DNA from: a bacterium | GTDB taxonomy: Archaea; Thermoplasmatota; E2; JACPAO01; JAHFTW01 | Direction of reading: 5' to 3' | DNA length: 64,000 bases | NCBI GenBank assembly: GCA_040390065.1 | Contig: JAZJZE010000001.1 | Location: 1 to 64,000, forward strand | Shown here: positions 1-64,000 of the stretch, in pieces | Layout of the letters: each line of letters begins with the position of its first letter | Position numbering within the stretch: position 1 is the first letter of the stretch | The notes under the pieces: model-generated | The model's database searches: none | Seen by the model: the letters and a program-made list of their open reading frames with translations, nothing else | Told to the model about the DNA's origin: nothing | Program-made: the position numbers and the translations under genes

Positions 1-451
1 AGCGCAGCCGGGTTAGGCGACGTCGGCGAATGGAATGGGCCGATGGCGCTGGATGCCGGTCCCGTGAAGGGCCGGCTGAGGGCGACGTCGGCAAATGCAA
101 GGGTCACACTCCGGGGAGCGTGGCCCTATGCTGATGAGATGCTGGCGTTGCCCAAGCCGTTCATCGCGCGTGCCAGCGGGGGCGGCCACTTCAAGGTTGG
201 CCATTCGGGACCGCGGGTCGCAGTGCTCGTATGCTCATTGGCTCCACCACGAGCGTGACGACCCGGTTGGCGCGGAGGTGACTGAAGCCTTCACCGTGCT
301 TTTCCTTTCGCCGATCCCTGCGACGGCGACGTCGCCACCTTCGTCGTGGAGCCGACGGGCATACCAATGATACGGCGGCCGCCCCCAGGAGTTCCCGGCA
401 ACCGTTGCATTGGGGGCCCGATGCGCTTCATGGTTCGTCCGTCGGCGTCGT

Positions 452-479
452 ATCGGTTGCTTCTGTTGCATCGGTTGAC
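452..479. repeat. Half (right arm) of a 3x9-bp palindromic intergenic element
   Basis: atcggttgc-ttctgttgc-atcggttga-c closely matches the right arm of the element at 48687-48763. Confidence 0.5.
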
Positions 480-557
480 AACACGGGCAAAGCCACCCCC
501 AACACCTTGAAACCCGGCCTCCAACTCCCAGCAAGCGTGAAGCCGGCGGCCCCCACC

Positions 558-2303
558 ATGTACCCGGTCAGCGACCTCATCCTTCGCGCCCACCGGGTCG
601 ACCACGCCGTCCTGCACGGTGACGTCTGGCCGTCCTTCGATCTCGGCGTGGACGGCATCGGCGATCTCCTCGAACGTAGGGTCCGCGAGAAGCCCGACAA
701 GGCCTTCCTCGCATTCTATGACGACGATGCCCGCACGCGTTCGTCGTGGACGCGTCAGGAGTTTGTCGTCGAGGTCCGCAAGGCCGCGAAAGTCATGGAG
801 GACTTGGGCCTCGTCGCGGGGGACTGCATCGCGACGGCGGACGAGTTCAACCACGCGGATACGCTCGTCGTCCTGTATGCGGCTTGGGCGTCAGGCATCG
901 TGGTCGCACCTCTGAATTTGAAGGAGGACGACGCACGGCTGGAGTTCATCCTCACGCACGCGCATGCGAAGGCGCTCTTCGTCCGCGATGCGTACGCCAA
1001 GCGCGTCGCGCCCATTGCGCGGAAGGCCGGCGCCAGCATCGTGGCGTCCTTCGGCGAGTCCTGCGAGCGGCAGTTCTACGACGCGGAATGGGGCGAGATG
1101 ATGTTCAGCGTCACCGGGGAGTTCGATCTCGGGCCGCAGAAGTTGTCAAGCGACGCACTCATCGTCTACACGTCGGGCACGACGGGAAACCCGAAGGGCG
1201 TGGTCCTCACGCACGAGATGCTGTACGACGCGCACGGCATCGCATTGCACCACGGATTTGGCGAGTCGGACACGTTCATGACGGCGATGCCGCTCTTCCA
1301 CGTCAACGCCATCGTGACGACGTGCCTCACGGCGCTCTGGTGCGGCGCCACCGTCGTGCTGAACCGCAAGTGGAAGCCGCAGCTCTTCTGGGAACGAGTC
1401 TACGCGGAGAACGTCAGTGCCACCTCCGTGGTTCCCGCGATGCTGAAGTCGCTGGCCGACATCGGGGAGGATCTCGGGAAATTCGGTGGGCTCCGGGACC
1501 GTTTCAAGACCGTCATCTGTGGCGCCGGCCAACTGTATGTCGACGTCGCGGAGGCCTTCACGGCGACGTTCGGCATCCGCATCGCGCACGGTTGGGGCAT
1601 GTCGGAGACGACGTGCTACTCGTGCTTCCTGCCCGCCGGCCTCACGGAAGCGCAGTACACGCAGGCAATCGCCACGCACGGGTTCCCGTCGATCGGCGTT
1701 CCCATCGTGCACAACCAGATGGGAATCATCGACCCCGACACCGGTAAGCCCCGGCCCGTTGCCGTCTTCGGCAAACCGGTCCCGCCCGAGTGCTGGGGAG
1801 AAATCGTCGTGTCGGGCCGCAACGTCATGAAGGAGTATTTCCACAACCACGAGGCCAACCGCAAGACGTTCCCCTACGGCGTCCTGCAGACGGGCGACGA
1901 AGGCTTCTGCGCCAAGGACGCAAAGGGGCGCACCTTCTTCTTCATCGTCGGCCGCATCAAGGAACTCATCGAACGCGGCGGCGAGAAGTACAGCACCTTC
2001 GAGATCGACCAACTCCTGCGCAGCGTCCCCGGCGTCGAGAATGCGCTTGCCTACGGCTTCAAGTCGCAGAAACTCGGCCAGGAGATTGGTGCCGTCATCG
2101 AGAAGAAACCCGGCGCCGTCCTCGACGAGGCCGCCGTCGTCGCCTGGTTCAAGCAGAAGGGCGTGCCGTGGGAGAAATCCCCAAAGGTCGTCAAGTTCGT
2201 CGACGCAATCCCCAAGACTGCGACAGGGAAGGACCAACGCCTGCGCTTTGCGCCTCTCTTCGAATCCTACTACGAGACGCAGTTCCGGCCGGCCAAGCCC
2301 TGA
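558..2303 (+). CDS. AMP-binding acyl-CoA synthetase (class I adenylate-forming enzyme)
   Basis: Motifs YTSGTTGNPKG, HGWGMSET, TGD, GRIKELI and PKTATGK; start set at ATG 558. Confidence 0.9.
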   Translation: MYPVSDLILRAHRVDHAVLHGDVWPSFDLGVDGIGDLLERRVREKPDKAFLAFYDDDARTRSSWTRQEFVVEVRKAAKVMEDLGLVAGDCIATADEFNHADTLVVLYAAWASGIVVAPLNLKEDDARLEFILTHAHAKALFVRDAYAKRVAPIARKAGASIVASFGESCERQFYDAEWGEMMFSVTGEFDLGPQKLSSDALIVYTSGTTGNPKGVVLTHEMLYDAHGIALHHGFGESDTFMTAMPLFHVNAIVTTCLTALWCGATVVLNRKWKPQLFWERVYAENVSATSVVPAMLKSLADIGEDLGKFGGLRDRFKTVICGAGQLYVDVAEAFTATFGIRIAHGWGMSETTCYSCFLPAGLTEAQYTQAIATHGFPSIGVPIVHNQMGIIDPDTGKPRPVAVFGKPVPPECWGEIVVSGRNVMKEYFHNHEANRKTFPYGVLQTGDEGFCAKDAKGRTFFFIVGRIKELIERGGEKYSTFEIDQLLRSVPGVENALAYGFKSQKLGQEIGAVIEKKPGAVLDEAAVVAWFKQKGVPWEKSPKVVKFVDAIPKTATGKDQRLRFAPLFESYYETQFRPAKP

Positions 2304-2343
2304 CGGGCGAAGGCCTCAAGAACCACCCCGCCTGGTGAGCATC

Positions 2344-2493
2344 ATGGCCCTGCACGTCCCGATGGCTGAAGTCCAGTTGTGGCAGTCCCGCCCGAAGCCG
2401 GCCGAGAACGGCGCCGAAACGGTCGTCATCCTCCTGCCGTCCGAGGAGTCGTTCGCGCGCCAGCTCGCCGAGATGCGCACCAAGGCCAAGTGA
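2344..2493 (+). CDS. Small hypothetical protein (49 aa)
   Basis: MALHVPMAEVQLW... fills the intergenic gap with host-like GC3 codon usage. Confidence 0.5.
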   Translation: MALHVPMAEVQLWQSRPKPAENGAETVVILLPSEESFARQLAEMRTKAK

Positions 2494-2548
2494 GCCAGCG
2501 GGCGTCCCGGCGAAGGCCTGAAGAGGCTCGTAACGCCATGCACCCAGC

Positions 2549-3124
2549 GTGGCCCGCCGCATCGCTCACGCCGACCTCGAGGCCCGCAAGAACGAGCCGA
2601 AACCCGTCGTGACCGGCCCCGAGACCGTCGTCTCCCTGCCGCCCATGCAGCGCACGTTTGGCATCCCCGTCGTGGAAGACGGTCCGACGACGACGTTTCC
2701 AGGAGAACCCACTCCCGTGGTGGCCAAACGCGCCCTTCCCGCTTGGCGCCGCGGCTTCGGCCACGTCTTCCCGTGGCTCGCCTTCATCCTCCTGGCCTGC
2801 GTCCTCGTGCAGGTCTACCTGGCAGGCCGCGGCCTCCTCGTGGCGGGGCAGACGATGGCGGCGCACACGACGTTCGTGCACGTCTTCGAGTTGCTGCCCC
2901 TTGCCATGATCCCCTGCGCGGCGGTCGGCCGGCTGGGACATTTCGCCATCTGGGGCAGTGTTGCCATGCAAGTCCTCATCGAAGTGCAGTACCCGCTCAT
3001 CAAGGCCACGAACTGGGTGCGCGCCATCCACCCCGTCAACGCGCTCCTGATTTTCGGCTTGGCGCTGCTGCTCGTTGCGCGCTTCCCGTTCTGGGCCACG
3101 TGGGCGCGGCCCCGGGCGCGTTGA
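2549..3124 (+). CDS. Membrane protein (DUF6220-like C-terminal TM domain)
   Basis: VQVYLAG...H..F.H...HPVNALL pattern, several hydrophobic helices. Confidence 0.6.
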   Translation: MARRIAHADLEARKNEPKPVVTGPETVVSLPPMQRTFGIPVVEDGPTTTFPGEPTPVVAKRALPAWRRGFGHVFPWLAFILLACVLVQVYLAGRGLLVAGQTMAAHTTFVHVFELLPLAMIPCAAVGRLGHFAIWGSVAMQVLIEVQYPLIKATNWVRAIHPVNALLIFGLALLLVARFPFWATWARPRAR

Positions 3125-3127
3125 CTC

Positions 3128-3751
3128 GTGGCCGACGCACCGCCGCTTCGCCTCCTGCAGCCGGCCGCCGAGGCGACGTGGGCCAAGACCGACCGCGTCC
3201 TCCACAAGCTCAGCCGGAAGAACCCGATCCCCGCCGAAGCGCCCATCCTCGGGACGGATGGCTTTGCCGCCCTCGTGCAATCGATCACCCACCAACAGGT
3301 ATCCCTGGCCGCCGGCCAGACCATCCACGGGCGCCTCGTGAAAGTGCTCGGCGGAAAGGTCACCCCGCGCCGCGTGTTGGCTCGCACTCCGGAGCAGTTG
3401 CGCGCCGCCGGCCTGTCCCGCGGAAAATCGGCTTACATCCTTGACCTCGCCGACAAGACCCAACGCGGCGACGTCGAGTTCGCGCGCTTCCCCGCCATGC
3501 CCGACGACGCCATCATCGCGGAATTGACGGCCGTGAAGGGCATCGGCGTTTGGACTGCGAAGATGTACCTCATTTTTCATTTGGAGCGACCCGACGTGTT
3601 TGCCCCCGAAGACCTCGGATTGCGGTTGGCGGTTTCCATGGCCTATGGAGTCGAGCCGGAGAGGGCGGCGGCAGTGATGGAACGCGCGCGGGAGGCCTGG
3701 TCACCGTACAATTCCGTGGCGGCGCGGGTCCTGTGGCTCAGCCGGCGTTGA
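3128..3751 (+). CDS. alkA: DNA-3-methyladenine glycosylase II (AlkA/HhH-GPD family)
   Basis: QQVS, GLSRGKS, HhH motif VKGIGVWTA, RPDVF..EDLG, W.PY.S. Confidence 0.9.
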   Translation: MADAPPLRLLQPAAEATWAKTDRVLHKLSRKNPIPAEAPILGTDGFAALVQSITHQQVSLAAGQTIHGRLVKVLGGKVTPRRVLARTPEQLRAAGLSRGKSAYILDLADKTQRGDVEFARFPAMPDDAIIAELTAVKGIGVWTAKMYLIFHLERPDVFAPEDLGLRLAVSMAYGVEPERAAAVMERAREAWSPYNSVAARVLWLSRR

Positions 3752-3904
3752 ACGCGCGCTTCAGTCCGTGATGAGCTTCTCGTCCGGCCGAGATTCTGGG
3801 AAGAAGTGGGACAATCGTTAAACCTCCGCTGAGGATTGTCGGGTCGTTCCCGGCACTCGGCGTTGTGGCCAAGAACCGATGAACGACCAGGGGAGGACCG
3901 AAGC

Positions 3905-4213
3905 ATGCAAGCACAACTCATCACGTACCAGCTGAAAGATATCTCACAGGCGGAGTACCGCAAGCGCATGGTCGAACCGGATGCGCCGATCTTGGCGAAC
4001 GTCCCCGGTCTCATTTCGAAGACCTGGCTGGCGGATGAGGCCAAGAACACCTTTGGAGGCTTCTATCTGTGGGAAAGCAAAGCTGCGATGCAGACGTTCA
4101 TGCAGTCCGATCTCGTGAAGGCCGTCGTCAGCCGCCCGTTTGTGAAAAACGTCGCCTCGGTTGACTTTGAAGTGAACCAGAAGCCTTCAATGATCACGAG
4201 GGGACTCAAGTAA
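3905..4213 (+). CDS. YdhR-like putative monooxygenase (dimeric alpha-beta barrel)
   Basis: PGLISKTWL...GGFYLWES motif; GGAGGA RBS upstream; less GC-biased codons than flanks. Confidence 0.8.
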   Translation: MQAQLITYQLKDISQAEYRKRMVEPDAPILANVPGLISKTWLADEAKNTFGGFYLWESKAAMQTFMQSDLVKAVVSRPFVKNVASVDFEVNQKPSMITRGLK

Positions 4214-4315
4214 GCAACGGCGCGACAAACGCCGAGGGAGATGAAGCCCGCTCGAAACCCGCTGGCGTCTTGCCATGGGGCGAACCGAGGCCGGACGTGG
4301 CGTGCCGGCCGGCAC

Positions 4316-4500
4316 GTCTTCCTCATCCTCCATCTGCGGCGGCCCGACGTCTTGGCACCGGAGGACTTGGGTCTGCGGCTCGCCGTTTCGGATGCCTGCG
4401 ACGTGGACCCAGACGACGCCGCTGCACCCATGCTCGAGAAGAAGGCCGCATGGTCGCCGTACAACTCGGTGGCGGCGCGTGTGCGATGGCTGAGTCGGCG
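4316..4500 (+). pseudogene. Orphan duplicate of the alkA 3' end (about 62 codons)
   Basis: VFLILHLRRPDVLAPEDLGLRLAVS...WSPYNSVAARVRWLSRR aligns with the AlkA C-terminus. Confidence 0.85.
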
Positions 4501-4582
4501 AAGCGCGTCGCCCGGGCCACTGCCCATCCGCCGCGTGCGCCGTGGCCCAACCGCTTATGAGGGGGAGGCAAGTCTTGACCTC

Positions 4583-5140
4583 GTGGCCTACATCCGGACC
4601 ATCTCCGAAGATGACGCGGACGGCAAGCTGTTCGAGATCTACGACGAGATCCAGCGCAACCGCGGCCGCGTGTCCAACATCCTGCGCCTTTCGAGCCTCG
4701 AACCCAAATCGATGCGGGCCCACCTGGACCTCTACATGACGACCGTCTTCGGCAAGGGCGGCCTGTCCCGGAAGGAATCCGAGATCCTGGCCGTCGCCGT
4801 GAGCGCCACCAACGGCGACTCCTACTGCACGACCCACCACAAGGAGGCCCTTGGCCGATACTCGAAGGACCACGCCTTCGTCGAGGAGGTCGCAAAGGCG
4901 CCCGGCAAGGTCAAGCTGCCCGCCCGCGAACGCGTCCTTGTCGACTACGCCGTCGCCCTCACGGCGCATCCCGCCAAGGGCGTCAAGTCGGAAGTCGACG
5001 CCATGAAGAAGGCCGGCCTCAAGGACGAAGAGATCCTGCAGGCGGCGCAGATCGTCGGCTACTTCAACTTCGCAAACCGGCTCGCGATCGGCCTCGGCGT
5101 CGACCTCGAGCCCGAGAACGAGCGCGACTATCACTACTAG
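4583..5140 (+). CDS. Peroxidase-related AhpD/CMD-family protein
   Basis: LSRKESEILAVAVSATNGDSYCTTHH and YFNFANRLA motifs; GTG start about 25 nt after a TATA-like cttatg. Confidence 0.85.
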   Translation: MAYIRTISEDDADGKLFEIYDEIQRNRGRVSNILRLSSLEPKSMRAHLDLYMTTVFGKGGLSRKESEILAVAVSATNGDSYCTTHHKEALGRYSKDHAFVEEVAKAPGKVKLPARERVLVDYAVALTAHPAKGVKSEVDAMKKAGLKDEEILQAAQIVGYFNFANRLAIGLGVDLEPENERDYHY

Positions 5141-5148
5141 GCTGCAGC

Positions 5149-5730
5149 GTGGACGCCGCCAACGCCCTTGGCCACCTCGCAGTCGGCTTCGGGCTTGGCG
5201 CCAGTCTGGCCATCCCGCCGGGCCCCGTGAACGCCCTCATCGCCCGTGAAGCGGGGCGCCACGGCACCATGGCCGGCATCCGCGCCGGCATCCCCGCCCC
5301 CATCGTGGACACGACGTACATGCTCCTCGTCCTCTTTGGCGTCGCCCACCTCGTCGACCTCCAGGCCATCGCCCCGTGGCTGGCCGGGGTCGGCGCGTTC
5401 CTCATGGCGTACCTGGCCTGGGACACGGTGCGCGTCCGTCACGGCGTGCGCGAACTTCCTGGGCCTTGGGCCGTCTGGGCGGTCACGCTTTCCAATCCGT
5501 TCCAGTATGCTTGGTGGATCTCCGCCGGCGTGACGTTCCTCGCTGCCACGGGGGCGTGGGGGATCGCGGGCTTCCTGTGCGCCATCTTCGGATGGGTCGT
5601 CACGTTCAGCTTCCTCGTCTCCCGCGGCGCCCAGAAGTGGGGCTGGTTCACGCCCCTCTTGGAAATCGTGAGCGCGGACCTGCTGTTCGCCTTCGCGCTG
5701 CAGCTCGGCGCCGCCGCCGCAGGACTTTAG
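5149..5730 (+). CDS. LysE-family exporter
   Basis: GFGLGASLAIPPGPVN and LSNPFQYAWW motifs. Confidence 0.85.
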   Translation: MDAANALGHLAVGFGLGASLAIPPGPVNALIAREAGRHGTMAGIRAGIPAPIVDTTYMLLVLFGVAHLVDLQAIAPWLAGVGAFLMAYLAWDTVRVRHGVRELPGPWAVWAVTLSNPFQYAWWISAGVTFLAATGAWGIAGFLCAIFGWVVTFSFLVSRGAQKWGWFTPLLEIVSADLLFAFALQLGAAAAGL

Positions 5731-5752
5731 GCCGCGCCGCCGTGGCCAGGCC

Positions 5753-6391
5753 GTGGGAATCGGCGACATCCTCTCAGGCCTCACGTCGTTTGCCAAGGAG
5801 ACGATGCAGCGCATGGGCCCGCTCGGGGTCTTCCTGCTCATGGCCATGGAGTCCATGGTCATCCCGATTCCCAGCGAAGCCGTCATGCCGCTGGCAGGTG
5901 TCCTTGCGGCGCAGGGTTCAATGTCAATCTGGGCCGCGCTGCTTGCCGCGTCCCTCGGCTCCATCGCCGGGTCGTACCTCAGCTACCTCCTCGGCGCCTA
6001 CGGATTTGCCCCCGTCGTCGAGCGCTATGGCAAGTACGTCCTCGTGCAGAAGCACCACCTCGATTCGGCGCACGCCTGGCTCGAACGTCGCGGCGCGTGG
6101 GCCATCTTCGTCTGCCGCTTCATCCCCGGCGTGCGCCACGTCATCTCCATCCCAGCAGGTTCCGCCCGCATGCCCCTGCGCCCCTTCCTGCTTGCAACCT
6201 TCGTCGGCGCGACCATCTGGAACGTCTTCCTCTTCTGGATCGGCTACAAGTACGGCGAAGCGGCGGCGGACAAGGTCAAGCCCTACCTCGACGTCGTCGG
6301 CGTCGGTCTCCTCGTCCTGCTCGTGGCGTACATCACGTTCGAAGTCGTGCGCGCCCGCCGCCACCGCCGCGACGCGGCCAAAGAGGAATAA
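5753..6391 (+). CDS. DedA-family membrane protein
   Basis: MESMVIPIPSE and RFIPGVRH motifs. Confidence 0.9.
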   Translation: MGIGDILSGLTSFAKETMQRMGPLGVFLLMAMESMVIPIPSEAVMPLAGVLAAQGSMSIWAALLAASLGSIAGSYLSYLLGAYGFAPVVERYGKYVLVQKHHLDSAHAWLERRGAWAIFVCRFIPGVRHVISIPAGSARMPLRPFLLATFVGATIWNVFLFWIGYKYGEAAADKVKPYLDVVGVGLLVLLVAYITFEVVRARRHRRDAAKEE

Positions 6392-6414
6392 GTCCCGCAC
6401 CACATGGGCGGTGC

Positions 6415-7179
6415 GTGTCGGACTGGGACGGCGCGCTCTACCATCGTGTAGCCAATCCACAATTCCAGTGGGGCGTCGAGGTCCTCGACCGGCTCGTCCT
6501 GGCCGGCGACGAACGCGTCCTCGACGCGGGCTGCGGCTCGGGAAGGCTCACGGCAGAGGTCGTGAAGCGGGTGCCGCGCGGCCGCGTCGTTGCGGCGGAC
6601 CTTTCCGCCAGCATGGCCCAACAGGCGCAGCGGCATCTCGGCCGCGCCGCCGACGTCGTGCGCGTCGATCTCCTCTCGCTTCCGTTCCACCACGCCTTCG
6701 ATGTCGTCTTCAGCAACGCCGCCTTCCACTGGGTCCTGGACCAGCCGCGGCTTGCGCGGGAATTGCATGGCGCCCTCAAGCCAGGAGGGCGACTGCACGC
6801 GCAATGCGGAGGCGGCGCGAACCTCAAACGGCTGCATGACCACGCCGAGGCCACCATGCGCGAACCCGCATTCTCCCGGTTCTTCGGGTCCTGGCAGGAG
6901 CCGTGGGAATACCAGGACGAAGCGACGGCGCGACGGCGCCTCGAGGCCGCGGGGTTCCATCGCGTGCAGGCCTGGCTTGAGGAAAGGCCCACCACCTTCG
7001 CCACCGGGCAGGATTTTCGCGAATTCGTCGGCGGCATCGTGCTGCGGACCCACCTTGGGGCCCTGCCGGACGAGACGCTGCGTGCCGCGTTCATGGACCG
7101 CATCATGGAATTCGCGCGCGCCGACGAGCCCGCTTTCACGTTGGACTATTGGCGGTTGAATCTGGAAGCCACGGCCTAG
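6415..7179 (+). CDS. Class I SAM-dependent methyltransferase (Tam-like)
   Basis: VLDAGCGSG, FDVVFSNAAFHW, LDYWRLN. Confidence 0.85.
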   Translation: MSDWDGALYHRVANPQFQWGVEVLDRLVLAGDERVLDAGCGSGRLTAEVVKRVPRGRVVAADLSASMAQQAQRHLGRAADVVRVDLLSLPFHHAFDVVFSNAAFHWVLDQPRLARELHGALKPGGRLHAQCGGGANLKRLHDHAEATMREPAFSRFFGSWQEPWEYQDEATARRRLEAAGFHRVQAWLEERPTTFATGQDFREFVGGIVLRTHLGALPDETLRAAFMDRIMEFARADEPAFTLDYWRLNLEATA

Positions 7180-7829
7180 CGCCCCGGCACGTCGCCCCAG
7201 ACCATCTTATGCAACTGCACGCCGACGTGCGCCGCGAGCGGCGCCTTCTCCGCCAACAACCACTCGGTGATGTTCTTCGGGTCCAGGCCGCCAACTGGAT
7301 TGAAGTAGACGGGGCACGGAAACGGCGCATGCGTCCGAACCACACCGACCGCGAAATCGAAGTCGGCCTTGTCGGCGATGACGAACTTGAGTTGGTCCGG
7401 CTCGCGCAAATCCGCGAGGAGGGTCAAGTCGTTCTTGTCGGCCATGCCTGAGCCCGGGCACTTGACGTCCATGCTGATGCAGAGGCGTGCTCGCTGCGCC
7501 GGCGGCAGTGTGTTGGCGTGGGCGAAGCTCAGGTTGCCGGACGTCTCGATGAGGACCGAGCGGCCGTCGTCGAGGAGGCGCTGCACGAATTCCCATGCGT
7601 CCTTCTGCAGGAGAGGCTCGCCGCCGGTGAAGCAGACTTCCTGTGTCGGATGGGCGCGCACCTCGGCCATGAGTTCGTCAAGGGACTTCTTCGAGCCGCC
7701 GTAGAAGGAGTACGCCGCGTCGCACCACACGCAGCGCAAGTGGCAGCCCGTCGTGCGCACGAACGTCGTCGGGATGCCCATGCGGCGGCCTTCGCCCTGG
7801 ATGGAATAGAAGACTTCGGTGACCTGCAA
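7176..7829 (-). CDS. queE: 7-carboxy-7-deazaguanine synthase (radical SAM)
   Basis: EVFYSIQGEG, CHLRCVWCD, TGGEP, QLHK; next to queC. Confidence 0.9.
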   Translation of the reverse strand: MQVTEVFYSIQGEGRRMGIPTTFVRTTGCHLRCVWCDAAYSFYGGSKKSLDELMAEVRAHPTQEVCFTGGEPLLQKDAWEFVQRLLDDGRSVLIETSGNLSFAHANTLPPAQRARLCISMDVKCPGSGMADKNDLTLLADLREPDQLKFVIADKADFDFAVGVVRTHAPFPCPVYFNPVGGLDPKNITEWLLAEKAPLAAHVGVQLHKMVWGDVPGR

Positions 7830-7861
7830 GGCTCGACGACGAGGCCGACGGGGCGGCCGGA

Positions 7862-8698
7862 TTAAGTCTTCTTGCTGGGGGGTGAGCCCGTCATCTCGGA
7901 GGCGTCCAGGGCCTTCGTGACCTGCGTATCCGCCGGTCGCCGGCGTGGGTATCCGAAGAACAGTTTCAGGATGACCGGGATGAGAAACAGCGACAGCGTG
8001 ATGCCGATCTTGAGGGTCTTCGCCACGGCCTCGTCCGGGTGCAGGTAGACGTGGTGCATCTCGTAGATCTGGCCGTCGCGGAAGACGGGCACGGGCAGGT
8101 CTTCCAGGACGAGGAGGGCGCCGACGAAGCCGACGGCCACGTAGGCCATGTGTTCGAGCGTCGGCAGCCAATCCATGAGCCGGCTTAGAAGCGGTGCCAG
8201 CACGCGCAGGAAAATGAGGCCAATGGTTGCGGCCGCGATGATCAGGATGAACTGGTATTCGTTCTCCTTCGTGAAGGCCACCGCCGCGACGACCTGATCG
8301 ACCGCGAAGGCGAGATCGATGAAGCCGATCTGGATGATGACGACTTGCAAGGGCGAGAGGCCGAGGCGCGACCTGACGGGGGCGTCGCGGTGCTTGGAGA
8401 GGCGCTCACGGTGGCGGATGAGTTGCCATGCGTGGCGGAGGAAGAGGAACAGGAGGTACGCGCCGCCGACGGTGAGGAACACCGGGTTCCTGATGAGAAG
8501 CACGGCGCAGAAGATGGCGATGATGCGCAGGCCGTACGCGATGAGAAGGCCATAGTTGAGCGCCTTGCTGCGCGTCTTGCCGGCCGGCAGCCGCCGCGAC
8601 ATGACGGCCAGGATGGCAGCGTTGTCGAAGGACAGGACTGCTTCGAGGATGACGAGCGTGAGGATGATGAGTAGGTTCGTGCCCAGGTCGCCTGCCAT
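7862..8698 (-). CDS. TerC-family membrane protein
   Basis: LEAVLSFDNA and DLAFAVD motifs, multiple TM helices. Confidence 0.85.
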   Translation of the reverse strand: MAGDLGTNLLIILTLVILEAVLSFDNAAILAVMSRRLPAGKTRSKALNYGLLIAYGLRIIAIFCAVLLIRNPVFLTVGGAYLLFLFLRHAWQLIRHRERLSKHRDAPVRSRLGLSPLQVVIIQIGFIDLAFAVDQVVAAVAFTKENEYQFILIIAAATIGLIFLRVLAPLLSRLMDWLPTLEHMAYVAVGFVGALLVLEDLPVPVFRDGQIYEMHHVYLHPDEAVAKTLKIGITLSLFLIPVILKLFFGYPRRRPADTQVTKALDASEMTGSPPSKKT

Positions 8699-8699
8699 C

Positions 8700-9389
8700 T
8701 CATCGCCCCGCGTACGCAATGGGGTCCTTGAGGCCGGCTTGGGCAAAGCCGCGTAGGCGCAGCACGCAGGATTCGCACGTGCCGCAAGCCTTGGCTCCGC
8801 CGCGGTAGCAACTCCAGGTGTGCTGGATGGGCGCCTTGAGTTTGGCCGCGAGTCGGACGATGTCGGCCTTGTCCTTGTCGATGAGCGGAGCGAGGATGCG
8901 AAGACCCCGGCCTTCGACGCCCGCCTTCGTCGCAAGGTTCGCCATCGCCTCGAAGGCCGCGAGGAATGCGGGCCTGCAGTCGGGATAGCCCGAGGAGTCG
9001 AGGTGGTTGGCGCCGATCACGATGGCGGACGCGCCGGCGACTTCGGCATGGCCGAGGGCGAAGCTGAGGAAGATGGCGTTGCGCGCCGGCACGTACGTGA
9101 CCGGAATCGTCGCGCCAATCTTGGCTTGCCGCGGCGCGTCAGGGACAGGGATGGCCTTGTCCGTCAGCGCCGAACCGCCGAGGGCGCCGATCGGGAGCTT
9201 GAGGATGCGGTGCGACCGGACCTTGAGGGCGGCCGCGACCTGGCCGGCCGAGACGAGTTCCTTCTTGTGGCGCTGGCCGTAGTCGAAGGACAACGCGTGC
9301 AGTTCGTACCCTTGGGATATGGCCCAGGCGGCCGCCGTGCACGAGTCGAGCCCCCCTGACAGGAGAACCACTGCACGGCTCTTGGCCAC
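8700..9389 (-). CDS. queC: 7-cyano-7-deazaguanine synthase
   Basis: SGGLDS, YGQRH, TYVPARN, YPDCR, TWSCY, CGTCESC. Confidence 0.95.
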   Translation of the reverse strand: MAKSRAVVLLSGGLDSCTAAAWAISQGYELHALSFDYGQRHKKELVSAGQVAAALKVRSHRILKLPIGALGGSALTDKAIPVPDAPRQAKIGATIPVTYVPARNAIFLSFALGHAEVAGASAIVIGANHLDSSGYPDCRPAFLAAFEAMANLATKAGVEGRGLRILAPLIDKDKADIVRLAAKLKAPIQHTWSCYRGGAKACGTCESCVLRLRGFAQAGLKDPIAYAGR

Positions 9390-9441
9390 GTCGTCGCGAG
9401 GAGGATTCTCGATATAATCCGGAGGTCTGTCGATGCGGCCC

Positions 9442-9834
9442 CTAGCGGGCCCGGTCTGCACCGGCGATTGGAGGGACGTGACCCCCCAGGGCGAGGCCCG
9501 AAGCGAACGTCAGCAGCAGCCACCACAGCAGGATCGGAAGGAATGCGCCGCCGGCGGGGGCCGCCCACGCCGGAGCATCGGGGCCGAAGGAACGAAGGTA
9601 CGGCATGGCGATGGCGCCGGCCGCCGCGGCAAGCAGCACAATCCACCACACGCGCAGGATTCCCGGCGGCTGCTGGAACCAACGTGGAACCCGGAAATCC
9701 GAGGACCGGCCATTGCGTTCGTTGGCGTTCCACGCCTTCGCGATTGCCCAACCGGCAAGGCCGACGAAGGCGCCAAGGATTGCGAGTGCGAGGAGGAGGT
9801 AGCCGAGGACGGAGGCGACGTCGGCGAAGCCCAC
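9442..9834 (-). CDS. Hypothetical membrane protein
   Basis: Three hydrophobic segments; same strand as neighbours. Confidence 0.5.
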   Translation of the reverse strand: MGFADVASVLGYLLLALAILGAFVGLAGWAIAKAWNANERNGRSSDFRVPRWFQQPPGILRVWWIVLLAAAAGAIAMPYLRSFGPDAPAWAAPAGGAFLPILLWWLLLTFASGLALGGHVPPIAGADRAR

Positions 9835-9895
9835 GAGACGGGATGCGGCCAGCGGATGATGTAGGTGGCGCTGTCGCCGCCTCTGCGCGGGCCTG

Positions 9896-10294
9896 TCACG
9901 ACTTGGTGGGATGGTGGCGCTTGTAGGCGGCGGCCAGGTCGCGGTCGAACGTCATGAGTGCTTCGTCGGACGTCAAGGCGGCGACAAGGTTCCAGGCGTC
10001 GACGAAACTGAGGCGGGGCTGGGCGGCATGCATGGCCAGAACCTCGTCCAGCGGTGGTTGCCGGGCCTCGCGGAAACCTGCAAGGGCCCTGACGTTTGCC
10101 AGGGCGCGGCGCGACGCCGTCGCTCCGTTCATCCCGTTGGCCTTCGCGATGCGCCGGGCGACGTGGGCTACCTCGGCAAGGACGCCCCATGTCACCGTCA
10201 CCGGCTGGTCGTGCAATTGTCGTACGGCGGCGCCGTGGTGTTCATGGCCGTCGTCCAGGATGGCAACCAGGACGTTGCTGTCAACGATCGCCAC
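9896..10294 (-). CDS. vapC: PIN-domain VapC-type toxin
   Basis: IVDSNVLVA, LAEV, LSFVDA, TFD acidic PIN residues. Confidence 0.85.
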   Translation of the reverse strand: MAIVDSNVLVAILDDGHEHHGAAVRQLHDQPVTVTWGVLAEVAHVARRIAKANGMNGATASRRALANVRALAGFREARQPPLDEVLAMHAAQPRLSFVDAWNLVAALTSDEALMTFDRDLAAAYKRHHPTKS

Positions 10295-10511
10295 CGAAGT
10301 CCTCCTCCAGGATGCGTCGGACGCTGTATCGCTTCCGGGTGTGGAACAGGACGGCCTTGGAGAAATCGTTCCGAATCGCGGCCGGCAGGTCCACCTTGGC
10401 GTGGACGGCGGCGCCCGCGTGCAAGCCGAGTTTGGCCACTTCGCTGGAGGTGAGCCGGATCCCATATCCGTTGCCCCATTTCAGGAGCTTGCGGTCGACT
10501 TCGACACTCAT
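10281..10511 (-). CDS. AbrB/MazE-type antitoxin
   Basis: KLLKWGNGYGIRL N-terminus; overlaps the PIN gene start. Confidence 0.8.
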   Translation of the reverse strand: MSVEVDRKLLKWGNGYGIRLTSSEVAKLGLHAGAAVHAKVDLPAAIRNDFSKAVLFHTRKRYSVRRILEEDFGGDR

Positions 10512-10523
10512 CGGATGGACCAT

Positions 10524-10546
10524 GGGATAAACATCGGGATAAACAT
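10524..10546 (-). promoter_or_regulatory. Tandem 11-bp repeat, putative TA operator overlapping the promoter
   Basis: gggataaacat-c-gggataaacat just upstream of the antitoxin. Confidence 0.6.
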
Positions 10547-10643
10547 TGTGGACAGGCCAGGTTGTCTGCTATCCTTCGTGTGGGATTGTCGATGGGGCGC
10601 AGCGGGCCGCTGGCGGCGCGGGTTGGCGATACGCAACTGGCCC

Positions 10644-11165
10644 TTACGCTGCTCGCTTCCCTTTCCCAGGTCGGCCGTCCCAATACCAAGCCCCTTTCCC
10701 ATACCCCTCGTCGATGCCCACCTCGACGAAGGCGGTCTTGGTCGTGAATTTGGTGCGCTTCATGAATTCCTGGTAGACGTACTTCGCCAGGTCTTCCGCC
10801 GTCGTCGACGGCATGGGCACCATGAAACAGTCCTGGCGCGGGAAGCTGAACTCCTTTGGTTCGCCCGTGTACGGGTCGGTGACGCGGAACTTCACGTCCT
10901 TCTTGGTGACCTTGAGATTGGAGTAGTGGTTGGACTCCGTCGGGACGAGCACGAGATGGTCCATTTCGTCGCCGATCTGCTTCAAGGTGTCCGTGATGAT
11001 GCCGAAGTCGAGGACGATGCCCCACTCGTCCTGTTTGCCCGCCATGCGCAAATGGATGGCGTACGTGTGGCCATGCAGGCGGCCGCATTTCTTGTGCTCC
11101 GGCGTGATGTGTGCGGAACTGAAGCGGATCCCTTTGCGCCAGCCGTCGATCTTCAGTTCGAGCAT
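10644..11165 (-). CDS. queD: 6-carboxytetrahydropterin synthase (PTPS family)
   Basis: FSSAH, CGRLHGHTY, LDFG, TTAEDLA. Confidence 0.9.
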   Translation of the reverse strand: MLELKIDGWRKGIRFSSAHITPEHKKCGRLHGHTYAIHLRMAGKQDEWGIVLDFGIITDTLKQIGDEMDHLVLVPTESNHYSNLKVTKKDVKFRVTDPYTGEPKEFSFPRQDCFMVPMPSTTAEDLAKYVYQEFMKRTKFTTKTAFVEVGIDEGYGKGAWYWDGRPGKGKRAA

Positions 11166-11272
11166 GCATCCGCCACGGGCAGGGCCTTGAAAGGGGAATC
11201 GCAAGGCCAATCGGTGTGCGACTTCAGCCTCCTCTAGCCAAACCGCAAGTGGCCGCGGCCGTTCGCACGGAC

Positions 11273-11533
11273 ATGGATGCGGATGCCTGGCTTCTGACGC
11301 TTGCCGCGACGGCGGCAGGGGCAATCCTCGGCGGCGTGTCTGCATGGTTTGCCCAGCATCGGGTCGAGCGGTTCAAGCAGCGAAGCGACGACGTCCGCGC
11401 GCTTCAGGAGAAACTTCATACGCTTGACCTGCGAATGACCATTGTAGAGACCGAGATGGAAGTCTACGGGGCAACGGGGCGCCGAAAAACTTCCGGTCTT
11501 GACCGCGAGGAAAAGCATGATGGACAAGGCTGA
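11273..11533 (+). CDS. Small protein, N-terminal TM helix plus coiled coil
   Basis: Hydrophobic N-terminus followed by heptad-like segment; overlaps next ORF. Confidence 0.5.
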   Translation: MDADAWLLTLAATAAGAILGGVSAWFAQHRVERFKQRSDDVRALQEKLHTLDLRMTIVETEMEVYGATGRRKTSGLDREEKHDGQG

Positions 11534-11741
11534 CATCGAACGCGTGAGCATCCTGGCTGGTAGGGCCCAGAGGGTCCCATTGACCGCGGACGAGAAAGGC
11601 GAGATGCGGCGCCTGTTGGCAAAGCGGACGCCGCGCGCGCAGGACCTCGCCTGGGACGACCTCCTGGCCGCGACCTACGTGTTCCTTGGCGCTTACTTCA
11701 TGGGTGCCCTGCCGGAGAACGCCGACGCCGTCGTTTCGTAG
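11517..11741 (+). CDS. Small hypothetical protein
   Basis: 74-aa ORF with GAGG upstream, coupled to previous ORF. Confidence 0.5.
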   Translation: MMDKADIERVSILAGRAQRVPLTADEKGEMRRLLAKRTPRAQDLAWDDLLAATYVFLGAYFMGALPENADAVVS

Positions 11742-11784
11742 TGTCTGCCCAAACGCTAATCTTCGCCCCCCCGTCGCCGCATCC

Positions 11785-12537
11785 ATGGCCGGCGACTTTC
11801 CCCCCGAGATGGAACTGCGTGAGGTGACACTCGCTGGCACCTACGTCATGCTGGAGCCGCTCCGGCTGGCACACGCCAACGAGTTGTGGCCCGACGCCGT
11901 CGAACCGGGTCTCTTCCAGCACCTGGCGCCCGGCATGGAATCGAGCAAGGCGGACCTTGCCGCCTGGATCGGCCGGCGCCTCGAGGAGCAGGCCGCCGGT
12001 ACCGCCCTGCCGTTCCTGCAGCGCGACGCGGCAACACGGAAGGCCTTCGGCTGCACGGCCATGTTCGGCGTGTCGAAGCGGCACCACCGCCTCGAAATCG
12101 GCCACACGTGGCTTTCCAAGTCGCACCGCAAGACGCCGGCCAACACGGAAGCCAAGCTGCTGTTGCTGACGCACGCCTTCGAGACGATGAAGGCCGTGCG
12201 CGTGCAGTTCAAGGTCGACACCCGCAACGAGGCTGGCATCCGGGCCTTGGAGCGCATCGGCGCCGTGCGGGAAGGACACATGCGCAGCGAACGCATCCTC
12301 CTGGACGGCTTCATCCGGGACGCCTTCGTCTACTCCATCATCGACCCCGAATGGGCCGAGGTCAAGAAACGCCTGAACGGCTTCCTGTTCCACCGCGAAG
12401 GCATGGCGTACCTGGCCGCGCCGAAGCAGGGTCCACCGCTCATCCCGGGCTTGAACCCGCGCGTCACCCCGCCTCCCGGCATGCCGGTCTTCGCCCCTTA
12501 CACGCCAAGAGCCATCCCGCCGAAGGCGGTCAAGTAG
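11785..12537 (+). CDS. RimJ/RimL-like GNAT N-acetyltransferase
   Basis: LEIGHTW, NTEAKLLLLTHAFE, RN...RALERIGA.REG. Confidence 0.9.
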   Translation: MAGDFPPEMELREVTLAGTYVMLEPLRLAHANELWPDAVEPGLFQHLAPGMESSKADLAAWIGRRLEEQAAGTALPFLQRDAATRKAFGCTAMFGVSKRHHRLEIGHTWLSKSHRKTPANTEAKLLLLTHAFETMKAVRVQFKVDTRNEAGIRALERIGAVREGHMRSERILLDGFIRDAFVYSIIDPEWAEVKKRLNGFLFHREGMAYLAAPKQGPPLIPGLNPRVTPPPGMPVFAPYTPRAIPPKAVK

Positions 12538-12558
12538 CGGCGCGCCCTCTAAATCGCC

Positions 12559-13482
12559 GTGCCGGCTCGGCCGACTGTGCCGCGCGCGAAGCCGAAACCG
12601 TCGGGCGCCCCCGACGTGCAAGCCCGTGCCAGCCCGCGGCCGTTTGCATTGACGCGCGTTGGTGTGCGCGGCGTCAAGAAACCCGTCACCGTCCACCGGC
12701 CCAACCAGAAGCCGCACGGCGTCGTCGCCGTCTTCGACCTCTTCGTCGACTTGCCCAAGACGCAGAAAGGCACGCACATGAGCCGCAACTTGGAGGCTTT
12801 GGCGGACATCCTCGACGAGGAGATCAAGGGCGAAGCCCCAAGCCTGGAGAACCTGTGTCGTCGCCTCGCGCTGCGCCTGTTGGAACGGCACGACTACGCC
12901 ACGCAGGCTGAAGTCCGCGCCGAGGCCGATTATTTCCTCACCCGCAAGAACCCCGGAGGCAAGCCGAGCGTGGAGGCGTACCGGCTCATGGCCGAGGCCG
13001 ACGCCCGCCGCGACGGCAAACGGGCAACGTCGGTGCGGCGCGTCGGCGTCCAAGTCGTCGGAATGTCCGCCTGCCCCTGCGCAATGGAGACGGTGCGACA
13101 CTCCCTGGCCGAGGCCGGAAAGGCCATGCCTCTGGACGTCCCCGTCATCACGCACAACCAGCGCAACAAAGTGACGATCCTTCTCGACCTGCCCGGCGAC
13201 CTCGACATCGAAGCCGCAGACCTCGTGGACGTGTGCGAGGACGCCTTGTCGGCGCCCACCTTCGAGCTCCTCAAGCGGGGCGACGAGGGCGATCTCGTTC
13301 TGCAGGCGCACGGCCAACCGCGCTTCGTCGAGGACGTCGTGCGGGAAGCCCTGCACTTGGCGCAAGAACGGTTCGGCAAGCGCGGCGACTTGGGCATCTT
13401 CGTCTCGTCCGAAGCCGAGGAGTCCATCCACAAGCACAACGCCTACGCCGAGAGGCGCACGACCCTCGGGGCCGCGCAATGA
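12559..13482 (+). CDS. mptA: GTP cyclohydrolase of the MptA/FolE2 family
   Basis: PDVQ, KGTHMSR, ACPCA, THNQR, LLKR.DE, FVEDVVR, EESIHKHNA. Confidence 0.9.
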   Translation: MPARPTVPRAKPKPSGAPDVQARASPRPFALTRVGVRGVKKPVTVHRPNQKPHGVVAVFDLFVDLPKTQKGTHMSRNLEALADILDEEIKGEAPSLENLCRRLALRLLERHDYATQAEVRAEADYFLTRKNPGGKPSVEAYRLMAEADARRDGKRATSVRRVGVQVVGMSACPCAMETVRHSLAEAGKAMPLDVPVITHNQRNKVTILLDLPGDLDIEAADLVDVCEDALSAPTFELLKRGDEGDLVLQAHGQPRFVEDVVREALHLAQERFGKRGDLGIFVSSEAEESIHKHNAYAERRTTLGAAQ

Positions 13483-13988
13483 CGGCGCCCAAGACACGCT
13501 TTACAGTCTTCCTCGACCGCGACGGCGTCCTCGACAAGGACCGCTGGCCCGGCCTTCTTACGCCTCGCCAATGGAATTGGCTGCCCGGCGCCCGCGAAGC
13601 CCTCGCGCGGCTCAACCGGCCCGACGTCCAGGTCTGCCTCGCGACCAACCAGCCGTGGGCGCACACGGGCATCCTCACGACGCGCCGTTTGGCCGCCATC
13701 CACGCGCGCATGCTGGACGAGGCCCGGGCGGCTGGCGGCCGCATCGACCGCATCGAAGCCGCGACGTGGCCGTGGGGCCGCCGCCGCAAGCCGCGCCCCG
13801 GCATGCTCGAGGACGGCGCCGCAGCCTTCGGTGGCATCGACAAGGCACGCGCCATCATGGTGGGCGACAAGCCGCGCGACGTCGAGGCCGCGCGGCGCTT
13901 CGGCATCGCGGCCATCCGCGTCGGGCCACATGGCGACGTCCCGGACTTGGCGGCGGCTGTGGAGCGCATCCTCGGCCTCCTGGGCTGA
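13479..13988 (+). CDS. HAD-IIIA phosphatase (GmhB/HisB-like)
   Basis: FLDRDGV, TNQ, RKPRPGM, MVGDK; ATGA overlap with mptA. Confidence 0.85.
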   Translation: MTAPKTRFTVFLDRDGVLDKDRWPGLLTPRQWNWLPGAREALARLNRPDVQVCLATNQPWAHTGILTTRRLAAIHARMLDEARAAGGRIDRIEAATWPWGRRRKPRPGMLEDGAAAFGGIDKARAIMVGDKPRDVEAARRFGIAAIRVGPHGDVPDLAAAVERILGLLG

Positions 13989-14051
13989 GCCCCGAATCGA
14001 TTGCCAAGCCTGAAGTCCGGGCGCGGCCATGAAACGGTGGAAGGATTCGCC

Positions 14052-14573
14052 ATGGACGTGCTCGACGCCGGGGTCTTCGTCTCGAAGTGGGAGGCCCGCG
14101 TGCCGCGGCATGCGAAGATGACCCTATGGGGCCCGCTGCAGGCGCGTGAGATGGGCTTCGACGGCTGGGAGGTCCAGGACGGCGGCGAGACCGGCTTCGT
14201 GCTGCACAATGCGGGCGTCGCCCTGACGATGGGCCGCGCGACGTCGACGCTCATCTTCGTGCGCCGCCTCGAGAAGGCGTTCCTGACCATCTACTTCGGC
14301 GGCTACCCGACCGACGCGCCCGCAGAGCAGCGCAAGATGGACATGCGCAAAGTGGTGCAAGCCTGTGAATTGTTCCTCGGCCGGCTGTGCAAGGAATCCG
14401 TTTCTTTCCAATCCAAGGGCGAACTCACACTCGTCGACAACGGCACGGCGTCCGCTCCGACGGCGGTTGCTGCGGAGCCGGCGGGCATGAATGGGCCTCG
14501 GCGCATGAAGGGCGGCGGAGGCCGCATCGATACAATCGGCGAGCCGAAGAAGTCGGAGACGTGGGAAGTCTAG
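14052..14573 (+). CDS. Hypothetical protein
   Basis: Host-like codon usage; no recognised motif. Confidence 0.6.
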   Translation: MDVLDAGVFVSKWEARVPRHAKMTLWGPLQAREMGFDGWEVQDGGETGFVLHNAGVALTMGRATSTLIFVRRLEKAFLTIYFGGYPTDAPAEQRKMDMRKVVQACELFLGRLCKESVSFQSKGELTLVDNGTASAPTAVAAEPAGMNGPRRMKGGGGRIDTIGEPKKSETWEV

Positions 14574-14613
14574 CAGCCACGCGGATCCGCGGACGCGGCC
14601 GACCGGCGGCTTC

Positions 14614-16374
14614 ATGGCCACGCTCTCTGCTGCCGGCGTGATGAAGGAGGCCAATGGCACGGCAAGCACGAGCGCCCTGGCCCGCTCGCAGATCCTCATC
14701 GTCAACGTCTACACCTTCATCGCCGTCGTGTACTGCGGCGTCTCGAGTTGGCTCTTCTACACGGTCGCGGGAAGCCCGTTTCTCGGGGCGGTCCACCTCT
14801 TCAGCCTCACGGTCATCTCCGCGAATTTCCTCGTCCTCCAAGTCACGCGCAACTACACCTGGGCCACGCACGTGATTCTGTTCATCGGCACGCTCGTCGT
14901 CGGATCCCTTTTCGGAACGTCGGGTTGGGCTGGCTCGGGTTGGCTCTGGACCTTCGCGTACCTTCCGTACGCCTTCTTCCTGGCATCGACCTCGGTGGCG
15001 CAACTCTGGGTCAGCGTGCTCGTCGTGGTGGATGCCACGATCGTCATCCTGGGAAAGAGTGGCCGTATCCACACGCCCTACGACGACGTCGGGCTCCTGA
15101 ACTTCTTCGCCGCCCTGGGCATCTTTCTGTTGTGCATGTTCCTGTTCAAGCGCGCCGTCCTGAAGAGCGAACAGACGAACGCGCGGCAAGCCGACGAATT
15201 GGCCACCAGCAACGCCCAACTTTCGGCCCGTCAGGCTGACCTGGCGCAGGCGCAGCAAGTCGCCCGCCTTGGCTCCTGGACCTTCGACCCGGCAACGGGC
15301 CACAGCGAATGGTCGGAGGAGATGCGGCGCATGTTCGCGCTCCCGGCCGGCAGCCAGCCGCGTGGGCTCGACGGCCTTCTTGCCTTCGTCCATGTCGACG
15401 ACCGCCCGCGGGTCCAGGCTGACCTCACCGCCACGATGACCACGGGCCACCCTCTCGACTTCGAAGTCCGCCTCCTGCGCGCCGACGGCGTGCTGCGGCG
15501 TGCCCAGATCAACGCTCGTAGCGAACGCAACGCAAACGGCCACGTGACGCGGTTGCTTGGGACGGCGCAAGACGTCACGGAGGCGCGCGAAGCCGACGAG
15601 GCGCGGCAGAAGGCGGCGCTCCAGATGCAGGAGCTCGAGAGCCTCAAGGACGTCAACCGCCTCAAAACCCAATTCATGAACACGGCCGCGCACGAATTGT
15701 CGACGCCGCTGACGCCCATCAACCTCGAGCTTCGCCTGTTGCGCGACCAATTGGCCCAAGACGGCCCCGAGGCAGGCAACCGTTCGCTGGATGTCCTGCA
15801 GCGCAACATCGACCGCCTTGGCCTCCTGGTGCGCGACCTGCTCGAGGGTGCCCGCCTCCAGTCGGCCGCCGTCGGCCTGAAGCGGGCCCGTATCGACCTT
15901 GCTTCCCTTGCCCACGATTCGGTCGGGGCATTGGCCACGACCGCCAAGGTGGCGGGCGTGGAGCTCAAGGCGGACGCGACGCCGGGCCAGGCCGTCGACG
16001 GTGACGCCAAGCGGCTAGCCCTCGTCATCGACAACCTCGTCGGCAACGCCATCAAGTTCACGCCGGCCGGCGGGCACGTCGTCGTGAAGGTGCGTCGGGC
16101 AAGCGGCGGCGTCATGCTCCGCGTGGAAGACACCGGGGCCGGAATCCGCGAGCAGGACATCGCGCGCCTGTTCCAGCCGTTCTCGCAGGTGCACGACACG
16201 ACGCAGCAGAGCCGGCCGGGGACGGGCCTTGGTCTCTACATCAGCAAAGGCATCGTCGAGGCACACGGCGGTCGCATCGGGGTCGAATCTCCCGGGCCTG
16301 GCAAAGGGACAAGCTTCTGGTTCGTCCTGGCGGCATCGGATGCAGGTGCCGTGGTGGGAAGCGCGCCCGCGTAG
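14614..16374 (+). CDS. Membrane PAS-domain sensor histidine kinase
   Basis: N-terminal TM helices, PAS (GSW...VHVDDR), H box AHELSTPL, N box NAIKFT, G boxes DTGAGI and GTGLGL. Confidence 0.92.
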   Translation: MATLSAAGVMKEANGTASTSALARSQILIVNVYTFIAVVYCGVSSWLFYTVAGSPFLGAVHLFSLTVISANFLVLQVTRNYTWATHVILFIGTLVVGSLFGTSGWAGSGWLWTFAYLPYAFFLASTSVAQLWVSVLVVVDATIVILGKSGRIHTPYDDVGLLNFFAALGIFLLCMFLFKRAVLKSEQTNARQADELATSNAQLSARQADLAQAQQVARLGSWTFDPATGHSEWSEEMRRMFALPAGSQPRGLDGLLAFVHVDDRPRVQADLTATMTTGHPLDFEVRLLRADGVLRRAQINARSERNANGHVTRLLGTAQDVTEAREADEARQKAALQMQELESLKDVNRLKTQFMNTAAHELSTPLTPINLELRLLRDQLAQDGPEAGNRSLDVLQRNIDRLGLLVRDLLEGARLQSAAVGLKRARIDLASLAHDSVGALATTAKVAGVELKADATPGQAVDGDAKRLALVIDNLVGNAIKFTPAGGHVVVKVRRASGGVMLRVEDTGAGIREQDIARLFQPFSQVHDTTQQSRPGTGLGLYISKGIVEAHGGRIGVESPGPGKGTSFWFVLAASDAGAVVGSAPA

Positions 16375-16391
16375 GCAGGCAGGTGACTCAC

Positions 16392-17093
16392 TCAGGCGAC
16401 GGGGAGCGCGATGGGCCGCGCCTTCAGGCGCATGCTCCGGTGCGAAAGATGCCACAGCCTCAAACTTGCCGTCAACAGCCACGCGATGATGGTGCCGATG
16501 AGGACGCGTTCCGCAAGGCCATCCCACACAGGGCGAAGGAGCGTGGTGTGGGCGTCGATGAACGACAGGACACCGTACACCAGCGACGTGGCGACGCTCA
16601 GCCACGCGACCGCGTGGGCCGGCCAGCGCACGGCGCGCCAACGCGGATCACGGTGGAAACGCCAAGAGAGGATGACGAAGGAGATGGGCAGCATCACGAG
16701 GCCAACTCCGGAAAGGACGGCGTGGATCGAGCCGATGACGGTGTCGGGAATGACGGTCGGGTCGGTCGGGAAGAAACCCATCACCAGCACTTGCAAGCCG
16801 CCCAGGCCGAGAGCCCACGTCGCAATCTGCGCCCAGAACGTGCGCTGCATGGTGATGTGCAGTGCCGCCGCCATGGCCATGATGGCCACGCCCGCGACGA
16901 CCATCATGGCCGCCACGAGGACGCCGTCTCGGCCACGCACAAGCAGGCTGACGGTGTCGTGGTAGGGGTCCAGACTCGGTTGAAGGAGGCTGACGAGGAC
17001 AACGATTGCCGCGAACAGGATCGCCGCAGCGCAGGCGCCGGCCGCAACGAGCCGCAGGATCCCCCACGCGACCCGCGGTTCAGGGTCGCTCAC
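16392..17093 (-). CDS. DUF998-like membrane protein
   Basis: DTVSLL, FFPTDP, IH, GLAER pattern with multiple TMs. Confidence 0.7.
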   Translation of the reverse strand: MSDPEPRVAWGILRLVAAGACAAAILFAAIVVLVSLLQPSLDPYHDTVSLLVRGRDGVLVAAMMVVAGVAIMAMAAALHITMQRTFWAQIATWALGLGGLQVLVMGFFPTDPTVIPDTVIGSIHAVLSGVGLVMLPISFVILSWRFHRDPRWRAVRWPAHAVAWLSVATSLVYGVLSFIDAHTTLLRPVWDGLAERVLIGTIIAWLLTASLRLWHLSHRSMRLKARPIALPVA

Positions 17094-17406
17094 GTGCGGT
17101 CCATTCGTCCCAATGGTCGCGGAGCTTGTGTCATCCCTCAGCTGGCCCCCCATCCCTCACCGGCCTTCCATCGGGGACGGTTCGCATAAGGGGTTCCGTC
17201 GGGGCCGCCCTCGGCGCCGGGCTCCCCGCCGCGCCAGCATGCTGGATTGGCGCGGCGTCGCCCACCCCCGCTTCCGCTGCAAAAACCCCTAAATAGCACC
17301 CCTGTGTCGGCCGAGATACCGCGCCCCGTCGGGGTGTGCGAAACGGAAGGCTCGGCGCACTGCGCCTTGCCCCTCCGCGTCGCCGCTTCGCGGCTCCGCT
17401 CGGAAG

Positions 17407-18060
17407 GTGATTCCCATCGCCGAAAAAACTACCGTAGACGCTGTCGCCAAAGCCCTTTCCGAGGCCAAGGCGAAAGAGATCAAGTTCACGCAGACCGTGG
17501 ACTTGGCGATCATGCTCAAGAACGTCGACCTCTCGGTCCCGAAGAACCGCATCGACGAGGACATCATCCTCCCGAAAGGACGCGGCAAGCCGGCCAAGGT
17601 CGGCGTTTTTGCCCAGGGTGACGGCGCGTCGAAGGCCAAGAAGGTCGCCGACGTCGTCATCCAGCCCGACGAGTTCGAGAAGCTGCAGAAGGACAAGCGC
17701 CAGTTCAAGCGCGTCGTCAACGACATGACGTACTTCCTCGCCGAAGCGCCGCTCATGGCCAACATCGGCAAATCCCTCGGTGTCGTGTTGGGTCCCCGCG
17801 GCAAGATGCCGCGCCCGATTCCGCCCGGCGCCGACCCGGCCGGTCCGATCAGCAACCTGCGCAACACCGTGAAGGTCCGCTCCAAGGACAAGATGGTGTT
17901 CCACTGTGTCGCGGGCTCGGAGACGATGAAGGCCGAAGACATCGCTGACAACATCGAGGCGATCATGAAGCGCGTCGAATCGAAGCTCGAGCACGGCAAG
18001 ATGAACGTGGCCTCGGTGTACGTCAAGACCACCATGGGCCCCTCCGTGAGGCTGGTCTGA
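17407..18060 (+). CDS. rpl1: 50S ribosomal protein uL1
   Basis: FTQTVDL, LGPRGKMP, KTTMGP. Confidence 0.97.
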   Translation: MIPIAEKTTVDAVAKALSEAKAKEIKFTQTVDLAIMLKNVDLSVPKNRIDEDIILPKGRGKPAKVGVFAQGDGASKAKKVADVVIQPDEFEKLQKDKRQFKRVVNDMTYFLAEAPLMANIGKSLGVVLGPRGKMPRPIPPGADPAGPISNLRNTVKVRSKDKMVFHCVAGSETMKAEDIADNIEAIMKRVESKLEHGKMNVASVYVKTTMGPSVRLV

Positions 18061-19103
18061 TGTCCGCGGCAACGACGCACAAGGCACACGTGGCTCCGTG
18101 GAAGCACGACGAGGTCAAGCGCCTCACCAAGATTATCACGGACAGCTCCGTCATCGCCGTCGCAGAAGTCGGCGGCATCCCGGGACCCCAGATCCAGGCC
18201 ATGCGCCAGAGCCTGCGCGGCACCGTCGCGGTCGTCGGCGCCAAGAACCGCCTCCTGGCCCTCGCCATCAAGGAAGCGTCCAAGTCGCGCCCCGGCCTCG
18301 AAGCCCTCGCGGGCAAGCTGCACGGCCAGTCGGTCATCCTGGCGACGAACCAGAACCCCTTCAAGCTGTTCAAGTCGCTGAAGGCCGGCGCCTCCAAGGC
18401 CCCCCTCAAGGGCGGCCAGATCAGCCCCATCGACATCGTGGTCCCCAAGGGCGGAACGCCGTTCGGCCCGGGCCCCATCGTCGGTGAGCTGCAGAAGGTC
18501 GGCATCCCGGCGAAGATCGATGCGGGCAAGGTCGTCATCCAGAAGGACGCGACCCCCGTGCGCGCCGGCCAAGTCGTCTCCGCGGAACTCGCGGCGATGC
18601 TGCAGAAGCTGGAGATCAAGCCCATCGACCTGAAGATCGACCTCAAGGCCGCCTTCGAGAAGGACACGATGTTCCTCCCCGACGCGCTCGCCGTCGACGA
18701 GGACGTCATCTTCGGCCAGATCGGAGTCGCCGTGCGCACGGCCCGCGAAGTCAGCCTGCAGACCGGCTGGATCACGGCCGACACCGCCGACGCCCTGCTG
18801 GGCCGCGCCTACAAGCAGGCCATCGCCCTCATCCTGGAGAAGAACCTCAGCGTGGACGCTGCCGTCGAACAGACGGTCACGGCCGACTATGCCAAGGTCC
18901 TGGCCTCCATCGGGAAGAAGGAGAGCGACCTGTCCGAGGAACTGAAGAAGCGCCTCGGCGACGCAGTGAAGATCCTGAGCCAAGTGGCCGCGGCGGCTCC
19001 CGCCTCGGCCGGCGGTTCCAAGGCGCAAGCCGAGGAGAAGCCCGAGGAGAAGGGAGTCACGGAAGATGAAGCAGCCGCCGGATTGGGCGACCTGTTCGGA
19101 TAA
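18060..19103 (+). CDS. rplP0: 50S ribosomal protein uL10 (P0)
   Basis: APWK, KNRL, NPFKL, GTPFGPGP, C-terminal AAAGLGDLFG. Confidence 0.97.
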   Translation: MSAATTHKAHVAPWKHDEVKRLTKIITDSSVIAVAEVGGIPGPQIQAMRQSLRGTVAVVGAKNRLLALAIKEASKSRPGLEALAGKLHGQSVILATNQNPFKLFKSLKAGASKAPLKGGQISPIDIVVPKGGTPFGPGPIVGELQKVGIPAKIDAGKVVIQKDATPVRAGQVVSAELAAMLQKLEIKPIDLKIDLKAAFEKDTMFLPDALAVDEDVIFGQIGVAVRTAREVSLQTGWITADTADALLGRAYKQAIALILEKNLSVDAAVEQTVTADYAKVLASIGKKESDLSEELKKRLGDAVKILSQVAAAAPASAGGSKAQAEEKPEEKGVTEDEAAAGLGDLFG

Positions 19104-19126
19104 ACACCAAGGAGGAATGAACACAC

Positions 19127-19429
19127 ATGGAATACGTCTACAGCGCCCTGCTCCTGCACAGCGCCAAGAAAGAGATCAACGAAGCCCACGTCACGGCCGT
19201 CCTGAAGGCCGCCGGCGTCACCGCAGATTCCGGCAAGGTCAAGGCCCTTGTTGCCGCCCTCGATGGCGCCGACATCGGTGCCGCGATCAAGAACGCCACC
19301 GCCATGCCGGTCGCAGTCGCCGCCGGCCCCGCCGCCGGCCCCGCTGCCGCCAAGGCCGAAGAGAAGCCCGAAGAGAAGGGCGTCTCCGAGGAAGAGGCCG
19401 CAGCAGGCCTCGGCGCTCTGTTCGGCTAA
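19127..19429 (+). CDS. rpl12: 50S ribosomal stalk protein P1 (L12)
   Basis: [11 protein letters not shown]...GLGALFG; AGGAGG RBS. Confidence 0.97.
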
Positions 19430-19449
19430 GCCTTCGTTGGCAAGGTCCT

Positions 19450-19484
19450 CACTTTTCCCCTCTTTCCACTTCTTTTCTTGGTTT
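19450..19484 (+). terminator. Pyrimidine/T-rich archaeal terminator of the L1-P0-P1 operon
   Basis: cttttcccctctttccacttcttttcttggttt after the stop. Confidence 0.6.
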
Positions 19485-19514
19485 CAACCGACGACGCCGC
19501 GCGCCGCCGTTACG

Positions 19515-19581
19515 AACCACTGAACTCACTGAAACCACTGAGCCGGGCGTCGTTTCAGTGGGTTCAGTGCGTTCAGTGGTT
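19515..19581. repeat. Palindromic element with 3x9-bp arms
   Basis: aaccactga-actcactga-aaccactga, 13-nt loop, tcagtgggt-tcagtgcgt-tcagtggtt. Confidence 0.85.
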
Positions 19582-19629
19582 AGGCCCGGCGTTGCGCAGC
19601 TTCATTCTGTGCGCCTCGCTGCCACCGCC

Positions 19630-19755
19630 ATGCGCATGACCTACGACGAGCACGCCGATGAAGCGTACCTCTACCTGGACGAATTTGGGAAGATTGTAGA
19701 CGGCGACAGCATCGTGGTCGACCACGGAGGACTTTGCGGGCGAACAATAGAGCTC
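19630..19755 (+). pseudogene. DUF2283-like N-terminal fragment
   Basis: MRMTYDEHADEAYLYL resembles the DUF2283 start; similarity is lost after about 40 codons. Confidence 0.5.
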
Positions 19756-19799
19756 CAACGACACGAGCCTTTTTTCCCGGCCCACGGCCTCGCCCCGTC

Positions 19800-20096
19800 G
19801 TGCCCGGCAAGTCCCGCGAAGAGAAATTCCTCCAGCAAGCCGCCAAGGGCACCGGCTTCTGGCGGCGCTCGCGCTTCCTTGCCCTCGGCCTTGCTGGCCT
19901 GCTCACGGCCGGTGCCCTGTTCGAGCTCTGGCGGGCGTGGACCGTGCCGGCGCACGACGCCATGACGGACGTGCTGGGCTTGTTTTCCCTGTTGGGCATC
20001 GGCATCGCAGCCGGGATGTGGCACGTCCACGCGGAGATGATGGAGGGCGCCGCCGCTTTCCTCGAACGCGAGGCGGCGTCGGCGTCGAAGCCGTAG
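19800..20096 (+). CDS. Small two-TM hypothetical protein
   Basis: Two hydrophobic helices; GTG start after a T-rich box. Confidence 0.55.
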   Translation: MPGKSREEKFLQQAAKGTGFWRRSRFLALGLAGLLTAGALFELWRAWTVPAHDAMTDVLGLFSLLGIGIAAGMWHVHAEMMEGAAAFLEREAASASKP

Positions 20097-21278
20097 CTAG
20101 GGGCTCGCCGGCGGCGCCGTATCCGGATCCGCTTCCCCGGCTGCGGCCTGGAACTCCATCTCGTCCACGAGGTTCACTTCGGGGTCGAGGTAGTCGGACT
20201 CGTAGACCTTGAGGACCGCGATGGTGACGCCCATGAGCAGTGGGCCGAGGAACAAGCCGATGAAGCCGAAGGCGGTCGCTCCCCCGAGAACGCCCACGAG
20301 CACGAACATCGGGTGGATGTCGGCGCGCTTGCCGATGAGTTTCGGCTTCACGAGATTGTCCATCATCACCATGACGATGAAGAAGCCGTACACCAGCAAG
20401 AATACCCCATGCGGCAAGTCGTTCTTGACGAAGATGAGGTACAAGCCGCCAGGGCCCCAGATGAAGTTCGTGCCGACGACGGGCAGAAGCGCCATGATGG
20501 CCATGACGAAGCCCCACAGCACGGCGTTGGGCAGGCCGGCAAAGTACCAGCCGATGCCGCCGAGGACGCCTTGCATGAGGCCGGCTAGAATCTGGCCGAA
20601 GAACACCGCCTGCAGCCCACCACGGGCTTCCTTCAACAAGAAGTCCACCTGCCGGGCCGGGATCGGCAACGCTCGCCGCAGGTACGCGACGAACGCTTCC
20701 CCGTCCGTGAGGACATAGTAGACCACCACCAGAATCACGGAAATGCCAACGAAGAGGTCGGGAATTGCGGCAAGCAGCCCTGAACCTATATTCTGGAGTT
20801 CGTCCACCACCCAATTCTGCGCCGCGTGCGCTTGTTCTGCGACGTAGGCGTGCCGCGCCGTGAGGTTGGCGTCGGGGTGGAACCAGGCGACGAGCTTGTC
20901 CACCCAAGGCTTCTGCACGGTGCCGTTGATCATCTGCTCGATCTCGCCGTGCTGCACGGCGTTGGCGAGCTTCGTGACGTCGTTGGCCATGGAGATGCCA
21001 AGGAGGATGAGCGGCACCGTCAGGATGAGCAGGAGCGTCATCATGGTGAAGCCGGCGGCGACGCGGTTGCGGAAAAAGCGCTCCCAGAACTTGTCGATGG
21101 GCAAGGCAAGGACGGCGACGAAGACGCCCGTCATGATGTAGATGATGAAATTGCGGAAGATGAGCCACGTCAGGAACAAGAACAGTCCCATGATGAGGAA
21201 GAAGAACACCTGGCTCTGCTTGGGCAGCATGCGGCGCCGGGCGGGTCGTGCGTCGCCCTGGGTCGGCGGCAGTGCCAT
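20097..21278 (-). CDS. AI-2E (PerM) family transporter
   Basis: DNLVKPKLIG, HPMFVLVGVLGG, FGFIGLFLGP. Confidence 0.9.
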   Translation of the reverse strand: MALPPTQGDARPARRRMLPKQSQVFFFLIMGLFLFLTWLIFRNFIIYIMTGVFVAVLALPIDKFWERFFRNRVAAGFTMMTLLLILTVPLILLGISMANDVTKLANAVQHGEIEQMINGTVQKPWVDKLVAWFHPDANLTARHAYVAEQAHAAQNWVVDELQNIGSGLLAAIPDLFVGISVILVVVYYVLTDGEAFVAYLRRALPIPARQVDFLLKEARGGLQAVFFGQILAGLMQGVLGGIGWYFAGLPNAVLWGFVMAIMALLPVVGTNFIWGPGGLYLIFVKNDLPHGVFLLVYGFFIVMVMMDNLVKPKLIGKRADIHPMFVLVGVLGGATAFGFIGLFLGPLLMGVTIAVLKVYESDYLDPEVNLVDEMEFQAAAGEADPDTAPPASP

Positions 21279-21338
21279 CACGCGCGCCAACGAGGTCCAG
21301 AATCTAAGGCTTCGCGGAGCGTTCGGGGGCGGCTTGGC

Positions 21339-21923
21339 TCAGCGCTTGGCCGCTTCTTCGCAGATCCGGACGAAGTTGCCGATCATCTGCACGCCGGCTT
21401 GCGTGTGCTCCACTTCGGGGTGGAAGGACATGCCAAAGAGCGGCTTCGAGTTGTGGCGCATCACCTGGACGGGGCATTTCTCGGAGCGTGCCAGGATCTT
21501 GAAGTCCGGCGGCAGGCGCGACACCTCGTCGTGGTGGCTGGCCCAAACGACCGTCTTCTTGGGCACGTTGCGCAGGATGTCGTCCTCTTCCAGGACTTCC
21601 ATCTCGACCATGCCGAATTCAGCGCCTTCCTTGCCGGGCGCCGCCTCGCCGCCGAAGTGCCGCGCCATGAACTGGTGGCCGGCGCACACGCCAAGGAACG
21701 GGACCTTGAGCTTGTCGAGGTAGGTTCCGACTTCGCCCAACTTGCCGTCGAGTCCGATGCGCGCAGCGCCGCCGGAGAGCATGATGCCGTCGACGTTGGC
21801 GGCTTCGAGCTCGGTCACGGGCGTGGTGTTCTCGACAATCTGGGTGTCCTGCTTGAGGTAGCGAAGGACGCGCCACTCGCGGTGGGTCCACTGGCTGCCG
21901 TTGTTGACCACCCAGATTCGCAT
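21339..21923 (-). CDS. guaAA: GMP synthase glutamine amidotransferase subunit A
   Basis: QWTHREWRVLRYL, GVCAGHQ, SHHDEV, FHPEV. Confidence 0.93.
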   Translation of the reverse strand: MRIWVVNNGSQWTHREWRVLRYLKQDTQIVENTTPVTELEAANVDGIMLSGGAARIGLDGKLGEVGTYLDKLKVPFLGVCAGHQFMARHFGGEAAPGKEGAEFGMVEMEVLEEDDILRNVPKKTVVWASHHDEVSRLPPDFKILARSEKCPVQVMRHNSKPLFGMSFHPEVEHTQAGVQMIGNFVRICEEAAKR

Positions 21924-21986
21924 GGATGCGGGAGGAAGGGAGCCCAGAAAAAAGGAGGGGTTCGCCTCCGGCAGGAAAGGAATGAG

Positions 21987-22228
21987 GGTCGCCGCTGCCC
22001 AGTCTCGTAACGCGGCCCTTCATCCCGACCTGCAAACAGGTCGATCATTTGGGCAGCGGGGTCTTGCGACCCCGCGGACCGGCGGGGGGCTCTGCCCCCC
22101 GCCCTTTTCCCCCCGCCGGGGGGCTGCCGCCCCCCTGGCCCCCCTGCAGGGCTGCCGCTCGGTCCCGTATCAGGGTACGGAGGGGAAATGGTCGCCGCTG
22201 CCCAGTCTCGTAACGCGGCCCTTCATCC
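21987..22228. repeat. Perfect 39-bp direct repeat (21987-22025 and 22190-22228) flanking a 164-bp stack of GC hairpins
   Basis: ggtcgccgctgcccagtctcgtaacgcggcccttcatcc occurs twice. Confidence 0.95.
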
Positions 22229-22549
22229 AATCCCGATGACGGGACAGTCGGACCCTTGACCCGAAACTGGCAAACCGGGTCCCGAAGCCGTCCTCCGAAG
22301 AGGCAGCAGAGGCGACGGGCCGGCGGCCTTGTGGCGTGTTCGCGGCGTTGTCTGGAACGAGGTTGTCTCCCCCTCACGGCATGACGACGCGCCAGAGGCT
22401 CGGGGGAGGGCCGCCCCAAAAGAGGGGCATCGCACCAGGTTTCCGGCCGAAGCCGGGATGGGCCGAAGCCCTGTTGCCCAACCTTTGCGCACCCCGTCAC
22501 AGACCGCCGAAGCGGACTAAGGGGTGCCTTCGGGTCGGGCAAGTTCTCC
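22190..22549 (-). ncRNA. Candidate large structured ncRNA of unknown family
   Basis: At least four C(UUCG)G-capped stems on the minus strand, long-range helices, no credible ORF, TATA-like box near 22570. Confidence 0.6.
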
Positions 22550-22600
22550 TACGGACCCCTCCTCCTTATCCTTTATTGCCCGGGGTGGGCGTCTGCCGGT

Positions 22601-22927
22601 GTGGCCGACTGGAAGGACGCGGTCCAGGAGGCACCAGGAGGCGTGCGGCTGCTGCTCGAAGTGACCGCCGGCGCCAAGGAGATGCGTTTCCCTGACGGCT
22701 TCAACCCGTGGCGCGACGGGCGCATCGGCATCCGGGTGCGTGCCCCCGCCCAGGAGGGCCGCGCCAACGAGGACGTCATTCGCGTGCTGGCCGCGTTCTT
22801 CGGGCACCCGACGGCGCGCATCCACATCGAGGCCGGGCAAAGCGATTCGCGCAAGAGCGTCCGACTGATGGGGATCGACCGCGCAGAGGCCGTGGCCGGA
22901 CTTTCATCCTTCATGGTGGAAAAATGA
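22601..22927 (+). CDS. DUF167 (YggU/UPF0235) protein
   Basis: VRAPAQEGRANE...GQSDSRK; probably leaderless, TATA-like ctttattg at 22571. Confidence 0.85.
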   Translation: MADWKDAVQEAPGGVRLLLEVTAGAKEMRFPDGFNPWRDGRIGIRVRAPAQEGRANEDVIRVLAAFFGHPTARIHIEAGQSDSRKSVRLMGIDRAEAVAGLSSFMVEK

Positions 22928-23346
22928 GGCGGCGCGGTTGGATCCGTTCGGGCGGCGGCGGGGTCGATGGCACGCGCCTGGAACGCCTTGAGTCCGCCGT
23001 CGACCAACTGCGCGAGGCCGCCGAATACGGCACGGTCGTCGTGGAGGGTGCCCGCGATCTCGCCGCCCTTGAGTGGATGGGCGTCGGCGGCTTGCACTAC
23101 GTCATCAACCAAGGGCGGCCCTTCGATGCCATCCTGGAAGATTTGGCCCAAAGTCCGGCCCCCGTGGTCCTCCTGGTGGATTGGGACCGCACGGGGGGTC
23201 GCCTGCTGAAGCGGCTAGAGGACAACCTGAAGGCGCGCGTCGCCGTGGATGTCCTGTGCCGGCGGCGGCTGGCGGTCGTCTGCCAGACCCGATGCCTCGA
23301 GGAAGTCCCGGCAGAACTGTCTGCCCTTCGAGGACAGGCCCGCTAG
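22924..23346 (+). CDS. Small TOPRIM-domain protein
   Basis: VVVEG.RD...L and LLVDWDRTG motifs. Confidence 0.85.
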   Translation: MRRRGWIRSGGGGVDGTRLERLESAVDQLREAAEYGTVVVEGARDLAALEWMGVGGLHYVINQGRPFDAILEDLAQSPAPVVLLVDWDRTGGRLLKRLEDNLKARVAVDVLCRRRLAVVCQTRCLEEVPAELSALRGQAR

Positions 23347-23981
23347 CCCCGGGTCGGAAGCTTCTTTGCGCGAAGCCCGCAATCAAGGGGGCAGCGAACA
23401 AGGAGGGGCCGGATTGGCCGGCCCAATCGCGATGCCGAGGCGCCGAGCTTCTCCTGGAAGCCTCCTGGAAACTGGCCCCCCGAAGCACTCAAATAGGGGA
23501 CGTGTGTCGCCGGCTCCTACCCAGCACGCCGATATGGTGGCTGGGACACCGAGTCGCCCCGAAAGGGGGTCTGGCGCTCAGGTGGATAGCGCAATTTCCT
23601 GAGGAGCGCCTTCGGCGCTTCGAAGAGGGCAATGCGTAAATATGGGACCGGCTTCGGCCGAGTCTACCCTGGGGCACTCGAAGGTGCCCCATGCCAGGAA
23701 ACGCATCGCGTTTCCCGGTGATCAGCCCCGCGACGCAAGCCGCGTCATGGGGCCACAAACCACGCCTTTCGTTGGGCGCACAAGTGGGCCGAAAATGGCC
23801 CGTCGATGAGTGCGGCCATCCAGGGCATGGCACAAATTCCATGAGGGCCTTGAAACCCGACAAGTCCCCGCCGAGCATTTGGCGGACGACCTCTGACGTG
23901 ACCTCAACGGCCTGATGCACGAGACAGCAAGTTGGACGAAGGCACACGCGCCTTCGTCCATTAGGTGAACCGATCCGGGCG

Positions 23982-23988
23982 TGTGATA
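23982..23988 (+). other. Bulge-helix-bulge pre-16S processing motif (partner at 25602-25608)
   Basis: tgtg-ata pairs with caca-taa within a long inverted repeat flanking 16S. Confidence 0.85.
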
Positions 23989-24066
23989 CCCGGTCGGTCC
24001 GCTGATTCCTATCGGATGATGCAGAACATGTGCATCATCCATCAACATGACCGTGTTGGTGGATCA

Positions 24067-25536
<1,470 letters not shown>

Positions 25537-25699
25537 ATATCATTCATCATTCGTTAGGCAACGTCGGTGCATTTCGGTGCATCGACCGCGGGCCGCCCGG
25601 GCACATAACGCTCGGATCTTGGTTCACCAGTCTGTCTCGTGCGTGCGGATCCAGCCGACGCGGGTCCATGGACGCAGTCGTCATGACTCGCGCCCCCAT

Positions 25700-25772
25700 G
25701 GGCTCGTATCTCAGCTGGTAGAGAGCCCGCTTTGCAAGCGGGAGGCCTCGGGTTCAAATCCCGACGAGTCCA
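25700..25772 (+). tRNA. tRNA-Ala(TGC), CCA not encoded
   Basis: Cloverleaf with G3:U70 pair, anticodon arm cccgc-tttgcaa-gcggg, T loop ttcaaat. Confidence 0.95.
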
Positions 25773-26015
25773 CTCTCGTCCAAAGGGACCATCGGTCTCT
25801 TCGGGCGAGGGAACCTGGACCTCGAAACAGGTCCGCAACAAATCTGCAACCGATCGAACACGATCGGATGCGGGAACGCCTAGGCTACCCGACAATCGAC
25901 AACCCGGGGAAAGGCCTGCCCAGTGGCAGGAGTGCCGATGATGGCGGTCAGTGATAGGGTCGCATGGGGCGCAAGCCTCGAGCGACTTCCATTTCATTGA
26001 CGTGCATACGCAGCC

Positions 26016-26022
26016 TGGACAA
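26016..26022 (+). other. Bulge-helix-bulge pre-23S processing motif (partner at 29004-29010)
   Basis: tgga-caa pairs with tcca-aaa within a long inverted repeat flanking 23S. Confidence 0.85.
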
Positions 26023-26074
26023 AGCAGAAAGTCGAAGTCAAATTCGCTGAGTGTGAATGAAACTTCAGTAGTGT

Positions 26075-28950
<2,876 letters not shown>

Positions 28951-29076
28951 CACTGTTGAATGCCGATTTCACGCGCAAGCGTATTTGATTTCGGCTTTCT
29001 GCTTCCAAAAGGCTGCGTATGCATCGCATGCTGTCGAGGGCCGTAAGGCTCGCGACGGTGTGTTCACACTTGTGGT

Positions 29077-29193
<117 letters not shown>

Positions 29194-29339
29194 CCACTTC
29201 CCTTCCTTGTCTGCGCAAGCAGGCGGGGGAGGTTGGGGCGTCACGCTTCGGCGCGGCGTCCCTTTGATTCGCTCCAGGCTGCGTCCGCGCGCTTGGATTC
29301 CTGGCCCTTTCGGCCTTTCGCTTCCTCCAGATTCTGGAG

Positions 29340-32300
29340 ATGACCATGGCGGTCGCGCGCTTCTGCCCTCACGGCAATCTTCGCATTTCCTGCGCCCTGT
29401 GCCGCGTGGACGCCGTGCAGGAGGCCGAGTCGCGGGCGGCCGCGAATCGGGCTCGCGGCGAGTCGGGCCAGATGGCGCCCGTCGTCGGTACCGATCTCGT
29501 GTATCCCTGGCAGCGCTCCGCTTTCGAGAACTGGCTGGCCGGCGGTCGTGCGGGCCTGGTGGCGTTGTCGCTTGGGCTGCCGCTGGGGGACCTTCCGTAC
29601 GCCGTGATTGGCGAGGTCGTGAACTCGAACGGCTCGGCCAACGTGTTGGTGGCGTGCGGCCGCGGCGAAGCAGACGACGTGCGGGCAACACTTGCGACGC
29701 GCTTTGGGCAGAAGCCGGCGACGTTGATGGACCACCATTTCCTCGAGCCGCGAAACGATGGGACCTTGGTCGTCGCGGACTTGCAGGAACTCGAGACGAT
29801 TGACTTGTCCTCGTGGGGCCGCTTTGCTTCCAACGGCGTGCTGCTGCTGCTCGATGCCGACGGCGTCGGCCAGGCGCTTGGGGAATTGCTTCTGAACACG
29901 CCGTTTCGCCACCGTTTTTCGTTGTCGAGGCAGCCGTCCGCCATCGACCTTCTGTCGACGCGGCCCTGGGCGCGAGCCTTCGGTCCCCTTCTGTACCGCA
30001 GCACGGAGGACCAGGCGCGTGACTGGGGCATCCTTCCTCGCATCCAGTACCGGCTGCACGTCGAGATGCTGAAGCCGGAGCCGGGCGCCGTGGCCAGTCG
30101 CGACATCCGGGCCGAGGGCCCGTGGGAGCCGACGGACATCCCGACTCGCGTGCCAACCGTCGAGGCAGGTCCGTTCTTCCGGAGCCGCGCCCGCGACGTC
30201 GCAAGCCGCCGCGCCAAGGAGCAGGCCGGCCTCGTCGTCCTGTCGGAAGGTGTCCCCGTGCCGGGGGCCGCTGCGACGATGCGACTGGCCGATCTGCAGG
30301 ACAAACATGCCGGTGACGCGCCTTCCGGTTGGCTCCTTGCGACGCCGAACGCCGACGCGAAGGCGATTCTGCGCCTTGCCACGGTGGCCTTCAAGACGCT
30401 CGGCAAGCCCGGTGCCGTCGAGGATGCGGTGGTCTTGCCGGTCCCCGTGGACTTGTGCCGCGTGCCGCCGTGGAGCGACAAGTGGCGCTTGGCCGCGACA
30501 CAGATCGACCGCGTCGTGGCCGGGCTGCTTCTTGCGGAGGAGCCGGGCAAGGCCATGCTCGCCGAGGACCTCGAATCGCTCGTCGGCGTCGCCCTTGCCC
30601 TGCGCGGCATCCCGGCGGACGAGCTTTACAAGTTGACGCCGATCGTCTCCGAGGCCGCCCACATGGCCCATGGCGGCGAGTCGATTCCGCCGGCTCGGGT
30701 CCGCCAGGCTGCGCGCGCCGTCGGCGGACTTGCCGCCTCGCTTCTGGTCGCCGCCGAATCGGGGCCGCTGCACCTTCTGCGCCTCGCACATCCGCGCTTT
30801 ACGCCCGTCGTGCCTGACCTGCCGCATCCGAGCCTGTACGACGCGCGCCGTCACGCGTGGCGCGGCCGTGCCTTTGCCGCCCTTGCAAACGCAGTCAAGT
30901 CGGACTTGGTCACGGCGTGGGGCCGCTACCCCGAGTTGCGCTTCGTCTTCCCAAGTTCAGCCCTGCTCGAGGCAGCCACTGCGTACTGCGCCAAGCACAA
31001 ACTCAAGGGGCCGCTCGACGACGCAAAACTCAGCAAGATTGCGGACAAGACGCGCATCGCGGCCGGCAATCGGGTCGCCGCCAGTGCCGTCCTGTCGGAG
31101 TGGAACCAGGCCCTTGGCCTTGCCGAAGGCCACGAACGCGACTTCCTCGCGGACATGCATGCCCGCCAGCCGGAGCGCGAGCGCCGCCGCGAGGGCGTTG
31201 CGCTGCCCAACCTGTCTGTCGCGGAGCGCGGTGCTGACAGCATGACTCTGGAGGCCAACGAAGGCCGCTTGCCCATCACCAACATCGCGCCTGGTTCCGA
31301 GGTCGCAATCGTCGAAGCGGGACAACGCGATGAACTGGCCCGCGGTCTTGTGTCGCGCATCAGTTCCCGCCGCGTCACGATCGAGTTCGCCGGGGGCGCG
31401 CCGCGCCACAACCTGCCGCGCAGCCTCACCGTCAACCTGGTCTTCGATGCCAAGGTGTTCGAGGCGTACCACTCCGCCGCCTTGGGCGCCGTGCGGGCGC
31501 TCGCTGCCACGCAACCTGCCGATGACGGGCCCGACGGCCTGCTGCGCGCTGCGCTGCTTGGAGAGACGGACCCGCCGGCCGCCATCAAGCAGGGCCTCGA
31601 AGGGGACGAGCAGTTGACGCCGAGCCAGCGCGCCGCCATCGATTCCGTCCTGTCCGGTGGCCGGGTGCGCCTCATCCACGGTCCGCCGGGGACGGGGAAG
31701 ACGCACACACTGGTCCACCTCGCCATGGCCCTTGCCAAGGCGGGCCATTCGGTCCTGTGCACGGCGGACTCGAACGCTGCCGTCGACAACTTGGTGGTCG
31801 GGCTACGCCGCAACGGCTTCCTCGTCGTGCGCATCGGCCATGCCCCGAACCTGCGCGACGAAGCCGCCGAGCCGGCCCGCATCGACCCGATGGAGGCGCC
31901 GCTTTTCGTCCGCTGGGCCGCGGAGCAGGGAATCATCGTCGTCACCACGAACTACGGCGCGTTCCGCTACATCGATCCCAAGGGCGGCATGACGCCATTC
32001 ATCTTCGACTACGTCATCCATGACGAAGCCGGGCAGGCCACCGCGCCGTCGTCACTCTGCGCCGTGCTGCGTGGCCGCCGCCTGGTGCTGGCAGGCGACC
32101 CGAAGCAGCTGCCTCCGACAGTCGTCTCCATCGACGCCAAGGAAGCGGGGTTGGACGTCACGCTGTTCGAGCGCATCGAGGAGCTCACCGGCAAGGACCG
32201 GACCGTCATGCTGCAGACGCAGTTCCGCATGCGCGAGCCCATCGTGGCGTTCAGCAACAAGCGCTACTACGAGGGCCTCATCCAGACCGACCCGGCCGCA

Positions 32301-33527
32301 GCCGCGCAGGACGGTTTGCCCGACATGCCGGCGTCGGCGTTCCAGCACGTGACCGGACGCGAGAACGAACGGCAACGCAACGGCTCCATCTCCAACGACT
32401 ACGAGGTCGAGGCGGTCGCCGCCCTCGTCGAACGCTTCCGTCCCGAATGCCGCGAAAAGGGTTGGACGCTCGCGGTCCTGACGCCATACCAGGCGCAGCG
32501 CGAAGCGATGCGGCGTCGCTTGCCGGACATCGAGGTCTCGACGGTCGACGGTGCGCAGGGCCGCGAGTGGGATGTCGTCCTGTATTCGACCGTGCGCTCT
32601 AATCCGCAGCACCGCCTCGGCTTCCTCGAGGATGAGCGCCGCCTCAACGTCGCCGCCACGCGGGCGCGTCGCAACTTCGTTCTCGTGGGCGACGAACGCA
32701 CGTTGCACGACAACCCCGCCTTCGCGGAGCTCCTCGCCGTCACGGAGAAAGTGCGTTTCCACTACCCGGACCCGCGACCGCAACCGCGCGGCTTCGAGCG
32801 CCGCGACGGCCGACGCGGCGGCTGGGAGGGCGACCGTGGCCATGGCCGCAGCGACCGCGGGCGCGGACCGCCGGCGCGCGGGCCACCCTCGCAGCCACGG
32901 CCGCAAGCCCCGCTGCGTCACCCTGGCGTCGTGGACCCCAACCGGCCACCGCCGCGCGAGCCCCAAGCCCCACGGCCGCCCGTCGAGCCTCGCCCCAGGA
33001 TGCCCGACATCTTCCTGAGCGGCGGCCGCCGGCGTGGGCGACGCGGCCGAGGTGATCCCGAGCAGTTCGAGGTCAAGGAAATCCCGATCATCGATCCGTT
33101 TGCGGCGCCGCGACCAGAAAGGCGCAAGTTCGTCGCCGGCCAGGATGCGCCCGTGGACGTCGCGCCGTCGGCGCAAGCGGAGTCGGCGCAATCCAAGCCC
33201 GCGCAGGGCAAGCGTGCGCCGCCGTCGCCCGAGGGTTCGGCAATGCGCGACGAGTCGCCGCGCGCGGTGCGCCCCCGGAACGCCGCAGGGAAGGCTGCCG
33301 TCCAAGTCGCCCGCCCGGCCGAGGCGTCTCCCGCGCCGGAGCCGGCGACGCCGGCCGCCGTGAAGTCGAAGGCGACGAAGGCCAAGGCCGCAACGAAGCC
33401 CAAAGTCGCAAAGGTGGCCAAGGCGAAGCCGGCGAAGGCGTCCAAGACGGCGAAGGCCGCGAGCACGGACAAGCCCGCCAAGCCCGCCAAGGCGGCCAAG
33501 CCGGCCAAGAAGTCGAAGAAGACCTGA
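29340..33527 (+). CDS. Upf1/Dna2-like SF1 helicase with a degenerate SF2-like N-terminal domain and low-complexity tail
   Basis: GPPGTGKT, SNAAVD, DEAGQ, GDPKQLPP, QFRM, TPYQAQ, TVDGAQGRE, RRLNVA. Confidence 0.9.
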   Translation: MTMAVARFCPHGNLRISCALCRVDAVQEAESRAAANRARGESGQMAPVVGTDLVYPWQRSAFENWLAGGRAGLVALSLGLPLGDLPYAVIGEVVNSNGSANVLVACGRGEADDVRATLATRFGQKPATLMDHHFLEPRNDGTLVVADLQELETIDLSSWGRFASNGVLLLLDADGVGQALGELLLNTPFRHRFSLSRQPSAIDLLSTRPWARAFGPLLYRSTEDQARDWGILPRIQYRLHVEMLKPEPGAVASRDIRAEGPWEPTDIPTRVPTVEAGPFFRSRARDVASRRAKEQAGLVVLSEGVPVPGAAATMRLADLQDKHAGDAPSGWLLATPNADAKAILRLATVAFKTLGKPGAVEDAVVLPVPVDLCRVPPWSDKWRLAATQIDRVVAGLLLAEEPGKAMLAEDLESLVGVALALRGIPADELYKLTPIVSEAAHMAHGGESIPPARVRQAARAVGGLAASLLVAAESGPLHLLRLAHPRFTPVVPDLPHPSLYDARRHAWRGRAFAALANAVKSDLVTAWGRYPELRFVFPSSALLEAATAYCAKHKLKGPLDDAKLSKIADKTRIAAGNRVAASAVLSEWNQALGLAEGHERDFLADMHARQPERERRREGVALPNLSVAERGADSMTLEANEGRLPITNIAPGSEVAIVEAGQRDELARGLVSRISSRRVTIEFAGGAPRHNLPRSLTVNLVFDAKVFEAYHSAALGAVRALAATQPADDGPDGLLRAALLGETDPPAAIKQGLEGDEQLTPSQRAAIDSVLSGGRVRLIHGPPGTGKTHTLVHLAMALAKAGHSVLCTADSNAAVDNLVVGLRRNGFLVVRIGHAPNLRDEAAEPARIDPMEAPLFVRWAAEQGIIVVTTNYGAFRYIDPKGGMTPFIFDYVIHDEAGQATAPSSLCAVLRGRRLVLAGDPKQLPPTVVSIDAKEAGLDVTLFERIEELTGKDRTVMLQTQFRMREPIVAFSNKRYYEGLIQTDPAAAAQDGLPDMPASAFQHVTGRENERQRNGSISNDYEVEAVAALVERFRPECREKGWTLAVLTPYQAQREAMRRRLPDIEVSTVDGAQGREWDVVLYSTVRSNPQHRLGFLEDERRLNVAATRARRNFVLVGDERTLHDNPAFAELLAVTEKVRFHYPDPRPQPRGFERRDGRRGGWEGDRGHGRSDRGRGPPARGPPSQPRPQAPLRHPGVVDPNRPPPREPQAPRPPVEPRPRMPDIFLSGGRRRGRRGRGDPEQFEVKEIPIIDPFAAPRPERRKFVAGQDAPVDVAPSAQAESAQSKPAQGKRAPPSPEGSAMRDESPRAVRPRNAAGKAAVQVARPAEASPAPEPATPAAVKSKATKAKAATKPKVAKVAKAKPAKASKTAKAASTDKPAKPAKAAKPAKKSKKT

Positions 33528-34199
33528 TTACCAGGGGACTTTCTTCAAGCCGAGCCAGAACCCAATCCGGTTGACGAGCAGGTGGAGCGCTGGCGTCAGG
33601 ATGACGATGGTGGTGAGGACGAGCCAGTCATCCGTCAGGGCGTGCCGCACCCACCCGCGCGGTAGGAGGGCCGACGCAAGCACGAAGCCGAGCAGACCGA
33701 AGATGACGAAGTCAAGCTGGTCGAAGGGGAACCAGGGTGCTCCTCCTTCACGGCCGGTGCGGCGCTTGAAGTAGGACTTGACGGCGTCGCCGACCAGGGC
33801 CATGAAGCCCACGACCGCGCCGAAAAGGAACACGCGCCAGGCCTCCGTGACGACGTAGTTGCTGCAGTCGGCTGGATCCCCCACGCACGGCGCCTGGCGG
33901 CCGACCGGTGCGCCGTACTCGTAGCCGTTGAAGCCGAAGTCCCAGCCTTCGATGAGGCCCCAGTGAGGTGCGAGCCACGCCATCGCAAGGGCCATGATGC
34001 CCCCAAGAAGCGCCCCGCCCGCCAGGCCACGCCACGTCTTGCCGGCGCCCAGGATGCGCTTGCCGTCTTTGCCAACGTGGCCCGCGTCAATCGGCGCGCT
34101 CCAGCTCGGCACAAGTTTGGCGACGAAGACCGGCGCCATGTTCGCCAGATAAGCCGGGAGAAAAATCCACAGTGCGCGCAGGATCCCCTCCCAGGCCAC
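33528..34199 (-). CDS. carS: CDP-archaeol synthase (DUF46)
   Basis: PAYLANMAPV, G.GKTWRG, GDAVKSYFKRR, DQLDF, LKKVPW. Confidence 0.92.
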   Translation of the reverse strand: MAWEGILRALWIFLPAYLANMAPVFVAKLVPSWSAPIDAGHVGKDGKRILGAGKTWRGLAGGALLGGIMALAMAWLAPHWGLIEGWDFGFNGYEYGAPVGRQAPCVGDPADCSNYVVTEAWRVFLFGAVVGFMALVGDAVKSYFKRRTGREGGAPWFPFDQLDFVIFGLLGFVLASALLPRGWVRHALTDDWLVLTTIVILTPALHLLVNRIGFWLGLKKVPW

Positions 34200-34232
34200 G
34201 CCGCGGCCACCCTGGCCTTGTGGATAAAGCCT

Positions 34233-34385
34233 TCAGAGTTTGGCAAGGCGGCGGACCGCGGGCTCTTGATCCTTCCACGACGCTTCGAAGGCCTTGCGCG
34301 CTTGCGGGGACATGCGGTTGGCACCGCGGGCCCGCGGCTTGGTGTCCTTCTTTGGCTTCTGCGTCACGATGGGCAATTCATTCAC
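34233..34385 (-). CDS. Small (50 aa) putative Doc antitoxin
   Basis: VNELPIVTQK...SWKDQEPAVRRLAKL; overlaps the doc stop; absent from the ORF track. Confidence 0.55.
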   Translation of the reverse strand: MNELPIVTQKPKKDTKPRARGANRMSPQARKAFEASWKDQEPAVRRLAKL

Positions 34386-34773
34386 CTTCCTGTTGAATGT
34401 TGCGCAGCCGGTCTTCGATCCACGCGCCGACGGCTGCTAGGTCCAAGCGGTCCTGGGCGACGTCCAGCGCAAAGCCAACGGCCTGGGCGGGAGGGACCTC
34501 CATGCGGCTGCCATTCAGGCGAAGGAACGTGTCGGTGGCAAGGAAGGATGTTCGCTTGTTGCCGTCCGCGAACGGATGGTCCTGGCACAGCCCGCGCATG
34601 AGAAAGCTGGCTCGTTCCGCCATGGAGGGGATACCGAAGAACGGCCCCCATTGGCATCGGTATAGGGCGGAGTCCACGGCGCCTAGGTTGAGGATTCCGG
34701 GGGTTCCTCCAGTCCGGGTGATGACCTCTTCGTGGAGGCCCAGCACGTCATCCATGGTGAGGAATTGCACCAA
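34378..34773 (-). CDS. doc: Doc/Fic-family toxin
   Basis: HPFADGNKRT motif. Confidence 0.9.
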   Translation of the reverse strand: MVQFLTMDDVLGLHEEVITRTGGTPGILNLGAVDSALYRCQWGPFFGIPSMAERASFLMRGLCQDHPFADGNKRTSFLATDTFLRLNGSRMEVPPAQAVGFALDVAQDRLDLAAVGAWIEDRLRNIQQEGE

Positions 34774-34877
34774 TCAAGGACCCGGATAGCCTCCTTGAGG
34801 GGGCGCTAGCGGTGGCAGAATTCGCCCACATGCCGGCCTGTCCGAGCACCATGAATCGCTGCAGGGACGTCCCTGAC

Positions 34878-35684
34878 TCACGCCAGGCGTTGGTCGCACG
34901 CCTCGCGCCGGGAGCAGCCCCGGCAGCGCCCCGCCTGTTCGTGGTCGCGGTCGGCCTTCCCCGCGCGCTCGGCCTGGGCGATGCGGCCCAACGTCTGCTC
35001 GAGGTCGGCGCGCAGCTTGTCGTCCCAGGCGATGCGGAACACGCCGTCCGGATAGTTGAGAAGCCCGTAGGCCGGCGCCTTGCCCGAAGTCACTTCGATG
35101 AGGCGCAGGTAGCAGCCGACTTGCAGCGCGTGGCTGGGGAACGGTTTCGGCGGCGTGCGCCCGGTCTTCACTTCCACGGGGACGGGACCGCCTTCGGTCT
35201 TCAGGATGTAATCGGGTTTTCCGCTCAGGTTCCAGGACGGATCCTCGAGGACGCGGCCGCCGCCCGCCAGGTCGGAATCCAGGACGAGCCCAGGCACAAG
35301 GTTCTCGCTGCGTTCGCCGGATTCATAGTTGCGCTGGGCGACGAGGGCGACGATGAGGAGGGCCGCGCTGATGGAGACGAGGAAGAGCGCGGTGACGAGG
35401 AACATCAAGTGGAACGGCGTCTGCGCGAGGAAGACGAGCTCGAGGCCGAGGAACGACACCGAACCAGCGAAGGCGAGGACCCGGAACGACCAGGCGAGGC
35501 CGCTCTTGTATTCGGCTTTCTGGCGTTCGATGGCGTTCTGGGCGGCGCCGAGGCGACCATGTTCCCGCACGCCGCGTTCGCTGCCGGCCCCCGCGCCGGT
35601 CTGGCCGTGCCGGGCGAGGAACCAGTTGTGCGCGCAATACGCGAATTGTTCCACCTCGCCGGCGGAGGGCACGGACCGAGCCAC
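34878..35684 (-). CDS. Solo Cas4-like PD-(D/E)xK nuclease with an inserted TM hairpin
   Basis: N-terminal YC, GKPD, VEVK, QVGCY, C-terminal CRGCSRREAC; two hydrophobic helices inside. Confidence 0.85.
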   Translation of the reverse strand: MARSVPSAGEVEQFAYCAHNWFLARHGQTGAGAGSERGVREHGRLGAAQNAIERQKAEYKSGLAWSFRVLAFAGSVSFLGLELVFLAQTPFHLMFLVTALFLVSISAALLIVALVAQRNYESGERSENLVPGLVLDSDLAGGGRVLEDPSWNLSGKPDYILKTEGGPVPVEVKTGRTPPKPFPSHALQVGCYLRLIEVTSGKAPAYGLLNYPDGVFRIAWDDKLRADLEQTLGRIAQAERAGKADRDHEQAGRCRGCSRREACDQRLA

Positions 35685-35887
35685 GGCGCGCCGCGTTGAA
35701 AGTCTTGGCTGTGCCGGTTCCGGGCTGCCGATGCCCGTTTCGTCGTCGGCCCCCGGCGCATATGGAGGGAATTGCAGGTTGCCTGGACAAGAATGTTGAT
35801 GGATAATGCGGAACCGCAAAGCCGCGGTTAAATACCCCCCCTTGAATTGTGGCGATTGCCCCGCAAGGGGCAGGAACTGAAACACAC

Positions 35888-36337
35888 ATGAAAGCCAACC
35901 AAGCCTTCAAGGCAGAGGAAGAGGCAGTCTCGCCGGTCGTCGGTGTGATCCTGATGGTCGCCATCACGGTCGTTCTGGCAGCCGTCGTCTTCGTCCTGGT
36001 CCAGAACCTGGGCAAGAACACGACGCAGGGCCCGACGGTCAGCTTCAACAAGACGACGAACCCCAGCGGTGGCGGCTATGTCACCGTGAACCAGGCTGAC
36101 CCCAACACGGCCTGGGCCAACATCAAGATCGGCGTCAACGGCGGTGCCCCGGTGGCGGCCACCGCAAATGCGTTGGCCCCGTCGACCGCTACGGCCTGCG
36201 AGTTCTCTGGCGCTGCGCTGCCGACGAACGTCGGCGCCGGCCAAGTCGTCAAGTGCGGCACGGGTGTCACCTCGTTGTCGCTCACCTACGACAACTCCGG
36301 TCAGTCGAGCCTGCTGTACCAGACGACCTTCCCGTAG
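35888..36337 (+). CDS. Archaeal type IV pilin (probable major pilin)
   Basis: Class III signal EEAVSPVVGVILMVAITVVLAAVV; TATA ttaaata, GCAA-capped 5' hairpin, pyrimidine-rich terminator. Confidence 0.92.
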   Translation: MKANQAFKAEEEAVSPVVGVILMVAITVVLAAVVFVLVQNLGKNTTQGPTVSFNKTTNPSGGGYVTVNQADPNTAWANIKIGVNGGAPVAATANALAPSTATACEFSGAALPTNVGAGQVVKCGTGVTSLSLTYDNSGQSSLLYQTTFP

Positions 36338-36467
36338 GGCCATCCACATCCCCCTCATCCCCTCCTTCCTTCTTCCTGCATGCCTCCCTTTTCTTTGTCC
36401 CGTTCTGGTCCTTCAAAAAGGCTCGCCGCAACCCCTTATATCGGTGTTCGAGCAATTCCACTGCTAG

Positions 36468-36911
36468 ATGTGTAGTCGGCGACACAGGACGGCACACGAT
36501 GATGCGGTGAGTCCCGTCGTCGGCGTCATCCTGATGGTTGCGATTACCGTCGTCTTGGCCGCCGTCGTCTTCGTGCTGGTGCAGGGCCTGAACAAGAATA
36601 CGACGGAGGTCCCCAACCTCGTGTTTTTCAAGAAGACCGGAAGCACCGGAGGAGGGACCCTCACCGTGACCCAAGCCGATTCCGACATCGTTTGGGATCA
36701 CGTCCTAGTCGGGGTCAACGACGCCGACCCGGTCGCAGTGACGGCCGGCACGCCGGGCGCCGGGGAATGCACGTTGCCCGCGGGCACGAACCTGGCAGGG
36801 GCCGTGACGTCCGGCCAAGTCATCACGTGCGGTTCGAGCGTTCGCGCCGTCAACGTCAGCTACGGCGACCCGTCACAGACGGAACTTGTGGCCAACTACA
36901 AGTTCCCGTAG
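36468..36911 (+). CDS. Archaeal type IV pilin paralog
   Basis: DDAVSPVVGVILMVAITVVLAAVV; C-domain similar to the first pilin. Confidence 0.9.
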   Translation: MCSRRHRTAHDDAVSPVVGVILMVAITVVLAAVVFVLVQGLNKNTTEVPNLVFFKKTGSTGGGTLTVTQADSDIVWDHVLVGVNDADPVAVTAGTPGAGECTLPAGTNLAGAVTSGQVITCGSSVRAVNVSYGDPSQTELVANYKFP

Positions 36912-36968
36912 TCCGCGCCGCGCGTCGCCACTGCCCACCCTTATGTGGGCGAACCCCTTGGCAAACAC

Positions 36969-38720
36969 ATGCATGTCAGCCGTCCCGGCCTAGTGGTCGC
37001 CTTGGCCGCACTCGTCCTCGTCATTCCTGCCGCAAGCGCCGATTGGGCATCGTTCCACGCCGATGCCTTGAACACCGGCTACCTGCCCGGCGTCGCCTAT
37101 CCCGTCTACCAGGACGTGTGGTGGAGCAACTCGACCGTCGGCGGCGCGCAGGTCTCCGCCAGTCCGGTCGAGAAGGACAACATCCTCGTCATCGCCGACT
37201 TGAAGGGCCTGGTGCGCGGCCTCGACGCCGAGTCGGGCCACGAGTTCTGGCGGTTCCTCATGCCTGCACCAGTCGCCGGGACGCCTGCGATTGCAGGCGA
37301 ACGCGTCTACGTCGTCGACTCCGCAGGCAACCTCAAGGCGCTCAACCTCAAGACCGGCCTCGAGGAGAAACCGCAGGTCATCCCCGCCGCACTTGGTGCC
37401 ACACAAAGCGATGTCCGCGAATCGGAAGGCAAGCTCTTCATCGGCACCGAGAACGGTCAGATGCGCGCATTCCTGGCGAGCACGTTGACGCCGCTGTGGA
37501 CGTTCGACGTGACGAAGTACACGACAACCAAGACGGTCACGGGGACAAGCCCGAACCTCACGACCACCTGCACGGATCCCATGTCAGGCCAGCCCATCCG
37601 CGGCGCGCCCTCGATCTTCAACGGCATGGTGTTCTTCGGCTCGTTCAACCACTACGTCTACGCCGTCAACGAGAACGGCAACGGCGACCAGACCACCAAC
37701 CTGATCTGGTGGCACAAGACCGGCGACGTCGTCGTGGGCGCCCCGGCGCTGGACATCATCGACGCAAGCACGAACCGGGTCGTCGTGGGATCCTACGACG
37801 GCAAGGTGTACGCATATTCGCCCAACGGGAATTCCGGCGCCGGCAAGTGCTCCGCAACGAACCCCGTCCTCTATGCCGGATCGACGGTCACTCCGGCCTG
37901 GTCCTACTCGGTGCCAAGCGTCGTGGACTCGGTGACGGGTGAGACCCAGATCAGCAAAGTCCATTCCAGTCCGGCCGTGGCCGGCACCAAGGTGTATGTT
38001 GGGGCCAACAATGGCCACGTCTACTCGCTCGACGCCCGCACCGGCGCCTACCTCTGGAACCAGACGGCCGGCGACAGCATCCGGGGCGTGAGTTCGAGCC
38101 CCGCGGTCGCTGGTGGCCACGTCGTCGTCGGGTCGCAGAACAAGAACGTCTACTGGCTCGCCGCGGACACCGGTGCCATCGAGAAGTCCTTCTCGACGCA
38201 AAGCGCCATCGAGACGTCCCCCGCGCTGGACGGGGACAAGGCGTTCGTCGCGGCCAAGGACGGAACGCTCTACATGTTCGGCCCCAAAGTGCCGCCGCGT
38301 CCCGACCTCGTCGTCACGGCCGTTGCCCCAACGCTCTCATCCGTATCCGTCACCGTGGCCAACCAAGGCACGGCGTCGGCTCCGGCCAGCAAGGTCCGCA
38401 TCCTCGTCGACGACATCTTCCTGGCCGACGTGAACGTCACGGCCCTCGGTCCCGGCAACTCGACGACGGTGACGGCCATCGGTGCCATCACGCCGGCGCT
38501 GCACCGCTTCACGGCCAAGGCTGACTTCGGGACGCCCGATGCGGTGAAGGAATCCAACGAGAGCAACAACGACAAGACGGATTCGCTCACGTTGTCGCCG
38601 CCCGCCCCGCCCGTTGCTCCCCCGGCTGCCGCCACCAAGAAGAAGAGCCCCGGCGCAGGCGTGGCCCTCCTGTCCGTGCTCGTCGTCGGTGCGGCCTTGG
38701 GCCGTCGCCGTTACTGGTAG
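36969..38720 (+). CDS. Secreted PQQ-like beta-propeller protein with CARDB domain and C-terminal sorting signal
   Basis: Signal peptide, repeated SSPAV/W blades, PDLVV...ESNESNN, KKKSPG-TM-RRR. Confidence 0.88.
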   Translation: MHVSRPGLVVALAALVLVIPAASADWASFHADALNTGYLPGVAYPVYQDVWWSNSTVGGAQVSASPVEKDNILVIADLKGLVRGLDAESGHEFWRFLMPAPVAGTPAIAGERVYVVDSAGNLKALNLKTGLEEKPQVIPAALGATQSDVRESEGKLFIGTENGQMRAFLASTLTPLWTFDVTKYTTTKTVTGTSPNLTTTCTDPMSGQPIRGAPSIFNGMVFFGSFNHYVYAVNENGNGDQTTNLIWWHKTGDVVVGAPALDIIDASTNRVVVGSYDGKVYAYSPNGNSGAGKCSATNPVLYAGSTVTPAWSYSVPSVVDSVTGETQISKVHSSPAVAGTKVYVGANNGHVYSLDARTGAYLWNQTAGDSIRGVSSSPAVAGGHVVVGSQNKNVYWLAADTGAIEKSFSTQSAIETSPALDGDKAFVAAKDGTLYMFGPKVPPRPDLVVTAVAPTLSSVSVTVANQGTASAPASKVRILVDDIFLADVNVTALGPGNSTTVTAIGAITPALHRFTAKADFGTPDAVKESNESNNDKTDSLTLSPPAPPVAPPAAATKKKSPGAGVALLSVLVVGAALGRRRYW

Positions 38721-39439
38721 ACGAGCCGCAGCCCGCGGCGTTTCCAGTCTGCCTTGACCCACGCGCCGTAGCCGAGGCCGATGGCCATGCCAGAGAGGTG
38801 CGCGAAGTGGCCGATGTTGCCACCCGCGGGCGGGGACACGACGCCCAGGAGGTCCAGGGCCGCGTAGCCGATGCCCGCCGCCCACAGTGGTACGGGCAGC
38901 ACGAAGAACAGCGACACCTTCTGCATGGGGGTCACGACCATGAGGACGCCAAACAGGGCCATGAGGGCGCCCGATGCGCCGAGTGCGCCGCCGTTCGGGA
39001 TGAACAGGAGCGGATCATGCGATGCGTCGAAGGCGACGGCGTGGACTTGGACGACGCCGGAGGCGGCGCCCGCCACGAAGAACAGGACGACGTACCGCAG
39101 CCGACCGAGGATGTGCTCCACCGCGGGGCCGAAGAAGAAGAGGAACAGACCGTTGAACAGGAGGTGGTTGGCGTCGGCAAAATCATGCGACAACGTGCTC
39201 GTCGCCAGCGTCCATGGGCGCCACATCCAGTCCGTGTTGATGATGAAGAGAAAGTCGGGCACGTGGTGCGGCAAGCCGTGCCAGAGAAACGCGCGGCCGA
39301 GGCCCCACGTGTTGGAGCCCGCTGCATCCACGGTGAGCAGCTGCAGGACGTAGACGCCGGCCATGGTTCCCAGCAGCGTGTAGGTCGCGACGGGCCGCCA
39401 GGCCTTCGCCGGCTCGAGCCATGGGCGCCGGCTTTCCAC
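38711..39439 (-). CDS. Rhomboid intramembrane serine protease
   Basis: PWT, HLLFN, GASG, AHLSG. Confidence 0.92.
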   Translation of the reverse strand: MESRRPWLEPAKAWRPVATYTLLGTMAGVYVLQLLTVDAAGSNTWGLGRAFLWHGLPHHVPDFLFIINTDWMWRPWTLATSTLSHDFADANHLLFNGLFLFFFGPAVEHILGRLRYVVLFFVAGAASGVVQVHAVAFDASHDPLLFIPNGGALGASGALMALFGVLMVVTPMQKVSLFFVLPVPLWAAGIGYAALDLLGVVSPPAGGNIGHFAHLSGMAIGLGYGAWVKADWKRRGLRLVYQ

Positions 39440-39519
39440 GGATACGCAAGCAGCGCGTCCGCCGTAAGCATGCCGGCCTGCTGCGGCAAGGCCAAATCAC
39501 GCGGCAGGCTTGCACTCGT

Positions 39520-39909
39520 GTGTTGAGGCTCGGCCGGGACGACGTCGGCGCCTCGCCATTGACGGTGATCCTGGTCGCCGTGCTCGTGGCGGGCGGAATC
39601 ACGGCCCTCGTCGTCATGTCGCTTGTCGGCGGGGTCCACGATGCGCTCGCCCTGCAGCAGGTCGACGACCACGGTGTGCCGGCCTTCCAGGTGACGAGTG
39701 TGGCGGGCGGCGTGGATTGGGACCACCTGAGCGTCCAGTTGGTGGATCCGGCAGGGGTCGACCAGGCCGGAATCTACCTCCAGGCCCCGAATGGGACCGT
39801 GACGCTCGGCGACGTCATCCACCTGCGCACGTTGCCGCCCGGAGGTACCTACCTGTTGCGCATCCTGCAGGACGGCACCGAGTTGACGCGCCTGGCCGTG
39901 GCATTCTAG
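39520..39909 (+). CDS. Pilin-like small protein
   Basis: DDVGASPLTVILVAVLV resembles a divergent class III signal. Confidence 0.55.
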   Translation: MLRLGRDDVGASPLTVILVAVLVAGGITALVVMSLVGGVHDALALQQVDDHGVPAFQVTSVAGGVDWDHLSVQLVDPAGVDQAGIYLQAPNGTVTLGDVIHLRTLPPGGTYLLRILQDGTELTRLAVAF

Positions 39910-40012
39910 CGGCGGCCGTTGCGGTAGGGGCCGTCTTGCCCCATATCAAGCCTGAACCGGTTCGGGTTCCAGGGGCAAAGGCGTATGTAGGGTCGAACCT
40001 CAATGTCAGGTT

Positions 40013-40450
40013 GTGCTCGCCATTGAACCTGTGAGGGCCGGCGACGTCGACCCCGTTGCCCGGTTGGCCTTGCGCGCCTTGCAGGAACAATACGACCCCG
40101 AATGGCTGGCATCCCAGGCCCAATCGAGTGGCACGTTCCTCGTGGCCCGCGACGTCCCGACGAACCACATCGTGGGATTCGCCGTCGCGAATCGGGACGC
40201 ATGCGAGGCACATCTGCTGGCCATCGCAGTCGAGCGTCAACGCCGCGGTGAGGGGATTGGCTCGGCGCTCCTGTCCAACGTGCGCGACGAACTGGCCCGG
40301 GCCGGCGCGTTCCGTTTGAGTCTCGAGGTGCGCGCCGACGATCCGGGTGCCCAGGCCTTCTACCAGCGGCACGGGTTCTGGCCGGATGGCCTGCAAAGCC
40401 GCGTCTACTCCGACGGCGGCGACGCGGTCAAGATGACACGGCCTCTGTAA
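40013..40450 (+). CDS. RimI-like GNAT acetyltransferase
   Basis: HLLAIAV, RRGEGIG, LEVR, FYQRHGF, YSDGGDA. Confidence 0.85.
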   Translation: MLAIEPVRAGDVDPVARLALRALQEQYDPEWLASQAQSSGTFLVARDVPTNHIVGFAVANRDACEAHLLAIAVERQRRGEGIGSALLSNVRDELARAGAFRLSLEVRADDPGAQAFYQRHGFWPDGLQSRVYSDGGDAVKMTRPL

Positions 40451-40507
40451 GGCACGTTTTCTGTCTGGATGGCCCAGCCCGGGCGTCGCGGTCAACCCTC
40501 ACGGCGG

Positions 40508-40867
40508 CTAGATGCCGTTGTGGAGGGCGGCGAGGGCGAAGGCCGGGAGGTTCCGGTCGCGCGGGGCCAGGTTCTCCTTGTCTTCGTCGTCCTCGTCGCT
40601 TGTCGCCGCGGTCGCCAGCCGGAGGAAGCGTTCCCGCAAGCGCGCTTGGTGATCCGGGTTCCCCTGCATGACGACCTCGGAGAGGCCTTTGCCGAGCAGG
40701 AACACGGCGCGCTTGTGGTCGGTCTTGGACTTGTGGATGTGCTGGGGGGAGACGGCCAGGGAATCGTATTCCCGGAACTCGCCAACCATCGGCAACCCGC
40801 AGTCTTCGAAGTACCGCTTCATCTGGCAGAGCAAGCTGTGAAGCTGCAGCAGCTCGTCTTTGTGCAT
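40508..40867 (-). CDS. UPF0058 family protein
   Basis: MHKDELLQLH...SPQHIHKSKTDHKRAVF. Confidence 0.85.
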   Translation of the reverse strand: MHKDELLQLHSLLCQMKRYFEDCGLPMVGEFREYDSLAVSPQHIHKSKTDHKRAVFLLGKGLSEVVMQGNPDHQARLRERFLRLATAATSDEDDEDKENLAPRDRNLPAFALAALHNGI

Positions 40868-41272
40868 CCCATTCCTTCCAACGAATCCGTTGGATATATA
40901 TCTTGACCCAACGAAACCCAGGAAAGGCCGTCAATTTCGGGTGATTACTCACGAATTGGTTGGATAAACCGGGTCAAGCCCATAAGGGGAAGCACTTGGA
41001 AAAATTTGAGGAAAAACCGGCTCCGTCGGACGCCCAAATCGGCGGTTCCACAGGAAACGAAGGTCATGTTTTTGCTGCGCGGATGACCTAGTCTGATAAC
41101 AAACAAAGGGCCCGGCTTGGGGGGGTTTTGCCCACTGCGACGGCGTGCGCCAGACCTTGTCGCCCCTGCCCGGCGTCCGGGCACCCTGCGGGGCTCGCGC
41201 TAGGCGGGAAAGGCACGGTGGCGTCGCTGCCGCTAACCAGCCGGGGCGGTTCTTGACGAAGCTCGAGGATTC

Positions 41273-41399
41273 CTGGAGGTCGTCGCGCGTCAGGATCTCG
41301 ACCTCACTGGCCTGCAGGCAGGCCAGCGGGAAGGAGTTCCTGACGGGCCGAGCCTGCGTGACTTCGTCACTGCAGGTCGTCGCGCGTCAGGATCTCCAC
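41273..41399. repeat. 30-bp duplication of the dnaG 3' end (41273-41302 and 41370-41399)
   Basis: Both copies encode VEILTRDDLQ, with two synonymous differences. Confidence 0.9.
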
Positions 41400-42806
41400 C
41401 GTGTCCGGGACCTTCGTGACGTTGCCCATCTTGACGCCGACGACGGTCGCGATCTTCTTCTCGGCCGCGATGTCCAGAAGGCGCTGCGTGATGACGCCGT
41501 CGAAGACGACCGCGTGCACGTTGTCCTTGGCACTCTTCAACGTGTCCGCGAGTTCGCGAACCGCCAGGTCGCCCTGGACGGGCTTGCCCGTGTCGTCGAG
41601 AAGGACGGCCTTGAGGGAGCCCGACAACGTGCCGAGGATCTCCTTGAACTGGGCGCGCGGGTCGCCCTCGCGCACGGCCACGGGGGCCGCGGCCGGGGCA
41701 GCCTCGCCGCCCTCGACCTCGAACGTCTCGCCCTCGCGGCGTCCGCCACCGCGGCCACGGCGGTCGCGGCCGCGTCCACCGTCGCGGCGGTCATCGCGGC
41801 CACCCTCACGGCGGCCATCGTCGCGGCGCTCGCCACGGGGTTCTCCGCCCTCGCGGCGGCCATCCTCGCGGCGCTCCATCGGGCGCTCGGTGCGACCCTC
41901 GGGGCGGGTTTCGCCGCCCTCGCGGCGCTCGCTGCGCGGCGCGTCGCCCTCGGAACCGTCCGGCTTGCGCAGGACGATGCCCATCTGGGAGGTGAACTGC
42001 TCGGCGGTGAGCTTGTTCTTGAGGCACTTCATGACCAACTTGTGCGGCAGTTCCTCGACCTCGCGGGTCGGGGGCGCGCGGGCCACGAAGTCGACTTCGC
42101 ACGTCTGCAGGATCTCCTTCGCGATGAGCTCGCCGCCGCGGTCGCCATCGACGAAAATGATGGTGGTCTTCTCCTTGGAGAGGTCCTTGATCTCCTGCGG
42201 GATGTTCGTGCCCTCGACGGCGACGGCGTTCTTGATGCCGCACTTGAGGAGGTTGATGACGTCGTTGCGGCCCTCGACCAGGATGACCGAGTCGCTAGAG
42301 TCGACGTTGGGGCCGGCGGGAAGGCGCGTGTTGCGGAACTTCGTCACTTCGGCGACCTGGACGGCGCTGCGCACCTCGTCGGCGATTTTGGACGAGTCTT
42401 GGCCGGAGCCCTCGTTGATGGTGGACAGGAGTTCCTTGGCGCGGTCGACGACGGACTTGCGGCGGGCCTCGCGGGTGTCCTCGATGGACGTGACACGGAT
42501 GGTCGCCTTGCATGGGCCGATGCGGTCGATGGTCTCGATGCCGGCGGCGAGGATGGCCGACTCGACCTTGTCGAGGGCCGACGGCAGCATGATCGTGCCG
42601 TTGGTCTTGCCGCCGCGGGTCTCGATCTCGACTTCGACGCGGCCGATGCGGGCCGACTTCTGCAGGTCCCGCAGGTCCAACTCGTTGCCGAGCAGGCCTT
42701 CGGTCTGGCCGAAGACGGCGCCGATGATGTCTGGCTTTTCGACGACCCCGTCGGCTTGGACGGAGGCGCGGATCAGGTACTTGGTAGTGCTAGGGTCAAC
42801 GACCAT
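41367..42806 (-). CDS. dnaG: Archaeal DnaG (bacterial-type primase-like, exosome-associated)
   Basis: DIIGAVFGQTEGLLG, TOPRIM VEGRNDV and DGDRGG, FDGVITQRL. Confidence 0.96.
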   Translation of the reverse strand: MVVDPSTTKYLIRASVQADGVVEKPDIIGAVFGQTEGLLGNELDLRDLQKSARIGRVEVEIETRGGKTNGTIMLPSALDKVESAILAAGIETIDRIGPCKATIRVTSIEDTREARRKSVVDRAKELLSTINEGSGQDSSKIADEVRSAVQVAEVTKFRNTRLPAGPNVDSSDSVILVEGRNDVINLLKCGIKNAVAVEGTNIPQEIKDLSKEKTTIIFVDGDRGGELIAKEILQTCEVDFVARAPPTREVEELPHKLVMKCLKNKLTAEQFTSQMGIVLRKPDGSEGDAPRSERREGGETRPEGRTERPMERREDGRREGGEPRGERRDDGRREGGRDDRRDGGRGRDRRGRGGGRREGETFEVEGGEAAPAAAPVAVREGDPRAQFKEILGTLSGSLKAVLLDDTGKPVQGDLAVRELADTLKSAKDNVHAVVFDGVITQRLLDIAAEKKIATVVGVKMGNVTKVPDTVEILTRDDLQ

Positions 42807-43068
42807 GGAGTTCAGTCTCTTGGGACCGACTTGTCCTGGGTGTCACGCCGACGTCCATCGGCTGGTGCCCGGCGGCGCCCAAGTGGGGGCGTGGCGGGGC
42901 GAACCGTACGGGCAAAGCCCGTGAGGAATGTGATGAGTGGCTTGTAAGGCCAAGAGACACCCAGGGGGTCTGTCTCCGGGTTCCACGTGAACCCTAGGTT
43001 GGCTTAAGGTTTGGGAAGTCCGGGGCGCCAGGAGGCGGACAGGGGGCGCTCGTCCACCCCTCGCCCGG

Positions 43069-43383
43069 TTACCCCTCGTCAGCCAGCCGGCGGACGTAGC
43101 GGTCGGCGTAGTCCCAGAGGCGCCCGGCGTCGAGGTCGTCGTACGCGTGGGCCAGCCGGACGCGAAGGCCGCGCAGGTTGCGCCAGTCGATGTCCACATC
43201 GGGGTGGTCGTCGCCCAAACGGGTGGCCACCTCGCCAAGAAGCTCCAACGTCCGTTCCAGGACGCGTTGCTTGGTCTTGTCCCGAAGGACGTCCTGCTTG
43301 CTCCACTTCGTGATGTAGCCGACAATTTCGGCGGCCAGCTCCCGCAGTTCGCGCAGATCCTCTTCATGGGTCTGGGCCGACAA
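43069..43383 (-). CDS. HEPN (HepT/DUF86-like) RNase toxin
   Basis: ERTLELLGE and RVRLAHAY (RxxxxH followed by Y). Confidence 0.85.
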   Translation of the reverse strand: MSAQTHEEDLRELRELAAEIVGYITKWSKQDVLRDKTKQRVLERTLELLGEVATRLGDDHPDVDIDWRNLRGLRVRLAHAYDDLDAGRLWDYADRYVRRLADEG

Positions 43384-43786
43384 GCGCCACCCCGTCCTCC
43401 CTGATGTGCTTCCAAAGGCGACTCTCCGGGCGAGGCAGGTCGCCCAGGTCAACCTTGACTCCGAACAGGTCGGAGAACTCGTCCTGGAGTTGGAAGAGCT
43501 CGGTGATGTCGCCGGTCTTGGGCATCTCCACGACGAGGTCGAGGTCGCTTGCCGGATGCCGGTCGTCGCGGACTCGGCTGCCGAACGCGATGAGGCGCGT
43601 CACCTTGTGTGCCTTGCAGATTTCCTCGGCCTTCTTGCGGTGGGCCCTCCACAGGTCCTGGGCCATGGGCGTCGCATCGCGCAGGACGCGCCGGATGTAA
43701 GCGTCAAGGCTGGGGGAAGTGAAACGGTCGCGACCCTGCGCCAGGATGTCCCGCGTGGCGTCGGAGACGAGGATCGTCGTGTTCAT
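43364..43786 (-). CDS. MNT nucleotidyltransferase antitoxin with N-terminal RHH-like extension
   Basis: FGSRVR..SDLDL, VKVDL; N-terminus TTILVSDATRDIL...LDAYIRRVL. Confidence 0.85.
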   Translation of the reverse strand: MNTTILVSDATRDILAQGRDRFTSPSLDAYIRRVLRDATPMAQDLWRAHRKKAEEICKAHKVTRLIAFGSRVRDDRHPASDLDLVVEMPKTGDITELFQLQDEFSDLFGVKVDLGDLPRPESRLWKHIREDGVALVGPDP

Positions 43787-43793
43787 GGCTTGT

Positions 43794-43815
43794 ATATGGA
43801 ATATGGAACATATGT
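43794..43815 (-). promoter_or_regulatory. Putative TA operator/promoter
   Basis: atatgga twice, followed by palindrome acatatgt, directly upstream of the MNT gene. Confidence 0.5.
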
Positions 43816-43824
43816 GCTTTGACT

Positions 43825-44040
43825 TTAGGGGCCATCTCTGAGGCGCTCCTGGGCGGCCTGCAGGGCGCGCGGGTAGTCGGCTTGGAACGGGGCCAACTCC
43901 CTCTCAAGCACGCTGCACAGATTCCAGAGCGCGCGCTTCTCGGCTTGGTCTCGAAAGGCGACGCTCCCAGTGTCGCTGAAGTTCTGGAGCCAGTCGAACA
44001 GTACGAATGCCTCGTCGTCGGTAAGAGGAATGGACGGCAC
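43825..44040 (-). CDS. Small hypothetical protein, bacterial-like
   Basis: LTDDEAFVLFDWL...DQAEKRALWNLCSVLE...AAQERLRD resembles small bacterial hypothetical proteins I recall. Confidence 0.65.
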   Translation of the reverse strand: MPSIPLTDDEAFVLFDWLQNFSDTGSVAFRDQAEKRALWNLCSVLERELAPFQADYPRALQAAQERLRDGP

Positions 44041-44089
44041 AGCCGAGTGACCGTCGCGCGGCGAATACGGGTCCCGGCCTCGGGGGCTG

Positions 44090-44310
44090 CTCGCGAGCGT
44101 AGCGAGCAGACGGCGCTGAGCGGAGCGTAGCGAACGCGAGGCTCGAGAGGAGCCGAGTGCCCTCAGCGAGCGAAGCGATGCTGTGGCACGATGGCGAGCG
44201 GCCCCCGTCTCCTCCGAGGGGTCTGGGGCCCGGAGGGCCCCAGAGTCGGGCCGCCCTTGCGGACGACGAAATGGGTTCCGAGCGAAGCGAAGGACTCCCG
44301 TTTCGTCGCG
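44090..44310. repeat. REP-like element with gagcg(t/a)agcga repeats and GC hairpins
   Basis: gagcgtagcga twice, gagcgaagcga twice, ggggtctggggcccggagggccccag, gacgaaa...tttcgtc. Confidence 0.6.
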
Positions 44311-45288
44311 TTAGAACCCGAGCGTGATCTTTCCGCCCTTCTTCAGCTCGTCCAGCGCCTTCTCCTTGTAGCGGTCGATGGCGTTCGGGTCGGAGACGTT
44401 GCGGCGGGCCGTCGTGTTGACCTGCTGGATCTCCTTGCGTTCCGCGTCGAACTGCGCCTTGCGCTCGTTGCGGATGGACATGACCTTCTCGCGCATTTCC
44501 ATGCCCTTGTTGTGGCAGTCGTCGGCCTTCTCCTTGCACGCGACGAATTCGGCGTGCTTCTTGTTGGCTTCCTGGACGAGGACGCGGATCTCTTTCACGC
44601 CGGCGATGAACTTCTCGTGGTGCGCGCTGGCTTCCTTGAGGGCGGCAACGACGTGGCCGTGCTCTTCGTCGGCCTTGGCAAAGAGCGCGTCGATGGAGCC
44701 GTCCGTGTCGGCCATCTCGACCTCGACGGACTTCTGCTTCTTCAGCTCGGATTCCTTCTCCTTGAGTTCGAGCCACAGGTCGCGGATCTTCTCGACCAGG
44801 ACCTTCTCCTTCGACGGGGACATGATGGTGGTCTGCTGCTGCTCGACCATCGCCTGGATGTCATTGCGCAGTTTGCGGACCGTCAGGGGAAGCGAGCGCT
44901 CGACGGCGGCGGCGCCGGCCTTGCCCTTCTTGGCGGCGATGAGCGCCTTGGCCTGGTCCTGGTACGCGTTCCGGAGCTCCTTGTGCTGTCGCATGACCTC
45001 GTTGGCGGCGTCGCGGGCGACTTTGTGCTGCTCGATCTCCTCCGACTTGACGCGGCGGGACTCGTTCAGGAGGTCGCGGTCTGTCCGCGCCTTCTTGGCG
45101 AGTTCGTTCATCTCGTTGCGCGTGTCCAAGAGGGAGTTGAACTTGGCTTGCAGGTTGCGCACGTCGGCCTCGCCCAGCGGCGCGGCAGGTGCGGCGTCCG
45201 CGGGGGCTGTTGCGGCGGCGGGGGCGGCAGGGGCGGCCTTCTTCTCGGGGGCGGTCGTGGTCTGGCCTGGGGCCTCTGCAGCGGTCAT
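44311..45288 (-). CDS. Archaeal coiled-coil protein (COG1340-like)
   Basis: Long heptad K/E-rich sequence, QQT..MS..KEK.LV, C-terminal KGGKITL. Confidence 0.8.
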   Translation of the reverse strand: MTAAEAPGQTTTAPEKKAAPAAPAAATAPADAAPAAPLGEADVRNLQAKFNSLLDTRNEMNELAKKARTDRDLLNESRRVKSEEIEQHKVARDAANEVMRQHKELRNAYQDQAKALIAAKKGKAGAAAVERSLPLTVRKLRNDIQAMVEQQQTTIMSPSKEKVLVEKIRDLWLELKEKESELKKQKSVEVEMADTDGSIDALFAKADEEHGHVVAALKEASAHHEKFIAGVKEIRVLVQEANKKHAEFVACKEKADDCHNKGMEMREKVMSIRNERKAQFDAERKEIQQVNTTARRNVSDPNAIDRYKEKALDELKKGGKITLGF

Positions 45289-45393
45289 CGTGCGTCAATC
45301 CTGCCCAGGGGTTTCCCACTGGGCAATCCTGGCCCAGGAAAAGCCCCGTTTAAAGGCTGCGTTCGAGGTACCCCGAGCGGCGCGGCGCCGTGC

Positions 45394-47229
45394 TCACGCG
45401 AGAAACACTTGCACTTTGACCTGGTTCTTGCCGGCGCCCGCCGTCCACGGCAGCAGGGCGCTCTTCTGCCCCTTGGCGGGGACGTCGATGCGTTGTTCGA
45501 GGGTCGGCTTGCCGTCGAGGAGGAGGACGACGCGTAGCGTGGCCGGGATGCCGCCCGCGTTGTGGATTGTCGCCGTCGTCGTGACCGTCGCCCCCGGCCG
45601 AGGCGCGGCGGGGTCGTGGCGGACCTCCGCAAGTTGGATGTCGCGCGCGCTTGCGTAGCCCGTGTGGGCTGCGGCCTCGACGGTGACCTTGACGTGTGCG
45701 CGGTGGGCCGGATGCTCGGCGCCCTGGCTGTCGAGGGGCACCACGTCGAACTCAACGGTCTCGCGCTCCTTGCTGGCGGCGTCCGCCGGGACCTGGATGC
45801 GCAGTGTCCCCGACACCGGGCCCGGCGTGTCGCCGCCGAGAGCCATGTCGACGGGCGTCCCGGGGTCGACGCGTTCGCTGCGACCCATCTGCAGGCCGGC
45901 GCGCCAAGACCGGCCTTCGCCGCGCAGGGTGCCGCGGGCCATGAATGTCCGCTTGCGGCGAGGTGTGAGTTCGACCTTGAACTCGGCGGTGCCGCCCGGC
46001 GCCATGACGACGCGCTTGGGCGTCACTTGGAGCCGGACCCAGGGGTTTCGCGTCAGGAACATGATGAGGTAGACGGCGACGATGGCGACGAGGAGGAATG
46101 CCGCGAGAAGTGCAAGTTCGGCGAAGTCGCCCAGCGGCTTGTCGAGGCCCATCCCCTTGGCAAGCGGTGTCAGGAACCCGAGTTGTTCGGGCACGGGCGT
46201 GCGCGTCGTGGGCGGTGGCGGCGTCGGATGCGACAAGTCGACGATCGTGCGCGCTTCCACGGTGGCGGCCCCGCCGCGCGTGCTCGTGGCCTGCACTTGG
46301 ACGTCGAGGTTGCCGCCCGGATGGTTATGCAATGTGAGCGTGAGGGTGAGCGTGCCTTTCGCGCCGTGCCCCAGGCTCAAGGTGGTGCGGTCGAGGACGG
46401 GTTGGCCGAAGGACGGTTGGTTGGCGATGCCGAAGTTGACGGTGTCGGCGTCCGTGCCGCTGTTCGTGGCTTCGATGTGGAAGACGATGCTGGCGTTGCC
46501 GTCATGGACGGTCACCTGGCGGCCCGAGAATGCGTCGTCCTCGAACGTGTTGGGGCACGAACCCGTGGGCGGGCACGTCGTGTGCTGGTGCACGGAGCCG
46601 CCCGTGATCGTCACCTGCAGGCCGGCCTGGATGGCGGTGCGCGGGATGGTAAACGGCCCGGCCACGCCGGAATCCGGTGCCAAGTCCGTGCCAGTCGTGT
46701 CGTCCTGCGTGACCGCGCCAGGCGCGCTGCCTGGATCTGTGTCCTGCGTCGAGACCGTGAAGTTGCCGAGCTGGTCCCCACCGACGGCCCCGACGGCCAC
46801 AAGCGGCATGGTGACGGCGAGGTTGGTGCCTTGCGCCTGGGAACGTGCGCCCGTGACGCCGCTCACAACGCCGTTCAGGACCGAAAGTGTGTACGCCGCC
46901 CCTTGCGCCGTGCTGGACTCGAGACTCGTCGGGCCGTGCGAGACGGTGAAGTGGAGGGTGACGGTCTCGCTGGCCGTGACCGCGGCCGTCGTCGCCACCG
47001 TCAACGTGAGGTTGCCGAGCGCCACGTCGCCCGTCAAGCGCAGGATGTCCGTCTGCGCCATCGACGGCGGCTGGACGGCAAGCGGTCCCGGCGTCACGGC
47101 TTGGTCGCCGGGGGGATCCGTCACGATGGGCGGGCAGCCGCCGGGGCACGCCGTCTGGGCGCTTGCCGGGGCAAGGGTGGCCAGTAGCACTCCCAGGCCC
47201 AACCCAAGCGCAAGCAGGCTCCTCCGCAT
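45394..47229 (-). CDS. Single-pass membrane protein with Ig-like/CARDB-like domains
   Basis: Signal peptide, T-rich beta domains, central TM, C-terminal ATIHNAG...WTAGAG. Confidence 0.75.
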   Translation of the reverse strand: MRRSLLALGLGLGVLLATLAPASAQTACPGGCPPIVTDPPGDQAVTPGPLAVQPPSMAQTDILRLTGDVALGNLTLTVATTAAVTASETVTLHFTVSHGPTSLESSTAQGAAYTLSVLNGVVSGVTGARSQAQGTNLAVTMPLVAVGAVGGDQLGNFTVSTQDTDPGSAPGAVTQDDTTGTDLAPDSGVAGPFTIPRTAIQAGLQVTITGGSVHQHTTCPPTGSCPNTFEDDAFSGRQVTVHDGNASIVFHIEATNSGTDADTVNFGIANQPSFGQPVLDRTTLSLGHGAKGTLTLTLTLHNHPGGNLDVQVQATSTRGGAATVEARTIVDLSHPTPPPPTTRTPVPEQLGFLTPLAKGMGLDKPLGDFAELALLAAFLLVAIVAVYLIMFLTRNPWVRLQVTPKRVVMAPGGTAEFKVELTPRRKRTFMARGTLRGEGRSWRAGLQMGRSERVDPGTPVDMALGGDTPGPVSGTLRIQVPADAASKERETVEFDVVPLDSQGAEHPAHRAHVKVTVEAAAHTGYASARDIQLAEVRHDPAAPRPGATVTTTATIHNAGGIPATLRVVLLLDGKPTLEQRIDVPAKGQKSALLPWTAGAGKNQVKVQVFLA

Positions 47230-47292
47230 CCAATCCCAGGGTGGCCGACTGCCATATAAATATTAAAAGCCGACCGCCTTGCGCCAACCAGC

Positions 47293-47571
47293 ATGGCCGA
47301 CGCGGAACTCACCAAACGCCTCGTCAAGATCCTGACCGAGCTCGAGGAGCGCTTCGCCCAGGGCACGATGAGCCTGCGCGAGATGACGGCCCTCGTCGAG
47401 AAAGAGAAGATCCCGCACCTCGATGGATACCTGCGCCGCGCCGGCGCCCTCGACTACCAATCCCCGAAGCGTTTCTTCCAGGCCGGCCCCGACCTGAAGA
47501 GCGTGCGCGACGCCCTCAAGAAGGGCAAAGTCCCGCGCGGCCTCGAAGGCCTTCTCGGCAGTGCCACGTAG
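47293..47571 (+). CDS. Hypothetical protein (92 aa)
   Basis: Strong host codon bias; TATA attaaaag about 30 nt upstream. Confidence 0.7.
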   Translation: MADAELTKRLVKILTELEERFAQGTMSLREMTALVEKEKIPHLDGYLRRAGALDYQSPKRFFQAGPDLKSVRDALKKGKVPRGLEGLLGSAT

Positions 47572-47635
47572 AGCAGCACCGTCGCTTCAACGACACCGCT
47601 AGGTTCCTTATCCAACCCTGCCCGGGTGCCCCAAC

Positions 47636-48166
47636 GTGCAGAGGGTCGTCCTTCTCCTCGCCGCGGCCATCCTTGCCGGCTGCGCTGCGCCGCAACCCTC
47701 AGTCCCAACGCCCGAACTCCAGCGCCACTCCGAGCCCGTCGACGCCACCGTGACCGTTCGCCACTTCAACGGCACGTTCGACCTCGCCCTGTGGCAGGTT
47801 GCGGCCGATCGCATGGCGGTCGCCCGCAGCGGACCAAACTGCGTGGGCCTCGACGCGGCAGACATCCTCGTAGGCCGGGCCACCGTCCGGTGGACGCCGA
47901 CCGTGCCGGCCACGCCGATGGAACTCGTCCTGGCCGACGAAGGGACCCTGCATGGTCTGGCGACGGGAACGGGCACCATCACGCTCAACATCCGCGCCTT
48001 CAACGAGACCGGGGCGCGTTTCGAGCCGCTTCTGGCTTGGCAGATCAGCGCCGACCGGCCGGCTGGGGTCGTCGACGAGCATGGCGTGCTCGAGCTGGAT
48101 TTCGATTATCGGGCCTCCCGCGACGCGCATCCCGCCACGGGCGGCGGCTGCGCGGTCTATCACTAG
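47636..48166 (+). CDS. Putative lipoprotein
   Basis: Lipobox ILAGC after a hydrophobic stretch. Confidence 0.7.
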   Translation: MQRVVLLLAAAILAGCAAPQPSVPTPELQRHSEPVDATVTVRHFNGTFDLALWQVAADRMAVARSGPNCVGLDAADILVGRATVRWTPTVPATPMELVLADEGTLHGLATGTGTITLNIRAFNETGARFEPLLAWQISADRPAGVVDEHGVLELDFDYRASRDAHPATGGGCAVYH

Positions 48167-48169
48167 GTG

Positions 48170-48541
48170 TTATGCGCAGCAGACCGACTGCTCTCCATGC
48201 GCGCTGGCCCACTCCATCAATGGAGCAACTGCGGCAAGCAGTCGCCGGCCCTTCGCCGTGAGCGAGTACTCGACGCGGGGCGGGACTTCGGCGAAGGCGT
48301 GGCGGGTGACGATGCCGTGCGTTTGCAGGGCCGCAAGCGTGTCCGAGAGGGTCTTCGGGCTGACGCCTTCGAGCTCCTGCTGCAGGCGGTTGAAGCGGAC
48401 GGGTTCGCGGTTGCCGATCGTGGCGACGAGGCAGAGCGTCCACTTCTTGCCGATGAGTTCGATGACGCCGTCCGTCGGGCAGGCGCAGGTCGGGAGTTTC
48501 GTGAGTTGGCGTGCCACTTCAGGGTGGGGAAGTTCCTTCAT
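48170..48541 (-). CDS. HxlR-family winged-helix regulator
   Basis: CP...IGKKW, RFNRL, VSPKTLS, PPRVEYSLT.KG; ends VCCA. Confidence 0.92.
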   Translation of the reverse strand: MKELPHPEVARQLTKLPTCACPTDGVIELIGKKWTLCLVATIGNREPVRFNRLQQELEGVSPKTLSDTLAALQTHGIVTRHAFAEVPPRVEYSLTAKGRRLLAAVAPLMEWASAHGEQSVCCA

Positions 48542-48542
48542 C

Positions 48543-48565
48543 ACTTCAAACTTTGTAGTATAAGG
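48543..48565. promoter_or_regulatory. Near-palindromic operator and overlapping divergent TATA
   Basis: acttcaaa-c-tttgtagt (1 mismatch) abutting gtataagg. Confidence 0.55.
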
Positions 48566-48599
48566 CTCCGACCGACATGCATGCCTTCGGAGGTGACCC

Positions 48600-48641
48600 A
48601 TGATCGGACCCGGTGACTGCTGCGGCGGCTTGTGCTGCTGA
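48600..48641 (+). CDS. 13-aa Cys-rich micropeptide MIGPGDCCGGLCC
   Basis: SD GGAGGTGA (48589-48596) complementary to this genome's 16S tail, TATA upstream, pyrimidine tract downstream. Confidence 0.65.
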   Translation: MIGPGDCCGGLCC

Positions 48642-48686
48642 TCGTTGAATACGGTCCTTTTCCTTTCTTCCCCGCCTGCCGCCGCG

Positions 48687-48763
48687 GGTCAACAGATAGA
48701 ACAGATGAAACCGATGCCCGATCACGCTGCCCATATCGGTTCAATCTGTTTCATCTGTTGACC
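48687..48763. repeat. Palindromic element with 3x9-bp arms
   Basis: ggtc-aacagatag-aacagatga-aaccgat ... atcggtt-caatctgtt-tcatctgtt-gacc. Confidence 0.85.
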
Positions 48764-48969
48764 GTCCGGCCATGGCAAGGCAAACCGCTAAGCGTCCACG
48801 CACCATCCCAAGCTTGCCGGTCTGACCCCCGGCCCCGGCGGCGCCACGTTTTCCCGGTCCGCTGGCTGCCCCCCAGAGCGCCTTGCGGCGTGCGGGGGGC
48901 TTCAATCCCTTTCACCCGATTTTTCGCACCGGACGCAACGGCTATGCCGGCCGCCCGGTCTCGACGCGC

Positions 48970-49461
48970 GTGCTTCGCGGCGTTCCCATCGCGTTCCTGC
49001 TCGCCGTCGTCCTCGCCGGCTGCGCGTCGTCTAGTCCGCCGACGTCCAACCCGCCTGCAACCGCATGTGACGAATCGCTATGGGACCACGTCTACCACCC
49101 CGATCGCCTGAAAGACCCCGACCCCGCCGTCCACCACAAGTGCCTGACCGTGACCGGGACGGTGCGCAACGTCCTGCACGAGGCCGACGGCGACGACCAC
49201 ATCCGTCTGCACGTCGACGCCGGCTTCGAGGGCCTTCTCAACGACAAGAACCGCTCGGAACAACAGGGTGACCTCGTGGTCGAACCCATGTGCGTCGGCA
49301 CCGTCACGCAAGACGACGCGAAGGACGCATGCAGCACCTTCCACAACCAGGTCACGATCCCCAGGATCGGCGACCACGTCACCGTCGTCGGCGTGCACGT
49401 CCTCGACAACCAGCACGGCTGGATGGAACTCCACCCAGTGACCAGCATCACGGTCGGCTAG
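48970..49461 (+). CDS. Putative lipoprotein with OB-fold-like His-rich domain
   Basis: VLAGC lipobox; YHPDRL, EADGDDH, HGWMELHPV. Confidence 0.75.
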   Translation: MLRGVPIAFLLAVVLAGCASSSPPTSNPPATACDESLWDHVYHPDRLKDPDPAVHHKCLTVTGTVRNVLHEADGDDHIRLHVDAGFEGLLNDKNRSEQQGDLVVEPMCVGTVTQDDAKDACSTFHNQVTIPRIGDHVTVVGVHVLDNQHGWMELHPVTSITVG

Positions 49462-50039
49462 ACCGCCTGCTGCGCCTTCTCGCCATGGCCCGTCGAAAGC
49501 CCCTGCAGGCCGGCCGCAAAGCCCCCAAGCCAGGCCAGGTCGTTGCGCTGCGGCACCGACATGCCGTCACCGATCACGAATTCCGTCGCCTCGATTGCGC
49601 CGCGCTGCAAGAACTCGCGCCGCGACATCGCATCCGCCTGCGGGTAGGCCGAGACGATGAGCTGCGCCTCGATCCAACCGGCGTCGCTCAGGTGCTTGAG
49701 AAGGCGCGTGTCGGCGTCGTGCACCTGCGGGTCCAGCGTCTCCATCCACGCCGCGTAGATGCTCGCAAGCGCCCGCGCCCCAGCCAGCCCATCGCCAAAC
49801 GCGTCGACGGCGTCGCGGCCGAGTTCCAGGAACGCACCCCGCAGCGACTTGACCATCGTCGGCGCCGCAAGCTTGGCACCGCCGCCGAGGCTGGTGCGCA
49901 ACTGCTCGTGGAACAACCGGGACGCCCGCGGCCGGACGTCGGAGACGTGGCGGTCGATGGCCGACGGTGTCCGCCGGCCCCGGTCGGAGAGCCGCTTTGC
50001 CGTAGCCGACCGTTGCCCCGGTGCGTGTGTCTGGGTCAC
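49458..50039 (-). CDS. Hypothetical protein
   Basis: Host-like ORF with TATA-like ttaagg upstream; no recognised motif. Confidence 0.55.
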
Positions 50040-50340
50040 GGCCCGACTGTGCGCTGGACGGACCTTAACGGCACATGACCGCGGCAAAGCCGCCCCGTCC
50101 CCGCGGATTCCTCGGCCCGTGATTCCCCTCCACGCCTGGGAAAGGCTCATGTCCCGCCCAACCCTGCCTTCGCCTGAGCAGATTCCGGGCAGCCGGAATG
50201 GCGGATGCGTCCCCTGGATGGTCCGCGGCGACTCCGTTTTCTTAGCAAGCCTGCGCTTCCCTCGGTGGGAACAGTTTATATCCGTCCCTTCCTGCGCGAC
50301 CTTGCGGCCGCCGGCATCAGCCTGTGGCCTAGGTGAAAGC

Positions 50341-50532
50341 GTGGACTACACCCGTTTCGAGAAAGCCCGCATCGTCGGCGCCCGCGCCCTGCAACTCTCC
50401 ATGGGGGCCCCGCCCCTCATCGAGACCCCGGCGGACGTGCGCAACCCGGTGCGCGTCGCCATGCTCGAATACGAGGCCAGTGCCATCCCGCTCACCGTCA
50501 AGCGCAGTGCAACACACCAGGTGAAACAGTGA
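50341..50532 (+). CDS. rpoK: RNA polymerase subunit K (Rpo6)
   Basis: [22 protein letters not shown]. Confidence 0.95.
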
Positions 50533-51179
50533 GCGACGAGACTTTCCTAGACCCCCAGCAGACCGCCTCCAGCGCGCCGCCGGGAACCGAACTCCTGGTC
50601 CCCGAAGAGGAATACCTCACCTCGGGCGTCCACATCGGCACGCAGCACAAGACGGCCGACATGAAGCCGTACATCTTCCGCGTCCGCAACGACGGCCTCT
50701 TCGTCCTCGACGTCGCCAAGACGGACTCCGCCCTGCGCGCCGCCGCCCAGATGATCTCCAAGTACGACCCGAAGCGCGTCCTCTTCGTGAGCCAGCGCCA
50801 GTACGGCCAGAAGCCCGTGAAGGAGTGCGCAAAGGCCGTCGGGGCCACCGCCATCGCCGGCCGCTTCATGCCGGGCAGCCTCACCAACCCCATCACGCCC
50901 AACTTCATGGAACCCGAGATCCTCATCCTGACGGACCCCCTCGGCGACGCGCAAGCCATGCGCGAATCCATGAACATCAAGATCCCCATCCTGGGCCTCG
51001 TCGACTCCAACAACGAGACGAAGAACCTCGACATCGTCATCCCGGCCAACAACAAGGGCCGCCGCAGCCTCGCCATCATCTACTGGCTGCTCGCACGCGA
51101 GATCCTCCTCGTGCGCGGCGACATCAAGGACCGCTCGGAATTCACGAAGAGCGTCGACGACTTCGAAGCGTCGCTCTAG
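50529..51179 (+). CDS. rps2: 30S ribosomal protein uS2
   Basis: [25 protein letters not shown]. Confidence 0.97.
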
Positions 51180-51208
51180 TCGCTCGCGCCGTGCCACGGG
51201 CCACCTGC

Positions 51209-51307
51209 GGCGGCGTTGCTTGCCCGCAGGCGTCGTCAGGCTCCGTTGCCGTGGCCTCCAGCCACGCCTCCGTCGCCTTCCTAGCCTGCGGCCAAGCATC
51301 GGCCGCC
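51209..51307. repeat. About 100-nt imperfect REP-like palindrome after rps2
   Basis: ggcggc..tgcttg.ccgcaggc...cgtggc-ctcca-gccacg...gcctgcgg.caagca..gccgcc. Confidence 0.65.
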
Positions 51308-51491
51308 TCGGTTCCGGCCCGCGCCTGACGCGAGCTCCCAGAGCGCCGCCGCCCGATTGCTCCCGGGTGACGCCGGGCGACCCGTTCGGTTCTTGCCCCC
51401 GTGCAAGGCGGCCGACTCGCGCCCGCCCTGTTCGATTGGCCGTCGCGCCTCCCATCCCCTTAAAAAACGGCCTTGCCTCGCGCAGCCTGAG

Positions 51492-53666
<2,175 letters not shown>

Positions 53667-53705
53667 CGAAGCAAGGCCTATCCGCGGCGCTGGCTTGCCG
53701 CGCCC

Positions 53706-54878
53706 GTGCCCACCTTTGCGCCGCGTCTGGACCGCATCGCAGCCTCGGCAACGCTTGCCATGAACGAACTAGTGGCAAAGAAGCGCAAGCTCGGCGCCGA
53801 TGTCGTGTCCTTCTCCGTCGGCGAGCCGGACTTCGTGACGCCCGAGCACGTGCGCGACGCCGCATCGAAGGCCCTGCGCGATGGTAAGACACATTACACG
53901 CCCGGCGCCGGCATCCCTGAACTGCGCGCCGCCATCGCCGCCGCCGAGGTCCGCGACGCGAAGATTCAGTGCGACGCAAGCAACGTCCTCGTCACACCCG
54001 CCAAGCACGGCATTTTCCTCGCCGTCATGGCCGTCGCGGACAAGGGGGCCGAGGTCATCATTCCCGACCCGGCGTGGGTGAGCTACGAGCCCATCATCGA
54101 ATGGGCGCACGCCAAGGCCAAGGGCGTGCCGCTCTCCGGCGACAACGGGTTCCGCATGACGCCGGAAGCCGTCGCAGCGGCCATCACCAAGAAGACCAAG
54201 GCCATCATCCTCAACTCGCCATCGAACCCGACGGGCGGCGTCAACACGAAGGCGGACGTCAAGGGCATCCTGGAGCTCGCCGTCGACCACGACTTGTGGG
54301 TCATCTCCGACGAGATCTACCAGAAGCTGCAGTACGAGGGAACGCCCGTCTCCCCAGCGAGCCTGCCGGGTGGCTTCGAGCGCACGCTCACGATCGACGG
54401 CTTGTCCAAGTCTTTTGCCATGACGGGCTGGCGCATGGGCTGGGTCGTAGCGCCGCCGAAGGCATTCGAGGCCGTGAGCCGCCTGCAGTCGCAGAGCATC
54501 ACGCACGTCACGAGCTTCGCCCAGTACGGAGCGCTCGCCGCCGTTGCGGGCCCACAGGACTCGGTTGCGTCGATGAAGAAGGAGTTCCAGGCGCGCCGCG
54601 ACATCATGGTGAAGGGCTTGCAGGCCTTGCCCGGCGTCACCTGCCCCGAGCCGAAGGGCGCGTTCTACTGCTTCCCGCATTTCGACCCCAAGAAGTGGGG
54701 CGGCATGCATGACGAGGCGCTCGCCCTCGCGATGCTGGACAAGGCCGACGTCGCCGTGACGGGGGGCTCCGCCTTCGGCTCGCGCGGCAAGGACCACTTG
54801 CGGTTCTCGTATGCGTGCAGCCGGGACAAGATCGCGGAAGGGATGAAGCGCTTGGCGACGTGGCAGCGGGCCCTGTAG
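53706..54878 (+). CDS. PLP-dependent class I aminotransferase (aspartate aminotransferase-like)
   Basis: GEPDF, NSPSNPTG, SDEIY, SKSFAMTGWRMG. Confidence 0.93.
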   Translation: MPTFAPRLDRIAASATLAMNELVAKKRKLGADVVSFSVGEPDFVTPEHVRDAASKALRDGKTHYTPGAGIPELRAAIAAAEVRDAKIQCDASNVLVTPAKHGIFLAVMAVADKGAEVIIPDPAWVSYEPIIEWAHAKAKGVPLSGDNGFRMTPEAVAAAITKKTKAIILNSPSNPTGGVNTKADVKGILELAVDHDLWVISDEIYQKLQYEGTPVSPASLPGGFERTLTIDGLSKSFAMTGWRMGWVVAPPKAFEAVSRLQSQSITHVTSFAQYGALAAVAGPQDSVASMKKEFQARRDIMVKGLQALPGVTCPEPKGAFYCFPHFDPKKWGGMHDEALALAMLDKADVAVTGGSAFGSRGKDHLRFSYACSRDKIAEGMKRLATWQRAL

Positions 54879-54946
54879 AGGCGAGCGGCCGGACCTGTCC
54901 GGGACGGCGCCCCGTTATGCAGATGGCGTGCCGATGGTCATGCGTC

Positions 54947-55216
54947 ATGCCACTGCAATGGGACGAAGGCGACGGGGAGGAAGAGGCCACCCGGTCGAAC
55001 CCGCGTTTTGTCCCCAATCTTGCAAAGCGTTGGGGAGTGAGCCTTCACGACGCCACGTTGCATCTGGGCGTCCGTTGCTACACCTGCCAGGCGACCGGAC
55101 TCCTGTCGGCGCCCGTCGACGAGGGCGCAGTGCCCGATTGCGCGGCCTGGCCGACGGTCGCATGCATGATGACGGACGGCTGCGACGGCGTCGTGGTCCC
55201 AGAGGCGCTGAACTAG
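54947..55216 (+). CDS. Small Cys-containing hypothetical protein
   Basis: CYTC and C-x5-C pairs suggest zinc binding. Confidence 0.5.
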   Translation: MPLQWDEGDGEEEATRSNPRFVPNLAKRWGVSLHDATLHLGVRCYTCQATGLLSAPVDEGAVPDCAAWPTVACMMTDGCDGVVVPEALN

Positions 55217-55223
55217 GTCGCGA

Positions 55224-57428
55224 CTACGGCTCCGGCTTGCCGAACTGCCCGTACAGCCGGGAGCCCTTCGTCCAACCGGCGCTCGTCGCTTTGTCCTCGA
55301 TGCCAGGCCGGATGGCTCCCGTCGGGCAGGCATCGAAGCAGGCGCCGTCGGCGATGCACAAGTCGCGGTCCACGCGGGCGGTGTCCGTCACGATGGCCGC
55401 GTTCGTCGGACAGGCGGCTTCGCAGCCATTGCAGACGATGCAGTCGGCCATGAGGACCCAGGCCTTCTTGGCTTCCGGCGTCTCCGCCGCTTGCTTCTTC
55501 ACGGCGGCGACGTCGATGACCTTGGCCCCGGACTTGGCGACGTCGTGGCTTGCGGCCCCCGCCTTCGCGGTCACGACTTCCTTCTTGACCTCCACGGCCT
55601 TGACGGAGAGTTCGACGCCTTCCTTCTGCACCTGCACGCGGAACGCGTTGAGGACCTTCTGGATCTGCGGGTATTCGGGGCAGACCTTCGCCTCCTCGGG
55701 GGTCGGGTCCGCGACGTCGAGCGCCGGCTTGAGGCTCCACGGGTCGGCGATCTTGCTGCGCGAGTAGGCGAGGGCGAGGACCATCTTGCCGCGCACGGTC
55801 TGCGTCATGGCGAGGTTGCCGGGATTGGGGATGGCCTGCGCCGTTGCGAGGTCGCAGCCCCAGAGGTCCTCGGCGTACAGCGACAATTCGTCGCCGCCGC
55901 GGGGCGTGATGGCCGCGACTTCGGCCGCCTTGACGCCGAGCGACTTGTGGCGCCGGTACTTCATCGAGCGGCCCATCATCTTGAGCATCGGGTTGCCAGC
56001 CGCGAGTTGCCAGCCAAGAGACGGCGCCGGGGTCGGTCCCTTGATCTTCATCTTGTAGACGAACTCGGGAATCGGCGCCGGCAGCGGGAAGACCATTCCC
56101 GGGTTCATCAGGTTCCGGTAGTCGGTGCTTTTCTTGTACAGCTTGAGCTTCTTGTATCGCGCGGCGCCGAAGACGGACTTGGCCTCCCATTGCAGCCACG
56201 TGCCGCAGTGGTACGCGCGGCCGCCAAGCGCCTTTGCCTGCGACACGATGTGCGCCGACGTCGCCCAGCCCAACGGGTACGTGGGGCGCCGTTCGTCGTC
56301 CGGCGTGAAGATGAAGAAGTAGACGCGGCCGTCATCCGTGACGTGGCCTTCGACCGAGAGTTCCGACGTGGGGACCTTGTTGCCGAGCCGGCGCAGGTAC
56401 TCCTGCACGTTGGCGACGGGCACGAAGGTCTCGCCAGCCACGAGGCTTGGACCGAGCCGCTTGGCGCGAATCGGGTAGAAGCGCTGCGCCCACTCCTCGC
56501 CCGCGACCTTCTCGTCGACCATCTCGGCGCCGTGCCGGGCGGCCATGCGCTCGACGTCCGCCTTCGCCGCGGTGAAGTCCTTCTCGGCGAAGCACAGCGT
56601 GATCACGTGCTTGCCCGCAAACGGGTTCTTCTTGGCGCCGATGGCCTCGCTGCGCAGGTCGTAGAAGTCGGCGTTGCGGAACATCAGGTGCTTGAGCGGC
56701 CAGCGCGCCTTGGCTTCGGCGACGACGTCCTGGAGGCTGCGGTAGTCCTTGACCGTGAGCATGACCGGCTTGTCCGGCGTCGCCTCGAGGACTTTCAGGC
56801 GTACTCCCGTGATGATGCCGGTCGAGCCCCCGAGCCCGCAGTAGAACTGGATCTGCTCGATGTCGCGGATGCGGAAGCGGTTGCCGTCGGGGCCGACGCC
56901 TTCGAGTTCGGTGACCCACTTGCCGATGTTTCCGGAACGCGTCGAGTGGATGCCGTGGCCGTCCATGGCGACGAAGCCGCCGATGGTCGCCGCGAGCGCA
57001 GAGGTGGGGTACGTCGGCAGTTCGAGCCCGACGTCGTTGAGGCGCTTCTGCAAGTCGGCGACGACGACGCCGGCGTCCACCATGACTTCCATGCGCGCCT
57101 CGTCGACCTCGATGCGCTTGTTCATGGGTGTGAGGTCGATGACGAGGCCCTTGCGCTTGGGCACGGCGCCGCCGAGCGCGTTGGTCGCTGCGGCCCGCGG
57201 CGTCATGGGGATGCGACGGCTGACGCAGAACTGCACGGCGGTCTCGACATCCTCGATGGTGTGGCAGCGCGCGACGGCGTCGGCCCGCCGCTTGACGAGA
57301 AGGTCGACGATGTTCGGCGGCGATCCGATGTCCGTCGAGTAGACCAGGCGGTCGGCCTCCGACGTCAGAAGGTTCTCGCGGCCGAGGCGGGCTGCAAGCT
57401 GCTCGAGGTCGGACCGCTTGATGGTCAC
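55224..57428 (-). CDS. GlcD-like FAD-linked oxidoreductase with C-terminal 2[4Fe-4S] ferredoxin
   Basis: PRAAATNALGGAVP, ATIGG, MNPG; CIVCNGCEAACP and CIADGACFDACP. Confidence 0.88.
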   Translation of the reverse strand: MTIKRSDLEQLAARLGRENLLTSEADRLVYSTDIGSPPNIVDLLVKRRADAVARCHTIEDVETAVQFCVSRRIPMTPRAAATNALGGAVPKRKGLVIDLTPMNKRIEVDEARMEVMVDAGVVVADLQKRLNDVGLELPTYPTSALAATIGGFVAMDGHGIHSTRSGNIGKWVTELEGVGPDGNRFRIRDIEQIQFYCGLGGSTGIITGVRLKVLEATPDKPVMLTVKDYRSLQDVVAEAKARWPLKHLMFRNADFYDLRSEAIGAKKNPFAGKHVITLCFAEKDFTAAKADVERMAARHGAEMVDEKVAGEEWAQRFYPIRAKRLGPSLVAGETFVPVANVQEYLRRLGNKVPTSELSVEGHVTDDGRVYFFIFTPDDERRPTYPLGWATSAHIVSQAKALGGRAYHCGTWLQWEAKSVFGAARYKKLKLYKKSTDYRNLMNPGMVFPLPAPIPEFVYKMKIKGPTPAPSLGWQLAAGNPMLKMMGRSMKYRRHKSLGVKAAEVAAITPRGGDELSLYAEDLWGCDLATAQAIPNPGNLAMTQTVRGKMVLALAYSRSKIADPWSLKPALDVADPTPEEAKVCPEYPQIQKVLNAFRVQVQKEGVELSVKAVEVKKEVVTAKAGAASHDVAKSGAKVIDVAAVKKQAAETPEAKKAWVLMADCIVCNGCEAACPTNAAIVTDTARVDRDLCIADGACFDACPTGAIRPGIEDKATSAGWTKGSRLYGQFGKPEP

Positions 57429-57525
57429 GGGTTGGCGACGGGAGAAGTTCTCTTAAGGGGTTCGGGGCGGCAACAGGAGGGAGGCCACCGAAAGGCCTAT
57501 CGTGAGGCAAGTCCACTGTGCCGTC

Positions 57526-57978
57526 GTGTCGCATGTCGGTTCCGTCCTGCGTTCGCGGCGCTTCGTCCGCATCGCCCACGCCGTGACGGCCGGTCTGTGC
57601 CTGCTTGCCGGACTGGCCTTCGCCGCCGGCGGATGGCAGATGCTCGGTGACAATTCGGGCTGGTCCGTCGTCGGTGGCATGATGGCGGTGCCGGTCGGCT
57701 TGGTCGGCGCCGTGCTGTCCGCCTTGGCTGTCCAGGCCGCCGTGGAGTACGATGGGCGCATCCTGCCCCGCCTCGGGCTCGCACTGTTCGACGGTGCTCT
57801 CCTTCTCCTCCTGACCGGCAGCGTCCTCGACGGGCTCAAGGCAATGGGAAAGAACCAAGCGCCCCCCAGCTGGTTGGTATGGCCGCTGATCATTGTCCTC
57901 TTTGCCTGGTCCAGCCTGCTGCTCGCAACCGTCGTCCTCCCGCCGGCGACGCGCCGCGCCCCGTCGCCGTCGCCTTGA
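57526..57978 (+). CDS. Hypothetical four-TM membrane protein
   Basis: Four hydrophobic segments. Confidence 0.6.
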   Translation: MSHVGSVLRSRRFVRIAHAVTAGLCLLAGLAFAAGGWQMLGDNSGWSVVGGMMAVPVGLVGAVLSALAVQAAVEYDGRILPRLGLALFDGALLLLLTGSVLDGLKAMGKNQAPPSWLVWPLIIVLFAWSSLLLATVVLPPATRRAPSPSP

Positions 57979-57979
57979 A

Positions 57980-58342
57980 GTGAAGGCCGTCCCCTTCGGG
58001 GCCGTGGCCTTGACCTGCCGGGAATGTGGCCGGCCGATTGCGGACGGCTTGCTCGCGGTGTGCGAGTCGTGTACGAGAGAGCTGGAGGCGTTGTCGCCAG
58101 CACGGAAGGCCACCGTGCGCACATCGGCGTTGACGCCTGCCCTGTTTGGCGTGCTCGGCATCGTCGCAGCGGTCGTCCTGGTGGCGTTCTCCGTCGGTGA
58201 GAAATGCCCGGACGGCGCCCTTGGCGAACTCGTCTGCATCGCCACGCGCGTGCTCCTGTTCCTCGCCGGGTTGGGGGCGCTGGCGTTCAGCGCATGGATG
58301 TTCTGGAGCGCCCGCGACGCCGCCGGCCCGTACGACAACTGA
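57980..58342 (+). CDS. Hypothetical zinc-ribbon plus two-TM protein
   Basis: CRECG...CESC followed by two hydrophobic helices. Confidence 0.55.
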   Translation: MKAVPFGAVALTCRECGRPIADGLLAVCESCTRELEALSPARKATVRTSALTPALFGVLGIVAAVVLVAFSVGEKCPDGALGELVCIATRVLLFLAGLGALAFSAWMFWSARDAAGPYDN

Positions 58343-58344
58343 TG

Positions 58345-59466
58345 CTAGCCGAAGAAGCCCTTGCGTTTGCGCGGTTTGACTTCGGTTCCGAGCTCCTTGG
58401 CCAACTCTTCGAGGAGTTCGCGGGCGCGGGCACTCGGCTTGTCGGGGACGTCGATGCGCAGCCTGACGTGGAGGTCGCCTCGACCATGCCCCCGTAGCGA
58501 TGGCATGCCCTTGCCCTTGACGCGGACGGCGGCTCCGGTCTCGGACCCCGCGGGGATGGGTACCTTGAGTGGGCCGTCGAACGTGTCGAGGTCGAGTTCT
58601 GCGCCGAGGACCGCCTGCGGGATCGAGATGGACATCTCCGTCAAGAGTTCGGTGCCTTCGCGGTGGAACCGGTCATGCTCGCGCACCTCGATCTGCACGT
58701 ACAAGTCGCCGTAGGGGCCGCCGCGCGGGCCCACCTCGCCTTGGCCGTTGACGCGCAGGCTCTGGCCGGTCTCGATGCCGGGCGGAATCGTGACCGTGAC
58801 GGCGCGACGATGCCTCTCGTGGCCAGTACCGCGGCACGTGTGGCAGGGCTTCTCGATGGTGCGACCCTCGCCGTTGCACGTCGGGCACGTCGTCACTTGG
58901 CTCATGGTGCCAAAGGGAGTGCGCACCATGCGTTGCACACGGCCTTCGCCGCCGCAGGACGTGCAGGCGGACACCTTGCTGCCTGGTTCGGCGCCGTTGC
59001 CTTCGCACGTCTCGCAGCCTTCCAGCCGCCAGTACTCGATGCGCGCCTCGGTCCCGTGCAGGGCCTGCTCGAGGGAGATGGCATGTGCGACTTGCAGGTC
59101 GCGGCCGCGGCCCGGCCCGCCACCGCGGCGCCCACCGCCGAAGCCGAACATCTGGGAGAACAGGTCCTCGAATCCCATGCCGCCGAAGAGGTCCTCGACA
59201 TTGATGTTGCGGTACAGGTCGTCGGCGGAGTACTGCGAATCGATGCCGGCGTGCCCGAGCTGGTCGTAGCGCGCCCTCTTGTCCGTGTCCGACAGCACGG
59301 CATACGCTTCGGAGAGCTCCTTGAACTTGTCCTCGGCGTCGGCAGCCTTGTTGCGGTCCGGGTGCAGTTGGATGGCGAGCTTGCGGTAGGCCTTCTTGAT
59401 GGCGTCGGCATCCGCGTCGCGCCCCACGCCAAGCACGTCGTAGTAGTCCCGCTTGCCCGTGGCCAC
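58345..59466 (-). CDS. dnaJ: Chaperone DnaJ
   Basis: HPD J-domain, G/F region, four CxxCxGxG repeats. Confidence 0.97.
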   Translation of the reverse strand: MATGKRDYYDVLGVGRDADADAIKKAYRKLAIQLHPDRNKAADAEDKFKELSEAYAVLSDTDKRARYDQLGHAGIDSQYSADDLYRNINVEDLFGGMGFEDLFSQMFGFGGGRRGGGPGRGRDLQVAHAISLEQALHGTEARIEYWRLEGCETCEGNGAEPGSKVSACTSCGGEGRVQRMVRTPFGTMSQVTTCPTCNGEGRTIEKPCHTCRGTGHERHRRAVTVTIPPGIETGQSLRVNGQGEVGPRGGPYGDLYVQIEVREHDRFHREGTELLTEMSISIPQAVLGAELDLDTFDGPLKVPIPAGSETGAAVRVKGKGMPSLRGHGRGDLHVRLRIDVPDKPSARARELLEELAKELGTEVKPRKRKGFFG

Positions 59467-59512
59467 GGCGCGGCCACAGTGCGCCGCTTCTAATCGCTTG
59501 CTCCCGGTGCGG

Positions 59513-60007
59513 CTACGGGTTCGTGAACTTGCCCACGGTTGCGAGCAGGAGGCCGGCGACGACGAGGGTCACGAGGTAGTAGCCGACGTTGACGAAGTAG
59601 ACGGGCCACTTCTGCCGCTCGAAGGCGACGCGGTTCAGGTTGACGGGCACCATGAATCCCAGCCAGGTGAAGACGCCGCCCATGACGCCGTCCATCGGGG
59701 AAAGGCTGTAGTCGGCCTTGCCGTGCGTCGCGGTGTTCCTGTACGCATCCTGGTACACCCAGTAGTCGTGGGCGAGGACGAACATGAGAAGGAACGCGCC
59801 GACGAGCATCAGGATCATCGACGTGGCCATCTCTTTCGCGGGCGGCTTCGGCATCGTGGCGGGGTCGAGCCCCTGGTCGCGCATCCAGATCTTCCCCGTC
59901 GGCGACCACTTCGAGTACCAAAGGAAGCCGATGACGACGTTTGCAACGAGCGCGGCGGCGAGGCCGAGCCAGTTGAAGCCTGCAAAACTCCAAGCAGTGG
60001 GGTCCAT
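59513..60007 (-). CDS. DUF1761-family membrane protein
   Basis: NW...IGFLWYS...GKIW, WLGF.VP, FE, NVGY. Confidence 0.8.
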   Translation of the reverse strand: MDPTAWSFAGFNWLGLAAALVANVVIGFLWYSKWSPTGKIWMRDQGLDPATMPKPPAKEMATSMILMLVGAFLLMFVLAHDYWVYQDAYRNTATHGKADYSLSPMDGVMGGVFTWLGFMVPVNLNRVAFERQKWPVYFVNVGYYLVTLVVAGLLLATVGKFTNP

Positions 60008-60069
60008 GGTTTGCGCCTACCGTACGTTGCCTTGGAAAAGGGAGGAGGGGAGGAAGGTGAACGCGGGTC

Positions 60070-60516
60070 TCAGAGCGTCGCGAAGATGAGCCCGGCCACG
60101 AGGATGTTCACCAGCTGGTACCCGCCGTTGATGGCGACCAGGCCCATGGGGCGCTTCTCCCAGGCCAGAGAGCCGAGAAGCTGCGGGACCATGAAGCCCA
60201 TCCAAAAGAGGAGGGCCCAGCCCATCAGCTCGCCGACGTCGTTCTGGTGGACCGTGATTCCGCCACCGCTGACCTTCTTGCCGACCGTCAAGCCGAGCGC
60301 AAGCATCATGAGGAACGACCCGACGAGCATCATGACGAGGCCTTTCATCATCTCCCCGGAGTCCGGCTTGGCCTTCGGGTCCATGCCCATGTAGCCCATC
60401 CACATCTTTCCGGTGGGGAACCAGCCGGCGTACCAGACGAAGCCGATCACGAAGTTTGCAACGATGGCGACGGCGAGAGCGACCCAATTCATGTATTCGA
60501 AGTCGAAGGCATTCAT
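60070..60516 (-). CDS. DUF1761-family membrane protein (tandem paralog)
   Basis: NW...IGFVWYA..PTGKMW, WMGFMVP, WE, INGGY. Confidence 0.8.
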   Translation of the reverse strand: MNAFDFEYMNWVALAVAIVANFVIGFVWYAGWFPTGKMWMGYMGMDPKAKPDSGEMMKGLVMMLVGSFLMMLALGLTVGKKVSGGGITVHQNDVGELMGWALLFWMGFMVPQLLGSLAWEKRPMGLVAINGGYQLVNILVAGLIFATL

Positions 60517-60663
60517 GGTGTTCACAGCCCAGGAGGGCAAACGGAACTCCGCCAGGTGCTATACAAGGGTGCCAGACTCCATCGCGTCGCCAACCTGCAG
60601 GCGATGCACCGGAAGCGCCAGGGCGGCCCAGAGGCATAGTTGTAAATGGCCCGCGAACCAATA

Positions 60664-60950
60664 GGAGAGGGCTCTGCGGGGTCAAACCCACAGGGAAGGA
60701 CAATCATTTCGGTGATTGGCCCTCCAACACCCAGGAGAGGGGCGCGGCTTACTCGCCCCCAACCGACGTGGCCTGGCGGCTACGACCCGGTCAAGTGAAC
60801 CAGAGGGTTGCTAAGAGGCGAAAGCCGACTTGGCGACTAGACGGGAAAAACCTGGATGGCCTCGGTCTTCGGACCAAGGAAGCCGAAAGGCGTGGAGCCG
60901 TGGAATCGCTCGGTGCCGCACCGACCTTTCCACGTTCGAGGGGATTTTTT
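60664..60950 (+). ncRNA. Candidate structured ncRNA of unknown family
   Basis: Two UUCG and two GAAA capped stems on the plus strand, TATA-like tgtaaatg at 60641, T6 run at 60945-60950. Confidence 0.6.
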
Positions 60951-61007
60951 CCGGTCGACGTCCCGTGCGTCGGCGCCGCCGCCTTTTTGAACCAGTCGAG
61001 GCGTGCC

Positions 61008-62147
61008 GTGCGCGGTGCTCGCTTGAAGCCCGCCCTTTCCGTTGGCGTCCTGCTCGTTCTCGTTGCAAACGTCGTGCCCGCCGGCGCCCAGATGCCGCCC
61101 GCCGACCCGAGCTTGACCTGGTACGTCCATAACGTCACAAGCACGAGCGGCGGGTCGGGGCCAACACTGAGCTTTACGGCCCCGGGCTCCGATGAAGTGG
61201 CCGTCGCTGCCTCCTGCACGACGGCATGCGCCGGCGCCGCCGCCCTCGTCCATCACGCGGATGCCGAGACGGGCTTGCCGGTGGCCCTGGTGGCGACGGG
61301 TACCGGCGGGGAGGCGCACGTCTGGGTCAAGAGCTACCAGGGCGGCGCTGCACCGGGGACGAAGGCGACCGTGACGGTCTTCGCCGACGGCGTCTCCATC
61401 GCGACCGGCACGGCGACGATGGACGTCGTCGCCGCCACGGTCGAGTACGTCATCACCCTCGACTTCAAGGCGGCCTCGATTGCAATGGGCGCGAAGATCT
61501 CCATGGAGCTGGCGGTGCAGGATTCGCACTGCACATGCTACCTGCCCGTTGCGTACGCAAAGGGCGTCGACGCCACGTACGCCTGGCGCTTCACGTTGCC
61601 CGTCACGGTGAGTGGCGCGACGACATCGGGGGCCAACCACTATGCCAGCGAGAGTGGCCCGAGCCTGCATGCGACTCTCGCGTTGCCGACCGCAACGACG
61701 GCGAATTACTTCTACAACTGGACCACCGGCTTCTCCGCCGTGGAGATTTCCTACAGCGCCCAGCCCACAGCCGGGTCGGTCCACTTCCTCGTCCTCGATG
61801 CAGACAACAAGACGCTTCTGGACAAGGCCCTGTCCGCCGCCGAGGACCGGTCCGTCCAGGTGCCGGCGGCCACAGCCGGCGTCTGGCACGTCAGCATCCA
61901 ACTGACCGGGTTCCAAGGCAATGCCACCCTCGTCATCGTCTCGTCCCAATTGACACCGCCATCGTCGTCGCCGCCGGGCGGCTCGTCCGGGCCAGGCCCG
62001 ACCGACGGGGGAAATCCAGGCACGCCCTCCGGCGGCTCAAACCCGTCCCCGTCTCAGACCAGCAAGGGCTCGCCCGGAATCGATGCCGTCCTGTTTGCCG
62101 CCGTGCTTGCGGGCTCGGTGCTGGTGGCCCGACGCCGCCAGGCGTAG
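61008..62147 (+). CDS. Secreted surface protein with S/P/G linker and C-terminal sorting signal
   Basis: Signal peptide, T/S-rich body, KGSPG-TM-RRR tail. Confidence 0.75.
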   Translation: MRGARLKPALSVGVLLVLVANVVPAGAQMPPADPSLTWYVHNVTSTSGGSGPTLSFTAPGSDEVAVAASCTTACAGAAALVHHADAETGLPVALVATGTGGEAHVWVKSYQGGAAPGTKATVTVFADGVSIATGTATMDVVAATVEYVITLDFKAASIAMGAKISMELAVQDSHCTCYLPVAYAKGVDATYAWRFTLPVTVSGATTSGANHYASESGPSLHATLALPTATTANYFYNWTTGFSAVEISYSAQPTAGSVHFLVLDADNKTLLDKALSAAEDRSVQVPAATAGVWHVSIQLTGFQGNATLVIVSSQLTPPSSSPPGGSSGPGPTDGGNPGTPSGGSNPSPSQTSKGSPGIDAVLFAAVLAGSVLVARRRQA

Positions 62148-62187
62148 CCAGCACAGGCTTTTTGCCCCGGCCGGCTTGGGCCGCGCA

Positions 62188-62556
62188 ATGGTCACCATCG
62201 GCAAGGGCCTGCTGGACTCCGCGGTGCACGAATTCTTCGACGCCGTGCGCAGCTACGACGCCAAACGCGCCGCCGCCGTTCTCGCCGAGGATGCCGACTT
62301 CGACAGCCCGTGGAGCGGCCACCTCACGGGCAAGGCCAACGTCGAGGCGTTCCTCAAGACGTGGCTCTCGGATCCGGTGAAGCGCCCGACGTTCACCATC
62401 ATCGACGTCGCCGGCGACGGCGCCATCGCACGCCTTCGCGTCTCGATCTCCGGCCGCTTCGGCAAGGCCCCCGAGCACTGGAACCTGACCGTGCTCTGCC
62501 TTAAGCACGTCGTGCACCAAGTCAAGTTCGCGGGCGATGCGAAGGCTGGTCACTGA
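62188..62556 (+). CDS. SnoaL/NTF2-like protein
   Basis: VHEFFDAV...LAEDADFDSP...G.ANVEAF. Confidence 0.75.
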   Translation: MVTIGKGLLDSAVHEFFDAVRSYDAKRAAAVLAEDADFDSPWSGHLTGKANVEAFLKTWLSDPVKRPTFTIIDVAGDGAIARLRVSISGRFGKAPEHWNLTVLCLKHVVHQVKFAGDAKAGH

Positions 62557-62602
62557 GGAACCGCTTCGCCAAGGCTAAACGCGAGGCCCGGTGCGACGCG
62601 CA

Positions 62603-62788
62603 ATGCGCAACTTCATCGTCTGCGGAATCTGCGGGGCCGTGGTCGTGAGCCATCCCGTCACCGTGACGCAGCATCGGCTCTGGCACAACAAACACATCGA
62701 CGGCAAGACGGAGGCCTTCGCCGCGTTCAGCCTCCTCGAAGCCGCCGATTTCCCGGCCGCGAAGTTCCGCGTCACCGAAGAAGAGTAA
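62603..62788 (+). CDS. Small C2H2-like zinc-binding protein
   Basis: CGICGAVV...HRLWH. Confidence 0.6.
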   Translation: MRNFIVCGICGAVVVSHPVTVTQHRLWHNKHIDGKTEAFAAFSLLEAADFPAAKFRVTEEE

Positions 62789-62911
62789 GGCCCCCACCGG
62801 CGGGTTGGGTGGGCAAGAGTACGCCGGTGGAGGTTGGAGAAACACCCTCGGAAGAGGAATAAGAACTTCGTGGGGGCAACGTGGTAGGCGCTGGGCCGAA
62901 GCGAGACGGCG

Positions 62912-63325
62912 TCAGGGGAACCTGAACGTGGCAAGCAGCGTGCTCTGGCCGTTGTTCATGTAGGCGACGCTCACCGACGTCACCGACGTGCCGCACGTGA
63001 TGACCTGGCCCGCGGCGACGTTGCCCGTCACCGTGGACGCGCTGCACCGGGCCGCCCCCGCCGTCGTCGAGATTGGCGCCGGGTTGCCTCCATTCACGCC
63101 GACTTGGATCGTGCTCCACGGCACGTTTGGGTCTGCCTGGTTGACGGTCAACGTGCCGCCCCCGCTCGGGTCCGATGCCTTGTTGAAACTGATTGTCGGC
63201 GCTTCGTCGAACGTCCGGTCGCCCGGATTCGTCGTGCCCTGGCCGTTGGGGTCGTAGGGTTTCGTGCTCGCGCATCCGGCCGAGAGGGCGGCGACGACGA
63301 CCAAGGCCACGAGGAATCCGCGCAT
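62912..63325 (-). CDS. Lipoprotein carrying a pilin-like globular domain
   Basis: LSAGC lipobox; SFNK..PSGGG..TVNQADPN..W..I.VGVNGG matches the pilin at 35888. Confidence 0.8.
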   Translation of the reverse strand: MRGFLVALVVVAALSAGCASTKPYDPNGQGTTNPGDRTFDEAPTISFNKASDPSGGGTLTVNQADPNVPWSTIQVGVNGGNPAPISTTAGAARCSASTVTGNVAAGQVITCGTSVTSVSVAYMNNGQSTLLATFRFP

Positions 63326-63363
63326 GGGGCGCAAGATGGCCCCGCGATGATTACGCTTTGGGA

Positions 63364-63609
63364 CTACGCATGGGGCCGGAGCCGGTGCAGGGCGGCCAGC
63401 AAGCCGTCATGCATCCTGTGTTCGACCTTCACGACGCGGGGCTTGAGGCGATGCCAGCCCTTGGCGATGCCGGCGGCGGCCTTGTGTTCGGCCTTCATGG
63501 CTTTGCGGCGCACGATCTCCGCATCGCGATGCCACATCTTCGACAGGTTGAGGGTGGCGCGGCGCCAGGCGCGGCGCACGGGGTCAGCAAGGACGACAGT
63601 CTTGGGCAT
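63364..63609 (-). CDS. Small basic hypothetical protein
   Basis: 81-aa K/R/H-rich ORF; TATA-like ctttatg upstream. Confidence 0.55.
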   Translation of the reverse strand: MPKTVVLADPVRRAWRRATLNLSKMWHRDAEIVRRKAMKAEHKAAAGIAKGWHRLKPRVVKVEHRMHDGLLAALHRLRPHA

Positions 63610-63687
63610 GGTCTACCAAGACTGACTGTCGGCGCCCGGTCCCCATAAAGGGTCCCCCCAAAGGACTTTCAAGGGCCCGGCGCGGCG

Positions 63688-64000
63688 TTACTTTTTGCCC
63701 TTCTTGGGCTTGTCGTCGTCCGCCGATTTGCCGGCCTTTGCCGGCCTGTCTTCGTCGGCGGGCTTCGCCTTCCCTTTCTTGGGCGCCTTGGGCTCGGCCT
63801 TGAAGTCGGCATCGATGGGCGGCACGCCCGCTTCGCTTGGGTTTCCTGTCCACGCGCGGTCGCCGCCCTCCTCACCCGCGGGGGCGTCCGGCTGGCCCGG
63901 CGCGGCGGCGTTCTTGTACATCTCCATGACCGCGGGCTCGAGCGCCTTGTGCAACGCCTCGGTGTGCGACTTGAGGCCCTCGACGGAAGGCTCGTCCTTC
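63688..64000 (-). CDS. dnaK: Probable DnaK (Hsp70) C-terminus, partial
   Basis: Helical lid-like EALHKALEPAVMEMY and IDADF motif; same strand and upstream of dnaJ; most of the gene lies outside the window. Confidence 0.6.
   Translation of the reverse strand, partial: KDEPSVEGLKSHTEALHKALEPAVMEMYKNAAAPGQPDAPAGEEGGDRAWTGNPSEAGVPPIDADFKAEPKAPKKGKAKPADEDRPAKAGKSADDDKPKKGKK

Follow-up and report, generated by a model that had tools for sequence, protein, structure and literature searches.

The window, that is, the whole 64,000-nt stretch of DNA analysed, carries on its minus strand, at about 22190–22542, a real, conserved and structured RNA (Table 1). It would be a single stable non-coding RNA of about 345–355 nt, judged by its presumed transcript ends, with an archaeal promoter of its own. 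The BRE/TATA-like element is the putative promoter, and A/T-rich boxes resembling it stand at an equal distance in the aligned homologues. The pyrimidine-rich tail is probably the terminator region; in homologues, U/C-rich tails likewise come after GCGGC, and position 22192 is where RNA-library contigs stop. These contigs, which come from four runs in four studies and carry no strand, level or true ends, all lie within 22192–22532; one of 344 nt matches the RNA end to end, and a stretch devoid of contigs in such material is not proof of absent transcription. The first-pass annotation, made from the sequence by eye, had drawn a structured RNA of about 360 nt at 22190–22549 on this strand, with a TATA-like box near 22570 and a pyrimidine tract after the 3′ end; the extent was correct within a few bases, and both flanking elements are present.

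Table 1. Features of the RNA locus and predicted target sites in 23S rRNA, in window coordinates.
Feature	Position	Strand	Basis or remark
Second copy of the RNA 3′ end	21987..22025	-	exact 39 nt, equal to 22190–22228; 203 nt downstream
Pyrimidine-rich tail GACCAUUUCCCCUCC	22176..22192	-	after the last helix
3′ domain, three-way junction holding arms A and B	22193..22347	-	closing pairs covary; alignment
Arm B, module H4	22200..22271	-	covariation, model R1, helix 69 complementarity
Arm A, long irregular hairpin with asymmetric internal loop	22275..22323	-	helices read by eye
Module H3, central domain	22349..22438	-	common fold architecture, covariation, invariant columns
P3 hairpin CCGGC-UUCG-GCCGG	22443..22456	-	read from sequence and fold
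P2 hairpin GGGC-UUCG-GCCC	22460..22471	-	at the place of a full H/ACA-like module H2 in other genera
Module H1, canonical-looking H/ACA hairpin	22472..22541	-	covariation, model R2, rRNA complementarity
BRE/TATA-like promoter element AAUAAAGGAUAAGG	22564..22580	-	some 25 nt before the 5′ hairpin begins; read from sequence
Predicted H4 target, 23S helix 69, GUAAC-UA-UGACCC	27987..27999	+	target U = 23S nt 1926 (window 27992) = E. coli U1915
Predicted H1 target, 23S UUGC-UA-CUUCG	28563..28573	+	target U = 23S nt 2501 (window 28567) = E. coli 2496 position
Candidate H3 target, 23S A loop (helix 92), GGUUGU-UC-GCC	28620..28630	+	U = 23S nt 2560 (or 2559) = E. coli U2555 (or U2554)

The RNA gene occurs once per genome in a conserved neighbourhood of DUF167 and Toprim-like genes, and at three loci, that of the window among them, it adjoins the rRNA operon. 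In the window, guaAA (GATase class I by Pfam) follows it on the minus strand, with 266 nt, repeat included, between the RNA and the start codon. This arrangement, found at 7 of 16 loci, is what could make the RNA a cis-acting 5′ leader or riboswitch controlling guaAA, a link implied by the first-pass annotation; however, guaAA is convergent at 2 of the 16 loci and not present within ~1.5 kb at the remaining 7, so the RNA keeps no constant position upstream of it. The U/C-rich tail and the 266-nt spacing also speak against a leader, as do an architecture that H/ACA modules explain and, as a weak hint, RNA-library contigs none of which reaches guaAA, and we regard such a function as highly improbable.

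Hardly more credible is the view that the locus represents a protein-coding ORF or a mobile-element RNA (omega RNA, retron RNA or intron fragment). A stop-free frame of 165 aa does exist at 22045–22542, although it is uninformative, since all homologues of this GC-rich DNA have such stretches, 96–136 aa long, on either strand; it belongs to no Pfam family, substitutions in the homologue alignment are spread equally over codon positions (411/406/437, no codon periodicity), and homologue lengths differ by non-multiples of three. A mobile element would be in keeping with the repeated 3′ end, which is duplicated downstream in four genomes and suggests recombination; in the window, model R1 recognises a weak, degenerate arm B at 21987–22070 (31.4 bits, E = 6.4e-4). 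Against it stand the single copy per genome and the conserved gene neighbourhood. In stop-free frames within 1.5 kb downstream of the 16 loci, read by eye, no obvious integrase was found near the duplicated end, and the frames resembled guaAA, response regulators and histidine kinases; nor was an integrase, transposase or reverse transcriptase name seen among the downstream ORFs, most of them likewise read by eye.

The minus-strand minimum-energy fold is only modestly better than that of shuffled sequences (z = -2.2; plus strand, -1.0), and the case for the RNA is therefore comparative rather than thermodynamic. In the covariation test the proposed structures have 80–89% of cells paired versus 28–57% in slid controls. 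Across the collected homologues H1, arm B and the central domain all covary, on most measures none of 500 shuffles equals them, and the alignments of these modules combine invariant loop strands with covarying stems, as befits the functional, strand-specific RNA proposed on first inspection. A covariance-model search against Rfam 15 of the region 21800–22800 returned no family at gathering score, and scans at E ≤ 5–10 gave none; neither the window, nor the locus, nor nine homologous loci scanned in the same way matched a family. The top sub-threshold match is TB11Cs5H3, a trypanosomatid H/ACA snoRNA (25.2 bits versus a threshold of 50), and H1 has a weak H/ACA snoRNA-like match (E = 0.0037). 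Identity with RNase P RNA or SRP RNA was rejected, in agreement with the first-pass annotation, both RNAs being found elsewhere in the genome. Its label "possibly undescribed" holds for the expanded form, which is new and has no Rfam match, and fails for the class, box H/ACA, which is known; its label "ribozyme-like or regulatory" gives way to an anatomy like that of archaeal box H/ACA guide modules, with loops complementary to rRNA.

The 5′ end is formed by module H1. A 9-bp lower stem (22533–22541 with 22475–22483) opens into an internal loop of 5 + 5 nt (CGAAG, 22528–22532; GCAAA, 22484–22488), above which follow an upper stem of 6–7 bp, a K-turn-like GA/GUGA loop and an apical CCGC-UUCG-GCGG hairpin, and an ACA (22472–22474) lies 14 nt after the loop top. 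All 18 sequences keep this ACA, and the UGA is likewise invariant; 88.6% of cells are paired among 18 homologues, both-sided changes affect 12 of 20 pairs, 0 of 500 shuffles score as high, and model R2 gives 88.5 bits. The long 5′ stem recognised on first inspection (ttgcccgacc/ggttgggcaa, gcacccc/ggggtgc and ccgc-ttcg-gcgg) is this module. H1 is predicted to guide modification of helix 89 at the position of E. coli 2496 (rRNA numbered against an aligned E. coli rrl gene), and H1 variants from 6 of 6 lineages point to the same 23S uridine with 8–14 bp: 4 + 5 bp in the window, up to 6 + 8 in relatives and 12–14 bp in the small relatives. Shuffled guides reach the score in 8 of 200 cases for the window and in 1 of 200 for the small relative G036.

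Next to H1, hairpin P2 would be a vestige of H2, which in other genera retains an AAAAC/UACCA loop, a K-loop and an ACA. Under the pairing rules applied, no target for H2, or for H2b of family f3, was found in rRNA, 52 tRNAs, RNase P RNA, SRP RNA or pre-rRNA spacers. The smaller hairpins listed in the first-pass annotation (gggc-ttcg-gccc, ccggc-ttcg-gccgg and gcccc-tctttt-ggggc) are all present in sequence and fold.

Module H4 (arm B) has a lower stem of ~10 bp, an internal loop of 6–7 + 6 nt with the strands GGGUCA (22257–22262) and GUUAC (22210–22214), an upper stem of 6 bp, a K-turn-like CCGAC/GGAUGAA motif whose GAC/GGAUGA core is invariant, and an apical hairpin with a UCAU loop. Its covariation is extensive (87.5% of cells paired; both-sided changes in 17 of 23 pairs; 0 of 500 shuffles), and model R1 scores it at 98 bits. 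In the window's family it has no ANA box: A22199 is followed by the closing helix, and an AGC stands 15 nt after the first guide base; in family f3 an ACA directly follows arm B. H4 is predicted to guide helix 69 at U1915, to which its strands offer 5 + 6 = 11 Watson-Crick bp, a score reached by 0 of 200 dinucleotide shuffles, with loop boundaries that were set after the invariant core had been seen. Five earlier target scans with other boundaries (two extra bases) missed the helix 69 site and gave nothing significant. The two distal bases of the 5′ guide vary, being GG in 11, AA in 5 and CA in 1 of 17 sequences. A site at 23S nt 1873, found for 4 of 5 variants, was dropped, since 31–110 of 100–200 shuffles were as good and its guide bases pair with each other (pair 22–62).

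The central domain, module H3, is less regular. Its 8-bp lower stem contains bulges (CUGG-U-GCGA with UCGU-U-CCAG), the 5′ loop strand CGGCC (region 22409–22413) is interrupted by an extra hairpin, P4 (22413–22428), and the upper stem CUCCCCC/GGGGGAG, already noticed on first inspection and now seen to covary, has 7 bp versus the usual 5–6. Above it stand a K-turn-like GAG/GUGA loop, with UGC in place of UGA in two genera, and an apical GGCG-CGU-CGUC. The 6-nt 3′ loop strand ACAACC (22361–22366) is invariant, as are the GACAA columns and an ACA (22349–22351) 15 nt after the loop top. The same architecture appears in 18 of 18 independent minimum-energy folds, with 79.5% of cells paired, both-sided changes in 12 of 24 pairs and 0 of 500 shuffles as high. 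The pseudoknot tctgg/ccaga suggested earlier did not survive: it has 50.6% of cells paired, 493 of 500 shuffles do at least as well, and ccag pairs instead with the upstream cugg that closes the domain. H3 may target U2554 or U2555 of the A loop through 6 + 3 bp, with one guide base at the loop top necessarily unpaired. For the window sequence the signal is weak, the A loop tying with a 16S site and 46 of 200 shuffles being as good; the H3 guides of families f3, f9 and f5 have it as their best match (5, 14 and 2 of 200 shuffles), that of G047 does not, and G035 fails to fit.

The 3′ domain is closed by C-GCCGC (22342–22347) with GCGGC-G (22193–22198), where one closing pair (alignment columns 261–425) is GC in 5, CG in 4 and AU in 1 sequence. 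This covarying helix, GCCGC (22342–22346) with GCGGC (22194–22198), replaces the closure gtcgcc..gctgcc/ggcagc-ggcgac of the first-pass annotation; the pairing of CUGCUGCC with the 3′ GGCAGC that it implied was rejected, not being conserved in G005, G006, G007 and f3. Arm A, which contains no K-turn and no ACA, was read by eye because its MAFFT alignment is poor. Its internal loop carries CUGCUG (22304–22309), invariant in 17 of 17 sequences and also present in the f3 and f9 relatives. This motif is complementary to a 16S site and to 23S GCAGCAG, which precedes the A-loop site by ~13–18 nt, with at most 7–8 bp in either rRNA; a 6-mer match is expected by chance in 4.5 kb.

According to the available part of Muller et al. 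(2008; PMC2377435), helix 1 of an archaeal H/ACA motif measures 7 bp or more, each strand of the internal loop has 5–11 nt, helix 2 (5–6 bp) carries a K-turn or K-loop at its end, and an ANA lies 14–15 nt away from the target. Lower helices and loops of this kind are found in H1 and H4 and, with bulges and a 5′ strand interrupted by P4, in H3; the upper helices measure 6–7 bp in H1 and 6 bp in H4, where in both an invariant GA faces (G/A)UGA, and 7 bp in H3, the putative K-turns being judged by sequence pattern. An ANA box at the right distance is present in H1, H3 and the H4 of f3 and absent from the H4 of the window's family. Both loop strands are complementary around an unpaired U-N in H1 and H4, weakly so in H3 and not at all in H2 of the relatives. 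Known archaeal H/ACA guides mostly consist of one hairpin, rarely of two or three, by the available text of PMC7991803, which describes the known members and does not set a functional requirement; the window RNA goes beyond this, having P2, P3, P4 and arm A in addition to three modules of H/ACA type. Genes for Cbf5 (414 bits), Nop10 (78.5 bits) and L7Ae (102 bits) are present in the same genome; Gar1 was not found in this 89%-complete assembly by a family model that also missed one of four archaeal controls.

Taken together, these features lead us to read the RNA, with a probability of roughly 0.8, as an expanded multi-module box H/ACA pseudouridylation guide sRNA and not as a ribozyme or riboswitch. 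L7Ae would bind the K-turn of each of the modules H1, H3 and H4, and Cbf5-Nop10, together with Gar1 if present, would bind the lower stem and the ACA. The two internal-loop strands would then pair with 23S rRNA on both sides of a uridine, which Cbf5 would convert to pseudouridine; the predicted sites are helix 89 (E. coli 2496) for H1, helix 69 U1915 for H4 and, less certainly, A loop U2554/2555 for H3. Arm A with its CUGCUG, P2, P3 and the repeated 3′ end lie outside what the H/ACA reading accounts for and are unexplained by it.

Several H/ACA motifs on one RNA, as in the window, also occur in Pab40 of P. abyssi, Pf7 of P. furiosus and Afu4 of A. fulgidus, which are roughly 200 nt long. Unlike these, the window RNA reaches ~350 nt, has vestigial modules and an extra hairpin inside a guide strand, and ends in a module without an ANA box, nested with a non-H/ACA arm in a closing helix. 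In the available part of PMC2377435, 23S Psi2588 is assigned to Pab40 motif 1, and Psi2016, in the loop of helix 69, to motif 3. By our own mapping, in which the P. abyssi number equals the E. coli number + 92 in domain V (deduced from a statement on Pab35 and RluB/C/E), Psi2588 is the very position that H1 is predicted to target; Psi2016 is located in the loop that holds the predicted H4 target, and both RNAs keep the same module order, opening with the helix 89 guide and ending with that for helix 69. No similarity to Rfam H/ACA families, in sequence or by covariance model, was detected for the window locus or nine homologous loci, and we therefore infer homology to Pab40-type RNAs from targets and order only.

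Eukaryotic guides address some of the same sites. Yeast snR46 guides 25S Psi2865, at the E. coli 2496 position, and snR10 guides Psi2923, corresponding to E. coli 2554 in the A loop; the sites of these two snoRNAs and of the yeast helix 69 guides coincide with or adjoin those predicted here. Eukaryotic H/ACA snoRNAs, unlike the window RNA, are built of two hairpins, carry H and ACA boxes, lack a K-turn and serve each site with a separate RNA. Fusion of an H/ACA unit to another structured domain on one transcript, as in the window RNA, is known from vertebrate telomerase RNA. It is also found in Pab21, described in the available part of PMC2377435 with or without a C/D motif (H/ACA plus C/D). 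In contrast to both, the extra domain of the window RNA (arm A and closing helix) has no known counterpart, and neither C/D boxes at guide spacing nor a template-like element was seen in it.

Of 32 genomes of one Thermoplasmatota family, 25 have both ends of the RNA, as located by R1 and R2, on the same contig and strand at a distance of 355–422 nt, with a single colinear copy in each. A scan with an IUPAC pattern proved too loose, its matches being mostly chance bacterial ones; among the 80 listed of at least 119, the real ones were all Thermoplasmatota/Thermoplasmata records apart from one labelled Halobacteriales, which is the G004 contig. The size rises from ~350 nt in the window to ~420 in the family and ~500 in f3, which has five K-turn hairpins. 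At the other end of the range, G036 and G035, from related Thermoplasmata families, carry plain two-hairpin H/ACA sRNAs of ~130–150 nt ending in ACA and a U tract: hairpin 1, found by R2, is colinear with H1 and shares its loop strands and target, and hairpin 2 resembles H3 (3′ guide UCAACC versus ACAACC). Such RNAs, unlike the window RNA, have no 3′ domain, P4 or arm A, and the same is true of sR-h45 of H. volcanii, presented in the available text of PMC7075261 as a double-hairpin RNA guiding three 23S pseudouridines. G089 adds a mini 3′ domain to the two-hairpin type. The expanded guide RNA appears to have originated from an ordinary two-hairpin H/ACA sRNA, still found in related families, in which modules were added, nested and in part degraded; P2 would then be the remnant of H2, P4 an insertion and arm A an addition of non-H/ACA origin.

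Some of these features could also be explained if an L7Ae-bound structural or assembly RNA had arisen from H/ACA guides, its guiding lost or partial, and acted by base-pairing as a chaperone of pre-rRNA folding or processing, as yeast snR30/U17 and part of the role of snR10 exemplify. Degenerate or orphan modules (the vestigial P2, H2 without a target), the loss of the ACA from H4 in the window's family, the mere 9 bp kept by H1 of the window, the invariant CUGCUG of arm A, which is not an H/ACA motif, and the position of the gene beside the rRNA operon in three loci all fit this view. However, H1 and H4 have invariant loop strands fully complementary to two sites, both counted among the classic guided pseudouridines in the available literature, and the ACA after H1 and H3 is invariant, which makes a non-guiding assembly RNA improbable. 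It is tempting to speculate, though we consider it rather unlikely, that the multi-module guide RNA serves as a dedicated scaffold bringing several Cbf5-Nop10-L7Ae units to the nascent 50S core (helix 69, helix 89 and the A loop), with arm A and its CUGCUG, the closing helix in place of the H4 ACA and the orphan modules forming an rRNA-folding or tethering element. Were this so, the RNA would correspond, in archaea, to the eukaryotic assembly snoRNAs exemplified by snR30 and snR10, and module gain, nesting and decay across families would record guide RNAs turning into assembly factors.

As a guide sRNA, the RNA described here extends the box H/ACA class to a form of 350–500 nt with up to five K-turn hairpins, against the small archaeal guides known from the available text of PMC7991803. 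This form has an ACA-less module nested in a three-way junction, a guide strand with an insertion, and one additional conserved arm. The passage from two hairpins through a mini 3′ domain to the expanded forms constitutes a graded series across related families, in which modular growth and decay of guide RNAs can be read directly, and the two covariance models with the alignment provide material for a new RNA family. In the uncultured Thermoplasmatota lineage of soil and groundwater that carries the RNA, three sites central to the ribosome are predicted to bear guided pseudouridines.

The RNA gene on the minus strand is best explained, judging from its sequence, as a greatly expanded box H/ACA guide whose targets in 23S rRNA would be helices 69 and 89 and possibly the A loop. 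The part of Muller et al. 2008 (PMC2377435) drawn on here describes the archaeal H/ACA motif in this way: helix 1 has 7 bp or more, each strand of the internal loop has 5-11 nt, helix 2 runs for 5-6 bp up to an L7Ae-binding K-turn or K-loop, and the target uridine, which stays unpaired together with its 3' neighbour, is 14-15 nt away from an ANA box (usually ACA). Every sequence-level feature of this description is found in the 5' hairpin H1; the central module H3 departs from it in a 7-bp upper stem and an inserted hairpin, and arm B of the 3' domain in having AGC in place of the ANA box. The genome has genes for Cbf5, Nop10 and L7Ae; a search for Gar1 in the assembly, which is 89% complete, found none. 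In a relaxed Rfam scan (E <= 10) the 5' hairpin gave the sole notable match, at 25.2 bits (E = 0.0037), to the model of an H/ACA snoRNA from trypanosomatids; this match recurred, again weakly, in one of nine homologous loci.

The first-pass annotation had proposed a possibly undescribed large ncRNA, ribozyme-like or regulatory. Its first half stands: this is a real RNA that, in its expanded form, is new to Rfam, with no Rfam 15 model passing its gathering threshold there or close by; a probable H/ACA guide takes the place of the ribozyme or regulator. Identity with RNase P RNA or SRP RNA, both already doubted, is ruled out by full-length copies on other contigs of the same genome (124.5 and 141.3 bits, respectively).

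Blastn recovers the region from 10 of the 12 other genomes searched within the genus, and also from other genera of its family. In the alignment, conservation begins sharply at UUGCCCG and stops at GGGCAGCGGC, with an A/T-rich BRE/TATA-like box about 25 nt upstream and U/C-rich sequence after the end, in agreement with the promoter-like box and pyrimidine tract seen earlier. The stems initially listed are likewise present on the minus strand, where the minimum-energy fold has z = -2.2 versus -1.0 on the opposite strand, fold energy alone being weak evidence for a structured RNA. RNAalifold finds 28 of 55 predicted pairs changed on both sides. Per-domain pair counts, made on structures written down by hand and compared with 500 shuffles, support H1, arm B and the central domain (see table), and pairing falls to 28-57% in all three when partners are slid by 1-3 columns. 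On a second measure, further pair types, shuffles scored as high in 4/500 cases for H1 and 49/500 for the central domain; when each of the 18 sequences of the central segment is folded by itself, the minimum-energy structure always has the same closing helix, hairpin P4 and upper hairpin. The loop strands and GA/UGA motifs are invariant or nearly so, and the stems covary. Two details of the original model do not survive: covariation lends no support to the pseudoknot, and a covarying GCCGC/GCGGC helix stands instead of the suggested 3' closure. Substitutions relative to the window sequence are spread evenly over the codon positions of an overlapping ORF (411, 406 and 437), in which a Pfam scan finds no family.

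Features of the RNA (listed 5' to 3') and of its locus
Feature	Position	Strand	Description
RNA gene	~22190-22542	-	
H1 (5' hairpin)			9-bp lower stem; loop CGAAG/GCAAA; 6-7 bp upper stem; GA/GUGA loop; apical hairpin; invariant ACA; 88.6% of cells paired, double changes in 12/20 pairs, shuffles as high 0/500
P2			small hairpin
P3			hairpin between P2 and H3
H3 (central domain)			closing stem followed by invariant ACA; 3' loop strand ACAACC within invariant GACAA; 5' loop strand interrupted by inserted hairpin P4; 7-bp upper stem; GAG/GUGA loop; 79.5% of cells paired, double changes in 12/24 pairs, shuffles as high 0/500 (MAFFT alignment one column out of register in part of the rows)
3' three-way junction			closed by GCCGC/GCGGC; encloses arms A and B
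Arm A			asymmetric loop with invariant CUGCUG
Arm B (H4)			~10-bp lower stem; loop GGGUCA/GUUAC; 6-bp upper stem; CCGAC/GGAUGAA; apical hairpin, UCAU loop; 87.5% of cells paired, double changes in 17/23 pairs, shuffles as high 0/500
K-turn arm	22209-22263		only part matched by one contig each of RNA-library runs X2 and X4
Contigs of four RNA runs	22192-22532		total extent
259-nt RNA-library contig	22268-22527		one different letter, one gap
Last 39 nt of RNA gene	22190-22228		
Exact copy of the last 39 nt	21987-22025		203 nt downstream
G+C-rich stretch	22074-22160	-	between RNA and repeated copy
Repeated 3'-end piece, G004	L016 1501-1549		equivalent pieces in L024 (G041) and L027 (G044)
DUF167 gene and overlapping Toprim-like ORF	22601-23346	+	61.7 bits and 17.5 bits (sub-threshold); between RNA gene and rRNA operon
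16S-tRNA-23S-5S operon	24067-29195	+	

Targets were predicted by searching the rRNAs of the window itself for a U-N with a complement of one loop strand on each side, with dinucleotide-shuffled rRNAs as controls. For H1 the predicted site is 23S nt 2501 (UUGC-UA-CUUCG), chosen by the H1 loops of all six lineages with 8 to 14 bp; shuffles reached the score in 8/200 cases for the window guide and 1/200 for that of a small relative, G036. The arm B cores GGGUCA/GUUAC form 11 Watson-Crick pairs with helix 69 (GUAAC-UA-UGACCC, nt 1926; 0/200 shuffles), the loop boundaries having been fixed only after five scans with two extra bases had found nothing; those two bases pair together and covary (pair 22-62: GC 8, AU 7). 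The assignment of H3 to the A loop (GGUUGU-UC-GCC, nt 2560) calls for one unpaired guide base at the loop top. This site is the top match for the H3 guides of three related families, f3, f9 and f5 (shuffles as good in 5, 14 and 2 of 200), only a tie for the window's guide (46/200) and not the top match for that of genome G047, and the guide of G035 does not fit. The rRNA target sequences are identical in the two relatives whose 23S was found. By alignment to the annotated E. coli rrl gene, a 2906-nt reference whose numbers run two above the standard at both landmarks checked, the three sites correspond to E. coli 1915, 2496 and 2555. With E. coli 2457, 2605 and 2580 as presumed reference positions, P. 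abyssi numbering shows a constant offset of 92, which places Psi2588, the target of Pab40 motif 1, at the 2496 position. Since Psi2016 (Pab40 motif 3) sits in the helix 69 loop, as stated in the part of PMC2377435 drawn on, the first and last modules of the window RNA would share a target site or region with the first and the last motif of Pab40.

Contigs from RNA libraries also cover the RNA gene. Twelve runs recorded as RNA include part of the stretch; in four of them, from four studies and compared at 90% likeness, contigs are confined to the gene, one 344-nt contig matching from first to last base at ~93% identity, and other contigs are clear relatives with only the conserved arms in common. 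This cover hints at a discrete abundant RNA, the contigs being silent on strand, level and true ends. The contigs that match the K-turn arm (word depth 172 in X2, 5 in X4) continue as sequence like that of G008, another species of the genus, so relatives of the RNA are present in soil RNA libraries.

The window is archaeal, and homologous contigs bear record titles of Thermoplasmatota or Thermoplasmata MAGs. The RNA is on the strand opposite the 16S gene, about 1.5 kb upstream of it; its neighbours are a DUF167 gene with a weak Toprim-like ORF on one side and guaAA (class-I glutamine amidotransferase) on the other. Divergent DUF167 and Toprim-like genes accompany it in most of 16 loci across genera, the order RNA, DUF167, Toprim, 16S is conserved, and a 16S gene is near the RNA in two further loci. 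The suggestion that the RNA regulates guaAA fits the seven loci in which that gene lies downstream on the same strand; in two it is convergent and in seven not nearby, and this variable position makes a cis-regulatory role unlikely. In locus L006 (genome G007), guaAA is present as a tandem pair (79% and 66% identity to the window's protein) ~120-1330 nt downstream on the opposite strand, and so converges on the RNA.

The 3' end of the gene is itself repeated, exactly in the window and as pieces of 18-49 nt, 70-620 nt downstream, in three more genomes; the distal copy in G004 is closer to the window's version than to G004's own. By analogy, these repeats look like attL/attR scars of integrative elements at tRNA genes; no integrase was seen within 1.5 kb. 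The sequence between the RNA and its repeated copy is extremely G+C-rich, with long G and C runs and a palindrome (GGCCCCCCTGCAGG/CCTGCAGGGCTGCC), and has chance-level Rfam matches only.

A single hairpin is the usual form of archaeal H/ACA sRNAs, two or three being rare, according to the relevant part of a review (PMC7991803); the literature searched yielded no papers on H/ACA RNAs of Thermoplasmata, and "Thermoplasma" is absent from one paper on H/ACA(-like) RNAs. Two covariance models, R1 (arm B) and R2 (H1), have matches in the same 24 of 31 other family genomes; the seven genomes with neither match are 71-88% complete. Counting the window's genome, all 25 have the two matches on a single contig and the same strand, at a distance of 355-422 nt. 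R1 has no match in the six genomes of two sister families, and R2, searched with Infernal's stricter filters in 151 sampled genomes of the class, extends to f3 (2/2 genomes), f2 (1/4), f8 (2/4), f9 (1/13), f5 (1/25) and f4 (1/68). These relatives form a series. In G036 and G035 the RNA is a plain two-hairpin H/ACA sRNA ending in ACA and a U tract, with hairpin 1 corresponding to H1 and hairpin 2 resembling H3; G089 has in addition a small 3' domain that includes CUGCUG; and the two f3 genomes have forms of ~500 nt made up of H1, H2, one more K-turn hairpin, H3 and a 3' domain whose arm B has an AUGAUGA K-turn and ACA directly after it. In six more distant sequences P2 is replaced by the full module H2 (loop AAAAC/UACCA, K-loop, ACA). 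The extra f3 hairpin, H2b (L203 in G028, L204 in G026), is followed by AUA or ACA, and its best rRNA match, which requires 2-3 guide bases to stay unpaired, is immediately 3' of helix 69 around 23S nt 1950; no target was found for H2 or H2b in the rRNAs, 52 tRNAs, RNase P RNA, SRP RNA or rRNA spacers. Arm A, the nested last module without ACA and the vestigial hairpins leave room for the expanded RNA to have a scaffold or assembly role.

Follow-up and report, generated by a model that had tools for sequence, protein, structure and literature searches.

With modest confidence, we regard a 13-codon open reading frame, which lies divergent to a gene for a CxC-type HxlR regulator, as a translated, monocistronic gene. 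Together, the two would form a self-contained stress module of just two genes. Its product, a micropeptide with four cysteines, would probably be induced to soak up arsenic-like toxicants as a tiny thiol sponge, and arsenite is the leading candidate for the ligand of this metallothionein-like combination of a sensor and a thiol peptide. Literature searches, which covered abstracts outside subscription journals, revealed no published account of such an HxlR/Cys-peptide pair.

If this reading is correct, archaeal genomes contain functional genes with roughly a dozen codons that escape every gene caller, and the HxlR family gains a metal(loid)-sensing branch. It would also offer a candidate answer to the question of how arsenite and other thiophilic toxicants are buffered in archaea that lack glutathione or known metallothioneins. 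The entire module comprises about 470 bp, i.e., one regulator, one operator and one peptide, which makes it easy to test and possibly useful as a compact biosensor or chelator part. Because the CxC family also occurs in cultivable methanogens such as Methanolobus vulcani, the question is within experimental reach.

The micro-ORF, its putative signals and the divergent regulator

The window analysed is a stretch of 64,000 nucleotides; the features of interest are compiled in Table 1. The initial annotation had described a cysteine-rich micropeptide of 13 residues encoded divergently from an HxlR gene. The ORF is indeed present, but its coordinates had been one base off. The peptide, (M)IGPGDCCGGLCC, contains cysteine in four of its 13 positions and contains the run CCGGLCC. 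An upstream extension is blocked by an in-frame TGA (48594-48596), which ends 3 nt before the ATG.

Table 1. Features of the HxlR/micro-ORF locus and related elements, in positions of the window
Feature	Position	Strand	Remarks
HxlR-family winged-helix regulator	48170-48541	-	Pfam PF01638; 123 aa if the start is ATG 48541
Operator-like imperfect inverted repeat ACTTCAAACTTTGTAGT	48543-48559	.	ACTTCAAA-C-TTTGTAGT; 8-1-8, 7/8 positions complementary
TATA-like hexamer TATAAG	48559-48564	+	presumed archaeal promoter element of the micro-gene
Shine-Dalgarno sequence GGAGGTGA	48589-48596	+	8 nt; 3 nt 5' of ATG
Micro-ORF MIGPGDCCGGLCC	48600-48641	+	ATG 48600, TGA 48639-48641; 13 codons plus stop
Weak hairpin and C/T-rich tract	48640-48673	+	presumed transcript end
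16S gene	24067-25536		3' end ...GGATCACCTCCT at 25525-25536
159-aa ORF	48632-49111	+	overlaps the end of the micro-ORF; judged spurious
Lipoprotein ORF	48883-49461		signal peptide and lipobox present

The Shine-Dalgarno (SD) sequence had been said to be complementary to the 16S tail, and it is indeed perfectly complementary to TCACCTCC at the 3' terminus of the window's own 16S gene. The TATA element and the near-palindromic operator were likewise found as described; the repeat abuts the HxlR start and overlaps the TATA-like element. The proposed pyrimidine terminator fared less well. A scan for terminator-like sites yielded a stem at 48640-48656 followed by CTTTTCCTTT, and the C/T tract TCCTTTTCCTTTCTTCCCC (48655-48673) does follow this hairpin, but the latter is weak. 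Since shuffled sequence contains 1.0 such site per region on average, hairpin and tract are weak evidence when taken alone. Start and end of the micro-gene transcript are to be read as predictions from signals of this kind. A sigma-70 promoter scan of the region gave no match, as expected in an archaeon. Among sequencing runs that contain positions 45000-53000, no RNA run turned up, but a single DNA run, possibly the one from which the assembly was made.

Matches to Rfam were all below threshold, with mir-3136 reaching 26.7 of 86 bits and osmY 23.7 of 46.9 bits; the chance match to mir-3136 falls on a palindromic repeat. The 159-aa ORF was dismissed by inspection: it crosses a palindromic repeat and overlaps the lipoprotein ORF out of frame.

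The 2.68-Mb genome to which the window belongs (G000) contains 79 short ORFs led by an SD sequence (8-20 codons, GGAGGT at a distance of 3-11 nt). Only the one discussed here has four or more cysteines, and there is no second micro-gene of the same kind among these 79.

The regulator matches PF01638 with 80.7 bits (cut-off 20.8) and an E-value of 7.3e-23 over profile positions 1-89 of 91. The family search of its locus gave no HTH_5 match and, thus, no indication of an ArsR/SmtB-type domain. An alternative start at GTG 48517 fits the shorter N-termini of the orthologs. The sequence CAC near the N-terminus and the CCA end, both pointed out in the initial annotation, correspond to C19-A-C21, a CxC motif, and to a C-terminal VCCA; a further cysteine is C37. 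C19 and C21 are invariant in all seven aligned orthologs, a C-terminal cysteine is present in six of them. Structure matches include HxlR of B. subtilis (7bze), YodB (5hs7) and QsrR (4hqe), and C21-P22 aligns with the canonical CP of the solved family members 2fsw and 1yyv. The CP cysteine is the sensing thiol in characterised HxlR-family proteins. To our knowledge, the family members described so far sense electrophiles, oxidants or formaldehyde, not metals.

Conservation, putative operator and genomic settings in the genus

A short cysteine-rich ORF had been expected to be conserved opposite homologous regulators. It is: at all seven orthologous HxlR loci in the genus a divergent ORF of 11-13 codons has exactly four cysteines and ends with Cys-Cys-stop, whereas none of the 22 paralogous HxlR loci has an ORF of up to 30 aa with at least three cysteines within 400 nt. 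The ortholog micropeptides read MGPGEGCCGGFCC, MDPGCGCGPYCC, MDPGCGCGPFCC, MGPDCPCTGCC, MGPECPCGDFCC and MTGPGDCCGGFCC, the last one with a TTG start. The stop codon behind Cys-Cys may be TGA, TAA or TAG, depending on the species, and the differences in length are whole codons. One of the cysteines changes its position between two types of peptide; the total stays four.

Mean nucleotide identity over the seven loci is 0.74 for the micro-ORF versus 0.32 for the spacer and 0.34 for the downstream region. The closely related micro-ORFs of G003 and G011 differ by three synonymous changes and one non-synonymous change. Over all seven micro-ORFs, variation by codon position gives no strong coding signature: variable sites at codon positions 1, 2 and 3 number 4, 8 and 7, respectively, and pairwise differing codons are synonymous in 41 and non-synonymous in 81 cases. 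These figures imply that the central residues of the micropeptide drift. The coding argument, therefore, rests on what is kept, i.e., the number of cysteines, the frame, the start, the stop and the SD sequence.

The micro-ORF might also have been the stub of a longer gene that was truncated recently. This reading was rejected because no remnant of a longer gene was detected downstream. The stop follows directly after Cys-Cys, be it TGA, TAA or TAG, and a tblastn search with seven of the coiled-coil partners described below found nothing better than an E-value of about 1 on the 3' side of the micro-ORFs.

The signals are conserved as well. GGAGGT is invariant at the seven loci, 5-8 nt 5' of the start codon; the place of the TATA-like element is taken in each of them by a hexamer rich in A/T (TATAAG, CTTAAG, CTTTAG or TATTAG), and the operator-like repeat is kept throughout. 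Operator core and SD sequence are 33 nt apart at six loci and 34 nt at the seventh, across a spacer that is only 32% identical on average. Pyrimidine-rich tracts are found 3' of the stop in all seven cases; the one in G007 is the antisense of the last codons of a convergent ArsC-like gene.

The repeat is a candidate binding site of HxlR, judging from its position and conservation. A 23-nt matrix built from the genus sites has one strong match in the genome, the site at 48543-48559 with 41.7 bits; the runner-up scores 21.4 bits, and no further operator of G000 exceeds this value. With the operator occurring once in the genome, the micro-gene looks like the sole target of HxlR besides HxlR itself. 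The consensus ACTACAAANTTTGTAGT, with up to four mismatches, is found upstream of 37 of 66 CxC-type HxlR genes versus 6 of 121 other HxlR genes.

Regulator and micro-ORF are co-inherited and move as a unit. At least four genomic settings were found for the pair: it is flanked by a 92-aa gene and rpo6 (G000, G004), or it lies beside RNase HII (G003, G011), next to a MIP channel plus an ArsC-like gene (G002, G007), or beside a BNR lipoprotein (G010). The interval between the 92-aa gene and rpo6 is devoid of the pair in G002 and G005. At six of the seven loci the micro-ORF is followed by a convergent gene (RNase HII, the ArsC-like gene, the BNR lipoprotein or a 197-aa gene). The MIP and ArsC-like genes adjoin the pair in three of the seven genomes, in two arrangements; the latter gene encodes an LMW-PTP with arsenate-reductase models as best matches. 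These two genes are either convergent or situated beyond HxlR, and no second operator accompanies them in the loci fetched or in G000, where the pair is 265 kb away from the genome's own MIP and ArsC-like genes. A tblastn search of G000 with relatives' proteins for ArsA, ACR3 and ArsD yielded nothing but a distant ArsA-like P-loop match.

CxC-type regulators across Archaea and the possible function

The CxC is invariant in the archaeal clade to which the regulator belongs; this clade is split from the single-Cys bacterial HxlRs with an SH-aLRT support of 98. For a wider comparison, 61 CxC loci from other archaea were inspected and their partner classes assigned by reading. The divergent partners comprise Cys/His-rich mini-proteins with a coiled coil (29 loci), Cys-rich peptides of 17-54 aa (13 loci), and thiol, redox or arsenic proteins (five loci). 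The last group consists of ArsD followed by ArsA, Rdx followed by ACR3 and an ArsC-like protein, Thioredoxin_3 in two cases, and FmdE. Genes of aldo/keto reductases also face relatives of HxlR in the clade. Overall, the Cys/His-rich partners span 17-97 aa and are often followed by an ABC exporter; a DrrA-type ABC exporter is, in fact, the commonest neighbour of the small gene (13 loci on visual inspection, backed by Pfam checks for L046 and by five ABC_tran matches in the neighbourhood tally). The longer partners elsewhere in Archaea have a conserved coiled-coil domain and 283 database relatives. The cultivable methanogen Methanolobus vulcani carries a 57-aa form. Among the 61 other CxC loci, only four have arsenic genes within the fetched flanks, to which L153 is to be added, and histidine abounds in many of the coiled-coil partners, a hint at other metals. 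The ligand may, thus, differ across the clade.

What we see are conserved sequence features, two genes that are inherited together, and certain types of partner in the clade; from this we infer translation, repression, the inducer and binding by the peptide as follows. A dimer of HxlR would occupy the palindrome, which overlaps the shared promoter element rich in A/T, and thereby repress the micro-gene and probably also its own gene. A thiol-reactive ligand, most likely arsenite or another soft metal or metalloid, alternatively an oxidant or electrophile, would then occupy the cysteines of HxlR, that is C19 and C21 at the mouth of helix 1 and the C-terminal cysteine(s). The ligand-bound repressor would leave the DNA, and the short SD-led mRNA would be translated into a four-Cys peptide. 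By chelating or buffering that very ligand, the peptide would act as a mini-metallothionein or phytochelatin analogue encoded by a gene. The original suggestion that a thiol-based HxlR controls the divergent gene fits the identity of C21 as the CP cysteine, the conserved palindrome and the fixed spacing between operator and SD sequence. The metallothionein-like or thiol-buffering function, also suggested at the outset, draws on the context, i.e., on ars genes and thiol proteins as partners in the clade.

Other explanations have to be considered. That the micro-ORF is not translated at all, the conserved stretch being a DNA or RNA element such as a control region of the regulator or a small non-coding RNA with an incidental frame, appears improbable to us. 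Of course, a low-complexity run of TGC and GGC could be kept at the nucleotide level, and the variation over the seven sequences has no clear skew to third positions. The invariant GGAGGT in front of the start codon, a stop that always comes right after Cys-Cys although three different codons are used, the restriction to whole-codon changes in length, and a cysteine count fixed at four despite the shift of one of them argue against an incidental frame. Nor does RNA structure favour it: the 95-nt transcript region 48586-48680 does not fold better than its shuffles (z -0.10), and Rfam stays below threshold. Moreover, undoubted proteins with their 283 database relatives are encoded at the same position in other archaea. 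The micro-ORF could also specify a Cys-sensing leader peptide, with ribosomes stalling at its Cys codons upon a shortage of Cys-tRNA and thereby controlling a downstream or overlapping gene. Four Cys codons in 13, arranged as two adjacent pairs, are compatible with this idea; small Cys-rich genes head an operon with an ABC exporter at many loci of other archaea, and mycobacteria provide a precedent with their leaderless polycysteine short ORFs, which are reported to be Cys-responsive attenuators (bioRxiv 10.1101/834739). We nevertheless consider a leader peptide very improbable. The convergent orientation of the next gene at six of seven genus loci leaves nothing downstream to attenuate; the micro-ORF has a strong SD sequence and is not leaderless, its transcript region folds like shuffled sequence, and in G000 the pair has no cysteine-metabolism gene next to it. 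The conserved coiled-coil domain of the longer partners, finally, marks these as proteins, not as mere leaders.

A different function of a translated micropeptide, which we rate as unlikely but not as far-fetched, would lie in redox or electrophile chemistry, with the peptide serving as a buffer or signal instead of a metal ligand. A thiol switch resembling YodB or QsrR would then govern the inducible production of a low-molecular-weight thiol, which either removes quinones, aldehydes or oxidants or S-thiolates proteins. C21 aligns with the CP cysteine of the family, of which YodB, QsrR and B. subtilis HxlR are solved; YodB combines an N-terminal with a C-terminal Cys, and Thioredoxin_3 (twice), Rdx-family and aldo/keto-reductase genes face relatives in the clade. 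Two clade members, however, directly face arsD-arsA and rdx-acr3-arsC-like operons, respectively, and MIP and ArsC-like genes adjoin the pair in three genus genomes. The additional invariant Cys two residues before the canonical one, moreover, creates a CxC plus a distal Cys, reminiscent of the three-sulfur pattern that is typical of As(III) sites in ArsR-type sensors. A ribosomal peptide would also be a costly stoichiometric scavenger.

Returning to the metal(loid)-binding module, we may extend the idea beyond the genus, albeit tentatively and with more doubt than conviction. The micropeptide (11-13 residues, four thiols) would then be smaller than any gene-encoded metal(loid)-binding peptide proposed so far, run by a new archaea-wide class of CxC HxlR sensors for arsenite or soft metals. 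Together with the Cys/His-rich partners of 17-97 aa, the exporters and the ars operons it could constitute a new thiol-peptide detoxification regulon that stands in for the chemistry of glutathione, phytochelatin or metallothionein. This view would cover Thermoplasmata-like archaea, Bathyarchaeia, methanogens, Nitrososphaerota and Asgard archaea.

Comparison with known systems

The closest analogue in layout is the SmtB-SmtA divergon of Synechococcus, in which a bacterial metallothionein is encoded divergently from a metal-sensing repressor; mycobacterial MymT may be compared. Here as there, a small Cys-rich product is located head-to-head with a winged-helix, Cys-bearing sensor and shares the promoter region with it. 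The presumed logic is also the same: a ligand frees the sensor from DNA, and the product buffers the ligand. The sensor, however, is of the HxlR type (PF01638), not of the ArsR/SmtB type. SmtA and MymT have about 55 aa, whereas the present products, with their 11-13 aa, are far shorter and, being too short for family scoring, have no detectable sequence relation to them. With SmtA/BmtA they share the high Cys content and the CxC/CC motifs, with four Cys in the 11-13 residues of the seven orthologs.

The regulator itself resembles YodB, QsrR, HypR and B. subtilis HxlR in having the PF01638 domain, the N-terminal CP cysteine and the dimeric winged-helix build of the family, and it shares with the thiol-switch HxlR/DUF24 proteins a palindromic site beside a divergently oriented gene, here the presumed target. 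It differs by the extra invariant Cys, by a C-terminal Cys or Cys-Cys and by its place in a separate archaeal clade. Bacterial thiol-switch HxlRs control quinone reductases or nitroreductases; the presumed targets in the CxC clade are Cys-rich mini-proteins and, at two loci, ars operons. The ArsD that one clade relative faces (E 2.5e-26) starts with MCCSTGVCG, a vicinal Cys pair followed by another Cys, much like the CCGGLCC of the micropeptide. The latter, however, lacks the thioredoxin-like fold of ArsD, and the regulator is not an ArsR.

At most other archaeal loci, the gene divergent to a CxC HxlR, with an operator of this type in front of it, encodes a longer mini-protein with some resemblance to DUF5320 (PF17253); such proteins are named 'hypothetical' in the source records. 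Their N-termini display CxC, CGCG and CC motifs, and even the long forms score below the PF17253 threshold (25.8 bits versus a cut-off of 27 bits). The micro-ORF, in contrast, stops after Cys-Cys and has no C-terminal coiled coil (RRFLTKxEKxExLKxYxxELKKEL-like). The HxlRs with a micro-ORF branch outside the 61-row clade (SH-aLRT 84) that holds all coiled-coil partners. What the 13-aa micropeptide and the longer Cys-rich partners demonstrably have in common is only their position.

The mycobacterial leaderless ORFs mentioned above are, like the micro-ORF, very short, unannotated and dense in Cys. The micro-ORF differs in being SD-led and monocistronic and in having neither an RNA switch structure nor a link to cysteine metabolism.

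Phytochelatins are enzymatic products of glutathione with gamma-Glu linkages. They are similarly thiol-rich, have about a dozen residues and chelate As(III) and Cd, a chemistry that we presume for the micropeptide as well. The latter, however, would be made by ribosomes and be placed under a transcriptional sensor of its own.

The micro-gene and its divergent regulator

The host is an archaeon, as seen from its 16S rRNA gene and from the genes of an Rpb6-type RNA polymerase subunit and ribosomal protein S2, 2 kb downstream. The initial annotation had listed a short ORF with Shine-Dalgarno (SD) sequence, TATA element, near-palindrome and pyrimidine tract, opposite an HxlR-type regulator with cysteines. 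All these elements are present, their coordinates being off by one base, and the observation is confirmed.

Features of the micro-gene, its regulator and their surroundings (window positions)
Feature	Position	Strand	Remarks
Micro-ORF	ATG 48600 to TGA 48639-48641	+	product MIGPGDCCGGLCC
SD GGAGGTGA	48589-48596	+	complementary without mismatch to TCACCTCC, at the 16S rRNA gene's 3' end
8-1-8 inverted repeat ACTTCAAACTTTGTAGT	48543-48559		runs on into the TATA-like element
TATA-like TATAAG	48559-48564		overlaps the end of the inverted repeat
HxlR-family regulator	48170-48541	-	PF01638, E 7e-23; C19-A-C21; C-terminal VCCA
Archaeal 16S rRNA gene, complete	24067-25536		RF01959 archaeal SSU model, 1451 bits; gave the anti-SD check
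Predicted lipoproteins	47636-48166 and 48883-49461		flank the module; lipobox-like LAGC; without Pfam match
Palindromic element, 77 nt	48687-48763		29-nt arms, 86% complementary; 19-nt loop

If the regulator starts at ATG 48541, 58 nt separate the two genes. An in-frame TGA within the SD shuts the frame of the micro-ORF 3 nt upstream, and a scan for terminator-like signals found a weak hairpin, then a C/T tract, 3' of its stop. In the 2.68-Mb assembly (66.8% G+C), four or more cysteines occur in 1 of 79 ORFs of 8-20 codons led by GGAGGT at 3-11 nt, which is the micro-ORF. Genome-wide, a 23-nt matrix made from the operator/TATA region has one strong match, the module's own site (41.7 bits). The next best and only other one, GACTTCACTCTTTGAAGCACTAG at position 95953 of contig C1, is weak (21.4 bits).

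The 77-nt palindromic element directly follows the micro-gene. It has 23 further matches in the genome (E 0.001 or better; some are both strands of one place), on contigs C1, C3, C5, C6, C8, C9, C11, C13 and C17, among others, and a similar palindrome has the same position in G004, another genome of the genus. It is a member of a REP- or MITE-like intergenic repeat family.

Conservation in the genus and probable coding character

Among 38 species genomes of the order (completeness 65-94%), HxlR orthologs (E 1e-28 or better) were detected in 7 of the 13 from the window's genus, its own included, and in 0 of 25 from other genera. Their protein identity is only 51-70%, and all seven face a divergent ORF of 11-13 codons. 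The other six products read MGPGEGCCGGFCC, MDPGCGCGPYCC, MDPGCGCGPFCC, MGPDCPCTGCC, MGPECPCGDFCC and MTGPGDCCGGFCC (TTG start). Each of the seven peptides has exactly four cysteines and ends in Cys-Cys with an immediate stop (TGA, TAA or TAG, according to species). The short Cys-rich ORF anticipated opposite homologous regulators is thus found in 7/7 orthologs, as against 22 paralogous HxlR loci (34-46% identity), where 400 nt upstream held no ORF of up to 30 residues with three or more cysteines.

Mean nucleotide identity is 0.74 in the micro-ORF versus 0.32 in the promoter-to-SD spacer and 0.34 in the 42 nt that follow the stop. All seven loci keep GGAGGT, 5-8 nt before the start; operator core and SD are 33 nt apart in six loci and 34 nt in one, though the spacer has diverged. 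Variable sites at codon positions 1, 2 and 3 number 4, 8 and 7, without enrichment of third positions, and non-synonymous pairwise codon differences (81) exceed synonymous ones (41); the central residues can thus vary freely. What stays the same is the frame, both ends, one proline and the cysteine count.

The micro-ORF is likely to be a genuine coding gene. A purely non-coding element is an unlikely explanation of the conserved stretch, because the frame, SD, start, four cysteines and CC-stop are kept with three different stop codons, and lengths vary by whole codons only. A cysteine-sensing leader peptide is unlikely as well. It lacks a downstream cistron, since the next gene is convergent in 6/7 loci, so that the micro-gene is monocistronic; RNA structure was not found at its predicted transcript region; and it is not leaderless, unlike the polycysteine short ORFs of 10.1101/834739. 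Nor is the micro-ORF the stub of a recently truncated gene, to take the other concern of the initial annotation: tblastn with seven longer archaeal partners revealed no coiled-coil remnant 3' of the micro-ORFs (E about 1 or worse), the sole faint similarity being that of the partners' N-terminal CGCG motifs to the micro-ORFs themselves (E 0.25).

The pair occurs in at least four contexts within the one genus. In G000 (the window's genome) and G004 a 92-aa gene and rpo6 enclose it, in G003 and G011 it adjoins RNase HII, in G002 and G007 it is arranged tail-to-tail with ArsC-like and MIP channel genes, and in G010 it adjoins a BNR-repeat lipoprotein. The 92-aa-to-rpo6 interval differs in content among species and is without the module in G002 and G005. 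We read these contexts as those of a mobile two-gene unit.

The wider family of CxC regulators

HxlR alignment scans of genome and metagenome collections yielded 160 loci, 61 with the CxC motif. The latter stem from Bathyarchaeia, Methanolobus, Methanoperedens, Methanomicrobiales, Thermoplasmata, Nitrososphaerota, Sifarchaeum, Hodarchaeota and further metagenome contigs; bacterial matches have the usual single CP cysteine instead. By reading of the loci, 29 of the 61 face coiled-coil partners (49-97 aa, Cys/His-rich N-terminus and coiled-coil tail), 13 face tail-less Cys-rich peptides of 17-54 aa, e.g., MDGCECPCGCGCCGPGF, five face thiol, redox or arsenic proteins, and 14 have no clear partner (one at a contig end). 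In the third group, one partner is ArsD (E 2.5e-26), with ArsA (E 2e-149) behind it, and one is an Rdx-family protein, with an ACR3 equivalog (411.7 bits; cut-off 282.8) and an ArsC-like gene behind it; the others are Thioredoxin_3, in two loci, and FmdE, in one. A Bathyarchaeota type of poly-Cys peptide, about 25 residues long and paired with a Cys-studded HxlR, was seen at L047, L048, L145, L148 and L162. The coiled-coil partners match DUF5320 below threshold only, and their 283 database relatives are labelled "hypothetical", rarely "DUF5320". The operator consensus ACTACAAANTTTGTAGT (up to four mismatches) precedes 37/66 CxC genes versus 6/121 other HxlR genes.

A same-strand ABC ATPase, recognised by eye through its GPNGAGKTT motif, follows the small gene in 13 loci; the one of locus L046 was verified as DrrA-subfamily with an ABC-2 permease. 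Operons of Cys/His-rich coiled-coil mini-protein, DrrA-type ATPase and ABC-2 permease with the same operator type were noted at L046, L052, L119, L124, L127, L129, L133, L135-L137, L140, L142 and L158.

Ten more loci came from a sample of 401 genomes in the phylum: four with coiled-coil partners, two with peptides of 27-30 aa (MCELC start, CC-pair end), two with Rdx proteins ending in CC, and two without CxC motif. These SelW-like Rdx partners end in TEKCC (L201) and GSCC (L208), a third (L049) in C-N-N-C; the Cys-Cys ending echoes those of the micropeptide and of the window's regulator. Single-Cys bacterial regulators (L073, L076, L185, L189; Muribaculaceae and metagenome contigs) face another unannotated Cys-rich partner type, small proteins with several CxxC pairs, made up of ACGSACGAGDK-like repeats.

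A maximum-likelihood tree built quickly from 80 rows and 97 columns, with SH-aLRT as its only support measure (rows with stops, matches below 85 aa and loci from L164 onwards left out), separates the archaeal clade from eight hand-picked bacterial outgroup rows at SH-aLRT 98. Regulators paired with micro- or short peptides, those of the window's genus and of a Bathyarchaeota group, fall outside a clade of 61 rows (support 84) that includes every coiled-coil partner. The tree gives no answer as to which form is older.

Candidate ligands and known systems

C21 aligns with the canonical cysteine of solved HxlR-family members, the sensing residue in the characterised ones. C19 and the C-terminal cysteine are additions specific to the archaeal clade, according to the ortholog alignment. 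A CxC motif with a distal cysteine is the type of three-sulfur site by which ArsR-type sensors bind As(III).

Arsenite or antimonite is the leading candidate inducer, because two clade members face the arsD-arsA and rdx-acr3-arsC-like operons and the module adjoins MIP and ArsC-like genes in 3/7 genus genomes, in two different arrangements. This arsenic link is no more than suggestive. The flanks of 4/61 CxC loci contain arsenic genes, as do those of L153, which falls inside the clade on the tree yet lacks CxC. Relatives do not count as independent observations. The remaining loci offer a single distant ArsA-like match, and in the window's own genome the MIP and ArsC-like genes are 265 kb from the module and without operator. 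In other branches, His-rich partners and ABC exporters point to different ligands.

We therefore commit ourselves to a sensor plus thiol-peptide module. The peptide would bind whatever modifies the HxlR sensor, arsenite being the first choice for both. We hold this mechanism as a whole to be slightly favoured; arsenite as the specific ligand is a tentative and rather doubtful proposal. The main rival sees the peptide as a buffer of oxidants or electrophiles.

Our search through listings of the open-access literature brought up no account of HxlR-type sensors for arsenic or metals, of the mini-proteins, or of a pair like this one. The regulatory logic of the module resembles that of SmtB-SmtA. 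It differs in regulator family, size of the product and archaeal spread, and these are what is new here.

Follow-up and report, generated by a model that had tools for sequence, protein, structure and literature searches.

Does the 5' part of ORF 60456..62147 in our window (the whole 64,000-nt stretch of DNA analyzed) conceal an RNA gene, would this RNA belong to a known family, and what could it do? The first-pass annotation had proposed that the ORF carries a spurious 5' extension within which a stand-alone, possibly undescribed ncRNA is located. The extension is indeed spurious, and the downstream coding gene is separate from the RNA and retains a TATA-like element of its own, as had been claimed. 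We consider it very probable that positions 60669–60950 of the plus strand, between protein-coding genes, represent a genuine new structured ncRNA gene of about 275–280 nt. The proposal is supported by the lack of Rfam matches, by covariation and by contigs from RNA libraries; solely the long-range pairings had been drawn incorrectly. For the analysis two half-models were built, one covering the 5' half of the RNA (R1/R2) and the other its 3' half (R3), which score 115.4 bits at 60696–60807 and 98 bits at 60839–60942, respectively. The locus comprises the following features:

60070–60540, minus strand: DUF1761 gene, divergent and upstream (Pfam PF08570, 2.2e-21); a second paralogue lies further upstream
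60640–60662, plus strand: promoter region, with the TATA-like box TTGTAAAT at 60640–60647, then 10 nt, then a conserved CCAAT at 60658–60662
60669–60950, plus strand: ncRNA gene, supported by half-model matches and by RNA-library contigs spanning 60671–60944
60945–60950, plus strand: T6 run, likely a termination signal judging by the sequence; a terminator-like hairpin plus T-run was reported at 60925–60950
60984–62147, plus strand: next gene, with a T-rich TATA-like element at about 60984–60988, some 20 nt before the GTG at 61008
62188–62556, plus strand: SnoaL_2/NTF2-like gene (Pfam SnoaL_2), co-inherited with the RNA in the family of the window's genome (f1)

None of the 4227 models of Rfam 15 matched the ncRNA region of the window at gathering score or at E<=10, and at the position of the RNA in 11 diverse homologue loci no match was returned at E<=1, the remainder of these loci giving one tRNA and two junk matches. 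ARAGORN detected no tRNA or tmRNA genes in 60400–61200. The earlier statement that no SRP or RNase P consensus is recognizable was borne out for both RNAs. The archaeal SRP RNA model (RF01857, gathering score 96.5 bits) gave no match in 60500–61100 even at E<=10, and the genome's only SRP RNA match (141.3 bits) is positioned on another contig (G000:C2:60862-61171). Likewise, the archaeal RNase P RNA model (RF00373, 84 bits), in which the CR-I and CR-V strands form P4, found nothing at E<=10, the genome's own RNase P RNA being encoded on yet another contig (G000:C9:468941-469240, 124.5 bits). By eye, GAGGGGAAAAACCUGG resembles what we take to be the RNase P CR-I motif; the pairing partners do not follow, which leaves a CR-I/CR-V reading unsupported. 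Other observations made by eye could likewise not be upheld, as they rest on general motif knowledge and/or lack consistency among homologues: a likeness to the sarcin-ricin loop (GAGAGGA..ACCGGAG), the complementarity of GGAGG with the 16S 3' end and of UGAACC with tRNA T-arms, and the pairing of a pyrimidine tail with GGAGAG. The aaacctgg shared with another candidate RNA at 22190–22549, which had been suspected of being fortuitous, does not reflect homology, as neither half-model matches there. A full-text literature search, with supplementary files outside its scope, retrieved no description of such an RNA.

We found that the predicted fold has an MFE of -126.2 kcal/mol and z = -2.78 (3 of 200 shuffles equally good), and that the opposite strand folds with z = -2.42. 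As thermodynamics is weak evidence by itself, the case for an RNA rests on covariation, which supports eight predicted hairpins, two long-range helices (Pa and Pb) and one loop-loop pseudoknot. The elements of this fold are:

60672–60695, plus strand: H1, variable 5' hairpin (CUCUG.GGG / CCC.CAGGG), from the window fold
60698–60721, plus strand: H2, UUCG-loop hairpin with the clamp GG (60698–60699)/CC (60720–60721), from covariation; the GGACA...UGGCC frame is conserved
60722–60727, plus strand: Pa 5' strand, CUCCAA, partner of 60892–60897, from RNAalifold and the pair test
60728–60735, plus strand: Pb 5' strand, CACCCAGG, partner of 60851–60858, from RNAalifold and the pair test
60739–60759, plus strand: H3, 6-bp stem (60739–60744/60754–60759) with the conserved 9-nt loop CGGCUUACU at 60745–60753, from covariation
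60762–60791, plus strand: H4, outer stem (60762–60765/60788–60791) and inner hairpin (60768–60783), read by eye in homologues
60792–60806, plus strand: J4/5, purine-rich, near-invariant joiner CAAGUGAACCAGAGG (family consensus AAGUGAACCGGAGG), from alignment columns
60807–60837, plus strand: H5, hairpin of variable length, capped by GAAA in the window, from homologue lengths
60838–60850, plus strand: J5/Pb, near-invariant joiner UAGACGGGAAAAA (consensus UGAGGGGAAAAA), from homologue alignments, those of distant lineages included
60851–60858, plus strand: Pb 3' strand, CCUGGAUG, from the pair test
60860–60879, plus strand: H6, variable hairpin with a UUCG loop, from the window fold and homologues
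60882–60891, plus strand: H7, GCC-GAAA-GGC, short, with a conserved GNRA-type loop, from covariation
60892–60897, plus strand: Pa 3' strand, GUGGAG, from the pair test
60900–60933, plus strand: H8, terminal stem GUGGAA/UUCCAC, an inner stem and a conserved loop with GCCGC at 60915–60919, from covariation
60745–60748 with 60915–60918, plus strand: loop-loop pseudoknot, H3 loop CGGC with H8 loop GCCG, from covariation

In the 5' half, 90.6% of the cells of 18 pairs are paired against 66.4% after shuffling (0 of 500 shuffles as high), in the 3' half 86.2% of 14 pairs against 68.5% (0 of 500), and in Pa plus Pb, which were tested by joining the 5' and 3' half-model alignments, 89.8% of 14 pairs against 73.7 +/- 1.1% (0 of 1000); these shuffles ignore phylogeny, and kinship among the sequences inflates the values. 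A secondary structure is thus kept through compensatory base changes, as expected of a stand-alone structured ncRNA. The plus strand is indicated by G-U pairs that would read A-C on the other strand, e.g., UG in 9 of 33 sequences at one Pa pair; GU/UG pair types also occur in the alignments of both halves, and this strand is the one on which the loops appear as UUCG and GAAA.

The hairpins proposed earlier hold well. Those drawn as ctgcggg/cccacag (H1), aatcat-ttcg-gtgatt (H2) and ggggcg/cgcccc (H3) are present and show compensatory changes in homologues, and gttgctaag..ggc-gaaa-gcc..cttggcgac (H5), ggtc-ttcg-gacc (H6), gcc-gaaa-ggc (H7) and gtggaa/ttccac (H8) are present and covary. Across 33 sequences, H2 (nine pairs, eight with two-sided changes) is paired in 91.2% of cells and H3 in 100%, with two-sided changes at five of its six pairs. 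H7 has such changes at all three pairs (92.6% paired). One H8 helix is 97.6% paired, with two-sided changes at three of five pairs, the other 73.3% paired, and in distant lineages the outer stem of H8 is wholly different (GCCCGG/CCGGGC). An RNAalifold pairing of GUGG with CCGC within H8 involves invariant bases only and is displaced by the covarying GUGGAA/UUCCAC stem. The alignment of H4 is less secure: in the half-model register 66.7% of its cells fit, and by eye its outer stem varies among ACCG/CGGU, GCCG/CGGC, CCCAU/AUGGG, GCCU/AGGC and others, the inner loops often reading GGGA or GGAA. H1, H5 and H6 are peripheral hairpins of freely varying length. The place of H1 is taken by a hairpin of differing sequence in homologues (by eye), H1 being missing in genus g6 (L039, L041); H5 lies in the gap that separates the half-model matches, which is 13–175 nt long and in L009 and L028 contains about 140 additional nt, and H6 is enlarged by insertions of some 30 nt in L005, L007 and L008.

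The long-range architecture had to be redrawn. The closing pair gagggc/gccctc and the closing helix cggct/agccg are not kept in homologue alignments; the conserved partners of the GCCCUCC strand are instead GG at 60698–60699 and UGGAG at 60893–60897. Similarly, ccagg does not pair with cctgg at 60772, its conserved partner being CCUGG at 60851–60855, i.e., within Pb. Each of the six Pa pairs is canonical in 30–32 of 33 sequences, with versions such as CACCAC/GUGGUG, CCCUAU/AUAGGG and CUCCGA/UCGGGG. Pb is swapped to CCUGG/CCAGG (L039), CCUAG/CUAGG (L041) and GACCUGGG/CCCAGGUC (L048), and to UUCACCGG/CCGGUGAA and CUUGUCGG/CCGAUGAG in distant lineages. Finally, in place of the suggested ccag/ctgg pseudoknot, which is not kept, the pairing between the H3 and H8 loops is supported: in several lineages, two of its four pairs have changed in a compensatory manner. 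The two loops read GCGGC/GCCGC in 27 of 33 sequences; all three loci with GCGAC carry GUCGC (L040, L046, L049), both loci with GCGGU carry ACCGC (L035, L036), and L029 is the one exception. What hardly varies at all are three purine-rich junction strands (GAGAG, AAGUGAACCGGAGG and UGAGGGGAAAAA, the J4/5 motif recurring in distant families), the H3 and H8 loops and the GAAA loop of H7. About 40 near-invariant unpaired nt are gathered in one junction, surrounded by helices that covary freely.

This pattern bears on the objection that no functional RNA is present and that GC-rich intergenic DNA folds by chance or is conserved as a protein-binding site between divergent genes. The modest z, alike on both strands, and the location between divergent promoters would suit such a view. 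Yet compensatory changes in ten helices and in the loop-loop pairing, hairpin lengths that shift while the core stays, conservation in unrelated genomic contexts and presence in RNA libraries leave it a negligible chance. As for the latter, short contigs on 60671–60944, 88–99% alike, were found in all four metatranscriptome runs inspected (four studies), with a summed depth of up to about 313 (run X2); these are assembled contigs from relatives, silent on strand, ends and level, and DNA carry-over in RNA libraries is possible. No contigs cover 60400–60647 or 60958–61300, which does not amount to silence, since the flanks of relatives may be too unlike.

Both ends of the transcript can be read, tentatively, from sequence signals. 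The start is predicted at about 60668–60671, and an adapter junction at 60671 in one metatranscriptome contig gives a faint hint in the same direction. The TATA-like box and the T6 run reported earlier are present in the sequence. By eye, the layout of an A/T-rich octamer, about 10–11 nt and CCAAY recurs upstream of most homologues. Of 30 homologue loci, 11 have a run of five or more T's no more than about 80 nt from H8 (3.4% of control windows), and 18 a run of four or more (9.6% of control windows). That just 11 of the 30 bear a T5+ run after H8 counts against the explanation preferred below. In another lineage, L076 comprises three tandem copies, each preceded by canonical BRE/TATA elements (GTATAAAA, GTATAAAG, CTATATCC) and each equipped with a terminator hairpin, no coding gene being located between them. 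The promoter-like element and T-rich end of the RNA, the separately spaced TATA-like elements of downstream genes, a convergent next gene in two genomes (L010, HTH; L007, RibD_C) and these tandem arrays with BRE/TATA per copy together argue for a stand-alone gene.

As for the gene context, the DUF1761 gene is found divergently upstream in 9 of the 11 homologue loci scanned. The next gene downstream in the window has no Pfam match; its product is a secreted surface protein made up of a signal peptide, a linker of Ser/Thr/Pro type and a membrane anchor at the C-terminus. It is followed by the NTF2-like gene, detected in 28 of 31 f1 genomes and in none of the 119 genomes that make up the rest of the class sample. 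Of the 28 genomes with both the RNA and the NTF2-like gene, 24 have the latter downstream of the RNA on the same contig and strand. The NTF2-like homologues are basic (median pI 9.05, n=62). In f1, the RNA and the NTF2-like gene sit between dnaK and dnaJ, a pair that is contiguous in three sister-family genomes and is thus split by the f1 cassette; at the syntenic site of the sister families no RNA was found (best score 9.5 bits). The gene neighbors in distant families are unrelated to those of f1, and a search with one single-protein query (E<=0.001) found no NTF2-like protein in any of five distant RNA-bearing genomes, the completeness of which is 72–100%. Because it was not found in these carriers, the protein is not an obligate partner and cannot be a universal one, and the linkage in f1 may be inherited gene order only.

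The same context could be taken to mean that the RNA is a cis-regulatory leader, i.e., a riboswitch-like aptamer for the surface-protein or NTF2-like gene, with regulated termination at the T-run. The RNA does lie upstream of the NTF2-like gene on the same strand in those 24 of 28 genomes, separated from it by about 40–70 nt in compact loci (L004, L013, L048); its complexity, the pseudoknot included, is aptamer-like; the hairpin that precedes T6 overlaps the 3' strand of H8, so that an alternative fold is conceivable; and fused tandem units of one genus recall tandem aptamers. We nevertheless regard a leader as highly unlikely. The genes downstream do not form the uniform class that a leader in their 5' UTR would be expected to control: they differ between genomes, with 0 to 3.8 kb intervening, they are convergent in L010 and L007, and the neighbors in distant families are unrelated. 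The T-rich elements located 22–27 nt ahead of downstream start codons have, by eye, the spacing of an archaeal TATA box of a leaderless mRNA rather than of a terminator, and each L076 copy has its own promoter and terminator with no coding gene in between.

R1 matches 30 of the 31 other f1 genomes, representing 10 of 11 genera, and all 30 loci carry the 3' half as well, which yields 33 of 33 pairings. The RNA is mostly present in f1 as a single copy at a fixed site, and the window's own genome has a single copy. In G014, the sole f1 genome with no match, no RNA was found at the locus beside the NTF2-like gene. Outside of f1, two distant Thermoplasmatota families were positive (f34, four of six genomes; f16, one of nine), as opposed to 0 of 133 genomes in other families of the phylum sample, which makes three of about 45 sampled families and hence a patchy distribution. 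Distant lineages possess two or three copies per genome, at times in tandem gene arrays, and a head-to-tail fused dimer is found in one genus (L050, L052, L053). A pattern scan of metagenomes gave three genuine RNAs among ten matches. Outside the phylum nothing genuine appeared: three bacterial pattern matches lack the other motifs, and a viral origin was discarded given that the single pattern match in viral contigs, which by eye lacks every other motif, is due to chance. The arrays of L076 and L067 are located directly downstream of tRNA-Leu genes, the former being preceded by three repeats of the tRNA-Leu 3' part; tRNA adjacency is not a general rule, as a tRNA gene was seen in 1 of 30 f1 loci (about 3 kb of locus scanned).

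Patchiness and arrays by tRNA-Leu are as compatible with an accessory element, or one that moved horizontally, as they are with a housekeeping RNA. The RNA might be pictured as having travelled with a genomic island or a mobile or integrative element, passing horizontally between Thermoplasmatota lineages and becoming fixed in one family by the chance of its location. To this patchy occurrence, the multiple copies in distant lineages and the positions next to tRNA-Leu one may add that the f1 insertion splits the dnaK-dnaJ operon. We find this reading quite improbable, as no integrase, transposase or viral genes were seen in the flanks scanned, the lone match in viral contigs is fortuitous, and the retention of the RNA in 30 of 31 f1 genomes and 10 of 11 genera, single-copy and always at one site, indicates selection in the host. 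Besides, it concerns the origin of the RNA and not its mechanism, and is compatible with the explanation that we prefer.

This preferred explanation, to which we give slightly better than even chances as a whole, is that the locus is an independent gene for a stable, compact, pseudoknotted RNA of about 275 nt, trans-acting, with its junction as a binding platform, and that this RNA represents a previously undescribed class, so far seen only in Thermoplasmatota. Pa and Pb stack as two long-range helices, with Pb closing a multi-helix junction that bears H3, H4 and H5, and with H6 and H7 branching between Pb and Pa. The 3'-terminal H8 turns back on the rest of the molecule, its loop pairing with that of H3, and this pseudoknot would keep the invariant junction, the putative functional site, in shape. 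The gene itself, its fold, its conservation and its occurrence in RNA libraries are demonstrated; the transcript ends, the action in trans and the platform role are inferred. Judging by its anatomy, the junction most likely serves to bind a protein or some other partner in the cell, as an RNP scaffold or a decoy, catalysis being less likely; taken separately, the role of binding platform stands somewhat below even chances. In f1, the basic NTF2-like protein encoded downstream would be the best candidate partner, without being universal.

Two other readings start from the same anatomy. In the first, the RNA forms an RNA-only homo-oligomer, as do ROOL, GOLLD and OLE, the H3 and H8 loops pairing between molecules. 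Loop-loop covariation gives the same signal whether identical molecules pair within or between themselves, covarying intermolecular kissing loops are documented for ROOL, GOLLD and OLE (PMC12286853), and both the head-to-tail fused dimer and the tandem arrays next to tRNA genes would be in line with oligomers. Yet at about 275 nt the RNA is much smaller than these three, and the two L067 paralogues on one metagenome contig each have a matched loop pair of their own (GCGGC/GCCGC in one, GCGAC/GUCGC in the other), which intramolecular pairing fits at least equally well; we deem oligomerization fairly improbable. In the second reading, the purine-rich invariant junction is the catalytic core of a ribozyme, which periphery and pseudoknot only shape. 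This would be in keeping with some 40 near-invariant unpaired nt in one junction amid freely covarying helices, with the pseudoknot and the conserved GNRA loop, and with retention of the RNA in lineages devoid of the NTF2-like protein. RNase P RNA and group I introns also carry variable expansions at their periphery, and those seen here are alike. Such conservation is equally typical of protein-binding RNAs, however, and no substrate, cleavage-site signature or Rfam ribozyme match was found; a ribozyme is accordingly unlikely. More ambitiously, and as a tentative proposal, no earlier class of large pseudoknotted ncRNA may have been specific to a lineage of archaea, and the invariant junction could be an active site, either of a new natural ribozyme or of the RNA core of a new RNP or RNA-only assembly tied to the Hsp70 stress locus.

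To our knowledge, large, intricately folded ncRNAs are few, nearly all of those that are understood being ribozymes, RNP cores or sensors, and we know of none in archaea so far beyond rRNA, tRNA, RNase P, SRP and guide RNAs. The present RNA adds a class to this rare group, with ten covarying helices and a pseudoknot in about 275 nt, small enough for probing, crystallography and cryo-EM. It comes with a concrete candidate partner in one family, the NTF2-like protein, and with natural variants (the fused dimer, tandem arrays and minimal versions about 200 nt long) from which the bounds of the essential core can already be drawn, and it shows the archaeal hsp70 operon remodelled in a lineage-specific manner. 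Were its function found, this would give access to a side of the biology of uncultured Thermoplasmatota from soil and groundwater to which protein annotation is blind. If the junction does prove to be an active site, the RNA would attain a standing comparable to that of the bacterial OLE, raiA and ROOL RNAs and would be the only such archaeal RNA known.

Among archaeal RNAs, RNase P (RF00373) and SRP (RF01857) are, as far as we know, usually the only others of comparable size and complexity. They share with the candidate a conserved core, a variable periphery and long-range helices, and differ in that both occur full-length elsewhere in the genome, the candidate matching neither model at E<=10. 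The raiA motif RNA is stand-alone, pseudoknotted, abundant and usually found at a conserved genomic position. It is a highly conserved, mid-sized bacterial RNA of about 200 nt with unknown function (PMC10861870). It thus resembles our RNA as a mid-sized, highly conserved ncRNA without a known biochemical role; in contrast, raiA is included in Rfam and yet gave no match here, it belongs to Bacillota and Actinomycetota and not to archaea, and the helix topologies are unrelated. ROOL and GOLLD genes often neighbor tRNA genes and occur in multiple or mobile settings. These RNAs are bacterial or phage-borne, 500–800 nt long, have covarying kissing loops and form 8- to 14-mer cages (PMC12286853). 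An ornate fold and a covarying loop-loop pairing are common to them and to the RNA studied here, two arrays of which are also located next to tRNA-Leu; the latter is about 275 nt long and archaeal and has a lone chance match in viral contigs. OLE RNA has its partner proteins encoded beside it, occurs in a narrow ecological and taxonomic group and is linked to stress adaptation. It is a large structured bacterial RNA of about 600 nt that forms an RNP with Oap proteins and binds a membrane protein (PMC12286853; see also PMC12265935, PMC11332333 and PMC12054373). The candidate partner in our case is a small NTF2-fold protein, missing in distant carriers. The likeness to OLE lies in the gene context of f1, where the RNA gene is embedded in the hsp70 locus and has as its neighbor a gene for a basic protein with matching distribution.

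The RNA under study (60669-60950, plus strand, about 275 nt) occupies a short intergenic gap:

60070-60540, minus strand: DUF1761 gene, divergent from the RNA
RNA-bearing gap, about 490 nt: between the divergent DUF1761 gene and the surface-protein gene
61008-62147, plus strand: gene of a secreted surface protein, true start GTG 61008, from translation

The first-pass annotation had placed a structured RNA inside a spurious ORF extension, and the 563-aa ORF from 60456 is indeed spurious, the surface-protein gene really starting at GTG 61008. Seven of the hairpins listed there, a TATA-like box (TTGTAAAT, 60640-47) and a T6 run (60945-50) were all found in the sequence. Folding energy by itself is unremarkable (z = -2.78 on the plus vs. 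-2.42 on the minus strand). The 379-aa surface protein has a signal peptide, a stalk rich in Ser, Thr and Pro and, at its C-terminus, a hydrophobic anchor that ends in RRRQA, a tail which we take to resemble the PGF-CTERM type; its Pfam search gave no matches.

The Rfam 15 scan of the window reported only rRNAs and one tRNA, with a 16S-tRNA-23S-5S operon of archaeal type that marks the window as archaeal, and no family at the RNA. In the RNA region, E ≤ 10 yielded three junk lncRNA matches only and ARAGORN no genes; at E ≤ 1, 11 diverse homologue loci gave no match at the RNA position. Identity with SRP RNA or RNase P RNA was rejected, as the genome's own copies (141.3 and 124.5 bits, respectively) each lie on another contig. 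Such an RNA was not described in the article full texts searched.

BLASTN gave partial matches, limited to two conserved blocks, in 11 of 41 genomes including the window's own; the other ten all belong to its family, f1. We modelled the halves of the RNA separately, using covariance models R1 and R2 (the latter rebuilt from 33 sequences) for the 5' half and R3 for the 3' half. R1 matches 30 of the 31 other f1 genomes and 10 of 11 genera, the sole miss being a 71%-complete MAG, and R3 finds the 3' half directly downstream of the 5' half in 30/30 loci and 33/33 units. The RNA is mostly single copy per f1 genome, as in the window's own. Under stricter filters, R2 matched 0/6 genomes in two sister families and 0/113 in seven further families of the class. 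Among 150 genomes sampled across the phylum, the RNA turned up in f34 (4/6) and f16 (1/9), both distant families, with both halves present and 2-3 copies per genome. An exact two-motif pattern scan over one genome per prokaryote species returned 16 stretches, 13 in Thermoplasmatota MAGs and three in bacteria; the latter, which by eye are devoid of every other motif and are about as many as expected by chance, were dismissed, as was a single viral-contig match, also due to chance. A metagenome scan added three genuine loci among 10 matches. The RNA is thus far restricted to Thermoplasmatota. Neither half-model matches the other candidate RNA of the window (22190-22549), which is not related; the aaacctgg string noted in both is no sign of homology, and its copy there is on the minus strand. 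That candidate has no Rfam match either, the best being a trypanosomatid snoRNA model (25.2 bits, E = 0.0028, minus strand).

The fold comprises hairpins H1-H8, numbered from the 5' end, and two long-range helices, already proposed by RNAalifold from ten sequences and tested on joined half-model alignments:

60722-27 with 60892-97, plus strand: helix Pa
60728-35 with 60851-58, plus strand: helix Pb

Pa and Pb combine into one long helix, with H6 and H7 as its branches; Pb closes a junction bearing H3, H4 and H5, while H8 comes after Pa and reaches back to H3. Among 33 sequences, H2 is 91% paired with both-side changes in 8/9 pairs, and H3 100% paired with such changes in 5/6. Over the entire 5' half, pairing reaches 90.6% of cells vs. 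66.4% when shuffled (0/500 as high), with a sharp peak relative to slid registers; the values are 86.2% vs. 68.5% (0/500) for H7 and two parts of H8, and 89.8% canonical vs. 73.7 ± 1.1% (0/1000) for Pa and Pb, all shuffle controls ignoring relatedness and hence overstating significance. H4 has by-eye support in many sequences, its model register being poor (66.7%). A stronger argument than the shuffle statistics is the diversity of pair types with repeated independent swaps: Pa and Pb show clean exchanges (CCUGG/CCAGG, CCUAG/CUAGG, CACCAC/GUGGUG, CCCUAU/AUAGGG), and the distant families have still other pairs in place, e.g., UUCACCGG/CCGGUGAA.

The loops of H3 (GCGGC) and H8 (GCCGC) are complementary to each other. 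GCGAC in H3 always occurs with GUCGC in H8 (3/3 in the f1 set), and the second of two paralogues on a metagenome contig (L067) differs from the first by this same change; GCGGU goes with ACCGC in both sequences that have it, L029 being the one exception to the loop pairing. The pairing makes a pseudoknot, or else possibly a kissing contact between molecules. The plus strand is the functional one: many pairs are G-U, and UUCG and GAAA are the loop sequences on this strand. The RNA is shown to have a conserved, covarying, pseudoknotted fold. The reading as a stand-alone, possibly undescribed ncRNA is supported; the long-range pairings first drawn for it were wrong, neither the three closing helices nor the ccag/ctgg pseudoknot being conserved in homologues, and are replaced by Pa, Pb and the H3-H8 loops.

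Three junction strands (GAGAG, AAGUGAACCGGAGG, UGAGGGGAAAAA) hardly vary across the three families, and the same holds for the loops of H3 and H8 and for the GAAA loop of H7. H1, H5 and H6 are highly variable; one genus is devoid of H1, and the H5-containing gap spans 13 to 175 nt. In one genus two units are fused head to tail, the second being without the H1/H2 part and starting at the end of the first unit's H8:

L050, 1501-1929: fused dimer
L052, 1179-1601: fused dimer
L053, 1501-1920: fused dimer

These three genomes also have a weaker third match on another contig. A rival reading takes the RNA to be an RNA-only oligomer.

Could the RNA be a 5'-leader of the downstream gene, on whose strand it lies? 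Most homologues have, by eye, an A/T-rich octamer upstream, then 10-11 nt, CCAAY and the first helix ~7-10 nt on. Past H8, a T5+ run occurs within ~80 nt in 11/30 loci (vs. 3.4% in the control) and a T4+ run in 18/30 (vs. 9.6%), most others having a pyrimidine tract. Locus L076 holds three tandem copies, each with a textbook BRE/TATA (GTATAAAA, GTATAAAG, CTATATCC) and a terminator-like hairpin plus U-run. Downstream genes have, by eye, a T-rich element fixed at 22-27 nt ahead of their start codons, which fits a TATA box of their own and mRNAs lacking a leader, and the gene that follows the RNA is convergent with it in L010 and L007. Taken together, these points make a cis-leader unlikely, and the RNA appears independent of neighbouring genes. 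It is also present in RNA libraries: contigs on 60671-60944 occur in every one of four metatranscriptome runs, each from a different study (one of groundwater, two of freshwater, one of soil). These are short (44-254 nt), 88-99% alike and of summed depth up to ~313 in one run, and one joins the sequencing adapter at 60671, near the predicted start; as contigs, they give neither strand, ends nor level, and since they come from relatives, the empty flanks are uninformative. This presence is supportive of expression, not proof.

The f1 copies of the RNA are flanked by dnaK and dnaJ, both of which are on the other strand. Upstream is the divergent dnaJ, preceded in the window's genus by DUF1761; downstream, on the RNA's strand, a SnoaL_2/NTF2-like gene follows, often after an inserted surface-protein gene, and beyond it dnaK, plus grpE in some loci. 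By eye, about half of the f1 loci have, after the RNA, a relative of the surface protein with an N-terminal '..HP...LYAH' motif. The split of dnaK from dnaJ by an oppositely oriented cassette of the RNA, sometimes the surface protein, and the NTF2-like gene is seen in the window (59000-64000), L004, L013 and L048. Three genomes of the sister family f2 (L060, L061, L062) have dnaK, dnaJ and hsp20 in an unbroken row, only 20-40 nt apart and devoid of the RNA, and so the cassette is an insertion specific to f1. Pfam NAD-GH (PF10712) matches antisense ORFs of every Hsp70 gene seen (L006, L013, L048, L060, L061, L062); we rejected these ORFs as genes, the matches being an annotation artefact of that family. 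A conserved motif, CAGTTTCGGTTTCCC (consensus roughly TTTCGnnTTCCCG), is shared by several members of the window's genus. It sits upstream of the TATA-like box of the RNA, on the side of the divergent DUF1761/dnaJ genes, ~60-90 nt upstream of the RNA in L005, L007, L008, L010 and L011, with weaker forms in L035, L036 and L038 and none in the window itself; it may be the site of a shared regulator, perhaps of heat shock.

The NTF2-like protein shares the distribution of the RNA in the class sample (f1 28/31, others 0/119). Of the 28 genomes having both, 24 carry its gene 0.04-3.8 kb downstream of the RNA, on one contig and in the same orientation. The 62 homologues detected are without exception close relatives (median pI 9.05), the few named ones from Thermoplasmatota or Thermoplasmata MAGs. 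These features suggested an RNP with the RNA. However, none of the five distant RNA-carrying genomes yielded the protein (0/5), and the neighbours there are unrelated (Cys/Met PLP enzyme, radical SAM, FKBP26 twice, AAA_16); it is an f1-specific candidate partner. In f34 (L077 3237-4972, L079 1354-3235), an FKBP26-type prolyl isomerase gene adjoins the RNA in two genomes, and in G196 two RNA copies bracket a radical-SAM gene, a sample too small to judge.

Two multi-copy arrays lie directly downstream of tRNA-Leu genes, one of them after three repeats of the tRNA 3' part; in f1, a tRNA gene occurs within the ~3-kb scanned locus in 1/30 loci. L076 (3724-5244, contig G206:C8) runs from tRNA-Leu(UAA) through three 74-76-nt repeats starting with the tRNA 3' part to three tandem RNA genes spaced 420-430 nt. 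Next comes an ORF, truncated at the contig end, in which a PD-(D/E)xK-like motif can be made out by eye. The arrangement resembles a hot spot of integration or a genomic island. That the RNA is island cargo is a rival concerning its origin rather than its mechanism.

The RNA is a genuine new ncRNA class. It would be a stable RNA acting in trans, with the invariant junction as its probable working site; a binding platform, i.e., an RNP scaffold or decoy, appears the most likely mechanism, its rival being a ribozyme. Among known RNAs, raiA, OLE and ROOL/GOLLD, all bacterial orphans, come closest; the present RNA resembles them in kind though not in sequence or topology.
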